Below are positions 1 through 40,092 of a stretch of 40,092 bases of DNA, one piece after another; positions within the stretch are counted from its first letter, which is position 1; each line of letters begins with the position of its first letter. Both the position numbers and the translations under genes were made by a program. Source of the DNA: a virus (Duplodnaviria; Caudoviricetes); IMG/VR virus record IMGVR_UViG_3300044262_000062, positions 1-40,092 of that record; one strand, written 5' to 3'. The notes under the pieces are model-generated. The model ran no database searches. It was not told the origin of the DNA and saw nothing but the letters and a program-made list of their open reading frames with translations.

Positions 1-696
1 GCCCGAACCGAGATCTACAACGACCTTGACGGCGTGGTGGTCGAGGTATTCCGCGTGCTGCGCGACGAACACGAGGCGGCCGAGCTGGCAAGGCGCCTGG
101 AGCTGACACCGTTCGCCCGTGATGATTACGAAAGCTGGTGTTATGAACCGGCAACCGATCGGGTCGACCTGGCGCACAAGGTCATCGCTCGATCCTTCAT
201 GGGACAATCCAGCAAAGGCATTTGGCAGCGCAGCGGGTTCGATACCCGAATCAATGACGACGGCTATTGCTCCCGGGTAAATGCGCTGCTCGCCGCACCC
301 GAGACGGTACGACAATATTCATCCAGGATGCGCGGAGTCGTTATCGAAAACGACGACGCGAAAACAATCATCGCGCGGAACGATTCAGCCGACACCCTGT
401 TTTACATCGATCCGCCCTACGTCGAAGGAACGCGGAACACATCGATCTACCGACACGACATGACCGACACCGACCACCGCACGCTCGCAGAGGTTCTACG
501 CAGCGTGCGCGGCATGGTCGTGCTATCCGGCTATCCCTGCGGCCTCTACGACCGCGATCTCTATCCAGACTGGGAACGCCACGAGCGGGTGCACATGGCC
601 GACGGTGCGCGGCCGCGCACTGAGGTCGTATGGCTCAACCCGGCCTGCGCGGCGCTGCGCGGCCAGACGGACCTCTTCAAGGCGGTGAACGCATGA
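1..696 (+). CDS. DNA adenine methyltransferase (Dam/D12 class), C-terminal part; N-terminus at 39944-40092
   Basis: Frame open from base 1 (ARTEIYNDLDG); catalytic FYIDPPY; VVLSGY...RTEVVWLN tail typical of phage Dam-like MTases. Confidence 0.9.
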   Translation, partial: ARTEIYNDLDGVVVEVFRVLRDEHEAAELARRLELTPFARDDYESWCYEPATDRVDLAHKVIARSFMGQSSKGIWQRSGFDTRINDDGYCSRVNALLAAPETVRQYSSRMRGVVIENDDAKTIIARNDSADTLFYIDPPYVEGTRNTSIYRHDMTDTDHRTLAEVLRSVRGMVVLSGYPCGLYDRDLYPDWERHERVHMADGARPRTEVVWLNPACAALRGQTDLFKAVNA

Positions 697-1004
697 CAAG
701 CGATACCGATCACACCACCGCGCGCGGCGAGATTCAGGTGCGCTTTTGCCGTGCCTCACTTTTGGTCGGGCTCCTGGTCGGCGCTTTGGCAGCCGGCGGG
801 TCGGTTGGGGCCGCATGGTTCGGCGTGACGCTAGCCGAACGGGCGGAGATCACCAAGGACCTGCTGACGAGAGCCAAATGCGACGAGACCGTGGTGGGGT
901 GGTCGTCCATCGTTTTCGCCGACGGCAGCCAATACACCTGCACGCCACGGCAGATGCAGCCGCCCACAAGCCGCAAGGAAGCGGCCGCGCGGCGCGGTCG
1001 GTAA
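693..1004 (+). CDS. Hypothetical membrane protein
   Basis: ATGA overlap with MTase stop; one hydrophobic segment (ASLLVGLLVGALAAGGSVGAAWFGVTL). Confidence 0.65.
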   Translation: MTSDTDHTTARGEIQVRFCRASLLVGLLVGALAAGGSVGAAWFGVTLAERAEITKDLLTRAKCDETVVGWSSIVFADGSQYTCTPRQMQPPTSRKEAAARRGR

Positions 1005-1282
1005 TGGAGTGGCAGCAGCGGGGCACGGGCTGGTGGGAGAGCTCGAGCGGGTATCGCATTTGCGCCACCCGCGGCGCTCAGGGATGGCGTTACAGCGCCT
1101 TTGCGCCGCCGGTTGGCAGCGAGGCGATCGAGGGGCGGTTGAAGGTGCACTATTGCATCGGTGAGCCCGTGCCGCAGGCGCGGGCGTTCATCGGATGCGC
1201 GGACGATCCCGAGGGGGCGCGCGCGATGTGTCGCGACCACGAACAGAGACAGGCGAATGGCACGGCCCAAACTCGATTTTGA
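1004..1282 (+). CDS. Hypothetical phage protein
   Basis: TAATG coupling to upstream gene; MEWQQRGTGWWESSSGYRI... Confidence 0.65.
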   Translation: MEWQQRGTGWWESSSGYRICATRGAQGWRYSAFAPPVGSEAIEGRLKVHYCIGEPVPQARAFIGCADDPEGARAMCRDHEQRQANGTAQTRF

Positions 1283-3614
1283 CCGCATCGCGCAAGCGGC
1301 CCTGCAGCAGGCCGAGCAGCTGCTCGGCGAATGGCTGCCCGAGGGCCGGCGCGACGGGCACGAATGGAAGGCGCTCAACCCCACCCGCGGGGACAGCGCC
1401 ATCGGCAGTTTCTCCGTCAACATCAACACCGGCCGGTGGGCCGATTTTGCGACTGGCGACAAGGGCGGCGACCTGGTGTCGCTGTATGCCTACCTGTTTA
1501 CGCCCGGCGAGCAAGGCAAGGCGGCGCGCGAGCTCGCCGAGCGGCTGGGGGTGGCCATGGAAGACGTCAAGCCTCGGGGCGCGAAAGATGCGCCCGGGGG
1601 CGCGGCGGCACCAACCCAGAGCGGGCCGAGCGCCAAGGCGCGATCAGCCTGGCAGCCTATTTTGCCGGCGCCAGCGGATGCCGGTGCGCCACCGGTGGCC
1701 CACTATGCCCGCGGGCGGCCGGAACACACCTGGTGCTATCGGGACGCAGAGGGCCGGGTGCTTGGGCATGTGTACCGGTTCCGGACATCTGACGGCGGCA
1801 AGGAAGTGTTGCCGGTGTGCTGGGCGCGACACGCGCAGACCGGGGCCGAGGAATGGCGATGGCTTGCCTTCCCGGAACCGCGGCCGCTCTACGGACTTGA
1901 CCGGCTGGCCGCCGCGCCGGGGATGGACGTGCTGGTGGTGGAGGGCGAGAAGTGTGCCGAGGCGGCAACCCGCGAGTTGCCCGGATACGTGGCGATATGC
2001 TGGCCCGGCGGCGGCAAGGCGGTGGGCAAGGCGGATTGGTCGGCACTGGCCGGGCGGCGGGTGACGATCTGGCCGGATTGCGATGCGCAGCTCGACAAGG
2101 CCGGCCAGCTGCTGCCCGAGGAACGCCAGCCGGGGACGATGGCCGCCGAGGCAGTGGCTGCCGCGCTCGCCAAGCACGGATGCGACATCACACTGGTGCG
2201 GATCCCGAAACCGGGCGCGGTGGTGGCCGGCTGGGACATCGCCGATGCCATTGCCGAAGGGATGACCGGACAGGCGCTTGCCGATTATATTGCCGCGCGC
2301 CGCGCGCCGCCCGCGGTGAGCGCTGCCAAAACGGCCCCGCGGCCCGGAAAGGCTGCCGCAGAGGACAAGGACGATTGGCGCGCGAAGCTGCTCTGGAAAA
2401 AGGGCGAGCTGGTAGCCTGCCTCGCCAATATCTTCGACATTCTCAGCCACTCCTCGGAATGGGACGGGGTGGTGGCGTTCGACGAATTCCAGCAGGCCAC
2501 CATGAAGCGCAAGCCGCCGCCCTGGCCGGGCGCGACGGTGGGCGAATGGGACGATAACGACGATGCCATGGCGGCCATGTGGCTCACCCGGCATTTCGAT
2601 ATTGCGCCGAGCAGCAAGATGACCCTGGAGGCGATCGAGACGCTGGCCCGGCGCCATGCGTTTCACCCGGTGCGCGACTGGTTGCGCAGCCTGCCGGCAT
2701 GGGACGGCGAGGAACGGTTGCGGACCTGGATCAGCGACTGCCTGGGCGCGGAGAACACGGAATATACCCAGCGGGCCGGGCGGTGGTACCTGATGGGCAT
2801 GGTGGCGCGGGTGATGCAGCCGGGGGTGAAGTTCGACTACTGCCTGGTGCTGGAAGGTGCGCAGGGGAAAAAGAAAAGCGCCGCGCTCGAGGCGCTGGCC
2901 GGGGAGTGGTTCGGCGATACCGACCTCGACCTGCACAACAAGGATTCGATGTTGGCGTTGCGCGGCAAATGGCTCTACGAGTTCGCCGAGATGGGGTCGG
3001 TCACACGCGCTGAGACCACCAAACAGAAATCATTCCTGTCACGGCGGGTGGATGAGTTCCGGCCCGCGTATGGGCGGCGGCAGGTTCGCTGCCCCCGCCA
3101 GGTGGTGTTTGCGGGGACCACCAACGACTGGGAGTGGAACAAGGACCCGACCGGCGGCCGGCGGTTCTGGCCGATCGACTGCGCCAGCGAGCTCGACCTC
3201 GAAACGTTGCGCAAGCAACGGCCGCAGCTTTTTGCCGAGGCGCTGGCGGCATGGGAAGCCGGCGAGCGGTTTTGGCCGAGCCCGGAGGAGCAGAAGGCGA
3301 TTTTCGACCCGCAGCAGCTGTTGCGCGAGCAGCCGGAAAGCCTGGTGGATGCGCTGCACGACTGGGTGTTCGACCAGATCAAGGAATTCTCGGTGGCGCA
3401 TGCGGTGATGGACGGCCTGAAACTCGACGCCTCCAAGCTCACGCGCGATTTACAAACCCGGGTTGGCGTGGCGCTGCGCCGGCTCGGGTGCGCCAAGGTG
3501 GAACGACGCAACGGGATGGTTCGCTACTGGTACAAGCCGCCAAAGAAAGCGGCAACGTCCGGCGAATCGAGCGGCATACCGGTTCATGAGGAGATTGACC
3601 ATGCGCCATTTTAG
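1257..3614 (+). CDS. Primase-helicase (Toprim domain + VirE/VapE-like P-loop ATPase)
   Basis: WADFATGDKGGDLVSL N-domain; Toprim VLVVEGEK...WPDCD; Walker A-like VLEGAQGKKKS; FAGTTN...DPTGGRRFWPI. Confidence 0.88.
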   Translation: MARPKLDFDRIAQAALQQAEQLLGEWLPEGRRDGHEWKALNPTRGDSAIGSFSVNINTGRWADFATGDKGGDLVSLYAYLFTPGEQGKAARELAERLGVAMEDVKPRGAKDAPGGAAAPTQSGPSAKARSAWQPILPAPADAGAPPVAHYARGRPEHTWCYRDAEGRVLGHVYRFRTSDGGKEVLPVCWARHAQTGAEEWRWLAFPEPRPLYGLDRLAAAPGMDVLVVEGEKCAEAATRELPGYVAICWPGGGKAVGKADWSALAGRRVTIWPDCDAQLDKAGQLLPEERQPGTMAAEAVAAALAKHGCDITLVRIPKPGAVVAGWDIADAIAEGMTGQALADYIAARRAPPAVSAAKTAPRPGKAAAEDKDDWRAKLLWKKGELVACLANIFDILSHSSEWDGVVAFDEFQQATMKRKPPPWPGATVGEWDDNDDAMAAMWLTRHFDIAPSSKMTLEAIETLARRHAFHPVRDWLRSLPAWDGEERLRTWISDCLGAENTEYTQRAGRWYLMGMVARVMQPGVKFDYCLVLEGAQGKKKSAALEALAGEWFGDTDLDLHNKDSMLALRGKWLYEFAEMGSVTRAETTKQKSFLSRRVDEFRPAYGRRQVRCPRQVVFAGTTNDWEWNKDPTGGRRFWPIDCASELDLETLRKQRPQLFAEALAAWEAGERFWPSPEEQKAIFDPQQLLREQPESLVDALHDWVFDQIKEFSVAHAVMDGLKLDASKLTRDLQTRVGVALRRLGCAKVERRNGMVRYWYKPPKKAATSGESSGIPVHEEIDHAPF

Positions 3615-3623
3615 CGCACGAGG

Positions 3624-3888
3624 GTTCCCAACCTCGGCGAGGTTGGGAGGAGGTTGGGAAGGCTAGAACCCGCGCCGTTATTGGGTTTTCCTAACCTTCC
3701 CAACCTTCCCAACCTTTTTTCGATGCTCACATGCGTGACGTGAGGTTGCGCGCAACGTTGCGCGCAACGTCACGTCACGCGAGGAACACAAAAACAGGTT
3801 GGGAAGGTTGGGAAGGTTAGGAAAACGTAAGCTGGGCGCGGGTTTTTGGGTTCCCAACCTCTGTTGGTAGGTTGGGAAGGTTGGGAAC
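3624..3888. repeat. 265-bp imperfect palindrome with GGTTGGGAA repeats; probable replication origin
   Basis: Perfect 31-bp inverted arms 3685-3715/3796-3826; central GTTGCGCGCAAC x2 (3745-3768); outer GTTCCCAACC/GGTTGGGAAC; directly after primase-helicase. Confidence 0.8.
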
Positions 3889-3911
3889 ATGACAGCAGGC
3901 GGGGGCGGATC

Positions 3912-4121
3912 GTGGACTTGAAGCAACTCACGAGAGACGAGCGGACGATGATCAACCGTCGCGCGAACGAATTGGCCCGGGTGACGTGGGAGCTTTACCG
4001 GCAGCACCTGGTCGAGGCGGCGATGGAGATCAAGCGGGACAACGATTTTCGTCCGCTGCGGATGGAGGAAATCGCCGGCCTGGTGCCGGACATCCGGGCA
4101 GACCTGGAGCCGAAAGCATGA
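3912..4121 (+). CDS. Hypothetical protein
   Basis: GTG start after G-rich SD-like sequence; ATGA overlap with next gene. Confidence 0.55.
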   Translation: MDLKQLTRDERTMINRRANELARVTWELYRQHLVEAAMEIKRDNDFRPLRMEEIAGLVPDIRADLEPKA

Positions 4122-4321
4122 AGGCCGGGCAATCGCGGGTCAGGCTCGGCCCGATGGAATGTCTGCCGGCAGGCCGTAATCCAGCCCGACAACAGCTGTG
4201 GGCCGTACCGGGCGGGGCGGCGGTGACGTTTGGCGACCTTGTGGCCTACGCGCAGCGTATGGGGTGGCAGCGGCCGAAAATCGTGTGGGTTTCTGCGGAA
4301 ACAGGAGGACGGCATGGGTGA
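4118..4321 (+). CDS. Hypothetical protein
   Basis: ATGA-coupled; overlaps start of Q-like gene. Confidence 0.55.
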   Translation: MKAGQSRVRLGPMECLPAGRNPARQQLWAVPGGAAVTFGDLVAYAQRMGWQRPKIVWVSAETGGRHG

Positions 4322-4979
4322 GGTGGTGCGTGTGGTGACGACGGGCGCGCGGCTGACGAATCGCAACCAGCAGGTGCGGGAGGCCTTGGAGCGGTGGGCG
4401 AAGTGGCGGCATTACCGGCATGGCGGGTACGGCAAGACGTTGACCGAGCGGCTGATCGAGGGCATGCCCGGCACCCACTGCCCGACGTGCGGCGGACGAG
4501 GCAAGCGCGGGCCGTTCGCGTGCCCGACCTGCGAGGGGGCCGGCCGCGTGCGCCTTGAGGACAAACCGCCGCGCGCCATCATGACGCCATGCCAGCACTG
4601 TGAACGGGGAGAGCGCAACGGACGTACTTGCTCGCATTGCCGGGGCAGCGGGATTCGCGTGTACATCGAGGCCAAGGTGAACCCGGCGCATATCCGATCC
4701 ACCTACCGGGTGCCCGATGACCCGGTGTGTCAGCGCATCGATCGGCTGGTGTGCGAACTGCGGCGACGTGATGAGTTGCTGGGATACTGGTTTGTGCTGC
4801 ACGCCGAATACATGACCAACGTCTGTCTCGGACGGACGCAGGCCGAGAAGGCGCAGCGAATGCTGCTCACCCAGAAGTGCTACGAATCAAGGCTGTATAG
4901 GGCCGTGGAGTGGATCGGCCATGGCCTGAAAGACCAGCGCCCGGCGGACGTGATTCCGTTCCCGTATCGGGTCGCTTGA
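4314..4979 (+). CDS. Q-like late antiterminator with CxxCxGxG zinc fingers
   Basis: GGAGGA SD; LERWAKW N-terminus; CPTCGGRG, CPTCEGAG, CQHC, CSHCRGSG; C-terminal HTH-like region; immediately upstream of a pR'/tR'-like element. Confidence 0.7.
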   Translation: MGEVVRVVTTGARLTNRNQQVREALERWAKWRHYRHGGYGKTLTERLIEGMPGTHCPTCGGRGKRGPFACPTCEGAGRVRLEDKPPRAIMTPCQHCERGERNGRTCSHCRGSGIRVYIEAKVNPAHIRSTYRVPDDPVCQRIDRLVCELRRRDELLGYWFVLHAEYMTNVCLGRTQAEKAQRMLLTQKCYESRLYRAVEWIGHGLKDQRPADVIPFPYRVA

Positions 4980-4997
4980 GGCCACAGAACACCATGC

Positions 4998-5037
4998 TTG
5001 ACACCGTGAAGGAAAACTGCATAATTTCGCCCATACT
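4998..5037 (+). promoter_or_regulatory. Late promoter (pR'-like) with downstream -10-like pause element
   Basis: TTGACA 4998-5003, 16-bp spacer, CATAAT 5020-5025; second -10-like CATACT 5032-5037. Confidence 0.7.
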
Positions 5038-5057
5038 GCGGGTGAGTGCCCCCAACG

Positions 5058-5088
5058 AAAAGCCTGTCCATCTGGACGGGCTTTTTTT
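5058..5088 (+). terminator. Intrinsic terminator (tR'-like)
   Basis: AAAAGCCTGTCCA-TC-TGGACGGGCTTTTTTT hairpin plus T tract. Confidence 0.85.
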
Positions 5089-5097
5089 GTGCCCCGC

Positions 5098-5475
5098 ATG
5101 GCACTGAGCGCGCCCCGACCCTGCAACTACCCGGGCTGCGGTGTCCTGGTTCATGGTGGCAGCTACTGCGCGAAGCATGCCGCTCTCACTAAACGACAGG
5201 AGTATCAACAGCGCGGCTCCTCGGCTCAGCGTGGCTACGGTTACCGCTGGCAGAAGGCATCCAAGGCTTGGCTTGCGAGCCATCCGCTGTGCGAGTACTG
5301 CGAGAAGGATGGCAGGGTTACTGCCGCAACCGTAGTCGATCATCGCATCCCACACCGTGGTGATATGGCCTTGTTCTGGGATTCTGGTAACTGGCAGAGC
5401 CTTTGTGGTTCATGCCACAACAGCACCAAGCAGTCCGAAGAAAAAAATTCATTACCCCACGGTAGGGGGAGGTAA
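5098..5475 (+). CDS. HNH endonuclease (HK97 gp74-like terminase accessory)
   Basis: HPLCEYC...VVDHRIPHRGD...NWQSLCGSCHNSTKQ; upstream of terS. Confidence 0.92.
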   Translation: MALSAPRPCNYPGCGVLVHGGSYCAKHAALTKRQEYQQRGSSAQRGYGYRWQKASKAWLASHPLCEYCEKDGRVTAATVVDHRIPHRGDMALFWDSGNWQSLCGSCHNSTKQSEEKNSLPHGRGR

Positions 5476-5583
5476 AAACTTTCCGTCCCCGTTTCCCTAG
5501 ACCGGTGACCCCCCAATTTTTTATGGCCGGGGGTTTCGGGGAGGGGGTATAGGCGAGGGTGGGTATTCAGTCGGAGGTGTGTC
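5476..5583. other. Candidate cos (cohesive end) region
   Basis: Non-coding G/C-run-rich gap between HNH and P27-type terS, the usual cos position in this packaging class; cut site not resolved. Confidence 0.45.
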
Positions 5584-6105
5584 ATGGCAGGTGAGCGAGG
5601 ACCGAAGCCGCTGCCGGCGAACGTGCACTTGCTGCGCGGGAACGCGAGCAAGAAGCCGCTGGCGTCGCTGCTTGACGACGTGGTGCGCCCGCCGGTTGAG
5701 ATCCCGGAACGCCCGGCGCACCTGGAAGGCGAGGCGGCGGCCGAGTGGGACCGCATTGCACCGCATCTCCAGCAGCTCGGGCTGGTCGCGCAGATCGACC
5801 GCGCCGCGCTCGCCGGCTACTGCGATGCCTGGGGCGAATACGTGTGGGCGTGCGAGCGGATCAAGACGATGAACGCCGACGACCCGACCGGCGAGCGCGG
5901 GCGGGTGTGGGATACGCCGAGCGGCTACAAGCAGATCTCGGTGCTGCAGCAGATTCGCAACCGCTCGCTCGAGCAGCTTAAGCAGTACCTGGCCATGTTC
6001 GGCATGTCGCCGAGCGACCGCTCGCGCGTCAGCCAGTCGGACCCGCAGCTCAGCCTGCCGGGCGTCGAGCGCCCGGAGGTCGGCGGATGGGCGGGGTTCA
6101 AGTAG
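5584..6105 (+). CDS. terS: Terminase small subunit (P27 family)
   Basis: GPKPLP...LRGN; AAAEWDRIAPHL...DRAALAGYC; FGMSPSDRSRV. Confidence 0.92.
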   Translation: MAGERGPKPLPANVHLLRGNASKKPLASLLDDVVRPPVEIPERPAHLEGEAAAEWDRIAPHLQQLGLVAQIDRAALAGYCDAWGEYVWACERIKTMNADDPTGERGRVWDTPSGYKQISVLQQIRNRSLEQLKQYLAMFGMSPSDRSRVSQSDPQLSLPGVERPEVGGWAGFK

Positions 6106-7889
6106 CGGCCGAGCCGGTCAGCCACGTCGGTCGGGCGCTTCAGTATGCGCAGGAGGTGGTTGCCGGGCTGATCCCGGCCTGCAAGTGGGTAAAGGCCACT
6201 TGCCAGCGGCAGCTTGATGATCTGGCGCGCGCCGAATCGGACCCGGCCTGGCTGTACTACTTCGACGCCGACGCTGCCGAACGCGCATGCGTTTTCATCA
6301 GCCTGCTGCGGCATGTCAAAGGCAAATGGGCCGGCCAGCGCATCGCGCTCGAGCCGTTCCAGGATTTCAGCCTGTCGTGCGTATTCGGGTGGAAGCGCAA
6401 AGAAGACGGGCTGCGCCGGTTTCGCACTGTCTATGAGGAACTGCCGCGCAAGAACGCCAAGAGCACCAAGCTCGCCGGCGTCGGTCTCTACATGTTGGCG
6501 GCCGATGACGAGTGGGGCGCGGAGGTGTACAGCGCCGCGACCACGCGCGAGCAGGCACGCATCCTGTTCGAGATCGCACAGCAGATGGCGCGCATCGACG
6601 GCGAGTTCCGCGCCCGGTTCCAGGTGGAGCCGCTGACGCACTCGCTGATCACGCGCGAGACGTCTTCGAAGTTCGTGCCGCTGTCGGCCGAAGGATCGAG
6701 CCTCGATGGGCTCAACGTCAGTTGTGCGTTGATCGACGAGCTGCACGCGCACAAGACGCGCCAGGTGCACGATGTACTGGACTCGGCCACCGGCGCCCGC
6801 GCCCAACCGCTGATCTGGAAGATCACCACCGCCGGCTGGAACCGCGCCGGCGTGTGTTACGACCAGCGCATCTATCTGACCAAGATCCTCAACGCCGTGC
6901 TCAAGCGGCACGACGGGCTGGGCTACAAGGTCGACGGCGACACCGCCGACGACGAAACATTCTGGGGCGTTATCTACACCCTCGACGACGGGGACGACCC
7001 GCTCGACGAGACGACCTGGCGCAAGGCCAACCCGAACTACGGCATCTCGGTCGACCCCGAAGACATGCGCCGCATGGCCACGATGGCCAAGGTGCAGTCG
7101 GCCGCGCTCAACGAGTTTCTGACCAAGCGCCTGAACGTCTGGGTCAACGCCGACTCGGCGTGGATGAACATGCTCGCCTGGGACGCCTGTGCGGACCCGG
7201 ACCTGCGGGAGGAGGATTTTCGCGGCGAGCCCTGTGTTGCGGCGCTCGATGCCGCCTTCAAGAAGGACCTGTTCGCCAAGGTCAAAGTGTTCCGCCGCGG
7301 GCGTGACGTGTACGCCTTCGGCCGCTACTACATGCCTGAGGCGCTGCTGGAGCGACGCGGGTATGAGCAGATCGCCGCCTGGGCGCGCACCGGCTGGATT
7401 CGCACCACGCCCGGCGATGTGCTCGACATCGAAGTGGTGCGCGAGGAACTGCTTGGCAGCGCCGCTTGCCGTCGTCGTGGGGTGGAAGACCACCGGCTGC
7501 TCGGCGACCTCGAGGGCGACACGCAACGCTTCGAGGTGCGCGAGATCCCGTTTGATCCCGCGCAGCTCACCCAGTTCGCTGCCGAAATGCTCGAAGACGG
7601 CGCACCGATGGTGGAGATGCGCCCGCTGGTGCTGAATTTCTCACCGGCCATGAAGGAACTCGACGAGCTCGTGACCGGAAAACTGTTCCACCACAACGGC
7701 GATCCGGTGCTCGCCTGGGCGATCAGCAACGTAGTCTGCCACCGCGATGCGAAAGACAACATCTACCCGCGCAAGGACGACGCCGACCGCAAGATCGACC
7801 CTGCGATCGCGTTGATTATGGGGATCGGGCGACTGATGACGGTTGCAAATACCGATATGCCGGCCGGCTACACTCTCACGGTGGTGTAA
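6087..7889 (+). CDS. terL: Terminase large subunit
   Basis: Walker A PRKNAKST, Walker B LIDELHAH, ITTAG, KIDPAIA nuclease motif; exact start uncertain. Confidence 0.95.
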   Translation: MGGVQVAAEPVSHVGRALQYAQEVVAGLIPACKWVKATCQRQLDDLARAESDPAWLYYFDADAAERACVFISLLRHVKGKWAGQRIALEPFQDFSLSCVFGWKRKEDGLRRFRTVYEELPRKNAKSTKLAGVGLYMLAADDEWGAEVYSAATTREQARILFEIAQQMARIDGEFRARFQVEPLTHSLITRETSSKFVPLSAEGSSLDGLNVSCALIDELHAHKTRQVHDVLDSATGARAQPLIWKITTAGWNRAGVCYDQRIYLTKILNAVLKRHDGLGYKVDGDTADDETFWGVIYTLDDGDDPLDETTWRKANPNYGISVDPEDMRRMATMAKVQSAALNEFLTKRLNVWVNADSAWMNMLAWDACADPDLREEDFRGEPCVAALDAAFKKDLFAKVKVFRRGRDVYAFGRYYMPEALLERRGYEQIAAWARTGWIRTTPGDVLDIEVVREELLGSAACRRRGVEDHRLLGDLEGDTQRFEVREIPFDPAQLTQFAAEMLEDGAPMVEMRPLVLNFSPAMKELDELVTGKLFHHNGDPVLAWAISNVVCHRDAKDNIYPRKDDADRKIDPAIALIMGIGRLMTVANTDMPAGYTLTVV

Positions 7890-8053
7890 TGAACCAACAC
7901 GTTTACAACATCGCCGTCGGTATCGGCATCGTGCTGACCGCCACCGGTATCGGACTGTGGAGCGTGCCGGCGGGGATGACCGCGGCGGGGGTACTGATTC
8001 TTGGGTTTACGGTGTACGGCGCTGAGCTCGCGCGCCGCGCGGGCCGGGGCTAA
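7889..8053 (+). CDS. Small two-TM membrane protein between terL and portal (54 aa, not in ORF track)
   Basis: TAATG overlap; MNQHVYNIAVGIGIVLTATGIGLWSVPAGMTAAGVLILGFTVYGAELARRAGRG. Confidence 0.7.
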   Translation: MNQHVYNIAVGIGIVLTATGIGLWSVPAGMTAAGVLILGFTVYGAELARRAGRG

Positions 8054-8056
8054 CCC

Positions 8057-9676
8057 ATGTTCCTGAGCCGGCCGCTTGCTGCGGCGCACCTCGACCCGAA
8101 CAACGACGCGCTGTTCACCGGTTACGGCGGCTATGTCTCGGCATCCGGCCAGACGGTTTCCCCGGAAACCGCCTTGCGCCTTACAGTGGTGTTCGCTTGC
8201 GTGCGCACGATCGCCGAGGCCATCGGCCAGTTGCCGTTGCACGTGTACCGCCGGCAGGGCCGCGGCAAGCAGGTCGCGACCGATCACCCGCTGTATCGGC
8301 TGTTGCACCGCCGGCCGAACCACTGGCAAACGAGCGCAGAGTGGCGCGAGACGATGGCCGCGCACCTGGTGCTGCGGGGCAACGCCTACAACGAAATCAA
8401 GGCATCGCCGTCCGGATTGGTGGAGGCCCTGGAGCCGCTTAACCCGGACGAGATTCAGCCACGGGTCGACCGCACCCGGGGCATCATCCAGTATGCCCAC
8501 AAGCGGCCGGACGGCACCGAGCGCGTGCTCACCGCCGGCCAGGTGCTGCATCTGCGCGGTATGTCGTCAAACGGGTTCACAGGTCTGAGCCCCATCGAAC
8601 AGGAGCGCGAGGCGCTGGGCTATGCCCTCGCGGCGCAGGATTACGGCGCCCGGTTCTACCGCAACGGCGCCACCATGCCGGGCTGGCTCGAGCACCCCAG
8701 CAATTTCAAGACCCCGGAGGACAAGGAACGGTTTCGCAACGGCTGGCGCGAGGCCACGGTGGGCAGCAACCGCTTCACCACGCCGGTGCTCGAGTGGGGC
8801 ATCAAGTACCACGAGCTCGGCCTCAAGCACACCGACATGCAATACCTGGAGACACGCAAGTACAGCGACGTGGACATCGCGCGTATTTTCCGTGTGCCGC
8901 CGCACATGGTCGGCATCCTCGACCGCGCGACCTGGGCGAACATCGAGCAGCAGGCGATCGAGTTTGTTACGCACACGCTGATGCCGTGGCTGGTCAAGAT
9001 TGAGCAGGCGCTCGAACGCGACCTGCTGTACAAGCTGGACGACACCAGCCGGGTTGTGGACGACAGCGAGCATTTCATCAAGTTCAGCCCGGAAGGTCTG
9101 CTGCGCGGCGACGCGAAGACCCGCGCGCAGTTCTACGGCTACGGCATCAAGGACGGCTGGCTCACGCGCAACGAAGCGCGCGAACTCGAGGACCGCGACC
9201 CGCTCGACGGCCTCGATGAACCGCTCGAACCGCTCAACATGGCCCGCAGCGGCGATCGCGACTGGGATGACGGCGACTCGGGAAAGCCGAAAAACGGCGG
9301 GCAAGGTGACGATCGTGAGGCGCGGCTCGCGATGGCCGCCGCGCAGCGGGTGGTGCACAAGGAATGCATCGCCTTGCGCCGCGCCTACGACCGGGCAAAG
9401 ACCCGCGGCGAGAATGGCCCGTCGGAATTTGCGGCCGCCGCCGAACAGTTTTTCGCCGCGCACGAGGCATTCGTCGCCGGCACCCTGGCGCTGAGCCCGG
9501 CCGCAGCTGGACGTTACGTGGCGTCGTCGCTGGCCGAACTGCGCGCGGCACTGGAAACCGAACAGCACGACAACCAGCCCGTCATTGCCAACCTTCTCGC
9601 CGAATGGGAAACCAGCAAGGCGCAATGGCTGGCACATATCGAGGACGACCATGAAGCACGCCCTGCTGATCGCTGA
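8057..9676 (+). CDS. Portal protein (HK97 family) with C-terminal extension
   Basis: VFACVRTIAEAIGQLPL, LRGNAY, GLSPI, IARIFRVPPHMVG, TRNEARELED. Confidence 0.95.
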   Translation: MFLSRPLAAAHLDPNNDALFTGYGGYVSASGQTVSPETALRLTVVFACVRTIAEAIGQLPLHVYRRQGRGKQVATDHPLYRLLHRRPNHWQTSAEWRETMAAHLVLRGNAYNEIKASPSGLVEALEPLNPDEIQPRVDRTRGIIQYAHKRPDGTERVLTAGQVLHLRGMSSNGFTGLSPIEQEREALGYALAAQDYGARFYRNGATMPGWLEHPSNFKTPEDKERFRNGWREATVGSNRFTTPVLEWGIKYHELGLKHTDMQYLETRKYSDVDIARIFRVPPHMVGILDRATWANIEQQAIEFVTHTLMPWLVKIEQALERDLLYKLDDTSRVVDDSEHFIKFSPEGLLRGDAKTRAQFYGYGIKDGWLTRNEARELEDRDPLDGLDEPLEPLNMARSGDRDWDDGDSGKPKNGGQGDDREARLAMAAAQRVVHKECIALRRAYDRAKTRGENGPSEFAAAAEQFFAAHEAFVAGTLALSPAAAGRYVASSLAELRAALETEQHDNQPVIANLLAEWETSKAQWLAHIEDDHEARPADR

Positions 9677-10568
9677 ATTCCTGTCAACGCCCTGGGCGCT
9701 GTTGCCCGAGCGCCTTGCGGCCATCACCGGCGTCATCCACCGTTGGGTGGACGGCGTGCGATTCTCGGAATCCGAGATTCAGGCGGTGGTCGGCAATGCC
9801 CCGCAGGCGACGGCGGAGCGCCGCGCAGCGGACGCCGCTCGCCCGGCCGCGGTGGCGGTGTTGCCGCTCTTCGGCGTGGTGTCGCACCGGATCCACCAGG
9901 TGCAAAACATCTCCGGCCCGGGCGGCACCTCCACCGAAGGGTTTTCGCGCCGTTTCCGCCAGGCGCTCGAAGACCCGGCCGTGGGTGCCATCGTGATCGA
10001 CGTGGATTCCCCTGGCGGCAGCGTGTACGGCGTTGCCGAGCTGGCCGCGCAGATCTACGAGGCGCGCGGTAAAAAGAAGGTGGTGGCGGTGGCCAACTCG
10101 CTCGCCGCCAGCGCCGCCTACTGGATCGCCGCCGCCGCCGAGGAACTGGTGATCACGCCGGCCGGCGAGGTGGGCTCCATCGGCGTCTACACGGCGCACG
10201 AGGACTGGTCCAAGGCCCTGGAGCTTAAGGGCATCAAGCCATCGCTGATCAGCGCCGGCAAGTACAAGACCGAGGGCAACCCCTACGAGCCGTTGGCCGA
10301 TGAGGCCCGTGCCGCCATCCAGAAGCGTGTGGACGAGTACTACGACATGTTCACCAAGGCGGTGGCCAAGTATCGCGGCGCCACACCGTCGGACGTGCGC
10401 GAAGGTTACGGCCAGGGCCGCGTCGTCGGGGCCAAAGAAGCGCTGGCGCTCAACATGGCCGACCGCATCGAAACGCTCGACGACACCCTGGCCCGGCTCG
10501 CGAGCAGCAAGCGCGCCCAGTCGCCGCGCCGCGCGGCAGCCGAAACCGCCCTGCAGGAAGTTCTTTAG
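9651..10568 (+). CDS. Prohead protease, S49/SppA-like
   Basis: GAGGA SD; IDVDSPGGSV, AASAAYWIA, VGSIGV, AGKYKTEGNP. Confidence 0.9.
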   Translation: MKHALLIAEFLSTPWALLPERLAAITGVIHRWVDGVRFSESEIQAVVGNAPQATAERRAADAARPAAVAVLPLFGVVSHRIHQVQNISGPGGTSTEGFSRRFRQALEDPAVGAIVIDVDSPGGSVYGVAELAAQIYEARGKKKVVAVANSLAASAAYWIAAAAEELVITPAGEVGSIGVYTAHEDWSKALELKGIKPSLISAGKYKTEGNPYEPLADEARAAIQKRVDEYYDMFTKAVAKYRGATPSDVREGYGQGRVVGAKEALALNMADRIETLDDTLARLASSKRAQSPRRAAAETALQEVL

Positions 10569-10641
10569 GCGCTGACAGACGCCTGTCGCCGGGACGCCGA
10601 TGCGATCCCGGCGCCGGTCCGATGACCGGATGCTGTCGACA

Positions 10642-10674
10642 CCGAACCCGCCGCGTGCGGGTTTTTCCATTTTC
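10642..10674 (+). promoter_or_regulatory. Stem-loop + T tract upstream of major capsid RBS
   Basis: AACCCGC-CGCGT-GCGGGTT-TTT; near-identical element at 14761-14793. Confidence 0.55.
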
Positions 10675-10692
10675 GATCCAGGAGATACAGAC

Positions 10693-11970
10693 ATGAACAA
10701 AACCCTTCGCGCCCTCCTGCAAAAGAAGGAGGCGCTCGTCAAGGAAGCCCGCGCCATCACCGCAGCTGCCGAGGCCGCCGGCCGCGAGCTGACCGACGAG
10801 GAATCCGCCAAGCACGCCGATCTCATCGGCAAGCTGCAGGGCGTCAACACCCGCATCACCGAGGAGCAGGCGCTGGTCGAGGCCGAGCGCGCCCTCCAGA
10901 TTCCGGAGGACGCGTCGATCACCGGCGGCGCGCCGCGCATCGAGCAGGATCCGAAGCGCGGGTTCAAGAGTTTCGGTGAATTCGCCGCCGCCGTGGCGGC
11001 TGTGCCGACCAACCATGTGATGGATGACCGCCTCAAGATCGGCGCGGCGGCACCCAGCACCTACAGTGGCGAAGGCACCGGCGCCGACGGTGGTTTCCTG
11101 GTTCCGCCCGATTACGGCCGCGAGATCTGGAGCCTGTCGCTCGAGGAGGACGCCTTCCTCCCGCTGACCGACAGCATGCCGATCAGCGGCAACTCCATGA
11201 CGTTCCCGTCCGACGAGACCACGCCCTGGGGAACGGACGGCGTGCGCGCGTACTGGGAAGGCGAGGCCGAGGCAGCAAACGCCACCAAGCTCAAGCTGAA
11301 CCCGAATACCATGCGCCTCAAGAAGCTGATGGCGCTGGTGCCGGTGACCGACGAGCTGCTCGCCGATGCACCGGCGGTATCGGCCTATCTCATGCGCAAG
11401 GTCGGCGAGTCGATCCGCTACAAGACCAACGACGCCATCATCAATGGCAACGGCGTCGGCAAGCCGCTCGGCATCGCCGCCGCCGCCGCGCTGGTGAGCC
11501 AGGCGAAGGAGGGCAGCCAGACCGCCGACACCATCAACGCCGCCAACATCAGCAAGATGTTCCCGCGCGTGCTGCGCCCGGGCCGCAGCACCTGGCTGAT
11601 CAATCCGGATGCGTGGAGCCAGCTGCCGCAGATGACGATCGGCGATCAGCCGGTGTTCATCATGCCGAACGGGCTGCAATCGGCGCCCGGCGGCTTCCTG
11701 ATGGGTCGCCCGGTGATCATGACCGACACCTGCCAGACGCTCGGTAACCTGGGCGACCTCTATCTGGTGGATTTCGGCATGTACCGCACGCTGACCAAGC
11801 AGGGCGGCATCGAGACCGCGACGTCAATGCATCTGTATTTCGACGCGGCGGCCACCGCCTTCCGGGCCATCTTCCGGATCGACGGCCAGCCGGTGCTCAA
11901 GTCCGCCGTCACACCGCCCAACAGCGCCATCACCCGGTCCGGGTACGTGGCGCTGGCGGAACGCGCCTAA
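10693..11970 (+). CDS. Major capsid protein (HK97 fold, N-terminal coiled-coil delta domain)
   Basis: AGGAG SD; DGGFLVP, WEGE, VPVTDELLAD, INGNGVGKPLGI, LMGRPV, FRIDGQP. Confidence 0.95.
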   Translation: MNKTLRALLQKKEALVKEARAITAAAEAAGRELTDEESAKHADLIGKLQGVNTRITEEQALVEAERALQIPEDASITGGAPRIEQDPKRGFKSFGEFAAAVAAVPTNHVMDDRLKIGAAAPSTYSGEGTGADGGFLVPPDYGREIWSLSLEEDAFLPLTDSMPISGNSMTFPSDETTPWGTDGVRAYWEGEAEAANATKLKLNPNTMRLKKLMALVPVTDELLADAPAVSAYLMRKVGESIRYKTNDAIINGNGVGKPLGIAAAAALVSQAKEGSQTADTINAANISKMFPRVLRPGRSTWLINPDAWSQLPQMTIGDQPVFIMPNGLQSAPGGFLMGRPVIMTDTCQTLGNLGDLYLVDFGMYRTLTKQGGIETATSMHLYFDAAATAFRAIFRIDGQPVLKSAVTPPNSAITRSGYVALAERA

Positions 11971-11979
11971 GCGTAACGA

Positions 11980-12010
11980 GGCCGGGGCTTCGCCCCGGCC
12001 GTCCTTTCCT
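11980..12010 (+). terminator. GC hairpin after capsid gene
   Basis: GGCCGGGGC-TTC-GCCCCGGCC followed by weak pyrimidine tract. Confidence 0.5.
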
Positions 12011-12033
12011 CTCAAGATTTCAGGAGAACACCC

Positions 12034-12486
12034 ATGCAACTCAACGCACTCGCCAGCGAGCTGGCGGCGGTCGTCGGCAATATCGACCCGGATGCCTACG
12101 CGGCCAGCACGGTCACCACCGGCTGGATCGACGCATCGAAATTCCAGCAGTATCTGGCCATCGTTCAGGCCGGTGACCTGGGCGCCAGCGCCACGCTGGA
12201 TGCCAAGCTGGAACAGGCCACCGATGCCAGCGGCACCGGCGCCAAGGACGTGACCGGCAAGGCCATCACCCAGCTCACGCAAGCCGGCACCGACAGCAAC
12301 AAGCAGGTGGTCATCAACCTCACCCCCTCGCAGCATCTCGACATCGACAACGGATTCGATCACTTCCGCCTGTCGATGACCGTGGCCGTGGCGGCTTCCG
12401 ACGCCGGCGGCATCGTGCTCGGGCTCAATGCCCGCCAGGGCATCGCGAGCGACAGCGACGCCACTACGGTCGACGAGATCAAGTAA
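12034..12486 (+). CDS. Virion structural protein (capsid decoration-like)
   Basis: AGGAG SD; Ala/Thr/Gly beta-rich 150 aa directly after the capsid gene. Confidence 0.65.
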   Translation: MQLNALASELAAVVGNIDPDAYAASTVTTGWIDASKFQQYLAIVQAGDLGASATLDAKLEQATDASGTGAKDVTGKAITQLTQAGTDSNKQVVINLTPSQHLDIDNGFDHFRLSMTVAVAASDAGGIVLGLNARQGIASDSDATTVDEIK

Positions 12487-12553
12487 CCGGGCATCCCAGG
12501 TGGTTGGTGTTCAGGCGGCCAGCGATGGCCGCCTGTCTTTTCGGAGGTGAACG

Positions 12554-12787
12554 ATGTCAACCCTGCGTATCCGCTTCGTGCGCGAGTATGAGGTGAAGGA
12601 CGAACTGCGCACCCGCTACAAGGTCGGGCAGCGACTGGAAATGCCAGAGGCCTCGGCGCAGCACTTCATCAGCCGCGGCGCTGCCGTGCCGGACGACGAA
12701 CCGTCCCGCACCGAGCCGCTGCCGCTCGAGACCGACACCGGCACGGACGACGAACCGTCCCGCAAGGACAAGAAGGCCAAGAAATAA
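12554..12787 (+). CDS. Small hypothetical head-region protein
   Basis: GGAGG SD; internal 21-bp direct repeat 12690-12710/12744-12764 (DDEPSR twice); Lys-rich end. Confidence 0.7.
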   Translation: MSTLRIRFVREYEVKDELRTRYKVGQRLEMPEASAQHFISRGAAVPDDEPSRTEPLPLETDTGTDDEPSRKDKKAKK

Positions 12788-12790
12788 CCC

Positions 12791-13372
12791 ATGTCGCTCG
12801 TCCTCGTTACGGCACCGACGACCGAACCGGCTACGCTCACCGAGGCCAAATCGCATCTGCGCGTAACGACGACAGACGAAGACACCTACATCACCTCGCT
12901 GATTACCGCGGCCCGCGGCATCGCCGAATCGTTCCTGAACCGCGCGCTGCTCGCACAGACATGGGATTGGCAGCTGGGCGGATTCCGGCCCTGCCTTGAA
13001 GTGCCGCACGCCCCGCTCTCGTCGGTGACCTACATCAAATACATCGACGGCACCGGCGTGCTGCAGACGCTGGCGGTGAGCGAGTACGAAGTGGTGGACG
13101 CGGGATCAACCAGCGGCCCGGGCCGGATCGTGCCGGCCTATGGCAAGAGCTGGCCGGCGGTGCGCGGGCTGCCGAATGACGTGACCGTGCGGTTTGTCGC
13201 TGGCTATGGCGCGTCGGCCGATACCGTGCCGGCCCCGATCAAGTGGGCGGTGCTGCTGATCCTGGCCGAGCTGTATGCCCGCCGCGAAAGCGCCCTGGTC
13301 GGTGCACCGATCGTCTCGGTGCCCTACAGCGCCGAGGCCCTGCTGCTGCCCTACGTGCTGCACGGATTCTGA
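12791..13372 (+). CDS. Head-tail connector (HK97 gp6-like)
   Basis: TLTEAKSHLRV...LITAAR...VPAPIKWAVLLILAELYARRE. Confidence 0.9.
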   Translation: MSLVLVTAPTTEPATLTEAKSHLRVTTTDEDTYITSLITAARGIAESFLNRALLAQTWDWQLGGFRPCLEVPHAPLSSVTYIKYIDGTGVLQTLAVSEYEVVDAGSTSGPGRIVPAYGKSWPAVRGLPNDVTVRFVAGYGASADTVPAPIKWAVLLILAELYARRESALVGAPIVSVPYSAEALLLPYVLHGF

Positions 13373-13373
13373 C

Positions 13374-13691
13374 ATGCGCGCCGGCGAGCTCGACCGCAAG
13401 ATCCGCCTGGAACGGCTCACCAGCACCCAGAACGACTACGGCGAGCCGGTGGAGAGCTGGGTGCTGATCGCTGAGGTGTGGGCGAGCCGGGCGGTGCTGT
13501 CGGGGCGGGAGATGTACGAGGGCGACCAGATCGCGGCCGAGGCGCTGTACCGGTTCCGGATGTACTACCGCACCGACCTCGACAACACCTGCCGCATTGT
13601 CTACGGCAGCCAGAACTACAACATCAAGGCGGTGTCCGAAATCGGCCGCCGCGAGGGGCTGGAAGTCGTGGCCCAGCTGATCAACCCATGA
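13374..13691 (+). CDS. Head closure/stopper protein (SPP1 gp16-like)
   Basis: MRAGELDRKIRLE...NDYGEPVESW...VWA. Confidence 0.88.
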   Translation: MRAGELDRKIRLERLTSTQNDYGEPVESWVLIAEVWASRAVLSGREMYEGDQIAAEALYRFRMYYRTDLDNTCRIVYGSQNYNIKAVSEIGRREGLEVVAQLINP

Positions 13692-14170
13692 CCGAACTCC
13701 TGCACGTCAAGGGCCTGCCCCAACTCGAAAAGACGCTCGGCCAGCTGCCGGCCAAGCTGGAGGCGAAGATTCTGCGCGGCGCACTGCGGGCCGGGGCCAA
13801 CGTGGTGCTGAACGAGGCGCGTTCGCGGGTGCCGGTGAAGTCCGGCCGGCTCGCCAAGACGCTGCGGGTGTCGACCGGCGTGCGTCGCGGCATCGTCACC
13901 GCGCGGGTGGTGGCCGGTGACCGCAAGCGCGGGGTGTTCTACGCGCACATGGTCGAGGGCGGCACCAAGCGCCACACCATCCGCGGCCGGCGCGGCCGTG
14001 GGCTGCGCATCGGTGGCATCGAGGGCCGCGTGATCGTCACCAACCGGGTGGAGCATCCCGGTGCCCGTGCCCGGCCTTTCATGCGCCCGGCGCTGGAATC
14101 CGCGAGTGCCGCGGCGCTCGAGGCGGTGGCGGCCTATATCCGCAAGCGCCTCGACCAGATCGTGAAATGA
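13688..14170 (+). CDS. HK97 gp10-like tail completion protein
   Basis: VKGLPQLEKTL...PVKSGRL...HMVEGGT...ARPFMRPA. Confidence 0.88.
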   Translation: MTELLHVKGLPQLEKTLGQLPAKLEAKILRGALRAGANVVLNEARSRVPVKSGRLAKTLRVSTGVRRGIVTARVVAGDRKRGVFYAHMVEGGTKRHTIRGRRGRGLRIGGIEGRVIVTNRVEHPGARARPFMRPALESASAAALEAVAAYIRKRLDQIVK

Positions 14171-14577
14171 AAGCCGAGAAGGTCGTGCATTCGGTGCTGT
14201 CCGCGCACGCCGGGGTGGTCGCGATCGTCGGCACACCGGCGCGCATCTACCCGGTGGTGATGCCGCAGGAGCCGACCTACCCCTGCATCACCTACCGGCG
14301 CGTCGCCTCGGAGCGGCTGCAAGGCGTGCAGTCCGACCCCGGCATGGCGCGGGTGCGGATTCAGGTCACCAGCTGGGCGGCGAAGTACGAGGATTTGAAG
14401 TCCCTCTCCGAACAGGTGCGCCTGGCGCTCGAGCGCCACGGCAGCGCGGTGACCGGCACGACCATCGCCGGCTATACGGTGTACGACATCTTCATGGGTT
14501 CGGAGGCCGACGCCTACGAGCCGGAACTCGATGTGTTCGCGCACGCCACGGACTTCACCGTGGTGCACGCCGAATAG
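14167..14577 (+). CDS. Tail terminator (DUF3168-like)
   Basis: RIYPVVMPQEPTYPCITY...RIQVTSWA; syntenic position. Confidence 0.8.
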   Translation: MKAEKVVHSVLSAHAGVVAIVGTPARIYPVVMPQEPTYPCITYRRVASERLQGVQSDPGMARVRIQVTSWAAKYEDLKSLSEQVRLALERHGSAVTGTTIAGYTVYDIFMGSEADAYEPELDVFAHATDFTVVHAE

Positions 14578-14585
14578 GAGGACGC

Positions 14586-14759
14586 ATGGTCAAGACCCGA
14601 ACCGCCACCGATCTGCCCGACGAACACGACGGCGAGGGCGGCAGCTACACCGTCGACCCCAAGACCGGCCGGCGCATCCTGGTGGAGCGCACCGCCCCGC
14701 CCGGCGCTGCCCCGCCCGGCCTCGACCCGCCCCCGGAAACCGAGGGCCCCGACCTCTAA
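14586..14759 (+). CDS. Small Pro-rich protein before tail tube (57 aa, not in ORF track)
   Basis: AGGAGG SD; MVKTRTATDLPDEHDGEGGSYTVDPKTGRRILVERT... Confidence 0.65.
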   Translation: MVKTRTATDLPDEHDGEGGSYTVDPKTGRRILVERTAPPGAAPPGLDPPPETEGPDL

Positions 14760-14760
14760 C

Positions 14761-14793
14761 CCGAACCCGCCGCCCGGCGGGTTTTTCATTTTC
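14761..14793 (+). promoter_or_regulatory. Stem-loop + T tract upstream of tail tube RBS
   Basis: AACCCGCC-GCCC-GGCGGGTT-TTT; second copy of the 10642-10674 element. Confidence 0.55.
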
Positions 14794-14804
14794 AGGAGCA
14801 CACC

Positions 14805-15728
14805 ATGTTCTTCTTGAAGAAAGCGATCCTCGCCAAGATCGAGACCGTTTACGGCACCGACCCCACCCCGGTCGGCGCGACCGACGCGGTGCTGTCCAAG
14901 GGCCTGTCGATCACGCCGTTCGAGGCCGAGATGCAGGAGCGCGAGGTGGTGCTTCCGTACTTCGGCAACCTCGGCCAGGTGCCGGGTACGGCCAAGGTGT
15001 CGGTGGAGTTCGAGGTGGAGCTCGCCGGCTCCGGCACCGCCGGCACCGCGCCGGCCTGGGGCCCGCTCATGCGTGCCTGCGGGTTCTCGCAAACGCTCAA
15101 CGTCGGCGTGGATGCCACCTACGCCCTCGTCTCGGCGTCGTTCGAGTCGGTCACGATCTACTTCCACCTCGACGGCGTGCTGCACAAGATCACCGGCTGC
15201 CGCGGCAATGTGAGCTTCGAGTTGAGCAACGAGGCCATTCCCATGGCCAAGTTCAGCTTCACCGGAATCTACAACGCCCCCACCGACACCGCGCTGCCCA
15301 CCCTCACGCTCACCGCCTGGCAGAAGCCGCTGCCGGTCAACAAGGTGAACACCACCTTCTCGCTCCACAGCTACGCCGCCATTCTCGCCAGCCTCAGCAT
15401 CGACCTCGGCAACGAGGTGGTGCACAAGGCCTACGTGAACACCACCGAGGAGGTGCGCATCACCAACCGCAAGGTGGCCGGCAGCCTGTCGATCGAGGCG
15501 GCGCTGCTCGCGACCAAGAACTGGTTCACCACCGTGGCCGCCGGCACCACCGGCGCGCTGGCGCTGGTGCACGGCACCGTCGGCGGCAACAAGATCCAGT
15601 TCGACGCCCCGGCCGTGCAGGTGGCCGCCCCCAAGTACGACGACGCCGACGGCATCGCCATGATGGGCATGGATCTCGTGTTCCAGTCCACCGCCGCCAA
15701 CAACCAGCTCACCCTCAAGGCACTGTAA
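14805..15728 (+). CDS. Major tail tube protein
   Basis: AGGAG SD; ILAKIETVYGTDPTP...GPLMRACG; strong codon bias; precedes chaperone and tape measure. Confidence 0.85.
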   Translation: MFFLKKAILAKIETVYGTDPTPVGATDAVLSKGLSITPFEAEMQEREVVLPYFGNLGQVPGTAKVSVEFEVELAGSGTAGTAPAWGPLMRACGFSQTLNVGVDATYALVSASFESVTIYFHLDGVLHKITGCRGNVSFELSNEAIPMAKFSFTGIYNAPTDTALPTLTLTAWQKPLPVNKVNTTFSLHSYAAILASLSIDLGNEVVHKAYVNTTEEVRITNRKVAGSLSIEAALLATKNWFTTVAAGTTGALALVHGTVGGNKIQFDAPAVQVAAPKYDDADGIAMMGMDLVFQSTAANNQLTLKAL

Positions 15729-15731
15729 GCC

Positions 15732-16076
15732 ATGGCCTTCATCCTCTCGCAGAAGGCCAGCTACACCTGGCCGGTGAAATACGACGCCCCGCGCGACGGC
15801 GGCAAGTACGACCGCCACGAGTTCATGGCCGAGTTCCGGCGCCTGCCGCAGTCGCGGCTCGACGAGATCCAGAAACAGGCCAAAGACAACGCCGTGAACG
15901 ACACCGAGTTCCTGGACGAGATCCTGCTCGGCTGGTCCGGCATCAAGGACGAGCAGGGCGAGGACGTGCCGTTCAACGAGGCCACTCGCCGCATCGTGCT
16001 GGACCTGCCCGGCATGCGCGCGGCGATCGTGCTGGCGTTCTTCGGTTCCCTGGAGGGCGCCCCCCGAAAAAACTAG
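15732..16076 (+). CDS. Tail assembly chaperone (gpG-like)
   Basis: LLGWSGIKDEQGEDVPFN; ends CGA AAA AAC TAG. Confidence 0.85.
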   Translation: MAFILSQKASYTWPVKYDAPRDGGKYDRHEFMAEFRRLPQSRLDEIQKQAKDNAVNDTEFLDEILLGWSGIKDEQGEDVPFNEATRRIVLDLPGMRAAIVLAFFGSLEGAPRKN

Positions 16077-16441
16077 AAGACGCCGCGCGCCACTGGGCAC
16101 GCGGCGACAGCCACGAGGCCGGCACGGTGGCCGCCGACCTCGAGGCCATGGGGGCGGCGCGCGAGGAGGTGGCGCGCTTCCTCGCCGACACCGAAACGGT
16201 GCGCACCTGCGAGGTCTGGCCGGAAAACTGGCCGGCGGTGTGCCTGTTCCTTGCTTGCACCACGCAGTGGCGCATCGAGAGCCGGCCCGACGGCAACCTG
16301 CCGATCGGCCTTGATTACGCTGCGGTGGAGGCGGTGATGCGCATCCATGAGGTTGCCGACCGCAAAACGGCGTTTACCCATCTCCAGATCATGGAGCTGG
16401 CGGCCCTGCAGGAATTCCGGCGAAAGGTGAAAAGACGATGA
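16067..16441 (+). CDS. gpGT-like extension (DUF1799-like) reached by -1 frameshift at A_AAA_AAC (16067-16073)
   Basis: XXXYYYZ heptamer before the stop; -1 frame encodes VWPENWPAVCLF...TQWR...GLDYAAV...MELAAL and overlaps the tape measure start. Confidence 0.82.
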   Translation, partial: KKLEDAARHWARGDSHEAGTVAADLEAMGAAREEVARFLADTETVRTCEVWPENWPAVCLFLACTTQWRIESRPDGNLPIGLDYAAVEAVMRIHEVADRKTAFTHLQIMELAALQEFRRKVKRR

Positions 16442-18450
16442 GCACGAGTGCCGGCACCCTGACGATCGACCTTGCCGCCGGCGTGGCCCGACTCGAAGCG
16501 GAGATGAAAAAGGCCACCAAGGACGTGCGTGGCGCCATGCAGGGCATCGATGGTGCGGTCAGTTCCGTCAAGAAGGGCTTTGCTGGCCTGGTGGCGGCGA
16601 TGGGCGCCGGCAGCTTCGCGGTGCTCATCAAAAGCGCCATGGAGTCGATCGACGCGACCGCCAAGCTCGCCGACCGGCTGGGGGTGGCCACCGACAAGAT
16701 GGCCGGCCTCAAGCACGCCGCCGACCTCGCCGGGGTTTCCCAGGAAACCTTGAGCACCGGCCTGCGCGGCATGACCCGCAGCGTGGCCGACGCGGCGTTC
16801 GGCCTCGGCGAGAGCGCCCGGGCCTACCAGCAGCTCGGGCTCTCGGCCCGTGAGCTTTCGGCCCTGGCGCCGGACCAGCAGCTGGAACGCATCATGACCT
16901 CGCTCGCGGGGGTGGAGAACGTCACCCAGCGCAACGCAATCGCGCAGCAGATCTTCGGCGCCCGGGCATCGGAGATGCTCAACCTGGTGGCCGACGGCGC
17001 CGAGGGTATCCGCCGCGCCACCGAGGACACCCGGGCCTGGGGTGTCGCGCTGTCGCGCGTGGATGCCGCCAAGGTGGAGATGGCCAACGACGCCATGACG
17101 CGCGCCAAGATGGCCGCCAGCGGCATCGTCAACACCATCGCCGTGCAACTCTCGCCGATCATCACAGCCATGGCCAACAAGTTCGCCGACTCTGCGCGCG
17201 AGGCCAACGGCTTCCGCGACGAGGTGGTGTCGGGGATGGAAACGGTCTCGGTGGTGGTGGCCTACGGGGCCAACGTGGTGCGCGGGCTGCAGGTGGTGTG
17301 GGTGGGGCTCAAGGTGGTGGTGGCCGAGGCCATCAATGCCATCGTGCAAGGCATCGCCTCGGTGGACCGCGCGTTCACCGATTTCATGAATTTCTTCGGC
17401 GAGTCCTGGGTCGGCCAGAAGATGGGCGTTCCCGCCGCCGAGTACGCCGCCACCCTGCAGGACATCGCCGACATCAGCGGCATCCGGATGCAGGAAATCC
17501 GCGGCGAGTTCGACGCGCTGGCGAGCCAGCCGCTGCCGGCCGACAACGTGCTCGCATGGTTTGCCGAGGTCAAGGCCGCCGCCCAGCAGGGCGCCGAGGA
17601 AATCGCCGCCGCCCGCGCCGCCGCCATGGGTGGCGGCGGGCAGATCAACCCGGCCGCCAACAAGGAATTCTCCGGCCAGGACAAAGTGGCCAATGACATC
17701 CTCAAGATGCAGGAGTCGTTCGCCACCGAGCAGGAAGTGCTGGCCGAGCAGCTGATGCAAAAGCAGATGCTGCTCGACAACGCCTACATGCTGGACGTGG
17801 TCTCGCTCCAGACCTACGAGGAAATGAAGGCCGGCCTCGAGAACCAATACCAGGCCCAGCGCGCCCAGGTTATGGACAAATGGCGCGCGCGGGAATACGG
17901 CGCGCAATCGACCTGGATGGGGCAGGTCAACCAGCTGATGCAGGGCAGCTTCAACCAGCAGGTGCAGGGCGTGGGGATGATGCTCGGACAGATGAGCAAC
18001 CTCATGCAGTCGGGCAAGAAAAAGGAATTCGAGATCGGCAAGAAGGCGGCCATCGGCCAAGCGCTGGTGAACACCTATCTCGGCGTGTCGGCGGCACTCT
18101 CCTACGGCTTCCCGATCGGCCTCGTGTTCGCGGCCATCGCGCTTGCCACGGGGCTCGCCAATGTCAACCGCATTCGCGCGCAGAAGTTCGGCGGCGGTGG
18201 CGGCGCCACACCGGTGTTCAACGCCAGCCCCGGCGGTGGCATCCCGGACCCGATCGACTACAGCCGGCCGGAGCCGCCGCCCCCGACGCTGCAATCGGCA
18301 CAGCAGGCGAGCGCTCAGCCGCGCAACGTGAACGTCACGATGATCGGCTCGACCTTTTCGGCGGCGCAGGTTCGTGACGAGTTGATTCCGTTGATCAATG
18401 ACGCATCGGGTGACGGTGTCAGTATCAATGTGCGGACATTGACGGCATAG
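16438..18450 (+). CDS. Tape measure protein
   Basis: 670 aa Ala-rich helical protein after G/GT chaperones; GTLTIDL N-terminus. Confidence 0.9.
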   Translation: MSTSAGTLTIDLAAGVARLEAEMKKATKDVRGAMQGIDGAVSSVKKGFAGLVAAMGAGSFAVLIKSAMESIDATAKLADRLGVATDKMAGLKHAADLAGVSQETLSTGLRGMTRSVADAAFGLGESARAYQQLGLSARELSALAPDQQLERIMTSLAGVENVTQRNAIAQQIFGARASEMLNLVADGAEGIRRATEDTRAWGVALSRVDAAKVEMANDAMTRAKMAASGIVNTIAVQLSPIITAMANKFADSAREANGFRDEVVSGMETVSVVVAYGANVVRGLQVVWVGLKVVVAEAINAIVQGIASVDRAFTDFMNFFGESWVGQKMGVPAAEYAATLQDIADISGIRMQEIRGEFDALASQPLPADNVLAWFAEVKAAAQQGAEEIAAARAAAMGGGGQINPAANKEFSGQDKVANDILKMQESFATEQEVLAEQLMQKQMLLDNAYMLDVVSLQTYEEMKAGLENQYQAQRAQVMDKWRAREYGAQSTWMGQVNQLMQGSFNQQVQGVGMMLGQMSNLMQSGKKKEFEIGKKAAIGQALVNTYLGVSAALSYGFPIGLVFAAIALATGLANVNRIRAQKFGGGGGATPVFNASPGGGIPDPIDYSRPEPPPPTLQSAQQASAQPRNVNVTMIGSTFSAAQVRDELIPLINDASGDGVSINVRTLTA

Positions 18451-18452
18451 CC

Positions 18453-19208
18453 ATGGCCACCGATTACCCCAAGATCCTGCACGACAACCGCCTCGACGAC
18501 GGCACGCCTGTCGCCTCGACCACGGCGGTCGGGTACAGCGTGTTGAACCTGCGCGACTTCCGGCCCTACACCTGGTGGAAGCCGACGGCGTTGCCGGCCA
18601 CGGTGACGGTGGACTGCGGGTCGGCGCAGGCCGTGGATTACTGGGCGGTGTACGGGCACGACCTCTTTACCAAGGGCGCGACCATCGAGCTGCGCGGCTC
18701 CACCGACAACTTCGCGGCCAGCGATGTGCTGGTGGATACGCTCACCCCCGCGAGCGACGACCCGTTCGTGCGGCTGGTGGCGAGCGTGTCGTACCGCTAC
18801 TGGCGGCTGCGGATCACCGGCGCCACCATGCCCTCGCTCGCCATCGCGGCGCTCGGCGTGGCGCTGGACATTCCGGCCTATCTCGCCAGCGGCTTCGACC
18901 CGATCGGGCGGGTGATCAAGGGGCAGGCCAACCGCTCGGAGCTGGGGCACCCCATCGGGCGCACGGTGCGCTACGAGGAGTGGGCCGAATCGCTCAAGTT
19001 CGAGCTGGTCACCTGGGCCTGGGTGCGCGCCACCTGGCTGCCGGCCTGGCGGCTGCACGTGGGCCGCGACCCGTTCCTGTTCGTGTGGGACCCGGTGTCG
19101 CACCTCGACGAAGCGCGGCTGGTGGCGGTGAAAGACCAGTTCAAGACCCCGCACCGGCCGGGGAGTTACTGCGATCTGAGCTTCGACGTTGTTGGGGTGG
19201 TGTCATGA
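18453..19208 (+). CDS. Distal tail/tail tip protein
   Basis: Directly after tape measure; beta-rich; YRYWRLRI discoidin-like motif. Confidence 0.7.
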   Translation: MATDYPKILHDNRLDDGTPVASTTAVGYSVLNLRDFRPYTWWKPTALPATVTVDCGSAQAVDYWAVYGHDLFTKGATIELRGSTDNFAASDVLVDTLTPASDDPFVRLVASVSYRYWRLRITGATMPSLAIAALGVALDIPAYLASGFDPIGRVIKGQANRSELGHPIGRTVRYEEWAESLKFELVTWAWVRATWLPAWRLHVGRDPFLFVWDPVSHLDEARLVAVKDQFKTPHRPGSYCDLSFDVVGVVS

Positions 19209-21373
19209 CCGACTTCGCCCGCATCCCGGTCACGGTGTTGGAAATGGACATCGACACCTGTTCGCTCACTTATGGCGTGGCGCCCTGTACCGCATCCGGG
19301 GGTGTGGGCAACGAGTGCTACAACACCTTCAAGACCTGCCAGGACAAGGCCAACTACACGCGGGCCACGAAGACCTACCAGTTCATCACCACCGGCAGCC
19401 CGTTGCCGGCCGGTGAGAAGCTGCGGCCGTACATCAAGCAGGTGAAGTTCGCGCCCACCGAGATCGACCCGGATGCCGGCATCGCCCGCCGGGCGTCGGT
19501 ATCGCTCACGCTGGTGGACGAGCCGGATAACGATGCCGACACCGACCCCTATGCGTCTACCCGCGCCACGCCGGCGCAGGGCACGTTCTGGTCGCGGTTC
19601 TTCGCACGCAACCACAACTACAGCGGGCGCCCGGCGCGCATCCGGCGGGCGTACCTGACGGGCGGTTTTAACTGGGGCGATTTTGTTACCGAGCTCTACC
19701 AGATCGAGGCCATGAAAGGCCCTAGCTCGCGCGACGAGATCACCATCACGCTCAAAGACCCGCTCAAGCTCACCGACCGGGTGAAGGTGCCGCGGCCCAC
19801 GGCCGGCAAGCTGGCGGTGGCGCTCGCCACCAACGACCTGCAAATGACCCTGCGGGCGCTGGACGGGCCGGATTATCCGGACGCCGGCTATGTGCGCGTT
19901 GGCGATCAGGTGATCCGCTACACCGACAAGCGCGTGGCGGTGGGGTGGAACTTCAGCGCCGAGTCGGAAGGCTGGGTGGCGACCAATGCCAGCGTGGTGC
20001 ACAACGCGGCCACCATCACCTTCACGCCCTCGGCCGCCGACCCGCAGTTTGCGAAAACCGGCATCACACCGTTTGCCGGCGGCAATAACCGCTATGTGCA
20101 CGTGCGCCTGAAGCGCGTGAGCGGCACCGGAACCTGGGATGGGCGGCTTTACTACTCCACCGCCGGCCACGGCTTTACCGCCAGCTACTACAAAGACATC
20201 GCGGTGCCGGCCGGAATCGCCTCGGATTTCGTGGTGGCGACCTGGGACATGTCCGCGCTCACGGCCGGCGGCACGGACTGGATGACGAACGACATCACCG
20301 GGCTGCGGCTCGATGTCGACACCGGCACCGGTGCGGTGTACGAGATCGACTGGATTGCCTACTCGGACGAGGCCAGTTATTCGGCCGACGTGCTCAGCTG
20401 GCCGGACAGCACCTACCGCTCGCAGTTCGGCACCACCGCGGTGGCGGCCAAGATCGGCGATGGCGTGCAGCTGTGCCAGGCGTGGGTAGACCAGCCGTTT
20501 TCCACGGTGGTGGAAGACCTGCTGAACCTCAGCGGCATCGAGGATGCGCAGATCGACCTCGCCGGGCTGGCCGAGGAGGAAAACACCTGGCTCGGCACGA
20601 AGTACCACGTAACCGCCTGCCTGGTGGAGCCCGAGGACGTGTCGGACCTGCTTGGCGAGCTCGCCCAGCAAAGCGGCGGGGTGTTCTGGTGGTCGCCGGT
20701 GGACCAGAAGGTGAAGTACAAAGTGATCGGCCCCATGGCGCCCGCCGCCACGGCCAGCAACACCGTGACGGACGAAGCCAACCTGATCAGTGATTCGGTG
20801 CAGGTGGAATCGCTCGACCAACTGCGGCTCACCTTTGCCGGTGTCTATTACGACCTGGTGTCGGCCGTGGCCAACCGCAAGGAGGCCAAGAACTTCCTGC
20901 GCGGCGAGCTTTACATCGACGCCGACGCCGAGAGCGCCAACGAGTACGGCGACCGGCGCCAGGCGCTCACCTACTCGCGCTGGTTCACCGCCGCCAACGC
21001 CAGCGCCATGAAGGCGTGGGCGAGCCGGCGCATTTCCTATTACCGCGACGCCCCGAAGAAGGTGGATTTCAAGCTCGACCCGAAGGATGCCGCGATCAAG
21101 GAAGGCCAGCTCTACGACCTGACCACCGACCAGATTGTGGACGTCGACGGCGCGGCAAAAACCGCGCGGGTGCTGATTACCAAGCGCCAGGACAACGGCG
21201 ACAGCATCAGCGTGACCGCGCGCACCACCACCTTCGACCGGCGCTACGCCTTCATCGCCCCGGCCGGGCATCCGGATTACCTGGCCGCGAGTGAGGCGCA
21301 GCGCGGCTATGCGTTCATCTGCAACTCGAGCGGCAAGATGAGCAACGGCGATGACGGCTACCTGATCATCTGA
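19205..21373 (+). CDS. Tail tip hub protein with inserted carbohydrate-binding-like domain
   Basis: ATGA overlap; Cys cluster CSLTYGVAPC...ECYNTFKTCQD; insertion ~19934-20368. Confidence 0.78.
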   Translation: MTDFARIPVTVLEMDIDTCSLTYGVAPCTASGGVGNECYNTFKTCQDKANYTRATKTYQFITTGSPLPAGEKLRPYIKQVKFAPTEIDPDAGIARRASVSLTLVDEPDNDADTDPYASTRATPAQGTFWSRFFARNHNYSGRPARIRRAYLTGGFNWGDFVTELYQIEAMKGPSSRDEITITLKDPLKLTDRVKVPRPTAGKLAVALATNDLQMTLRALDGPDYPDAGYVRVGDQVIRYTDKRVAVGWNFSAESEGWVATNASVVHNAATITFTPSAADPQFAKTGITPFAGGNNRYVHVRLKRVSGTGTWDGRLYYSTAGHGFTASYYKDIAVPAGIASDFVVATWDMSALTAGGTDWMTNDITGLRLDVDTGTGAVYEIDWIAYSDEASYSADVLSWPDSTYRSQFGTTAVAAKIGDGVQLCQAWVDQPFSTVVEDLLNLSGIEDAQIDLAGLAEEENTWLGTKYHVTACLVEPEDVSDLLGELAQQSGGVFWWSPVDQKVKYKVIGPMAPAATASNTVTDEANLISDSVQVESLDQLRLTFAGVYYDLVSAVANRKEAKNFLRGELYIDADAESANEYGDRRQALTYSRWFTAANASAMKAWASRRISYYRDAPKKVDFKLDPKDAAIKEGQLYDLTTDQIVDVDGAAKTARVLITKRQDNGDSISVTARTTTFDRRYAFIAPAGHPDYLAASEAQRGYAFICNSSGKMSNGDDGYLII

Positions 21374-21379
21374 GGATTT

Positions 21380-21622
21380 ATGAGCGACCCGACCGACACC
21401 CGCCGCCAGGTGGAAACGCCCGGCAATGTGTTCGTGGAATGCCCGCTCGCCGGCAAGAAGCTGGTGCCGGTCGCGCGCTGCAATAAATGCGAGCACTACG
21501 TGGGCCTGCTCGAGCGCTTTCCGGACGAGAAGATACCGTTCGCCAAGCGCTTCATGGTGGGCTGCCGCCATCCCTTCGCGCGCGCACTTTTCGAGGTGGA
21601 CCTGAATGCCGGCACCGAGTAA
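21380..21622 (+). CDS. Small four-Cys protein
   Basis: GAGGA SD; ECPL...RCNKC...GCRHP. Confidence 0.6.
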   Translation: MSDPTDTRRQVETPGNVFVECPLAGKKLVPVARCNKCEHYVGLLERFPDEKIPFAKRFMVGCRHPFARALFEVDLNAGTE

Positions 21623-21836
21623 GAACTTTACCGCGATCGCCGACGCGGCGGTTGATGTCGATTCGGCTATCGACGAGACGCTGATGACCGCGTATCGCGA
21701 CCGCGACCAGAACCTCTACGAGTGGATCGGCTACGGCTACACCCCCGCCCAGGCGCACGACCACGACGGCGTGAACTCGAAGCTGCTGCCGAGCGTGATT
21801 ATGGGCAACATTTTCGCATACACACACTTCACCTGA
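21606..21836 (+). CDS. Small tail-associated protein
   Basis: GAGGT SD; FTAIADAAVDVDS...HDHDGVNS. Confidence 0.7.
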   Translation: MPAPSKNFTAIADAAVDVDSAIDETLMTAYRDRDQNLYEWIGYGYTPAQAHDHDGVNSKLLPSVIMGNIFAYTHFT

Positions 21837-21848
21837 CGGGGATACCCG

Positions 21849-22262
21849 ATGACAACAGCCGCGCAGTTCATCTCCTCGCCCAACAAAGGCACGCCGGCCA
21901 CGCTTACGGCCGCGAACACGTCGACCGACGGCACCGGCGCCACCGGCCGGGCGCTGATCTTCACGGCCGCCGCCGGCGGTTCCAAGCTGCCGGCGGTGCT
22001 GATTGAGCACCTGGGAACCAACGTGCAGAGCCTGATCCGTATATTCCGGAACAACGGCTCGGACCCGGAAGTGGCCGCAAACAACAATCTGATTTCCGAG
22101 GTCACTGTGCTGGCGAACACGCTTTCCCAAACGGTGGCTTCGGTTCCTTACGTTGCGGCAATCAACGCAAACCTCGAGTCGGGGGAGCGGATCTACGCAT
22201 GCCTTGCCACGGCGGTGGCGGCGGGGCTCAAGATTTCGCCGTACAATGGCGGTGATTATTAG
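21849..22262 (+). CDS. Tail-associated structural protein
   Basis: TAANTSTDGTG...beta-rich 137 aa in tail cluster. Confidence 0.7.
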   Translation: MTTAAQFISSPNKGTPATLTAANTSTDGTGATGRALIFTAAAGGSKLPAVLIEHLGTNVQSLIRIFRNNGSDPEVAANNNLISEVTVLANTLSQTVASVPYVAAINANLESGERIYACLATAVAAGLKISPYNGGDY

Positions 22263-22265
22263 CCC

Positions 22266-23012
22266 ATGCTCCACAACAATTTAAACGGTTGGTCGGGGGG
22301 GAACTATTCCCTGTACGACAACCTGTGGCTATTTACCGCCGGGGATGTAAATGGTGGCGGTGTGTTCATCGCCCCGCGAACCGGCTGGTATCTGCTCACC
22401 GGATGCGGCGGCGGCGGTGCCGGTGGCGGTGTGAATCTTGCTACCGCGGCCGGTGGCGGTGGCGGTAGCGGCGCCAGATGCATCAGGCTGCCTGTGTTCC
22501 TGATGGAGGGAGAAATCGTCCCTGTTCAGGTCGGCCGCCGAGGTTTTGGTGTGAATGGCGCAAACGGTGGTGCTGGAATTGACACCACTTTCGGCAGCTA
22601 TCTCACGCTTGGAGGCGGCCTCGGCGGAATTGTTGGAAACGGCGGGACACCGATCGGCGCCGGTGGCGCGGCGGGGCCCGTTTCCGGCATCCTTGCAGGT
22701 GAGGCATTTTTCGCGGAGAACGGCAATCCCGGCGGGAACGGGTCTGGTGTCCCAGCGGGTGGGCTAGGCGTTGGCCCTGGGTTTCCTCTGTACGGAAAAC
22801 TCGGCAATCGCTACATGGATAATATCCTGATAGACCTGATTCAAAGCGGCGACGGCGTACCGGGAACCACGAGCGGAACAAATAACAATGGTGTTGCCGG
22901 ACAAGGCTATGGTGTGTCCGGTTCCGGCGCGGTATCCACGGTCGCTGTTAACCGAATTGGTGGCAATGGCACTCCAGGAATCCTTTTCATCGAGATGCCG
23001 CTGGCGGCATGA
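22266..23012 (+). CDS. Glycine-rich tail fibre/receptor-binding protein candidate
   Basis: GGGGAGG, GGGGGSG, TTFGSYLTLGGG, GGNGTPGILFIE pattern; more T-ending codons than flanking genes. Confidence 0.7.
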   Translation: MLHNNLNGWSGGNYSLYDNLWLFTAGDVNGGGVFIAPRTGWYLLTGCGGGGAGGGVNLATAAGGGGGSGARCIRLPVFLMEGEIVPVQVGRRGFGVNGANGGAGIDTTFGSYLTLGGGLGGIVGNGGTPIGAGGAAGPVSGILAGEAFFAENGNPGGNGSGVPAGGLGVGPGFPLYGKLGNRYMDNILIDLIQSGDGVPGTTSGTNNNGVAGQGYGVSGSGAVSTVAVNRIGGNGTPGILFIEMPLAA

Positions 23013-23019
23013 GGGCGCA

Positions 23020-23544
23020 ATGAAATACATCAAAATCAAAATCATCGAGTACCGCGACAACCAGGCCCACGCCGATCTGCAAGCGGCCGCCGCCGAGCTT
23101 GCCGACCTCACCGCCCAGTACAACGCCGCCACGCGCAACGCCGCCGAGATCGACAAGCTCGCCAAGGCCTCCGGCCTGCCGGCGGATGCCGAGATCGCGG
23201 CGGCCGAGGCCGGCAAGGCCCGCGCGCTGGCCTCGGCACTCATCGCCGCGCGCGGTAAGGTGAGCTACGCCTCGGAAGCCCACAGCAAGAAGGCGCGCGG
23301 GCATGCCAAGGTTGGAACCTTCGGCTACCAGGAGCTGACGCCCGACACGCTGGAACTCGTGCGGCTGGTCGACGAGCAAGGCAATCCGTTCCCGGCCGAT
23401 GCTGTGTTCGGTTACGAGGTGGAAGACGCCAACCCGCCGATGCCGAAGTGGGGTATTCCGGATCCGATGACAGAGCCTGATCCACTTCAGCAGCTGGGAA
23501 ATGAGATCAGCGCGGCCTTCGACAAGAAAGATCCGCTCTATTAG
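23020..23544 (+). CDS. Hypothetical tail-region protein with coiled-coil insertion
   Basis: GAGG SD; C-terminal part resembles N-terminus of next gene. Confidence 0.7.
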   Translation: MKYIKIKIIEYRDNQAHADLQAAAAELADLTAQYNAATRNAAEIDKLAKASGLPADAEIAAAEAGKARALASALIAARGKVSYASEAHSKKARGHAKVGTFGYQELTPDTLELVRLVDEQGNPFPADAVFGYEVEDANPPMPKWGIPDPMTEPDPLQQLGNEISAAFDKKDPLY

Positions 23545-23546
23545 CG

Positions 23547-24275
23547 ATGCGCTACTACAAGTGCCGCACCCCGGCCGGCGCGGTGCTGTGGCAGGAGATC
23601 ACCGACGACGGCGCGGCCGTGGTGCGGCTGCTCGATGCAGATGGCGCCGAGTTGCCGGCTGATGCAGCGATCAGCTACACGATTGAATCCACCGACCCGG
23701 TGCTGTGGCCGCTCGAGTTGCTGCCGGCCGCCAAAGCGCGCTGGCGGCGACTGCTCACAGCAGCCTACGAGGCGGCGGTGGTGCGCGATTACCCATCGGC
23801 GGCGCTCGGGGCGGTGTACACCTACCCGGCCGGACTGATCGACAAGCTCTACATGAACGCGCGGGTGTCGCAGGCGCTGGTGGTGCAGGCCACCGTTCCC
23901 TTGTGGACGCCAGCGGCGGTAGTTACCACCCGCAAGGTCATCCGCCCCACGGTGTGGAACGGCTGGATCTACATTTGCTCGGCGGCCGGCATTACCGGAG
24001 CCACTGAACCCGCCTGGCCGGTGGTAAAGGGCGAGCAGGTGCGCGACGGCACGGCCGCCTGGCTGGCCTGGGAGCAATGGACCGGCCGGTTTATCTGCAA
24101 AGATGGCGGCGACTACGTGCGCCGCGACCACAGCCCCGAGGAGATCATTCAGGTTGGCATGGAGGGCGCGGCGTTCGTGCAGGCCCAGCTCGACCGACGC
24201 GATGCGCTGGCCGCCCAAGTGGATGCGGCGGCCGACCTGCAGGCGCTCAATGCCGTTGATTTGTCGTTTCCCTGA
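23547..24275 (+). CDS. Tail fibre assembly-like protein (DUF4376-like C-terminus) with Trp-rich module
   Basis: SAALGAVYTYP; WTPAAVV...YICSAAGITGATEPAWP...RDGTAAW; ALAAQVDAAADLQALNAVDL. Confidence 0.62.
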   Translation: MRYYKCRTPAGAVLWQEITDDGAAVVRLLDADGAELPADAAISYTIESTDPVLWPLELLPAAKARWRRLLTAAYEAAVVRDYPSAALGAVYTYPAGLIDKLYMNARVSQALVVQATVPLWTPAAVVTTRKVIRPTVWNGWIYICSAAGITGATEPAWPVVKGEQVRDGTAAWLAWEQWTGRFICKDGGDYVRRDHSPEEIIQVGMEGAAFVQAQLDRRDALAAQVDAAADLQALNAVDLSFP

Positions 24276-24290
24276 TTTCAACCGCCATTC

Positions 24291-24316
24291 GGCCCGCCTC
24301 GCGCGGGCCTTTTTTT
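24291..24316 (+). terminator. Intrinsic terminator after tail genes
   Basis: GGCCCGC-CTCGC-GCGGGCC + T7. Confidence 0.85.
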
Positions 24317-24338
24317 GATTTTCGGAGAACCACCACGC

Positions 24339-24845
24339 ATGAGCCCGCCACTGCCCGCACCCGATCCGGACCATGTGCCCTGGTATATGTGGGCACTGGG
24401 CGCCATGAGCACGGCGGCTGGGTGGCTGGCGGCGAAACTGGTGGGGCGATTCTGGCGGCAGGCGGACAACAACGGCGAGCACCTGCGCGAGGACATCAAC
24501 AAGGTCAACGATCGCCTGGCCGCGCACGGCGAGCGCATCACCCACCTCGAGAGCGGCGCCGTGACGCAGGACTACGTGCACGACGTGGTGAGCGGTGTGA
24601 CGCGCGATTTCCACCGCGACCATGGACGGCTGGAATCCACCTTGGTGCAGCGCATCGTTGAGAGCGAGAAGCGCACCACGGGTCGGGTGACCGACACCGT
24701 GGCTGCCTGCAACAACGCGCTGCGAAACGAAATGCGGCTGCTGAGCGAAAGCAGCGACAAGCGGTTCGACGCCATCGCCGACCTGCTGCGCGACCTGCTC
24801 AAGATCGTCACCGCGCAACGTGCCACGCAACGCAAAGACGATTGA
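24339..24845 (+). CDS. Membrane-anchored coiled-coil lysis-module protein (holin/antiholin candidate)
   Basis: GGAG SD; single N-terminal TM then heptad-rich region; first gene of lysis cassette. Confidence 0.6.
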   Translation: MSPPLPAPDPDHVPWYMWALGAMSTAAGWLAAKLVGRFWRQADNNGEHLREDINKVNDRLAAHGERITHLESGAVTQDYVHDVVSGVTRDFHRDHGRLESTLVQRIVESEKRTTGRVTDTVAACNNALRNEMRLLSESSDKRFDAIADLLRDLLKIVTAQRATQRKDD

Positions 24846-24852
24846 GGCGCCC

Positions 24853-25455
24853 ATGCTGATCTTAAGCCCCGGCCACTACCCCGCCGATCCTGGCGCCTGT
24901 TTCCAGGCTGGCCAGCGGCTGTACTGCGAGCACGGCGAAGCGCTCGACTGGGTTCACCGCATTGCCCATTACGCCCGCCAGCGGGTGATGGTAGACATCG
25001 CCCCGGGCCTGTGGCTGGGCGACAAGGTGCGCTGGATCAACCGCCATGCGCCGCGCGCCGAGCTGGCGGCGGAGATTCACTTCAACAGTGACCCCAAGCG
25101 CGCCGGCCGCGGGAGCGAGACGCTTTATTGCCCAGGCAGCGAAGCCGGGGCGCTGGCCGCGCGCATCGTGCAGGGCTCGATGGCCGGCCTCTTTCCGCCA
25201 GACCGCGGCGCGATCGAGGGCTGGTATCGCATGGACCGTCCGGGGCATGTGGATTATCCGGGCGACGTGGAGGGCGATGAGCGCGTCGATTACTTCCTCA
25301 AAGCCACCGCCTGCCCGGCGCTGATCCTGGAGCCGGAATTCATCCACAACCGCCAGAAGCTCCACGACCAGCGCGACACCGCCTGCGAGCGCATCGCCGA
25401 GGCGCTGGTGGAGGCGCTGGCGGCCCTTCAAGCCGGACAACCCCGGAGACCCTGA
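24853..25455 (+). CDS. Endolysin, N-acetylmuramoyl-L-alanine amidase (Amidase_3)
   Basis: ILSPGH...E...EIHFNS...GSETLY...LILEPEFI zinc-amidase motifs. Confidence 0.88.
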   Translation: MLILSPGHYPADPGACFQAGQRLYCEHGEALDWVHRIAHYARQRVMVDIAPGLWLGDKVRWINRHAPRAELAAEIHFNSDPKRAGRGSETLYCPGSEAGALAARIVQGSMAGLFPPDRGAIEGWYRMDRPGHVDYPGDVEGDERVDYFLKATACPALILEPEFIHNRQKLHDQRDTACERIAEALVEALAALQAGQPRRP

Positions 25456-25456
25456 C

Positions 25457-25861
25457 ATGCTCGAAACCCTGCTGCAGCAGTACCTCGCGCCACTAGCGCA
25501 ATGGGTGGCCGGCCTGTTCACTCCGGCCGAGTGGAAGGCGTTCGTGCTGCTGATCGCCGTGACCCTCGCCGCCACCCACACGATCAAGGTCATCTGGCGC
25601 CTAGCGCCGATTTCCGGCCCCTCGCACCGGCAGGTTTATCTTGTCACGGCCGGCATCGGCTTTCTGGTCGCCTGGCCGATCTGGCCGGCTGGTTTCGATT
25701 GGTGGATCCCGGGCGTGCTGGCCGGCCCGGCCGCCGCGCTCGCCTTCAAGGCCGGCTTCTACCTGATCAAGAAATTCGCCCCCGGGATGGCCGCCGCCAT
25801 CAACGCCGACCGGCGCCGGCGGGAAGTCGGCCCGCCGGGCGGGTTCGAGCGGAGGAAATGA
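25457..25861 (+). CDS. Holin candidate
   Basis: Three hydrophobic segments, basic C-terminus, between endolysin and spanins. Confidence 0.7.
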   Translation: MLETLLQQYLAPLAQWVAGLFTPAEWKAFVLLIAVTLAATHTIKVIWRLAPISGPSHRQVYLVTAGIGFLVAWPIWPAGFDWWIPGVLAGPAAALAFKAGFYLIKKFAPGMAAAINADRRRREVGPPGGFERRK

Positions 25862-26277
25862 CCATGGGCATCACCACCAAGATCCTAGCCGCCCTGGTAC
25901 TTGGCCTCGGCCTCATCAGCGGTCTGCAAACGCTCCGGGTGCATGGGCTCAAGGCCGAGGCGGCCGAGACCCATGCGCGGCATGCGCAAGCCCTGGCCGC
26001 CGCGCTCGATCGCCAGGCGGCCGACCTCTCGGCGCAGACGCTGGCCGAGCGGCAGGCCCGCGAGGCCCGCGAACGGCAAATTGCCGGGCTCACGGCCCGG
26101 CTCAAGCAGATGGAGGATTACTATGCGCGCCTTGCTCCTGTGCTGCACGCTTACCTTGACGGCCTGCTCGACCGCGCCGGCCAACCCGCAGGGCTGGTGC
26201 CCGCCGGTTCCGGCCCACCTGCTCGAGCCCGCATCGCTACAGGCCGAGCGCCTGCCACCGGCGCCGAGCAACGCTGA
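25858..26277 (+). CDS. Rz: Inner-membrane spanin
   Basis: N-terminal TM then Ala/Gln/Arg coiled coil. Confidence 0.78.
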   Translation: MTMGITTKILAALVLGLGLISGLQTLRVHGLKAEAAETHARHAQALAAALDRQAADLSAQTLAERQAREARERQIAGLTARLKQMEDYYARLAPVLHAYLDGLLDRAGQPAGLVPAGSGPPARARIATGRAPATGAEQR

Positions 26278-26371
26278 CGCCATCGACCGCCTGACCGACT
26301 ACGAGCGCTGGGCGCACGAAGGCTGGGAGCGCGTGCGGCTCATCCGCGCCGCGCAGGAGCGCTGCCGGTGA
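26123..26371 (+). CDS. Rz1: Outer-membrane lipoprotein spanin, overlapping Rz
   Basis: GGAGG SD; lipobox LTAC; Pro-rich CPPVPAHLLEP. Confidence 0.82.
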   Translation: MRALLLCCTLTLTACSTAPANPQGWCPPVPAHLLEPASLQAERLPPAPSNADAIDRLTDYERWAHEGWERVRLIRAAQERCR

Positions 26372-26478
26372 TCGCGCGTATCACCGTGGCCGTGCTGCTC
26401 GCGATCGCGACGGTATGGGGCGAAGTGCTGGAACTGGTGGAATCTTACCGCCAGCGTTCTGATTTATTTCCACCCTGA
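26368..26478 (+). CDS. Possible 36-aa hydrophobic peptide
   Basis: GTGA overlap with Rz1 stop; MIARITVAVLLAIATVWGEVLELVESYRQRSDLFPP. Confidence 0.35.
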   Translation: MIARITVAVLLAIATVWGEVLELVESYRQRSDLFPP

Positions 26479-26482
26479 GGAA

Positions 26483-27127
26483 CTAGAAGACGGCCTTCAC
26501 CATGAAGTTAAAGGCCCCCGTCTGGAGTGGCGTTACCGCGTCTCCCTTGCTTGAGACATCAAGGTAGTAGTAACGCACCCCAAATTCAATTCCCTCATAC
26601 CTGACGCCAAACCCAACCATCGGCCGGTAGAGCATCACGTCCTTACGGGAAAACTCGGTGAGTAGATTGCCATCCGCATCCAGCACCGCAACCTGAAACT
26701 TGTTCTTGTAGGCGTAGATGCCGGCCTCCGAGAACATCGGCACGCCGAGAATCTTGAACGGACCCTGCACCGCAAGTTCTACACCAGACACGCTGCCGCG
26801 CCCCTGCACCCACACATACTGCCCGCCATCCGGCATGCCGGGCGCGTAGCGATGGTCCCCGACGACCTGTGCCATGTTGTACATCTGGCCGAGCGCCACG
26901 AACGCGGCGCGGTAGCGGTACTTGCCGACCTTCTGGCTGAGCCCGACCGACAGCGATTCGGACTCCAGATCGAACCAATGCGGAAGGCCGTCCTGATACC
27001 ACGCGCCGTCGTGCTGCGCCTGATAACTGGTGAGGCCGGCGCCGATCTCGATGTCCGCGGCTTTTGCCGGCATATAAGCAGCCGCTAACAGGCAGGCGGC
27101 GAGGATTGCATAGTTGATCTTTTTCAT
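26483..27127 (-). CDS. Outer-membrane beta-barrel protein (moron)
   Basis: AAGGAG SD; signal peptide ending AKA; alternating beta strands; C-terminal FMVKAVF with terminal Phe. Confidence 0.75.
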   Translation of the reverse strand: MKKINYAILAACLLAAAYMPAKAADIEIGAGLTSYQAQHDGAWYQDGLPHWFDLESESLSVGLSQKVGKYRYRAAFVALGQMYNMAQVVGDHRYAPGMPDGGQYVWVQGRGSVSGVELAVQGPFKILGVPMFSEAGIYAYKNKFQVAVLDADGNLLTEFSRKDVMLYRPMVGFGVRYEGIEFGVRYYYLDVSSKGDAVTPLQTGAFNFMVKAVF

Positions 27128-27168
27128 TAGTATCTCCTTCCGTTAAAGCCACCGAAAACAGCGGCTGT

Positions 27169-28827
27169 TCACACCACCTTCCCGGTGGCCGGAAAGAGCA
27201 GAGAATTAGAGAATCCTGCCCCCGCTACCACCGTTGTCTGCAACCGGCCTCCTGTTGCTATGCGCAGCAGGCCGGTGTAGACCCCTTCCAAGTTGGCCTC
27301 GACCTCCTGGCGCCCCGGTACGGGCGTCAGGGGGATATGCCCCAGCAGTTCGGCCAGGTCCGCCCGTGTGGCGGCTGTGTCGGCTGGGTGGCCGTTTTCA
27401 AGACTCTCTACCATTTTTCGGTATTCGTCCACCGCGCCCGGGATGATCTCGGGCACCGGCGCGATCGCGGCGGCCAGGTCTGCGGCTACCTGGTCGCGTT
27501 CGGTTTCGGCGGCTTCCAGGGCCCTTGTTAGGGCCTTGGAAGCCGTGCCGGCGCGGATGGCGGCCACCATGCGGCCGATCTCGGCCTCGAGGCGGTCCAG
27601 CCGCGCGCGCAGGGGCTTTGCCGGGTCGTCCCGCCGGGCGGCGCGCAGCTCGCGGGCGAGCTCGGCGCGGAAGGCTTCGACTGCATCGGGGCTGAGCAGG
27701 GTTTCCTTCACGGCGGCGAGGATCTGGCGCTCGAGCTCGGCGCGGTGCACCCGCAGGCCATTGCGGCAGACGGCCGGGCCGCGGTCTTTGTGGGCGGCGC
27801 AGCCGTACTGGCCGCGGTAGACCACCACATAGGCCCCTCCGCAGACCCCGCAGCGCAGGATGCCCGAGAGCAGGTAGGACGGTTTGCGGCCGGTCTTGAG
27901 TGGCCGGCGGGTGGCCAGGCGTTTCTCGGCGGCAGCCCATGTTTCCGGGTCCACAATCCGCAGTTCGGGCGCGGGCTGGATGATCCACTCGGACCTGTCC
28001 CGCTCGCGGCGGTGGCGCTTGCCGGTGTCGGGGTCACGTACCCAGCGGGATCGGTTCCAGATCAGCGTGCCGCCGTAGATGGGGTTGTTCAGTATCCCGA
28101 CGCCGGAGCGGCGATCGCCATAGATGGCCGACACCGCCCAGGTGCTGCCTCGAGGCGAGGGGATACGCTGCGCGTTCAGCCGGTGGGCGATTTCGCGCGG
28201 CGAGCAGCCGGCGGCGAACTGCTCGAAGATCTGCCGCACGATGCCCGCCTGGTCCGGGTCCGGTTCGCGGCGCACGGCGACGACTACCGGCCGGCCGTAG
28301 GTGTCAGTGCGGGTCGGGTCGGTGATGGGCACATGGCGATAGCCGTAGGCCCGGCCGCCGGCATTGTTGCCCTTGAGCACCTGGCCGGCGAGCCCGCGGT
28401 GGGTTTTCTCGGCGAGGTCGATGGAGTAGATGGAGTCGATCATGCCGCGCGCGCCGCGGGTGATCACGCGCTGCTGCAGCGGCATGTGGGTGTCGTAGCC
28501 ATCGGCGCTCAGCACGCGCACGCCGATGAATTCCAGCCGGCGGATGGCCAGCCCGCGTTCGTCCTGGTCGCGGCCGAGGCGGGAAAGGTCATCGAGCAGC
28601 AGCACCTGAAACTCGCCGGCCTTGGCCGCCGCCAGCGTGCGCTGGTAGTCGGAGCGCGCCGGGTTCCAGCCGGAATCGGCAAAGTCCCGGAACCGCAGCC
28701 GCACCGGCTGCCCCAGCTTATCCGCCGCCAGCTTGTCGATCTTGCGCTCCTGGTCCTCGATCGACTCGTGGCGCTGGTTGTCGGAGCTGTAGCGGGCGTA
28801 GCTGGCGGCTATGGTGTCTGGTGTCAT
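27169..28827 (-). CDS. int: Large serine recombinase (integrase)
   Basis: YARYSSDNQ catalytic Ser; DDLSRLGRD; recombinase domain; zinc ribbon LLSGILRCGVCG...YGC...C; coiled coil. Confidence 0.95.
   Translation of the reverse strand: MTPDTIAASYARYSSDNQRHESIEDQERKIDKLAADKLGQPVRLRFRDFADSGWNPARSDYQRTLAAAKAGEFQVLLLDDLSRLGRDQDERGLAIRRLEFIGVRVLSADGYDTHMPLQQRVITRGARGMIDSIYSIDLAEKTHRGLAGQVLKGNNAGGRAYGYRHVPITDPTRTDTYGRPVVVAVRREPDPDQAGIVRQIFEQFAAGCSPREIAHRLNAQRIPSPRGSTWAVSAIYGDRRSGVGILNNPIYGGTLIWNRSRWVRDPDTGKRHRRERDRSEWIIQPAPELRIVDPETWAAAEKRLATRRPLKTGRKPSYLLSGILRCGVCGGAYVVVYRGQYGCAAHKDRGPAVCRNGLRVHRAELERQILAAVKETLLSPDAVEAFRAELARELRAARRDDPAKPLRARLDRLEAEIGRMVAAIRAGTASKALTRALEAAETERDQVAADLAAAIAPVPEIIPGAVDEYRKMVESLENGHPADTAATRADLAELLGHIPLTPVPGRQEVEANLEGVYTGLLRIATGGRLQTTVVAGAGFSNSLLFPATGKVV
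27211..27230 (+). other. attP identity segment matching the 3' end of initiator tRNA-Met, inside the 3' end of int
   Basis: GAATCCTGCCCCCGCTACCA matches T-loop 3' side, T stem, acceptor strand and CCA of tRNA-fMet; rest of tRNA absent. Confidence 0.78.
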
Positions 28828-28830
28828 ACG

Positions 28831-29106
28831 CTAACCCGTATTTTCGCCTGTGTTCGCGTCTGAACGCGGCATATCATCCGTTTCGAGCCGTACCATGGTC
28901 CCGATAATAATCCCGTTCGGCTGCTTTGTGTAATGCACGGTGACCGACCACACACCGTGCTTCAAGGCACGCAGGCCGGTGACCTTTCCCGGGCATCTGT
29001 TTTCGCGATGCCACTTGCTCCGGCAGTTCTTGCCGGGCGTGGTGCAGAACCGTTGATTCTCTTTGGTCGGCTCAACCGGCTCTTTGCAGTAGTCGCAGGG
29101 TTTCAT
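28831..29106 (-). CDS. Small zinc-finger protein (possible recombination directionality factor)
   Basis: CDYC...FC...C; ATGA overlap with RT stop; ends 3 bp before int start. Confidence 0.65.
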   Translation of the reverse strand: MKPCDYCKEPVEPTKENQRFCTTPGKNCRSKWHRENRCPGKVTGLRALKHGVWSVTVHYTKQPNGIIIGTMVRLETDDMPRSDANTGENTG

Positions 29107-30311
29107 GGCGCCGGTTTCCGGGGAAACGCTTTCGTAAGGTGGCCATTCACGGCATGGCCGCGCCGGCGCAGGCGGCGTGCGAGCTCGATCCGATCGGCAT
29201 GACTGTGCGTGGCCTGGCGCAGGAGGCCAAAATAGCTGTTGGCGGTTTCAAACAACCGGCCCGCGCTCAGCCGTTCGATCCGGTTCAGGCTCGCGTTCAG
29301 TGTTCGCCGGCGCAGGGTGCGGCGCCACGGCTTGACGACCTGGCCTACAAAGTCGATGCCGCGCTCGATCGGATGCAGGATGGTTTTGGACGGGTTCAGG
29401 CGGACGGCCAGCGTTTCGGGCAGAAAGGCCTCAATGTCGGCGTGGGCGGCGTTGAGCCACTGTGGGGATTCGTGCAGGAGCACGAAGTCATCGACGTAGC
29501 GGATGTAGTGCCGGGCGCGCAGGCGATGCTTGGCGTGCTGGTCGAGTTTGTCCAGGTAGACGTTGGCGAAGAACTGCGATGAGAGATTGCCGATCGGCAG
29601 TCCGCGGCCGGCTGACTGATTGAACAGGCTCTTGTGCGGCGGGATGAGCCGCAGGCGCACCGGCGCGCTGCGGAGGATGGCGTCCTCGCGCGGGTCGTGA
29701 AACAGGATGGTGTCGGTGAGCCACATCCACCATGATTCGGTGATCCGTCGGGCGAGCCGATCGCGCAGGATGCGCTTATCGATGCTGACGAAGAAGTTGG
29801 CCACGTCGCACTTGAGATACCATGCCGGCCGCGACCAATTCTGTGTGATGCTGCGCACCTTCGCCTCGAGGCGCTGGGCGGCATAGAGCGTGCCGCGGCC
29901 GGGAATACACGCGCATGAATCGACAATGAACGAACGGTAGAACCGCGGCGCGATGCGGTTATAGAGCAGATGGTGCACGATTCGATCGCGGAAGCCGGCG
30001 GCCCAGACTTCGCGCGGTTTGGGACGGGTGATGACGAAACAGACGGACGGCCCTGGGCGGTAGGTGCAGGCCTGCAACTCCTCATGGAGCTGAATCAGAT
30101 TTCGTTCCAAGTCCTGCTCAAAGGCGAGCGCCGATAGGCTGTTGCGCTTAGTGCGGCGACAATCGAAATAGGCCGCTACCAGTTCCTCGAAAGAAAAATC
30201 AGCATGGCCGGCATCTTCACCGGGTTGATCTGCGGACGGCCCGCGCGCGGAACTCGTTGTTCTTGTGGTTGTAGTTCTGGTTGCCGTTGCCGAAGTTCTG
30301 GTTCCAGGCAT
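29103..30311 (-). CDS. DGR reverse transcriptase (start uncertain; conserved domain begins near 30200)
   Basis: KPREVWAAGFRDRIVHH, LKCDVANFFVSI, GLPIGNLSSQFFAN (DGR-type GxxxSQ), YIRYVDDFV, GIDFVG; nearest in-frame ATG (30311) is inside TR. Confidence 0.93.
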   Translation of the reverse strand: MPGTRTSATATRTTTTRTTSSARGPSADQPGEDAGHADFSFEELVAAYFDCRRTKRNSLSALAFEQDLERNLIQLHEELQACTYRPGPSVCFVITRPKPREVWAAGFRDRIVHHLLYNRIAPRFYRSFIVDSCACIPGRGTLYAAQRLEAKVRSITQNWSRPAWYLKCDVANFFVSIDKRILRDRLARRITESWWMWLTDTILFHDPREDAILRSAPVRLRLIPPHKSLFNQSAGRGLPIGNLSSQFFANVYLDKLDQHAKHRLRARHYIRYVDDFVLLHESPQWLNAAHADIEAFLPETLAVRLNPSKTILHPIERGIDFVGQVVKPWRRTLRRRTLNASLNRIERLSAGRLFETANSYFGLLRQATHSHADRIELARRLRRRGHAVNGHLTKAFPRKPAP

Positions 30312-30336
30312 AGTCCGCGTTCTCGGCGTGCTGCGT
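30228..30336 (-). repeat. DGR template repeat (TR)
   Basis: ACG CAG CAC GCC GAG AAC GCG GAC TAT GCC TGG AAC CAG AAC TTC GGC AAC GGC AAC CAG AAC TAC AAC CAC AAG AAC AAC GAG TTC CGC GCG CGG GCC GTC CGC AGA; nine AAC codons. Confidence 0.96.
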
Positions 30337-30522
30337 TGGTTCGCGCTATCTACGTCGCCCGGCCGAAGGTCCCCATACTCCTGGGTGCCGATCAGCGGGG
30401 GAACTGTGCCGGAGCGGCCCGGCACGGGATGGCCGGCGATCTCCGTGATGCACATGGCGGTGGCCTCGTGAGCCAGCGGCGCGACCAGATCAACAGTCGC
30501 ACGGTCCTGGCCGCCGTGACGG

Positions 30523-30879
30523 TCAGGCAACAGGCGACGATGCATTGTGTTTTCTCCAACCGTTGGCCTGCTTGCCGACGCTGGCGGTGAGCTCGATGGC
30601 CTTGGCGTACTGGCCGGTGGAAATGAACCGCTTGTCCCGGCAGAGCCTCAATAGCAAGTTGAGTTCTTCCAGGCGCTCGAGCAGGTTGTCGAGCAGCGGT
30701 ATCTTGGCCCGGGCGCAATTCGCCTTGAAGACCAACAGCACCAGGTCGACGCACAGATCGCGCACCCGCCCTCCGATCGATACACGGAACGGACGCGGCA
30801 TGTTCTGCACGTAGTCCGTGGCCACGCTCAAGAGGTCGTAGGCGACCTTATAAATCGGCAGTTGGGTGTGGAGGGCCAT
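30523..30879 (-). CDS. avd: Accessory variability determinant (four-helix bundle)
   Basis: LPIYKVAYDL...LLRLCRDKRFIS...VGKQANGW; between target genes and TR. Confidence 0.9.
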   Translation of the reverse strand: MALHTQLPIYKVAYDLLSVATDYVQNMPRPFRVSIGGRVRDLCVDLVLLVFKANCARAKIPLLDNLLERLEELNLLLRLCRDKRFISTGQYAKAIELTASVGKQANGWRKHNASSPVA

Positions 30880-30904
30880 GCTGATGAAAATCTAAATTGT
30901 TAAA

Positions 30905-31399
30905 TTACCGAATAATTAATCTGCGGACGGCCCGCGAGCGGAACTCGTTGTACTTGTGGTTGCAGCCCTGGCCGCCGTAGCCGAAGTACTGGCCCCAGGC
31001 ATAGTCCGCGTCCTCGGCGCGCTGCTCGCAAGACCAATACCACTCCTTCTCGAACATCTCCGGAACATTGGCGAATTGCAGCGCCTGCTCAGCGCGGAAT
31101 GGCAACGTGAAATCCCGATGACCTTCGGCTTCCATTGATGCCGCGGCACTCTTCGCTTTCTCCCATATCGTTTTATCGATGCTCTGACCGACAATCAGGT
31201 GGTAGTCCGGTTCCCCCTCACGGCCACGCATGATGCCGGCGTAGACACCGCCCTGGCCAGGCCAGGGTTGGCCGATGCGCGGGATGCTGATGCCGCGCAG
31301 GTCTGCGGGTGCGGCGCTTCCCGCGAGACGCTGCAAGACCATAGCGATAATCTCGGCGTCGGCCACCTGGATGGTGACGCCGTTGCGAGTGATGTTCAT
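30905..31399 (-). CDS. DGR target protein 1 (DUF1566/CLec-like, 164 aa)
   Basis: AAGGAG SD before ATG 31399; GHRDFTLP...WYWSCE...FRSRAVRR; VR1 at C-terminus. Confidence 0.9.
   Translation of the reverse strand: MNITRNGVTIQVADAEIIAMVLQRLAGSAAPADLRGISIPRIGQPWPGQGGVYAGIMRGREGEPDYHLIVGQSIDKTIWEKAKSAAASMEAEGHRDFTLPFRAEQALQFANVPEMFEKEWYWSCEQRAEDADYAWGQYFGYGGQGCNHKYNEFRSRAVRRLIIR
30919..31025 (-). repeat. Variable repeat VR1
   Basis: 107 bp aligned to TR 30228-30334: 12 substitutions at TR adenines plus one G>T in the 3' GC-rich tract. Confidence 0.95.
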
Positions 31400-31434
31400 C
31401 GGTTGGCTCCTTAAATTGATGAATTGTTGAATGG

Positions 31435-31938
31435 TTAAAGTTTGATCGTGCGGACGGCCCGCGCGCGGAACTCGTAGCCCTCGTGGCCGCAGTCCTGGAG
31501 GCCGTCGCCGAAGTCCTGGCCCCAGGCATAGCCCGCGTACTCGGCGTGCTGCGTGCTGGACCAATACCAGTTGCGGTCAAACGCTTCTTTCGCGCCTTCC
31601 GCGAACGCTTTCACTGTCGCGAGCTCGTGATAGGCCAGCAGCAACTGCAGGCGGCTTGGCAAGTGCCAATCGTCGAAGCCGCCGATCCGAAGTGCCAGCA
31701 TCTTCGCCGCGAGTTCGCTGCCGGCTTTGGCCATCGCCTTGGTGTTGGCGAGCCCGTCGCAATAGCTCGTGGCGCCGGCGACGCTCGTGGTTGAGCTGTT
31801 CCAGCGCATGGGCGCAATCTGGCCTTTTGCCTTCGGTGCGACGATCAGCGCATGGGGTTGATCGCCGATGAAGAAGCGGCCGGCGAAGAACCCGCCTTCG
31901 AAGCGGGTGCCGGGTTTGGGGAGTTTCAGTTTTGGCAT
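31435..31938 (-). CDS. DGR target protein 2 (DUF1566/CLec-like, 167 aa)
   Basis: GGAG SD; DGLANT, GGFDDWHLPS, WYWSSTQ...FRARAVR; VR2 at C-terminus. Confidence 0.92.
   Translation of the reverse strand: MPKLKLPKPGTRFEGGFFAGRFFIGDQPHALIVAPKAKGQIAPMRWNSSTTSVAGATSYCDGLANTKAMAKAGSELAAKMLALRIGGFDDWHLPSRLQLLLAYHELATVKAFAEGAKEAFDRNWYWSSTQHAEYAGYAWGQDFGDGLQDCGHEGYEFRARAVRTIKL
31449..31554 (-). repeat. Variable repeat VR2
   Basis: 106 bp aligned to TR 30231-30336: 16 substitutions, all at TR adenines. Confidence 0.96.
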
Positions 31939-31982
31939 GTTGATAGTTCTCCATTAAGAAGTCAGTTCACACAGAGGTCAGT

Positions 31983-32318
31983 TCACAGCATGTACCCGGT
32001 TTCACCAGGAGAATCGAGCATCCCGCCATCCGGATCATGCCCACCGTTTTGTTCATGCTGCGGGCAACGTCTATACTCGTAACGTTCAAGACTCATCACC
32101 AACCGCAGCGCCATCGCCGCAGTCTGAATGGCTTCTTTCCGTATTTCTTCTGCGCTGGTCTTGTGCGGTTCGTAGACCATCTGCAACATGGCCTTGTTTA
32201 ACTCGCCGTATTCCTCGCCGAGCACTGCCAACGCGTGAAGCGGGTCGTTCGGCCACGTCGGGAATTTCGTCGTTGCCCGCTGAACTTCATCCAGTACTTG
32301 CTCAATCGGTGCGCTCAT
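31983..32318 (-). CDS. MazG-like (all-alpha NTP pyrophosphatase fold) protein
   Basis: GGAG SD and ATGA overlap at 32318; LGEEYGELNKA...KEAIQTAAMA. Confidence 0.65.
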   Translation of the reverse strand: MSAPIEQVLDEVQRATTKFPTWPNDPLHALAVLGEEYGELNKAMLQMVYEPHKTSAEEIRKEAIQTAAMALRLVMSLERYEYRRCPQHEQNGGHDPDGGMLDSPGETGYML

Positions 32319-32488
32319 TTTCGGTTCTCCGTTTGGCGGGCACTCGCATGTCTCACAGGTCCCATCACAGCGTCCGGTTTTGTTGAACATTCGCGTTTCT
32401 CCTCATTCGCTATCCGCGCGCCCACCCGATGCTCGGCGACAATGCGCCGGGCGATTCGCTGGATCAGGCGGTGGTGGGCGGGGTGCAT
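32315..32488 (-). CDS. Hypothetical protein (57 aa)
   Basis: MHPAHHRLIQRIARRIVAEH...; fills gap with tight coupling on both sides. Confidence 0.5.
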   Translation of the reverse strand: MHPAHHRLIQRIARRIVAEHRVGARIANEEKRECSTKPDAVMGPVRHASARQTENRK

Positions 32489-32489
32489 G

Positions 32490-32693
32490 TCAGTCGGCCT
32501 GTTTGCGCAGGAACGCCGGAATGTCGAGCGGCACATCGTCTGGCGGAACGAGGGCATAGGACCGCCGCGGCCCGGGGCCGATGGCAAATTGCACTTCGCC
32601 GTTTTCGATGGCGAGGATGCGGATCTCGATCGGGCCGGTGGTGAGGTTGTCCACCTGCTTGATCTCGCCGGGCTTGCCTTTGAGGATGAGCAT
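32490..32693 (-). CDS. CsrA/RsmA-like protein ending in an FtsZ C-terminal peptide (67 aa)
   Basis: GGAGG SD, TGATG coupling; MLILKGKPGE...IEIRILAIENGEVQFAI; C-terminus LDIPAFLRKQAD-stop. Confidence 0.82.
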   Translation of the reverse strand: MLILKGKPGEIKQVDNLTTGPIEIRILAIENGEVQFAIGPGPRRSYALVPPDDVPLDIPAFLRKQAD

Positions 32694-33016
32694 CAGGGTT
32701 CGCCTCCGTTGAGGACGTGGCGGGCGTAGCAGGGCCAACAGCGGCCGGCTTCGTCCATGAAATCGGCAGTAATGGCTGCCTCGCAGTCCGGATAGAGCGG
32801 TTGGACTTCTCCGGATTCGCACGGCTGCGCCGCGATGACCTTTAGCGCACGCTTGGCGTTGAGGTACTGCAGGCGATTGGCGATCAGCGGCCGCAGCTCG
32901 GCGGCGGCTTGCTTGAGGTGCTGCATGCCGTCGTAGAACGGCGCCTCGCTCGCCTCGAACCGGCGCAGGGCCTGGTCGAGCGCAGTGGCGGTTTCGGGGA
33001 TGGTGTCGTCGGTCAT
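32693..33016 (-). CDS. Hypothetical protein
   Basis: GGAG SD, ATGA overlap; Cys-containing C-terminus (C...C...CWPC). Confidence 0.65.
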   Translation of the reverse strand: MTDDTIPETATALDQALRRFEASEAPFYDGMQHLKQAAAELRPLIANRLQYLNAKRALKVIAAQPCESGEVQPLYPDCEAAITADFMDEAGRCWPCYARHVLNGGEP

Positions 33017-33225
33017 TGCAGCCGTTCTCCCGGTTTCGGTTCCCATTCCGGCCCGCGCGGCATGAGCACCGGGTTGTGTATCGCGCAGTAGTCGTGGATC
33101 AGTTTGCTATCGACGGTCACATTCACCGGTCTGATTGTGCGCCGCAGGGCCTCGACGCCCACCCATATACCGGCGACGAAGCCGATGGCGATCCAGAGTG
33201 CAGCGAAGGCGGCGGATTCAATCAT
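33013..33225 (-). CDS. Small membrane protein
   Basis: ATGA overlap; MIESAAFAALWIAIGFVAGIWVGV TM segment. Confidence 0.6.
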   Translation of the reverse strand: MIESAAFAALWIAIGFVAGIWVGVEALRRTIRPVNVTVDSKLIHDYCAIHNPVLMPRGPEWEPKPGERLQ

Positions 33226-33452
33226 GCCGCCCCCTGCCGCCGCAGCCGTTCCCGCTTGGCGATGGCCTCGGCTTCGTCGGCGGCCATTTTGTAGTGGCTG
33301 GCGTAGAGGCGGGCGTCTTCCGGCGATAGGTTGCGCGGCCCTGGGCAACTGTCGATCACCAACACCCGCGGCCCGACGTTCGGGAGGTAGTGCGGCGTGA
33401 AGACCACCAGATGGTTGCTGATCATCACGGGTTCGCGGGCGTGTTTGATCAT
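33222..33452 (-). CDS. Hypothetical protein
   Basis: ATGA-coupled on both sides. Confidence 0.6.
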   Translation of the reverse strand: MIKHAREPVMISNHLVVFTPHYLPNVGPRVLVIDSCPGPRNLSPEDARLYASHYKMAADEAEAIAKRERLRRQGAA

Positions 33453-33784
33453 TGTCCGCCGTCCTTCACAGTAGGGCCGCCGAAGACGATGACCACACGC
33501 TCATCCGGCTGCACGACTACGGGCTCCGGCAGCGCATGGTAAAAGCCGCCGACCCGCACACCGGTCAGCATGGCGATCCGTTTCAGGTTCGGCGCAATCG
33601 TGACGTCGCCTTCATACAGGATGAGAGCGAAGCGCTGCGCGCCTACGGCCTGTTTTTCTGTCGCTATCTGCACGCTCACCTTGCCGAGGGTTGCTTCGAT
33701 CCTATTTTCCAAAACAGAAACCCTTTCCTCCGTCGTCGGCTTGCGACGGCGCAGCCTCCGGGTGAACTCCAGCAGGCGGTTCAT
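33449..33784 (-). CDS. Hypothetical protein
   Basis: ATGA overlap at 33781-33784; MNRLLEFTRRL... Confidence 0.6.
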   Translation of the reverse strand: MNRLLEFTRRLRRRKPTTEERVSVLENRIEATLGKVSVQIATEKQAVGAQRFALILYEGDVTIAPNLKRIAMLTGVRVGGFYHALPEPVVVQPDERVVIVFGGPTVKDGGQ

Positions 33785-33975
33785 ATCTGCCCCGCCGCTT
33801 CGATGCGCCGCGCCAGCGCCCGCACGTCGCTCGACTTGAGCGAGAACTGCGAGGCGGCCGAGCGATGGAACCGGGCCTCGCGTTCGTGCCAGGCGGCGTC
33901 TTTCAGCAGCTGGTCGGCCCAGCGGTTGAGGCGCCAGGCGCGGAAGCGGTTGAGGAGGGTGCGTGCGGTTTTCAT
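33781..33975 (-). CDS. Hypothetical basic protein
   Basis: GGAGG SD; ATGA overlap with MTase stop; MKTARTLLNRFRAW... Confidence 0.6.
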   Translation of the reverse strand: MKTARTLLNRFRAWRLNRWADQLLKDAAWHEREARFHRSAASQFSLKSSDVRALARRIEAAGQI

Positions 33976-35513
33976 GCGAGTTTGAAGCCTCCCTCTTGCT
34001 GTTCGGCATCGAAATTCGCGGCGACGATGGCCGCGGCGACCGGCGGACAGACGGAATTGCCGCACATGCGCACCTGGGCCGATTTGGTGAGCGGCTTGCC
34101 GTTCACTTGCGGGTTGATGACGTAGCGATCGGGGAAGCCCTGCGCCCGGTAGAGCTCGCGCGGCTCGAGCATGCGCATGCCGATGTCGGTGAGGACATAG
34201 GACTTGCCGTCGATCGTGGTGGTAACGAGCTGCAGGCGGTCTTTGGTGGTGATGGTGGGCGCCGGCTCGCGCAGGTCGCGGCCCGTGGTGCCGGAGCCCT
34301 GGCCGTAATACGGTGCCATGAGCGCGGCCACCAGTGAGGCGTGGTTGCCGCCGGCGCAGACGGTGGGCGCCGGCTGATCGAGGGCGCGCATGCGACGGTC
34401 GGCGCCCTTGAGGTTGAGCAGGTGGCCGGTAACCAGCGCCTGCGTGCAGCCTTTGCCGACGATGGTGGATACCGGCTTGCGGGCATCGTGGCCGACGAGG
34501 CCGGTGTTGTGCTGGGCCATGAAGGCGGCCACCAGGCTTGCGCCGTTGGCCGTGGCGGTGACGGTGGGCATCGGTTGCTCTACCGAGCGGGTGCGCGGAT
34601 CCTGGCCGTTGCGTTCGCCGTGGCGCGGGATGAAGTACGGCAGGGCCAGCGCCAAGTGGCCGCCCTTCGGATTCGCCGTTACGGTTCGCAGAGGTTCGTC
34701 GATTGAATGCACCGGGCTGCTACCGTTGTAGTGCGCGATCGGCACGATGAATGGCGACGCGGCCTCCAGCACGAACCGCCGAATGCCGCGCGCGATGCGC
34801 TTGAGCGTGGCCTCGGCCAGCGGGCGCTTGCGCTCGAAAATGGATGGGCACGGCAGCGACCAATCGATGCACTCGGCGGCGGTGCGGTATGGGAGCAGGC
34901 CGTGGCCGTGCGTCGGCTCCGGCCAGCGGATCGGCCGGCCATCGCAGCGGGCGATGATGAACAGGCGCTTGCGGATGGTCGGCGCGCCGTAGTCGCAGGC
35001 GCGCAGTTCGCGCAGGTCCACTTCGTAGCCAAGGTTTTGCAGCTGCTTGAGCCAACGCCGGAAGGTGAAGCCCTTGCGCAGCGGGCAGGGGCGGCCGTCC
35101 TCGAGCAGCGGTCCCCAATCGGCGAACTCCTCGACGTTTTCAAGGCAGATGACCCTCGGGCGCACGGCCCGGGCCCAGCGGATGACGATCCAGGCGAGGC
35201 CGCGGATTTTCTTCTCCACCGGCTTGCCGCCCTTGGCCTTTGAGAAATGCTTGCAGTCCGGCGAGAACCAGGCCAGCCCAACCGGGCGGCCGGCGGCGGC
35301 TTCAACCGGGTCCACCTTCCACACGTCCTCGCAGTAATGGCGCGTGCCGGGATGGTTGGCGGTATGCATGGCCACGGCCTCCGGGTCGTGGTTCACGGCG
35401 ATGTCGACACTGCGGCCGAGCGCCTGCTCGATGCCGAGCGAGGCGCCGCCACCGCCAGCGAAGTTGTCCACGATGATTTCATCCGGACGCAAATCAATGT
35501 TGGCGATCTCCAC
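33972..35513 (-). CDS. DNA cytosine-C5 methyltransferase (no cognate nuclease seen)
   Basis: GGAGG SD + GTG 35513; motif I DNFAGGGG, IV SPDCKHFS, VI ENVEEF, VIII PTIRKRLF, IX-X RELYRAQGFP...GNSVCPP. Confidence 0.92.
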   Translation of the reverse strand: MEIANIDLRPDEIIVDNFAGGGGASLGIEQALGRSVDIAVNHDPEAVAMHTANHPGTRHYCEDVWKVDPVEAAAGRPVGLAWFSPDCKHFSKAKGGKPVEKKIRGLAWIVIRWARAVRPRVICLENVEEFADWGPLLEDGRPCPLRKGFTFRRWLKQLQNLGYEVDLRELRACDYGAPTIRKRLFIIARCDGRPIRWPEPTHGHGLLPYRTAAECIDWSLPCPSIFERKRPLAEATLKRIARGIRRFVLEAASPFIVPIAHYNGSSPVHSIDEPLRTVTANPKGGHLALALPYFIPRHGERNGQDPRTRSVEQPMPTVTATANGASLVAAFMAQHNTGLVGHDARKPVSTIVGKGCTQALVTGHLLNLKGADRRMRALDQPAPTVCAGGNHASLVAALMAPYYGQGSGTTGRDLREPAPTITTKDRLQLVTTTIDGKSYVLTDIGMRMLEPRELYRAQGFPDRYVINPQVNGKPLTKSAQVRMCGNSVCPPVAAAIVAANFDAEQQEGGFKLA

Positions 35514-35515
35514 GG

Positions 35516-35773
35516 TTAGCGCCTCCACCGCCGCGCGATGCGCGGGTGTGCCCACATGGCCACCACGATGCCGGCCGGGCCGCCGGCGAGGGTGGCGGCG
35601 ATTTCGGTCCAGGTGGCCATGGGGGCGAGGCGCCACAGGAAGATCTGCGAGGCGCCGATCATGGTGCTGGTGAACACCGCCGCGACGTAGTGCCGGCCGG
35701 CCACGTTCTGCTGCTGGAAGCCGAGCGCGAAGACGGTGACGAAGGCGGCGGTGAAGAGCATGAGTTCGTTCAT
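35516..35773 (-). CDS. Small multi-TM membrane protein
   Basis: Three hydrophobic segments; FALGFQQQNV. Confidence 0.7.
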   Translation of the reverse strand: MNELMLFTAAFVTVFALGFQQQNVAGRHYVAAVFTSTMIGASQIFLWRLAPMATWTEIAATLAGGPAGIVVAMWAHPRIARRWRR

Positions 35774-35936
35774 AGGTTTTCTCTGTTTCCAGCGGGACCG
35801 GTGTTTGCGCTGGCAGGACCCATTTCCTGCCAGCGACTTCCACGGTCACTTGGATAGCGCTGTCCCGACGGCGGGCGGGGTTGGGCGTCCTTGCCGCTAG
35901 CGCCGTTGCGCTTTTCATGGGTATTGGTGAACTCTT

Positions 35937-36239
35937 TCACGGCCTATCCTCCACCGGGCGCACCACGCCATACTGCTGTAGGGCATGCTTGCTGAGTTCG
36001 TAAACGGCGTTGACCGCCTGCCACTGGGCATCGTTGCGGGCGCGTAGCACCTGGTGGTCGGGTTCGCTCAGCCAGTCTTGTGCCCACAGGTGGATGCGCC
36101 GCACTTCTCCGGCAGAGCAGTCCTCGAGCACCTCAAGGACCGCCCGTATCCGGTGCGCACCCGTGCGGTATTCGAGCAGCAGCTCGGCGATCGCGCGCGG
36201 GGTTCGCGCTTCGATGGCGGCGCGGAGCATGGTGTTCAT
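35937..36239 (-). CDS. Hypothetical protein
   Basis: GGAGGT SD; ATGA overlap. Confidence 0.65.
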   Translation of the reverse strand: MNTMLRAAIEARTPRAIAELLLEYRTGAHRIRAVLEVLEDCSAGEVRRIHLWAQDWLSEPDHQVLRARNDAQWQAVNAVYELSKHALQQYGVVRPVEDRP

Positions 36240-36661
36240 GCCGCACCTCCAGACTTCGGGCGTTGATGGTGCAGGTACTTGGCTACCCTTTTTCGCTTTT
36301 CGTCAGCCCTTGCATAGATTTGATCACGGCGAAGATCTCCGGCCTCAAACATCAGGCGCACCGCGCACAATCCATCGCCGAGCTCGCGCTCCAACCATCG
36401 GCGGTTAGTTTCTCCACCGTTAGGGTGCGTACTCTCGTAGCCATGCCGCAGAATTTTGCCGATTGCCTGAATGGCCTCAGCGAGTTCTTCGGTAAGCAGT
36501 GCGAGGCGTTCGCCTTCGGCTGGCGTGAGTTTATTGACTCGACGCTCATCGATAATCCGATCGATCAGCGTTGGGTCTTCGCAATCGGGCGCTAAGCACC
36601 TCAGGTTCCCGCCTTCTACGATGACGATGGACTGCAAGCCACATGACGGGCAATGTGTCAT
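36236..36661 (-). CDS. MazG-like nucleotide pyrophosphohydrolase with N-terminal Cys motif
   Basis: CPSC...C..C; LTEELAEAIQAIGKILRHG...LERELGD (EExxE...ExxD). Confidence 0.75.
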   Translation of the reverse strand: MTHCPSCGLQSIVIVEGGNLRCLAPDCEDPTLIDRIIDERRVNKLTPAEGERLALLTEELAEAIQAIGKILRHGYESTHPNGGETNRRWLERELGDGLCAVRLMFEAGDLRRDQIYARADEKRKRVAKYLHHQRPKSGGAA

Positions 36662-37158
36662 GTTGCACCTCCCGCGCAGTCATCCCCCAGCGCCTGATAA
36701 AGCGCCACATCAATGCACCCACCGCCCCGGGTCGCCCGCCGCGCGCGGCACAGGGCGTAGTGGTAGTCCTCCGGTGCGCGGTGGTCGCGGACCCAGCGCT
36801 CGCGCAGCACGGCGGCCACCACCTTGAAGCGGACGGCCTTGAGGTAGGCGACCTCGAAGAGCAGCGGACGAATGCGCCCGACACCCACGGCTTCGACCAT
36901 CGCCCGGCGCAGCACGATGGCCGAGGCCTCTACGGCGTCGGCGAAGGTGCCGTTTTCATCGAGTGCGCGGCCGGCCTCGGCGATGGCGAGCGAGACGGTG
37001 ACGATCGGCAGGCTCGCGTAGTCCTCGATGATGGTGCGCGTGATGGCCTCGCGGATGATTTCGCGGCCACGCTCCATGCGCGCGTCGTGGTCCGGCAGCA
37101 CGCGCCGGGCGCGGTAGTCGGAAAGCTGGACGATGGCGCCCACGATCAAGTCGTCCAT
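36658..37158 (-). CDS. Hypothetical protein
   Basis: MDDLIVGAIVQLSDYRARR...; ATGA overlap with downstream gene. Confidence 0.6.
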   Translation of the reverse strand: MDDLIVGAIVQLSDYRARRVLPDHDARMERGREIIREAITRTIIEDYASLPIVTVSLAIAEAGRALDENGTFADAVEASAIVLRRAMVEAVGVGRIRPLLFEVAYLKAVRFKVVAAVLRERWVRDHRAPEDYHYALCRARRATRGGGCIDVALYQALGDDCAGGAT

Positions 37159-37295
37159 TCGGGTTGCGGCGCCGTCTCGGCGTGCTTCATGGCCTCGGCC
37201 TGCTCGGCCTCCCGGATCAGCTGCTCGGCATACTCCGGCGTGCATTCGCCACGGCGGGCGGATTCGCGCAGGTGGGCTTTGTCGGAGAGGTTCAT
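37146..37295 (-). CDS. Small hypothetical protein (49 aa)
   Basis: GGAGG SD; MNLSDKAHLRESARRGEC... Confidence 0.55.
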   Translation of the reverse strand: MNLSDKAHLRESARRGECTPEYAEQLIREAEQAEAMKHAETAPQPEWTT

Positions 37296-37441
37296 GGTGT
37301 GGCCTCCGTGGGTTTGGGTTCGAGGTTCGGCGCCGGGTGGTGGCAAAGGAAGTCTTGAATGCTCGAGCATGTCGCCGCCGACGGGTTCACCCTCACGAGC
37401 GACCCGAAGCGGTGGCCGGTGATGTTTGCTGGGGTGCGCAT
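37292..37441 (-). CDS. First PL-operon ORF (49 aa)
   Basis: GGAG SD; MRTPANITGHRFGS...; ATGA overlap with next gene. Confidence 0.5.
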   Translation of the reverse strand: MRTPANITGHRFGSLVRVNPSAATCSSIQDFLCHHPAPNLEPKPTEATP

Positions 37442-37485
37442 GGTTTGTTCTCCGGTGTCTGGGAAAACGACTTGGCGTTTCTGAA

Positions 37486-37525
37486 TGTTTAATATACTCA
37501 ATCTTAATTGTCAAGTAGATTAAAC
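37486..37525 (-). promoter_or_regulatory. PL promoter with two 16-bp operators (37487-37502, 37510-37525)
   Basis: Minus-strand TTGACA-17 bp-TAAACA; GTTTAATATACTCAAT and GTCAAGTAGATTAAAC resemble the OR sites. Confidence 0.8.
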
Positions 37526-37534
37526 ATCACAGGC

Positions 37535-37561
37535 AAAAAAAAGACCGCCAGACTGGCGGCC
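37535..37561 (-). terminator. Intrinsic terminator ending the cI operon
   Basis: Minus strand GGCCGCCA-GTC-TGGCGGTC + T8. Confidence 0.85.
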
Positions 37562-37584
37562 CTGAATCGATACGGTGCGCGTGA

Positions 37585-38076
37585 CTACATCGGCATTGCC
37601 GTAACAATTCTGCAACTGGCTGTTTTGGCTTGATTATTCACGATCCCCATATTGATCTCGTTGACTGAAATCCGGCCTTTGGCACGCAATGGCTGATAGA
37701 TCACGGTTTGCGTGTCGCCCACGGAGGTGCCGCTGGCGGCATAAAGGCTGCAACGGATTAACGGGTCTTTCAGGTTTGTGTCTGTCGGGTTTTGGATGCG
37801 AACTCGGTGAAGAAGCATGACATTGCCGAATCCGCCCAGGCTCCACTTGTAATCGAACTTCAATTGGCGCACGGGATCCGGTTTGGCCGGCGTCGTAGAC
37901 GTTGGCGTCTCTGGACGGTCGACCATGATGACGCTCAAAAACAGAAATGCGAAAACCGCGCCGACCGTCCACGTGAGCCAGGACGTCTCTTTCTTTATCG
38001 GCGCCCCGCATTTTGGACAAGCGGCGGCGTCGGTACTCACGGTGTTACCGCAATCCTTGCATGTCGTCGTGCTCAT
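37585..38076 (-). CDS. Zinc-ribbon single-TM protein co-transcribed with cI (exclusion/defence candidate)
   Basis: CKDC...CPKCG, TM WLTWTVGAVFAFLFLSVIMV, beta-rich C-terminal domain; ATGA overlap with cI. Confidence 0.75.
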   Translation of the reverse strand: MSTTTCKDCGNTVSTDAAACPKCGAPIKKETSWLTWTVGAVFAFLFLSVIMVDRPETPTSTTPAKPDPVRQLKFDYKWSLGGFGNVMLLHRVRIQNPTDTNLKDPLIRCSLYAASGTSVGDTQTVIYQPLRAKGRISVNEINMGIVNNQAKTASCRIVTAMPM

Positions 38077-38450
38077 GATGTTTTCCGCGTTGGTGGTTTG
38101 AGTTTCGATAGGGCCTCAATGATTGTAATCGCGCGCTCTCGATCGTCATCATCCAAGGAACGAAAGCTGCGGAGCAGGCGAACTTCATCGTGATTGAACG
38201 TGCCATAGATCGACTCTGGTTCGCCCACACCGAGAGGTATTGATTTGTGTTCGCCAGTTGCAAGCCAGTGGGCATCGACGCCCAAGGCCCGCGCCGCGCG
38301 CGTTAAATTATCCCCTTCAATCGTTTTTGTCGCACCGCTCACCCATAGCGAGACCGTCGCGCGGCTGACGCCTGCATGTTTCGCGAGATCGATCTGCTTC
38401 ATGTGCGCTTTTTCAAGCGCCTCGATGATGCGGGACCGAAGGTCACTCAT
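38073..38450 (-). CDS. cI: CI-like repressor (XRE HTH, 125 aa, no S24 peptidase domain)
   Basis: MKQIDLAKHAGVSRATVSLWVSG...ARALGVDAHWLATGE; divergent from cro. Confidence 0.88.
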   Translation of the reverse strand: MSDLRSRIIEALEKAHMKQIDLAKHAGVSRATVSLWVSGATKTIEGDNLTRAARALGVDAHWLATGEHKSIPLGVGEPESIYGTFNHDEVRLLRSFRSLDDDDRERAITIIEALSKLKPPTRKTS

Positions 38451-38520
38451 GTTTAGAAATCTAAACGCATTTGTGTTTAAGAAGATTGACAAATGTTGTT
38501 GAGTGCGTTAAACATCCGCC
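38451..38520. promoter_or_regulatory. OR region: three 16-bp operators with PR and PRM
   Basis: GTTTAGAAATCTAAAC 38451-38466, GTTTAAGAAGATTGAC 38475-38490, GTTGAGTGCGTTAAAC 38498-38513; PR TTGACA(38486)-17 bp-TAAACA(38509). Confidence 0.82.
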
Positions 38521-38721
38521 ATGACGAAGAACGAAGCGATTCGGCTGTTCGGCACGACGAGCACAGACCTTGCCCGTGCCATGGGGTTGTCGCGCAGTCG
38601 AATTTCGCAATGGGACGACACGCTGACGCAGGAACAGACCGACCGCGTTATCGGCGCCGCCGTGCGCCTCGGCAAACTGCCGGCGACCCCGTGCTGCGAT
38701 CGCGAGCGGGGTGCGGCATGA
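38521..38721 (+). CDS. cro: Cro-like repressor
   Basis: MTKNEAIRLFGTTSTDLARAMGLSRSRISQW. Confidence 0.9.
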   Translation: MTKNEAIRLFGTTSTDLARAMGLSRSRISQWDDTLTQEQTDRVIGAAVRLGKLPATPCCDRERGAA

Positions 38722-38762
38722 GTTCGCCCATGGTGTTCCAGCCTCTCCTCCCTGAGGCCTTG

Positions 38763-38793
38763 TGGGCCGCCCCTTGTGGGCGGCCCATTTTTT
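38763..38793 (+). terminator. Intrinsic terminator after cro
   Basis: TGGGCCGCCC-CTTGT-GGGCGGCCCA + T6. Confidence 0.8.
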
Positions 38794-38819
38794 CCGGGAG
38801 GGCCGGGTGATGCGCGACA

Positions 38820-39146
38820 TCACTGCGGGCGAGACTTCTCTGGCCGCTTTGCGAGCAAAGTGGTTATCAGAGTTTGAAGGGATGGATCGTTCGCTGCGAG
38901 GTGCGCCGCCTTTTGGGCTACGAGCACCAGCGCTGGATGCAGCAGGCGGTCCCGCCATTCGTTCGGGCCGTGCATCGTTCTTGCCGCCTCCTGGCCGCTG
39001 TAAAGATGCTTCAGGGTGGTGCCGGGCTGTTGCGTGGCTTCGGCGATGGTGCCGGCCATGATGGCGATGGCATCGGTGAGCGCGGAAACGAGCGCTTCCA
39101 GTTCGTGCAACAACTGCTCGTGCGTCAGTTGCGATGTGGCTGTCAT
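38820..39146 (-). CDS. Hypothetical helical protein antisense to PR operon
   Basis: AAGGA SD; amphipathic helical composition. Confidence 0.6.
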   Translation of the reverse strand: MTATSQLTHEQLLHELEALVSALTDAIAIMAGTIAEATQQPGTTLKHLYSGQEAARTMHGPNEWRDRLLHPALVLVAQKAAHLAANDPSLQTLITTLLAKRPEKSRPQ

Positions 39147-39219
39147 CGGGGATCCTTGTATGGTTCAGGTTTGTTCGTGGATGGGCGGATGAGCGTCGTC
39201 GCCTGGTTTCGGCGCCTGT

Positions 39220-39459
39220 TCAGTGCGGGTCGGGATGCTCGTCCCGTTGCGGTAGATACAGTGCATTTGCTAGTGCGCTGGTCAAGGTGGCGGCGGCATC
39301 GCGCCCTTCGTTCGCCATGCCCGCTGCCGTCAGCAGGAGGTCCGCCGAAATCCGGTCAACCTGGTCCGGCGGCATCTGGGACGCCATCGCCATGACGAAT
39401 GCGCCGAGCGCGTCGAACAGGTCGTCGTTCGTCCAGTCGGGCGGGAGATCGTTACGCAT
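39220..39459 (-). CDS. Hypothetical helical protein antisense to PR operon
   Basis: AGGAGG SD; MRNDLPPDWTNDDLFDALGAFV... Confidence 0.6.
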   Translation of the reverse strand: MRNDLPPDWTNDDLFDALGAFVMAMASQMPPDQVDRISADLLLTAAGMANEGRDAAATLTSALANALYLPQRDEHPDPH

Positions 39460-39656
39460 AGAGGGGCCTCCTGGGGCTCAGGCTGTGGTTTGGGGAAATC
39501 CAGCTTATCACCGGGTGGCTCCTCCTCTTTTGCTGGGCCCACTTTCCACCGTTTAGCGTTCGGAGGCACGGCGATGATGAGCAGGCGGTTCGGTTTGTGC
39601 TCAACCCCGTTCGGTTGCGCGCGGTTGCGCGCGGTTTCGGGCGGAAAGGGGGGCTT

Positions 39657-39947
39657 GTGTCGCGCGTGAGCAACCTGATTCACCGGCAGAAGTCGGAGCT
39701 TGACCTGACGAACGACAAGATCGCCGAGCGCATGCGCGGCGACGGCATCCAAGTGACGGGGGATGCGGTGCAGAAGTACTTCGGCTCGAGCTCCGGCATT
39801 CCGCTCGACAGCCTGGGCGGTTTTCTCAAGGCGCTGGGGCTCAAGGTGGTGCCGCGCGACGCGCCGGACGTGAGCGCCGAGGAATTCAAGGCGCTCAAGA
39901 TGTTTGCCGGCAAGTACCTGACCGCGGGCGAGGACGAACGCGAATGA
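39657..39947 (+). CDS. CII-like HTH transcriptional regulator
   Basis: GTG start after G-rich SD; NDKIAERM...DAVQKYF HTH; FLKALGLKVVP; position after cro. Confidence 0.6.
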   Translation: MSRVSNLIHRQKSELDLTNDKIAERMRGDGIQVTGDAVQKYFGSSSGIPLDSLGGFLKALGLKVVPRDAPDVSAEEFKALKMFAGKYLTAGEDERE

Positions 39948-40092
39948 CGCGGGAGACCGAACGCGAACCGCCGAAAACGCGCGCACCGGAACGGCCGGTG
40001 CTGCGCTACCACGGCGGCAAGTGGAAGCTGGCGCCGTGGGTGATCGGGTTCTTTCCGTCGCATCGCATTTATGTCGAGCCGTTTGGTGGGGG
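39944..40092 (+). CDS. N-terminus of the DNA adenine methyltransferase (continues at window start)
   Basis: ATGA overlap; RPVLRYHGGKWKLAPWVIGFFPSHRIYVEPFGG (motifs X and I). Confidence 0.92.
   Translation, partial: MTRETEREPPKTRAPERPVLRYHGGKWKLAPWVIGFFPSHRIYVEPFGG

Follow-up and report, generated by a model that had tools for sequence, protein, structure and literature searches.

The phage genome studied here (the window, a single virus record of 40,092 bases) carries its predicted attP inside the gene of a large serine integrase, at a copy of the 3' end of the initiator tRNA-Met gene. If the phage inserted at C65-C66 of the initiator tRNA gene of its host, the tRNA would be restored and, at the same time, the last 16 residues of the integrase would give way to about 10 residues read antisense from the tRNA. 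We give a probability of roughly one half to the reading that this tail swap leaves the prophage with a weaker enzyme, which needs a small helical protein as directionality factor (RDF) to excise. The elements of the locus are:

27169-28827, minus strand: gene int of the large serine integrase, free-phage form (552 aa; Pfam domains and fold match)
27195-27244: predicted attP of about 50 bp within the 3' end of int (family symmetry peak at tRNA positions 66/65)
27198-27206 and 27233-27241: outer inverted motifs of the predicted attP (sequence symmetry)
27211-27218, plus strand: T-arm-like remnant on the arm moving to attR (comparison with tRNA loci)
27219-27220, plus strand: predicted crossover dinucleotide CC, equal to tRNA C65-C66 (attL/attR identity and family symmetry)
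27221-27230, plus strand: tRNA-fMet positions 67-76, predicted to be supplied by the phage to rebuild the host tRNA (comparison with tRNA loci)
27169-27219, minus strand: exchangeable C-terminal tail, residues 537-552 (tail-length, codon and model evidence)
27160-27178, minus strand: terminator-like hairpin over the int stop codon (pattern match only)

The 552-aa product of int has the make-up of a large serine integrase, with the Pfam domains Resolvase, Recombinase and Zn-ribbon, an inserted coiled coil and the catalytic Ser motif. Residues Y10, R12, S14, R83 and R86 are invariant across an alignment of 140 rows. In structure comparison the AlphaFold2 model matches the fold of the SPbeta, phiC31 and Bxb1 integrases (best VIA row among solved chains: 9dxh_A, Z 20.1, rmsd 22.8, 466 aligned). 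Domain order, fold and a symmetric attP of roughly 50 bp are shared with SPbeta SprA/SprB, phiC31, Bxb1 and A118/LI, as these are described in the available parts of PMC11722253, PMC11795197 and PMC12286644.

On the plus strand the window encodes primase/helicase, terminase, portal, capsid, tape measure and tail fibre; an amidase gene is present, too. The early region runs leftward, includes a repressor-like gene (38073-38492) and has the integrase at its end. There is no whole tRNA gene in the 40,092 bases and phage genes flank int on both sides, indicating that the window is the free, attP-containing form.

Canonical large serine integrases have their att sites outside the integrase gene. 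In the window the 20-mer GAATCCTGCCCCCGCTACCA (27211-27230, plus strand) lies within the int ORF, where it is read antisense as residues 534-539, and the ORF then continues to its own end ...VVAGAGFSNSLLFPATGKVV-stop, just as the first-pass annotation had read it. A search of the window with the 20-mer recovers its self-match only and is no test against tRNAs. The tRNA-Met(CAT) genes, predicted by ARAGORN, that overlap homologous integrases in two loci (L101 and L102) have exactly this 20-mer as their 3' end, and it differs by one mismatch from 7 of 40 other integrase-overlapping tRNAs. The initiator anticodon-stem pattern was found in 38 of the 40 integrase-overlapping tRNAs examined. A tRNA remnant holds the same place in homologous int genes across many bacterial groups, so that the match is not a chance one. 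Both the position of attP inside int and the initiator tRNA-Met as its target, as initially proposed, are therefore upheld. The 3' end of the initiator tRNA is a near-universal target site. The T-arm-like remnant (27211-27218) is dispensable for rebuilding the tRNA and often diverged in relatives. At tRNA position 72 the phage has a T, which is common to loci titled mostly Gammaproteobacteria; this may be taken as a hint at a gammaproteobacterial host.

For the position of the crossover, 40 records were searched for the displaced tRNA end (distal repeat), and candidates from 24 elements were used; the remaining 16 records had no distal repeat on the contig or only matches that were left aside. 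The attR candidate of L165 was dropped as false (its identity stopped at position 67). In all 24 elements the match of attL and attR is unbroken from the tRNA end at position 76 as far as position 65 or further inward. The identity ends at 61-65 in 18 of them and at 56-58 in the other 6, one of which (L086) has a second repeat ending at 65; one of the two L086 repeats was excluded from the tail counts. Since strand exchange must fall within the identical block, the T loop (54-60) is excluded for most elements. Inverted symmetry was calculated for 56 distinct attP cores, 33 of them natural and 23 predicted from attL and attR. On average 12.64 of 22 pairs are symmetric around 66/65, whereas none of the other 31 centres exceeds 6.79; in 46 of the 56 cores no other centre scores as high as 66/65. 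The short symmetric attP around a 2-bp crossover expected of a large serine integrase is thus found at the level of the family, the window attP alone (11 of 22 at 66/65) being tied with one other centre. From these comparisons the crossover maps to C65-C66, the junction of T stem and acceptor stem, and the T loop originally suggested as its place has to be rejected. The predicted crossover falls between the int codons G536 and A537; the first visible residue change is at 540, because the arm carries the T-stem remnant.

The part of the protein beyond the crossover behaves like a peptide that is kept in the free phage. We compared 52 non-redundant free tails (57 before removal of near-duplicates) with 104 off-frame readings as controls. 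A length of 8-27 residues was found for 47/52 free tails but only 37/104 off-frame readings, and a stop before residue 8 in none of the free tails compared to 22 of the controls. Because the attP arm also encodes the first 8 residues of the tail, the codon test was run beyond the arm, on 13 disjoint pairs chosen on arm identity. There, third codon positions differed in 62 of 91 cases and first and second positions in 87 of 182 (p=0.002); of the codon differences, 24 were synonymous and 57 non-synonymous. A strand-like motif occurs in 28/52 tails and 3/104 off-frame readings, the motif having been chosen after viewing the tails and related tails not being independent. Conservation of the YL motif was discounted as protein evidence, as it overlaps an att motif and is partly a DNA constraint. 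Taken together, the codon and length patterns indicate protein-level selection on the free tail that is real but loose, the tails remaining very variable.

The reading frame through the tRNA remnant changed repeatedly while the distal peptide stayed, which marks the tRNA-derived residues as linker or filler. On a FastTree of 113 proteins, built after removing the last 45 residues, the frame of int changed 13 times (shuffled minimum 28). PIRLK and LPASG recur in both frames: L020 has RYIPIRLK and L023 PPLPIRLK in different frames, their att motifs being in register on the DNA, and the neighbours P0002/P0006 and P0036/P0025 differ in frame with PASG kept. The selected peptide is one that the prophage cannot make. 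Lineages in the other frame simply stop (G[SC]G.RI-stop, 22/119), and the sequence comparison hence points to integration mattering as the loss of a conserved tail and not as the gain of a tRNA-encoded ending.

Alternatively it might be that there is no regulation, with the gene just overlapping attP, the tail giving a modest folding benefit, both forms being alike and control residing in transcription and the RDF. The high variability of the tails and the completion of the canonical fold by about residue 526-536 favour this, and a trivial reading of divergent C-termini was also offered for the serine integrase DsiB (McMurdie 2011, in the accessible text of PMC3146451). The length constraint, the third-position bias and the frame-compensated motifs argue for selection on a peptide out of the prophage's reach, though, and make the absence of regulation distinctly unlikely.

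In the AlphaFold2 model of the window integrase (alignment of 61 free-form sequences, mean pLDDT 90.1) residues 542-548 of the tail form a strand in a block of pLDDT 93, behind a linker (531-538) with pLDDT below 50. The integrated homologue P0022, modelled with 63 integrated-form sequences, has pLDDT below 50 over its last 23 residues (506-528). The two models are of different proteins (49% identical) and not a controlled pair; they are suggestive of a free tail that folds back as a beta strand and of a disordered integrated ending. None of the listed solved chains aligns beyond model residue 538, so strand 542-548 would be an addition to the canonical fold, and no listed solved canonical chain has a counterpart of the 541-552 tail.

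The first-pass annotation had proposed the two integrase forms as a possible directionality or stability switch, by analogy to the attP-within-repressor switches of some mycobacteriophages. A swap of this kind, changing proteolytic stability via a C-terminal degron as in mycobacteriophage integration-dependent immunity, might be read from the tails ending in Ala (13/52 free tails compared to 7/62 off-frame readings) or in AA (4/52 and 2/62), and the integrated end, modelled as disordered and being non-polar, could serve as a protease handle. However, 12/52 free tails end in K or R, the tail of the window ends in KVV, the modelled tail is an ordered strand and the integrated ending differs between frames. 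We therefore hold a degron to be improbable. With the KVV end and AA in only 4/52 tails of relatives, no ssrA-like tag is apparent and the analogy in its degron version is weak. The layout differs as well: attP lies in the serine integrase gene, and the repressor-like gene stands apart at 38073-38492. Mycobacteriophages of clusters G, N and P likewise have the C-terminus of a phage protein rewritten upon integration into a tRNA gene; according to the available text of PMC9262239, they have attP within the repressor gene and a tyrosine integrase, an ssrA-like tag is removed and no RDF is evident, in contrast to the phage studied here with its RDF candidate.

Free and integrated forms are both present in the family, as the comparison of C-termini suggested by the first-pass annotation shows. 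The C-termini of 119 homologues were classed by regular expression, giving 40 with FEPxTF[GR]L, 22 with G[SC]G.RI, 9 with GTEERT, 39 with a free-type tail and 9 other or partial ones. Wherever the contig was long enough and the tRNA intact, the FEPxTF[GR]L and G[SC]G.RI ends overlap an antisense tRNA-Met in the fetched loci. The ending VAGAGFEPxTFGL-stop foreseen for the prophage is thus the one carried by 40/119 homologues, and it is matched by a natural pair, too: the free form L117 (LVAGAGFVRYLPFRIK) does not differ from the integrated forms L116/L118-L120 before the junction is reached. Of the relatives fetched, L001 is the nearest (59% identical); it is a free form and ends GFGSYLRFRATGKVV. 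With an att site in the coding sequence and C-termini that depend on the state, the integrated form being predicted in the case of the window, the phage belongs with elements of the Mx8, SSV1, DsiB and rumA ICE type.

The GTEERT-ending clade (P0046, P0049, P0050, P0055, P0069, P0074, P0075, P0092 and P0119) suggests, on the basis of its sequences, that another tRNA has been adopted as target, which is read in the second frame. Stacked attR/attP-like remnants with a duplicated integrase end were seen in L187-L189 (G016:C18:2976200-2987600), L186, L003:1831-1967 and L170; these could stem from integrations, repeated or in tandem, that left orphan tails behind.

For the window phage itself, no lysogen was found, and in the one run holding window DNA none of the 5 contigs that cover the core has a host junction. 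Two attL-type patterns gave zero matches in metagenome contigs, and a search of viral contigs for a lysogen or junction returned L001 only; these results are compatible with a lysogen elsewhere. Annotated phage records held only distant relatives. In the run that holds the window, a 31-nt core (27212-27242) forms a four-armed graph node common to the window phage and an L001-like sibling. The window might in principle be a chimeric assembly at this shared att core, its tail belonging to the sibling's integrase, and the depths of the arms (11.7 and 8.2 left, 9.2 and 13.8 right) fit a crossed pairing equally well. The independent record L001 pairs the two arms of the sibling, however, favouring the pairing in the window, and we give very little credence to a chimera. 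Either pairing yields a free-form integrase with a similar tail, leaving the conclusions on the family unchanged.

A candidate for the directionality factor is encoded upstream of int:

32315-32488, minus strand: 57-aa ORF, one amphipathic helix, candidate RDF (family profile and complex model)

It is the best match in the window to a family of helix ORFs with the consensus P...L...LA..AA...L, which in 107 of 154 loci precede int on the same strand at a distance of up to 400 nt. Outside the seed set, members were found near int in 68/114 loci, with 11 matches elsewhere. The family has no Pfam name (1/81 members with a marginal match). The ORF of the window scores only 12.8 bits against the family profile (E 0.005), has no PHROG and no Pfam match and is 60% identical over the aligned part to the copy in L001. 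It lies 3.5 kb from int, separated from it by a diversity-generating retroelement and other genes, and the L001 copy is 0.8 kb upstream of int.

Complexes of the 57-aa protein with the tail-less integrase fragment 312-536 were modelled in three runs together with controls. The scores were 0.76, 0.77 and 0.76, compared to 0.01 for the best control, with at least 81% of contacts in common and a partner pLDDT of at least 72. The mark applied was reached by 116/157 solved and 2/215 mismatched pairs, rates which are only rough with the alignments used here. The predicted contacts are on integrase residues 376-397 and 458-494, and at the contact positions L377, F386, Y469, V473 and L494, hydrophobic residues make up 99% or more of those aligned among 140 rows. 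The helix protein is accordingly predicted by the model to bind the coiled-coil base and the junction to the zinc domain. This interface coincides with the DBD2-coiled-coil junction, a common RDF hotspot according to the accessible parts of PMC11795197 and PMC11722253, and is like that of the small partners in canonical integrase/RDF pairs described there. The good scores may reflect likeness to solved integrase-RDF structures. Given this separate RDF candidate with its predicted binding, direction is probably not switched by the exchange of the tail alone. Another ORF, of 91 aa, Cys-rich and zinc-finger-like (28831-29106, minus strand), lies directly upstream of int; it has no family match and was set aside as RDF, a clear homologue being present only in L001/L082 (one record).

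Our preferred reading, loss of the tail leaving a weaker enzyme, would work as follows. The tailed enzyme of the incoming phage would integrate efficiently, with the tail raising activity or stability. The prophage would make the tail-less enzyme only, which is likely weaker, and recombination in the lysogen would thereby be damped, comparable to Mx8. On induction, the tail-less enzyme and the helix protein, which would supply directionality, would excise the phage. The sign of the tail effect (weaker or stronger) is borrowed by analogy from the tyrosine integrase of Mx8. Instead of acting on strength, the tail might be a direction licence, the tailed enzyme resisting the helix RDF and only integrating, the tail-less one accepting the RDF and excising. 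In the model the helix protein indeed binds the tail-less fragment 312-536. The alignment with SPbeta extends to its residue 537 and to model residue 526, which places the start of the tail about 15 residues after the element equivalent to SPbeta F532, a residue important for directionality and flanked by the RDF helix in the portion of PMC11722253 available. The predicted RDF contacts, on the other hand, are on the coiled-coil base and helix 481-495, residue 516 being the only one from the C-terminal part (in a modelled fragment that ends before the tail), and we consider a licence of this kind unlikely. A wider version is tentative and, in our estimate, rather unlikely, too: a two-key switch of a widespread tRNA-fMet clade, in which a docked tail strand, present only with intact attP, would drive integration and shut out the RDF, and a new family of one-helix RDFs would unlock only the tail-less prophage form.

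The layout with attP inside a serine integrase gene is already published for DsiB, the rumA ICEs and the snf2 IME, and a change in activity is known for Mx8; the helical RDF candidate, on the strength of the models, is the new element here. DsiB of the Dehalococcoides ssrA islands has its att site inside the serine integrase gene (McMurdie 2011, PMC3146451). In the text of that paper available to us, it resembles the integrase studied here as a serine recombinase of about 540 aa, the 3' end of its gene lying over attL/attP and antisense to the 3' end of a stable RNA, and its authors considered that the enzyme is possibly fully functional only on the circle. The DsiB target is tmRNA, unlike the tRNA-Met(CAT) targeted by the window phage, and the islands co-encode a second recombinase, DsiA, in a six-gene module; no such recombinase was found among the scanned genes adjoining int. 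The available text describes divergent C-termini and mentions neither a mapped crossover nor a test for selection nor an RDF.

Streptococcal rumA ICEs (PMC4701971) and IME_Spy2096_SNF2 (PMC5357655) have att inside the serine integrase gene, too, with a C-terminus that differs between the excised and integrated state as in our case; according to the accessible parts of these papers, they target protein-coding genes, with which 3' ends are exchanged reciprocally, and not a tRNA. For the Myxococcus phage Mx8 (Magrini 1999, as reported in the available part of PMC4701971), attP lies in int, the C-terminus is replaced and the prophage form is less active. This is a tyrosine recombinase exchanging 112 residues for 13, compared to 16 for about 10 in the serine integrase described here. 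Mx8 and SSV are also treated in PMC4383910. By its title, Abe 2021 assigns a toggle role to the extreme C-terminus of SprA. According to the Islander 2015 database paper, targeting of tRNA genes is not known for serine integrases.

In the literature searched we found no published description of a tRNA-fMet-targeting serine integrase clade with attP in int, nor of the one-helix protein family; tables of TIGER/Islander could well list such elements. The available parts of PMC12884075, PMC8627217 and PMC12286644 contain nothing on such a clade. Serine integrases are among the main tools for the insertion of large DNA, and how they keep their direction is an active question. The family provides many natural pairs of forms and a candidate RDF with about 20 core residues, making the role of the C-terminus in directionality directly testable. 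If the tail matters, integrases mined from integrated prophages would be the shortened form, and the working enzyme would have to be read across attP.

Further genes around int were noted. Directly downstream (26483-27127, minus strand) lies a gene for 214 aa with a signal-peptide-like start and an aromatic C-terminus; it has no Pfam or PHROG match and, judged by its sequence, resembles an outer-membrane beta-barrel moron. L001 has an unrelated small gene at the equivalent position. The diversity-generating retroelement (29103-31938, minus strand) comprises a reverse transcriptase (29103-30545), Avd (30523-30879), a template repeat (30231-30351) and two variable repeats (30922-31042 and 31449-31569), whose mismatches to the template are mostly at A (18/26 and 21/27). 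Its targets are two short early-region genes, one with a weak Lcl_C match, and not tail fibres. A C5 DNA methylase gene is located at 33972-35918 (minus strand). No terminal repeat remains at the ends of the record, and these two ends look like halves of one methylase-like gene, which suggests a circularly cut genome.

Follow-up and report, generated by a model that had tools for sequence, protein, structure and literature searches.

Characterized phage DGRs retarget tail fibres, and the locus described here raises the question of what the same machine achieves in a widespread clade that aims it at small early proteins. With the machine pointed at such proteins, hypermutation may therefore serve a fight inside the cell. 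We examined the element in the record of a temperate phage, 40,092 bases long (the window), together with its relatives. The reading that we favor, at a probability of roughly 0.55, is that the early lectin-fold proteins rewritten by the DGR are independent, hypervariable intracellular binders, most likely of host defense proteins.

The cassette and its place in the early arm

The window carries a complete Avd-type DGR, all of it on the minus strand. The genes for target A (31435-31938, 167 aa) and target B (30905-31399, 164 aa) are followed by avd (30523-30879, 118 aa; Pfam bAvd E 9e-15, 55.5 bits against a cut-off of 40; PHROG Avd E 5e-33), an AAC-rich template repeat (TR, 30228-30336) with 32 adenines, and the DGR reverse transcriptase (RT, 29103-30455; RVT_1 E 3e-14; PHROG 1423 E 5e-118), whose open frame contains the TR in another phase. 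Each target gene has a VR (31449-31554 in A, 30919-31025 in B) with a stop codon at most 15 nt from its end, and VR A ends in a GC-rich, IMH-like segment. Relative to the TR, VR A is changed at 16 of 32 TR adenines and at none of 74 other bases (Fisher p 1.6e-10), and VR B at 12 of 32 adenines and 1 of 75 other bases, a G to T change (Fisher p 9.5e-7). Adenines of the TR thus hold 28 of the 29 differences, and the alignment bears out an earlier note on this DNA, which had counted one TR and two VRs with 12 and 16 adenine substitutions and one mismatch elsewhere. No further TR or VR copies were present in the whole record, and a profile of 236 targets run against its six frames matched only the two target genes and the TR. 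An inactive RT had been named as evidence against the earlier interpretation; the sequence of the enzyme is intact, with the motifs GLPIGNLSSQ and YVDD and no internal stop, and it is 62-68% identical to the RTs of phage Magia and of Pseudomonas phages. The element is almost certainly a real DGR. One X1 contig spanning both VRs showed 0 differences, although contigs cannot reveal rare VR variants.

The cassette occupies the strand opposite to that of all virion genes, as had been claimed; these lie on the plus strand and specify an HK97-like virion with a tail tube and no sheath match. None of the virion or tail genes of the record matched a VR or the target family. Two operator-like palindromes (OL, pL; 37486-37526) head the leftward operon and a large serine integrase ends it (27169-28827, minus strand; Pfam Resolvase, Recombinase and Zn ribbon; PHROG integrase E 6e-71). 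Nearby are the terminator of the cI unit (37541-37563), a CI-like repressor (38073-38450, minus strand; PHROG transcriptional repressor E 4e-15), two more palindromes of this kind between cI and cro (OR, 38474-38514), and Cro (38521-38721, plus strand). The evidential value of the four palindromes, two each at the expected pL and pR positions, lies in their placement and not in their number, because shuffles already expect 1.55. A sigma-70 scan detected no promoter at pL, and its hits were no more numerous than in shuffles. The CI-controlled operon of the earlier note stands as regards CI, Cro and the palindromes; co-transcription of the targets, avd and RT from pL is something we infer, because the genes share one strand with short gaps and no strong terminator. 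Its MazG-like neighbor was recovered at 36236-36661 (Pfam E 0.005; PHROG NTP pyrophosphohydrolase), whereas the gene that immediately precedes the targets belongs to no named family. The record has no terminal repeat, and a Dam-like gene is split over both ends in halves that do not join in frame.

Two features of the element are unusual. Directly after VR A an 8-nt unit (consensus about ATTYARYM) stands in four tandem copies (31409-31440, minus strand), a candidate target-marking element, and four such copies also follow VR B (30882-30913, minus strand). The array after VR A was the top score in the genome for a clade matrix that includes these very sites, and arrays stand 3' of 183 of the 212 clade VRs but of 0 of the 105 TRs. 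By a minimum-free-energy (MFE) criterion, no BPP-1-type GC-rich hairpin was found directly after the IMH at the window VRs (DNA MFE of -2.2 and -2.9 kcal/mol over 65 nt); among the 212 clade VRs, 3% reach an MFE of -5 within +6 to +45 and 16% reach -8 within +6 to +70. The array could be a second kind of target signal, which bears on target choice by DGRs and on DGR-based evolution tools. The second feature is an RT frame that is open from 30545 and runs across the TR, with the core from about 30200; a conserved in-frame ATG at 30455, upstream of the TR, is the likely start codon. The available text of Wu et al. (2018; PMC5758913) states, by comparison, that the TR is untranslated.

Predicted target fold and known relatives of the element

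Target A is a stand-alone Lcl_C/DUF1566 (CLec2) domain (Pfam PF07603: E 1e-11, 45.6 bits, exceeding the cut-off of 34.9) with no N-terminal extension, and target B joins the same domain (E 5.8e-7, 30.3 bits, under the cut-off) to a 39-aa beta-beta-alpha N-terminal extension; Pfam detected no other domain in either. The first 36 residues of target B had no usable match in the ESM Atlas and none in PHROGs, and a search for its longer relatives gave one match. A C-type-lectin fold with the VR at the C-terminus is predicted for both proteins from AF2 models (pLDDT 96.8 for A and 92.1 for B) that resemble the Lcl C-terminal domain and C-type lectins. The closest solved fold is the C-terminal domain of Legionella Lcl (PDB 8q4e), which was the best PDB match of the target A model in Foldseek (E 7.6e-5) and aligned with the target B model in VIA-align (Z 14.8, rmsd 2.4, 116 aligned residues). 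The fold match lists did not include Mtd, TvpA or further structures of DGR targets, an absence that excludes nothing. The fold also occurs in long phage proteins that are named tail fibre or carry collagen or S74 domains. Core identity between targets A and B is only 30%; the tandem paralogs of 164 and 167 aa reported earlier are therefore indeed paralogs, but old ones rather than the product of a fresh duplication.

Neither target has a signal peptide or transmembrane segment, in agreement with the earlier claim, as judged by a hydropathy screen (not SignalP) in which the Kyte-Doolittle 19-residue maxima were 0.85 and 1.24 against 2.27 for a membrane protein of the window that served as control. 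Lcl and Legionella LdtA, the latter of the same target category, d, as the window targets, are surface proteins, whereas no signal or lipobox was found in the window pair and no conserved cysteines among the targets; the window targets also carry an extra N-terminal strand pair. The best solved relatives of the fold are surface adhesin domains, an observation that counts against an intracellular role.

This kind of DGR is already catalogued, which the earlier note had missed. In the available text of Wu et al. (2018; PMC5758913), elements of architecture B1, VR class CLec2 and target category d1 (Burkholderia cenocepacia H111, Pseudomonas sp. M47T1 and GM67) show the TG-TG-AVD-TR-RT order of the window on one strand, a pair of short targets that consist of DUF1566 alone and have the VR at the C-terminus, and sometimes a remote third target. 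That text mentions no CI-controlled early operon and no function for B1 elements, and it scores stem-loops as no, weak or strong with no mention of the 8-nt arrays that the window has. Burkholderia phage Magia (PMC7883833, NC_070954) likewise has avd and two adjacent targets plus a remote one in its early arm, and an RT 68% identical to that of the window, but it is a myophage with a tyrosine integrase. Its authors noted the short lectin-fold targets, named genes 47 and 57 only, and suggested a part in host range, with no experiment (PMC7883833); gene 46 also carries a VR. By description, the window element can be likened to Roux DGR clade 3 (PC_00009; 10.1101/2020.04.01.020958), a proteobacterial, often prophage-borne and Legionella-related group with uncharacterized targets; an early-operon position goes undiscussed in the available text. 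With BPP-1 (mtd-avd-TR-brt) the window shares the Avd-TR-RT order, adenine-specific mutagenesis and a C-terminal CLec VR. BPP-1 has, in the part of the source available, one tail target and a required hairpin after the VR (PMC3240598), whereas the window has two small targets in the early arm, no tail receptor-binding target as in BPP-1-type tropism switching, and the 8-nt array in place of a hairpin.

Mutagenesis, selection and setting across the clade

Among 252 clade VRs, 3162 of 7692 adenine sites differ from the TR, against 82 of 17441 other sites. Close relatives of the window DGR have undergone recent mutagenesis: in a comparison of loci L046 and L056, differences fall on 27 of 58 VR adenines, whereas the remaining 142 VR sites and all 100 TR sites are identical and the 2484 sites elsewhere differ at one, and the window differs from locus L081 at 25 of 64 VR adenines, 8 of 149 other VR sites, 3 of 107 TR sites and 296 of 2496 elsewhere. 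Exact-duplicate pairs showed no VR change in 10 cases and one change in two, so not every copy is visibly active. Only one stop codon occurs in 226 distinct VRs, and cysteine appears at 0.7% of AAY codons when 6.6% would be expected if positions are independent. A reading of purifying selection from invariant codons (CAG changed in 2/559, GAG in 4/147, AAG in 2/196) was rejected; because synonymous adenines before G are spared as well (1/30), this is a sequence-context effect.

The genomic setting was counted in 60 dereplicated loci with long flanks, drawn from 68 eligible among 127. Early-type genes lie within 10 kb in 58 of the 60 loci, an integrase or excisionase downstream in 51, and a repressor upstream in 30, on the RT strand in 29 of these. 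A tail gene is nearby in 6 loci and never nearer than about 8 kb, a count that may be low because tail genes are diverse and clustering could miss some. The 119 directly flanking same-strand ORFs include no tail, connector or capsid match and one terminase, and 48 have no match. The neighbors of clade cassettes are DNA-metabolism genes rather than known anti-defense genes, and PADLOC, which holds defense models only, returned no match. Insertion sites vary widely inside the early arms, and the cassette occupies the early arm of phages with virions as unlike as those of the HK97-like window phage and the myophage Magia.

Homologs also occur in phages that lack an RT. In D3, orf68 comes first after cI, and on the same strand; the D3 record matches residues 3-129 only. 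PA5oct EST35_0104 (gp104) is 32% identical to target A (E 6e-14); most of the gp34-gp105 region is called early, with gp104 not singled out, and gp104 is missing from a 93-protein virion list that includes proteins of 8 kDa (PMC7318152). A single orphan homolog, 32% identical, is the source of the timing and virion data, and mass spectrometry can miss a minor virion protein; together with the clade-wide context these data support the earlier proposal of early, signal-less targets that are not tail proteins. Virion proteomics of MIJ3 covers four major bands only and is uninformative on the targets. In seven Wroclawviruses that lack an RT, with Haboob as the positive control for this lack, a captured copy persists intact. 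Before the VR its DNA is 91-94% identical to that of a Haboob DGR target, and the VR occurs in four DGR-type alleles polymorphic at 24 of 32 TR adenines. We take these RT-less jumbo phages to be lytic. Haboob and phPA-G carry the full element, while PMG1, FBPa42 and PA5oct each have nearly the same gene in a fixed allele, and these cultured Pseudomonas phages make the question of intracellular binding testable. Two homologs carry a fused sliding-clamp-like domain. Like the captured copies, these fusions count in favor of a role outside the virion, but the resemblance to a clamp is weak by both Pfam and PDB (E 0.001-0.009), and the best PHROG for the clamp part is labelled RusA-like. The loci of both fusions were not found, and three relatives matched the N-terminal part only. 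A literature search (subscription journals lay largely outside its coverage) turned up no paper testing the targets, no description of the 8-nt array and no mention of captured alleles in jumbo phages.

Candidate roles of the targets

A non-virion, intracellular role of the targets is probable, and the odds that their ligands are host defense or takeover proteins seem to us evenly balanced; an anti-defense or host-takeover function, as the earlier note suggested, may be envisaged. When CI repression lifts, one early transcript would yield the binders, Avd and RT. The RT would copy the TR, erring at adenines, and the cDNA would replace each VR, which the 8-nt array would mark, taking the role that the hairpin has in BPP-1. 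Selection would then favor progeny carrying a variant able to bind and block some obstacle in the cytoplasm of the current host, with each target protein working alone or as a homo-oligomer and no obligate A/B pair. A fuller version is more tentative: temperate proteobacterial phages would keep an antibody-like intracellular library against the defenses of the next host, lytic jumbo phages that have no DGR would repeatedly draw their finished variants from prophages, the arrays rather than a hairpin would direct targeting and the RT would be translated through the TR.

The same early, intracellular evidence would be shared by binders directed not at host defense but at competitors in the cell (co-infecting phages, prophages, satellites or plasmids), expressed in lytic growth or by leaky lysogens, and such mobile competitors may evolve fast enough to favor hypervariation. 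We consider this unlikely. A place behind CI operators would imply silence in the lysogen, and jumbo phages without a lysogenic module retain the gene, which argues against a lysogen-only role, although lytic competition still fits.

Rather improbable is the pair with combinatorial diversity proposed in the earlier note, read here as an obligate A/B heteromer in which both variable surfaces contribute to a single combinatorial site. Two or three targets are present in 109 of 130 related loci, nearly always among early genes, and adjacent targets are most often paired as B-A (41 loci). The N-terminal extension is also asymmetric, being confined to the cassette-proximal target in 55 of 83 pairs (distal only in 10, both in 2, neither in 16), which fits some division of labor. 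Against an obligate pair, targets are also paired as B-B (19 loci) or A-A (15), some loci have a remote third target, and targets that share a locus do not group more tightly on the tree than pairs drawn at random. RT-less phages retain one type-A gene, with one matching place per genome in D3, PMG1, FBPa42 and PA5oct. Such a pair is therefore unlikely, since single copies occur and pairings vary.

Could the targets instead be small virion accessories, decorations of capsid or tail made early, through which the DGR tunes adsorption as in BPP-1? All characterized phage DGR targets are virion proteins in the available text of Roux et al., the adhesin-like relatives of the fold point the same way, and the extension of target B could be a docking piece. 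The absence of tail neighbors and of the PA5oct homolog from the virion list speaks against this improbable alternative, as does the fact that siphophages, 287-kb myophages and one phage named as a podophage have near-identical target genes (80-94%), while their virions would offer no common docking site. Least probable of all is that the DGR rides along in the early operon as a largely selfish or neutral element and that the target proteins matter little; the varied insertion sites, the many related phages without a DGR and the lack of a recorded phenotype would suit this reading, but the scarcity of stops and cysteines in the VRs and the intact orphan targets, in several alleles, that RT-less phages retain do not.

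Cassette and mutagenic activity

The earlier note had claimed one TR and two VRs with 12 and 16 substitutions at adenines and a single mismatch elsewhere, and our alignments confirmed these counts. Compared to the TR (30228-30336, - strand), the VR (31449-31554) of target A, a 167-aa protein (31435-31938, -), is changed at 16/32 adenines and 0/74 other bases; the VR (30919-31025) of the 164-aa target B (30905-31399, -) is changed at 12/32 and 1/75, respectively. Both avd (30523-30879, -) and the RT (29103-30455, -) are intact, and the 40,092-base record contains no further VR or target-family gene. On paper, each target could take ~1e18 amino-acid variants from the TR. At AAY codons, the VRs often encode Tyr, Asp, Asn, Gly or Ser and seldom Cys, a composition that would suit a binding surface, though it is partly a product of the mutation spectrum. 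Both targets match the Pfam family Lcl_C (DUF1566), with a score that exceeds the curated cut-off for A and falls short of it for B. The best match of the AlphaFold2 models (pLDDT of 96.8 for A and 92.1 for B) is the C-terminal domain of Legionella Lcl (E 7.6e-5; Z 14.8, rmsd 2.4, 116 aligned), with C-type lectins next, and a C-type-lectin-like fold is predicted for the targets.

Across this clade, adenine-specific activity is evident, and differences between near-identical copies are almost confined to VR adenines. Loci L046 and L056 differ at 27/58 VR adenine sites and 1/2484 sites outside the VR and TR, and L044 and L045 at 31/58 and 8/2796, respectively. Pairs with RT identities of at least 96% (n = 23) included 11 with the VR-adenine pattern, 2 with one change and 10 exact duplicates. 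Between the window and L081, which is its closest relative, 25/64 VR adenine, 3/107 TR and 296/2496 other sites differ. A following G is a strong context rule against adenine change: among 226 distinct clade VRs, TR adenines before G were nearly always spared (changed in 15/880 non-synonymous and 1/30 synonymous cases).

Clade membership, RT frame and the 8-nt array

The window element is a real, intact member of a DGR type that was already catalogued. The same B1, CLec2, d1 design appears in portions of Wu et al. 2018 (PMC5758913), short early targets are named in the Magia announcement (PMC7883833), and part of Roux et al. (bioRxiv 10.1101/2020.04.01.020958) covers clade 3 elements that are carried by prophages and whose targets are uncharacterised. 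The literature searched held no published account of the biology of this DGR type. The RT search (best 80 of 128 IMG/VR loci plus 47 GTDB loci) recovered mostly Beta- and Gammaproteobacteria, and 11 cultured-phage records carry a related RT (60-80% identity). Together with Magia, Haboob and the window, the IMG/VR and GTDB loci, duplicates included, gave a set of 130 with two (89), three (20), one (14) or no VRs (7), the last because the upstream DNA there is too short. The median target length in the clade is 163 aa. L081 (RT 87%) comes from a Planctomycetota MAG, where its contig of 4.4 kb is possibly mis-binned; the remaining GTDB matches are proteobacterial. Gene 46 of Magia (L128; 12163-12627), annotated as hypothetical and not named as a VR carrier in the announcement (PMC7883833), carries a third VR changed at 11/27 adenines.

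A passage of Wu et al. (PMC5758913) states that the TR is untranslated, whereas in this clade the RT frame passes through it (window 30228-30455, - strand; 96 related loci). Located regardless of frame, a conserved upstream ATG motif was present in 64 of the 96 loci (Haboob is among the 32 without it). In 62 of these 64 it shares the frame of the RT core, at 21 different distances and through indels. The RT frame is open in 60 of the 64 loci, the other frames in 1 and 9. The RT start annotated in Magia is this same ATG.

Tandem 8-nt units form an array 3' of the VR (lag-8 autocorrelation of 0.481, versus 0.279 in shuffles, sd 0.005). At least three units followed 164/191 adjacent and 19/21 remote VRs, but 0/105 TRs and 1.25% of shuffles. 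We infer that the array may guide homing to the VRs. Part of a BPP-1 study (PMC3240598) reports that a hairpin is required after the VR, whereas the window has no hairpin at that place. The array is kept in Haboob, phPA-G and one copy in phage U9; eleven other orphan-type sites have one unit, and array loss there could merely mark the capture boundary.

Genome setting and site of target action

The + strand of the window carries primase/helicase, terminase, HK97-like head, tail and lysis genes, and the - strand a CI-like repressor (38073-38450, -), a run of small genes, a gene for a cytosine methyltransferase, the DGR and, at 27169-28827 (-), a serine integrase. CI control of the leftward run is a good inference because, of the four operator-like palindromes in the genome, two lie between cI and cro and two head the run, and because of the terminator pattern: the cI unit ends in a terminator of ten pairs just above the leftward-run palindromes, and the remaining - strand hairpins as far as the RT, each of five or six pairs, do not exceed shuffles in total. 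Early transcription from pL would express the leftward genes.

Directly 3' of the primase/helicase gene, a 71-nt inverted repeat (85%) at 3650-3861 is possibly an origin or regulatory structure. The 214-aa product of a gene 3' of the integrase (26483-27127, -) starts like a signal peptide, has Phe at its C-terminus and may be like an outer-membrane barrel moron; it had no match in Pfam, PHROG or PADLOC. The 67-aa ORF at 32490-32693 (-) has LDIPAFLRKQAD at its end, a match to the C-terminal peptide of FtsZ (2vaw_A, E 1.1), and is a possible division-machinery decoy; its N-terminal part, judged by eye, we take to be like CsrA, with no supporting library match. Just 5' of the target A ribosome-binding site lies a direct repeat of 10 nt, spaced by 16 nt (31960-31990, -), and a relative from sequencing run X7 is without 31939-32313, the gene upstream of target A.

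We put the probability that the targets have a non-virion, intracellular role at roughly three in four. Among the long-flank loci, 60 after dereplication and annotated for gene clusters present in at least three loci, early-type genes were nearby in 58, an integrase or excisionase downstream in 51, a repressor upstream in 30 and a tail gene, at ~8 kb or more, in 6. Tail, connector or capsid families accounted for 0/119 directly flanking ORFs, 48 of which matched nothing. An exception to the early context is L020 (6491-8500), a single target after the terminase large subunit. The target family is also found without an RT; the copy in D3 is the first gene after cI, and EST35_0104 of the jumbo phage PA5oct is in the terminal repeat, inside the gene range called early in part of Lood et al. 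(PMC7318152). The portion of that paper listing 93 PA5oct virion proteins, down to 8 kDa, does not include EST35_0104. These data count for the family rather than for the window protein, because EST35_0104 is only 32% identical to target A. Two longer homologs (P0003 and P0004) carry the target-family domain behind a sliding-clamp-like part, whose clamp match is weak. Against an intracellular role, some long phage proteins that bear the name tail fibre have the target fold too. In the intracellular reading, which we prefer, the targets would be cytoplasmic. The odds that their ligands are host defence or takeover proteins are about even.

Captured targets and the question of pairing

Nine Wroclawviruses had a match, and seven of them were examined (L130, L132, L135-L138, L142). 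No RT was found in these seven jumbo phages, with Haboob as the positive control, and upstream of the VR their genes are 91-94% DNA-identical to a Haboob DGR target. Phages with a very different virion have thus acquired finished DGR products and retained them intact, which may reflect a benefit during lytic growth inside the cell. The MIJ3 copy has 56% GC within a 39% GC locus. The seven phages carry four VR alleles, polymorphic at 24/32 Haboob TR adenines and 22/68 other VR sites, and at 60/372 sites upstream of the VR; PA5oct differs from the Haboob TR at 15/32 adenines and 1/68 others. The elevated variation at non-adenine sites of the Wroclawvirus VRs is compatible with other donor TRs and also with adaptive change at a later stage. 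In Paride (L135), an intact target homolog at 251-742 is unannotated, and the record has short opposite-strand ORFs there. Phage U9 (L141) has two target-family sites in opposite orientation (2998-4221), one with the 8-nt array, and no RT annotation within 3 kb of them.

That A and B form an obligate heteromer is unlikely, given their low relatedness (30% core identity; median of 32% for co-located targets), the mixed adjacent pairings (B-A 41, B-B 19, A-A 15) and the persistence of single orphan target genes. On the tree, co-located targets are no closer than random pairs. In 55/83 dereplicated pairs, an N-terminal extension is present on the avd-proximal target and absent from the distal one.

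Follow-up and report, generated by a model that had tools for sequence, protein, structure and literature searches.

The window, by which we mean the whole stretch of DNA analysed here, is an entire virus record of 40,092 bases with a GC content of 65%. Its plus strand carries terminase, head and tail-like genes, while a leftward early run on the minus strand is headed by a CI-like repressor gene and ends at a serine recombinase gene, a pair that marks the phage as temperate. Between these two genes, on the same strand and in a run of small genes, lies the ORF for the 67-residue protein P0001. The features of this region are as follows.

32490 to 32693, minus strand: P0001, a 67-aa ORF whose translation reads as a beta-rich scaffold, a short linker and an FtsZ-type C-terminal tail
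32703 to 32707, minus strand: ribosome binding site GGAGG, 9 nt 5' of the ATG; the same GGAGG and overlap occur in loci L001 and L002
32574 to 32693, minus strand: P0001 residues 1-40, beta scaffold predicted to have three strands (2-6, 22-30 and 33-40; pLDDT 82-90), weakly CsrA/RsmN-like
32529 to 32573, minus strand: P0001 residues 41-55, Pro-rich linker (pLDDT about 50-55), unlike the linker of its relatives
32490 to 32528, minus strand: P0001 residues 56-67 and stop codon, LDIPAFLRKQAD, identical (12/12) to E. coli FtsZ 372-383
32693 to 33013, minus strand: gene upstream of P0001, translationally coupled to it and syntenic in L001 and L002
32315 to 32488, minus strand: small ORF downstream of P0001, starting 1 nt past its stop; L002 has a similar ORF next in order, and L001 has one nearby
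38073 to 38447, minus strand: CI-like repressor (Pfam HTH_3/Phage_CI_repr), heading the leftward early run that includes P0001
27169 to 28827, minus strand: serine recombinase (Pfam Recombinase/Resolvase), ending that run

P0001 is a real gene that belongs to a small family and sits in the leftward early run of a temperate phage. Its ATG shares bases with the TGA that ends the upstream gene (TGATG), a gene that matched no family in Pfam or PHROG. An alternative in-frame GTG lies further upstream at 32822; the ATG is favoured because two relatives have an overlapping GTGA at the equivalent position. A promoter scan of the window returned matches at the chance level only (2 versus 2.5 expected).

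Other genes of the early run were also recorded. A complete diversity-generating retroelement (DGR) lies at 29103-31938 (minus), about 550 nt downstream of the P0001 gene. It consists of a reverse transcriptase (RT; 29103-30545, with a true start that is probably later), a template repeat near 30231-30337, an Rfam RT-15 match at 30334-30539, an Avd gene at 30523-30879, and two target genes for Lcl_C-domain proteins (30905-31402 and 31435-31938), in whose repeats the differences from the template fall mostly at adenines; these targets sit in the early operon, not among the tail genes. Beside the recombinase, at 26483-27127 (minus), lies an ORF of 214 aa that starts like a signal peptide and ends in Phe, as an outer-membrane moron would; it matched no family at E 0.01. 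The early run also encodes a C-5 cytosine DNA methylase (33972-35519, minus) and a MazG-like pyrophosphatase (36236-36661, minus), the latter with a start that resembles a zinc finger.

Translation of 32693-32490 on the minus strand gives 67 residues ending in PPDDVPLDIPAFLRKQAD-stop, and the tail of E. coli FtsZ is printed as DYLDIPAFLRKQAD (PMC4117426). The original prediction had placed a 67-aa ORF with a strong SD sequence here, with a tail at 32528-32490 equal to the end of E. coli FtsZ; its coordinates and the GGAGG both check out, and 12 of 12 terminal residues match the printed sequence. From the window's own trinucleotide content, the chance expectation of such a 12-residue match is 3e-13. 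As in the FtsZ C-terminal peptide (core 370-379, variable part 380-383), these 12 residues form a free C-terminus and follow a low-confidence linker, which in P0001 is about 15 residues long instead of about 50 and is phage-encoded. No match to a tubulin-like GTPase domain was found in Pfam or NCBIfam, and at 67 residues and with no tubulin match P0001 is not an ftsZ gene.

Support for the continuity of this ORF came from run X1, in which one assembled contig is identical to 31900-32618 without a single difference, although X1 is possibly the window's source and the match is thus not independent. The match places the tail, the linker and two of the beta strands (residues 26-67) on one piece of DNA. 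The same run also contains a sister variant with another linker and an N-terminal half that differs as it does in L001.

The P0001 family comprises 11 sequences, namely P0001 itself, eight homologues of 68 aa, the cluster representative P0010, and locus L002. The 182-aa P0010 appears to have been joined to the upstream gene by a frameshift and was rejected as a true fusion; L003 was discarded as a false match. Further searching left the family at this size: a profile search added no member (9 of 1376 candidates), none of 85 genome contigs was a further member, and five handles together with the GenBank phages yielded no further member. Among 401 genomes of the family of G006 (Sulfurisoma) there was no member either, the three weak matches being two FtsZ ends and one unrelated long frame. 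Plasmids held no member (two matches at E 5-9), and the one match of P0001 in a PDB sequence search (E 1.8) was disregarded.

Codon comparisons, which rest on three DNA copies (the window, L001 and L002), gave a pN of 0.016 and a pS of 0.195 for L001 against L002, and a pN of 0.08-0.09 and a pS of 0.18-0.23 for the window against L001 and L002, in each case over codons 3-43. The low pN relative to pS indicates that the gene is under protein-level constraint. L001 and L002 also share the upstream gene and the overlapping start with the window, and the tail Ala codon varies synonymously between GCC, GCT and GCG. In the family alignment the scaffold is better conserved than the core of the tail, and the linker of P0001 differs wholly from that of its relatives.

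The tail itself is conserved unevenly. One sequence, P0001, reads DIPAFLRKQAD, six read DLPLFLRKQAD, three DLMMLRKQAD and one DLMMSRKQAD. The FtsZ core D-I-P-x-F-L-R (373-379) is thus exact in P0001 and takes the form D-L-P-L-F-L-R in six relatives, so that D-I/L-P-x-F-L is kept in 7/11, whereas the core Pro and Phe are gone from four (P0008, P0009, P0010 and L002), one of which has also lost the Leu. These four still carry RKQAD, under purifying selection. RKQAD is the only invariant part of the tail (11/11), and its net-neutral variable end KQAD stands at the free C-terminus throughout. The tail is thus conserved in the family, but exactness is restricted to P0001 and the core is missing from 4/11.

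The tail might be a captured scrap of host ftsZ that has no function at present. Many unrelated contigs of runs X1-X4 contain a match of about 90% to the 37-39 nt of the tail, and these DNA matches, together with a linker unlike that of the relatives, make a recent exchange with an ftsZ end possible in the case of P0001. Such DNA likeness, however, is expected for an identical peptide written in GC-rich codons, and the tail, whose codons vary synonymously, is in frame at the stop in all 11 sequences and has arisen on 12 further scaffolds. We consider a functionless scrap very improbable.

Those other scaffolds were found by scanning viral contigs for the tail alone. The exact DIPAFLRKQAD-stop gave no match there (the phage's own genome was possibly excluded from the set), whereas relaxing it to [ILM]-P-x-F-L-R-[KR]-Q-A-D-stop raised the count to 12 matches, against none for the control, a single scrambled pattern of the same letters. 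Eleven of these 12 terminate short ORFs unrelated to FtsZ; the contig with L015, L111 and L131, cut at its start, is ftsZ-end-like and was kept out of the cluster count. A pattern without the stop gave 14 matches, seven of which stop exactly one residue after Q-A, as FtsZ does; six others form one family that reads F-F-R and continues in frame for 22 residues, and were treated as chance, and the remaining one falls within an ORF of 1647 residues. With a codon-biased pattern lacking the stop there were 15 matches, three of them terminal (two on contigs found earlier) and 12 internal or in another frame, mostly by chance and rejected. A scan for the core-less D-L-x-x-L-R-K-Q-A-D-stop returned one locus, the L001 phage itself, and for this reason the core-less tail looks like local decay.

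Pooled without the L015 contig, the tails fall into 12 scaffold clusters that are unrelated to one another and to P0001 (BLAST E 1e-3). In all 12 an acidic residue (Asp or Glu) stands at most three places ahead of the motif, in seven of them immediately ahead, a feature that the patterns did not demand. Six clusters lie directly upstream of an Erf, Sak4 or RecE-like gene, one follows a MuB-like gene, one precedes an integrase-family gene, one precedes an unnamed family and three are unplaced. Most carriers are 44-113 residues long with the tail as their sole common feature, and none of ten tail-bearing ORFs from other loci matched a PHROG. A search of phage termini, suggested in the original prediction, thus recovered the relaxed tail (12 versus 0 scrambled) but no exact one, and the proposal that the tail is a mimic gained ground from its conservation in the family and its recurrence on 12 unrelated phage scaffolds.

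The Leu/Phe variant was also sought in bacterial genomes. Its 81 loci comprised 66 motif-confirmed FtsZ, seven other FtsZ, three FtsZ-end-like frames, two non-FtsZ carriers and three chance frames; the 66 identify Leu for Ile as a natural FtsZ variant. In four bacterial FtsZ or FtsZ ends (L093, L029, L042 and L075) the tail motif occurs twice in tandem, once internally as D-[IV]-P-A-F-L-R-R and once at the terminus as L-P-x-F-[LF]-R-[KR]-Q-A-D. The 4.8-kb contig of L064, which was binned as Actinomycetes, carries small genes in a phage-like run, and one of them, a 68-aa ORF at 2494-2700 (minus), ends in ENLPAFLRRQAD; FtsZ of Actinomycetes is expected to end differently, and the contig is possibly mis-binned. 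Related peptides were seen elsewhere too. The L008 phage (IMGVR_UViG_3300036762_000104) has, about 450 nt upstream of its motif ORF, a small ORF starting MSTEIPDFLKK, and with an FtsZ-core-like peptide at the N-terminus of this second ORF it may carry two mimics. Internal motifs behind acidic residues occur in a 343-aa phage ORF (L102, D-N-I-P-P-F-L-R-R-Q-A-E) and in a 1647-aa phage ORF (L123, L-D-I-P-T-F-L-R-K-Q-A-E).

AlphaFold2, run on a nine-row alignment, modelled residues 1-40 confidently, as three strands, and the remainder with low confidence (mean pLDDT 73.6, pTM 0.47). The original prediction had likened this part to CsrA, and CsrA or its Rsm relatives do rank first in Pfam and in three fold searches, but every one of these matches is below threshold and all concern residues 1-40. 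In Pfam, PF02599 matched residues 1-38 of P0001 with 13.3 bits (cut-off 27, E 0.085) and matched 2/9 family members at E up to 10. The top match was RsmN 4kji both in Foldseek against the PDB (probability 0.75, E 0.95, TM 0.43) and in VIA (Z 2.7, rmsd 4.1, 42 aligned), and a phage CsrA in Foldseek against BFVD (probability 0.80, E 0.95, TM 0.47). Alignment to CsrA with hhalign reached probabilities of 1.6% and 6% over 34-35 columns, with the tail outside all matches, and the ESM Atlas gave no feature match, its CsrA cluster standing at row 3, below the naming bar.

In its details P0001 shares with CsrA/RsmA proteins (PF02599, RsmN/RsmF and phage CsrA phrog_9500) the start MLIL..GE and alternating hydrophobic strands, and differs in a four-residue insertion after strand 2, a tail in place of the helix and the lack of the AP motif. 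As had been predicted, the usual APxxVxVHRxE segment is missing; neither it nor the H-R-E-E segment was found in P0001, which has Gly-Lys where strand 1 of CsrA has Arg-Arg. CsrA Arg44, in the H-R-E-E segment, is given as essential for RNA binding in PMC3791407. In the relatives of P0001 an S-Y-R-C might correspond to the arginine segment of CsrA, at a position outside the reach of the profile alignments. Given the sub-threshold matches and the strand-1 arginines and H-R-E-E that were not found, P0001 was not filed as CsrA; descent from a phage CsrA is possible. A homodimer prediction (alignment A1, two copies) scored 0.26 against a mark of 0.42 and is uninformative for either side.

It could be argued that P0001 arose by divergence of a phage CsrA-type protein and acts on the Csr system or on RNA, its tail being the remodelled CsrA C-terminal helix and its FtsZ likeness secondary. 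The first ranks of CsrA/Rsm in Pfam, Foldseek PDB, VIA and Foldseek BFVD would fit, as would a forced alignment that sets the tail of P0001 over the CsrA helix EEIYQRIQ (helix as given in PMC3791407). True CsrA genes do occur in similar early operons, in L005 and L007 (PHROG E 1e-25), where they lie about 1.1-1.3 kb downstream of the tail-bearing ORF. Such a protein is nevertheless improbable here, since its matches all fall below significance and leave the tail uncovered, its RNA-binding arginines were not found, and a 12/12 match to FtsZ cannot come from drift of a helix. A remodelled CsrA helix as the route by which the tail evolved is speculative. With CsrA likeness as a weak lead, the bivalent arrangement that had been proposed, and the alternative of a Csr modulator, draw on resemblance alone.

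Taken together, the tail of P0001 is a conserved, non-random mimic of the FtsZ tail on a weakly CsrA-like carrier, with a putative function read from sequence. We tentatively favour an FtsZ-tail decoy that would delay host division, a proposal that we regard as close to probable and for which we infer both binding and phenotype. P0001, presumably translated in the host, would be a small early protein with a copy of the conserved host FtsZ tail at its free C-terminus. This tail likely competes with FtsZ for the pockets of FtsA (or of ZipA, ZapD or MinC), and filling of these pockets would delay division during lytic growth, with the beta scaffold likely serving as a carrier. If the scaffold came from a phage CsrA-type protein, P0001 would pair and show two tails, which is the weakest step. 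Two tails would be of consequence, since one tail alone binds weakly, and avidity of the FtsZ tail was reportedly addressed by Du and colleagues in 2015.

Published measurements bear on these steps. Free FtsZ peptide has a Kd of 20 uM for ZipA, 50 uM for FtsA and 81 uM for SlmA, and I374 and L378 of FtsZ are reported as critical for ZipA, FtsA and MinC (PMC4117426). At affinities of 20-81 uM, a decoy would need high expression or pairing. FtsZ fragments 354-383 inhibit growth of E. coli in vivo (cited in PMC10769210), and a delay of division is described as beneficial to lambda and T7 (PMC3961180; PMC9372555). The loss of the core in 4/11 family sequences counts against a simple decoy.

With RKQAD as the only part kept in 11/11, a different use of the tail is conceivable, as a borrowed ClpXP tag that would make P0001 a short-lived, timed early regulator or would occupy ClpX, with division not the target. 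P0001 resembles the ClpX C-motif-2 degrons of MuA and FtsZ in its terminal R-K-Q-A-D, and the equivalents of R379, K380 and A382 are present in 11/11. According to PMC3983244, ClpXP degrades FtsZ at the full rate only if R379, K380 and the four terminal residues are intact, rates otherwise falling by about 55-75%, while P375, F377 and L378 merely modulate degradation; the FtsZ tail is also listed as a ClpX degron (PMC8138137). On the other hand, the P-x-F-L core, hardly needed by ClpX, is present in 7/11 of the family and in 12/12 scaffolds (where the patterns demanded it), and the scan for the core-less form found it at one locus, the L001 phage, apparently by local decay. The second degradation site reported for FtsZ, in its linker, is not evident in P0001. 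A tag for ClpXP is, in our judgement, rather unlikely, but with RKQAD as the sole invariant part of the tail it deserves more weight than the original prediction gave it.

The tail could also be an address label that docks the scaffold at midcell through FtsA or another reader, with division unblocked and the scaffold doing the work. This would suit a scaffold conserved above the tail core, and tails are also present on large folded proteins such as the 815-residue frame of L041. Phi29 p1, as described in PMC3961180, uses the FtsZ ring as a scaffold. The scaffold of P0001 has no recognisable activity, however, and since most carriers are small with only the tail in common, a decoy fits better than the delivery of cargo; an address label therefore seems unlikely to us. 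The L041 frame (Massilia hydrophila contig) runs to 4033, is VIT/vWA-like by eye and ends in YDLPAFLRKQAD; a further motif, E-R-P-A-F-L-R-R, lies within it.

Known phage inhibitors of division offer a comparison for the decoy that we favour. Like Kil of lambda and HK629, T7 gp0.4 and DicB, P0001 is a small early phage protein, and it shares with Kil a place in a repressor-headed leftward early operon; many of the tail-bearing ORFs lie beside recombination genes, as kil does. The lambda kil gene is in the PL operon, where it overlaps gam and stands beside gam, bet and exo (PMC3961180). Scans of 26 window ORFs in Pfam and of 21 in PHROGs recognised no recombination gene, which for this phage reduces the argument from the kil position to 'leftward early operon'. 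P0001 matched none of the Kil, gp0.4 or DicB families in Pfam and PHROG, nor Kil in NCBIfam. Its model is beta, whereas the core of Kil is a predicted helix-turn-helix (PMC11762379), and none of the three is described with an FtsZ tail. Kil and T7 gp0.4 are reported to act on FtsZ itself (PMC3961180; PMC9372555) and DicB by mimicry of MinD (PMC3961180). A broader proposal, which we hold to be somewhat doubtful, is that phages repeatedly grafted the FtsZ tail onto unrelated small early proteins as convergent Kil substitutes that strip anchors from the Z ring. P0001 would then be a CsrA-type protein made two-armed by remodelling of its RNA-contacting end into the tail, and its sisters would keep either the whole core or the ClpX-read end alone.

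KQAD is given as the commonest FtsZ ending in beta- and gamma-proteobacteria, with 66 of 77 beta species (Table 6 of PMC4835091), and this ending points to a beta- or gamma-proteobacterial host. The two FtsZ ends from the family of G006 read DIPAFLRKQAD. The best relative of the terminase reaches 47%, relatives of the recombinase (42-49%) occur in 4/151 genomes, and those of the RT (59-64%) belong to Burkholderia, Pseudomonas and Shewanella phages. ZipA is mostly gamma-proteobacterial, which makes FtsA the safer candidate partner.

A literature search found no paper on a phage FtsZ-tail mimic by title or abstract, with subscription journals mostly outside its scope. A division block by a phage, the likely outcome here, is of a known kind, and the FtsZ tail as its means appears undescribed. 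The identity of the tail with that of E. coli FtsZ makes the decoy testable at once in laboratory E. coli, and the natural variants of the family (exact core, L-P-L-F core and no core) separate anchor binding from recognition by ClpX. With the signature of 10-12 residues, small phage genes that escape every family library can also be annotated. Mimicry of short motifs is familiar from viruses of eukaryotes, and P0001, if indeed a decoy, would be a clear bacterial case of it. Known blockers bind FtsZ or recruit MinC; a decoy of this kind would attack the same hub from the opposite direction, occupying the pockets in which the ring is anchored.
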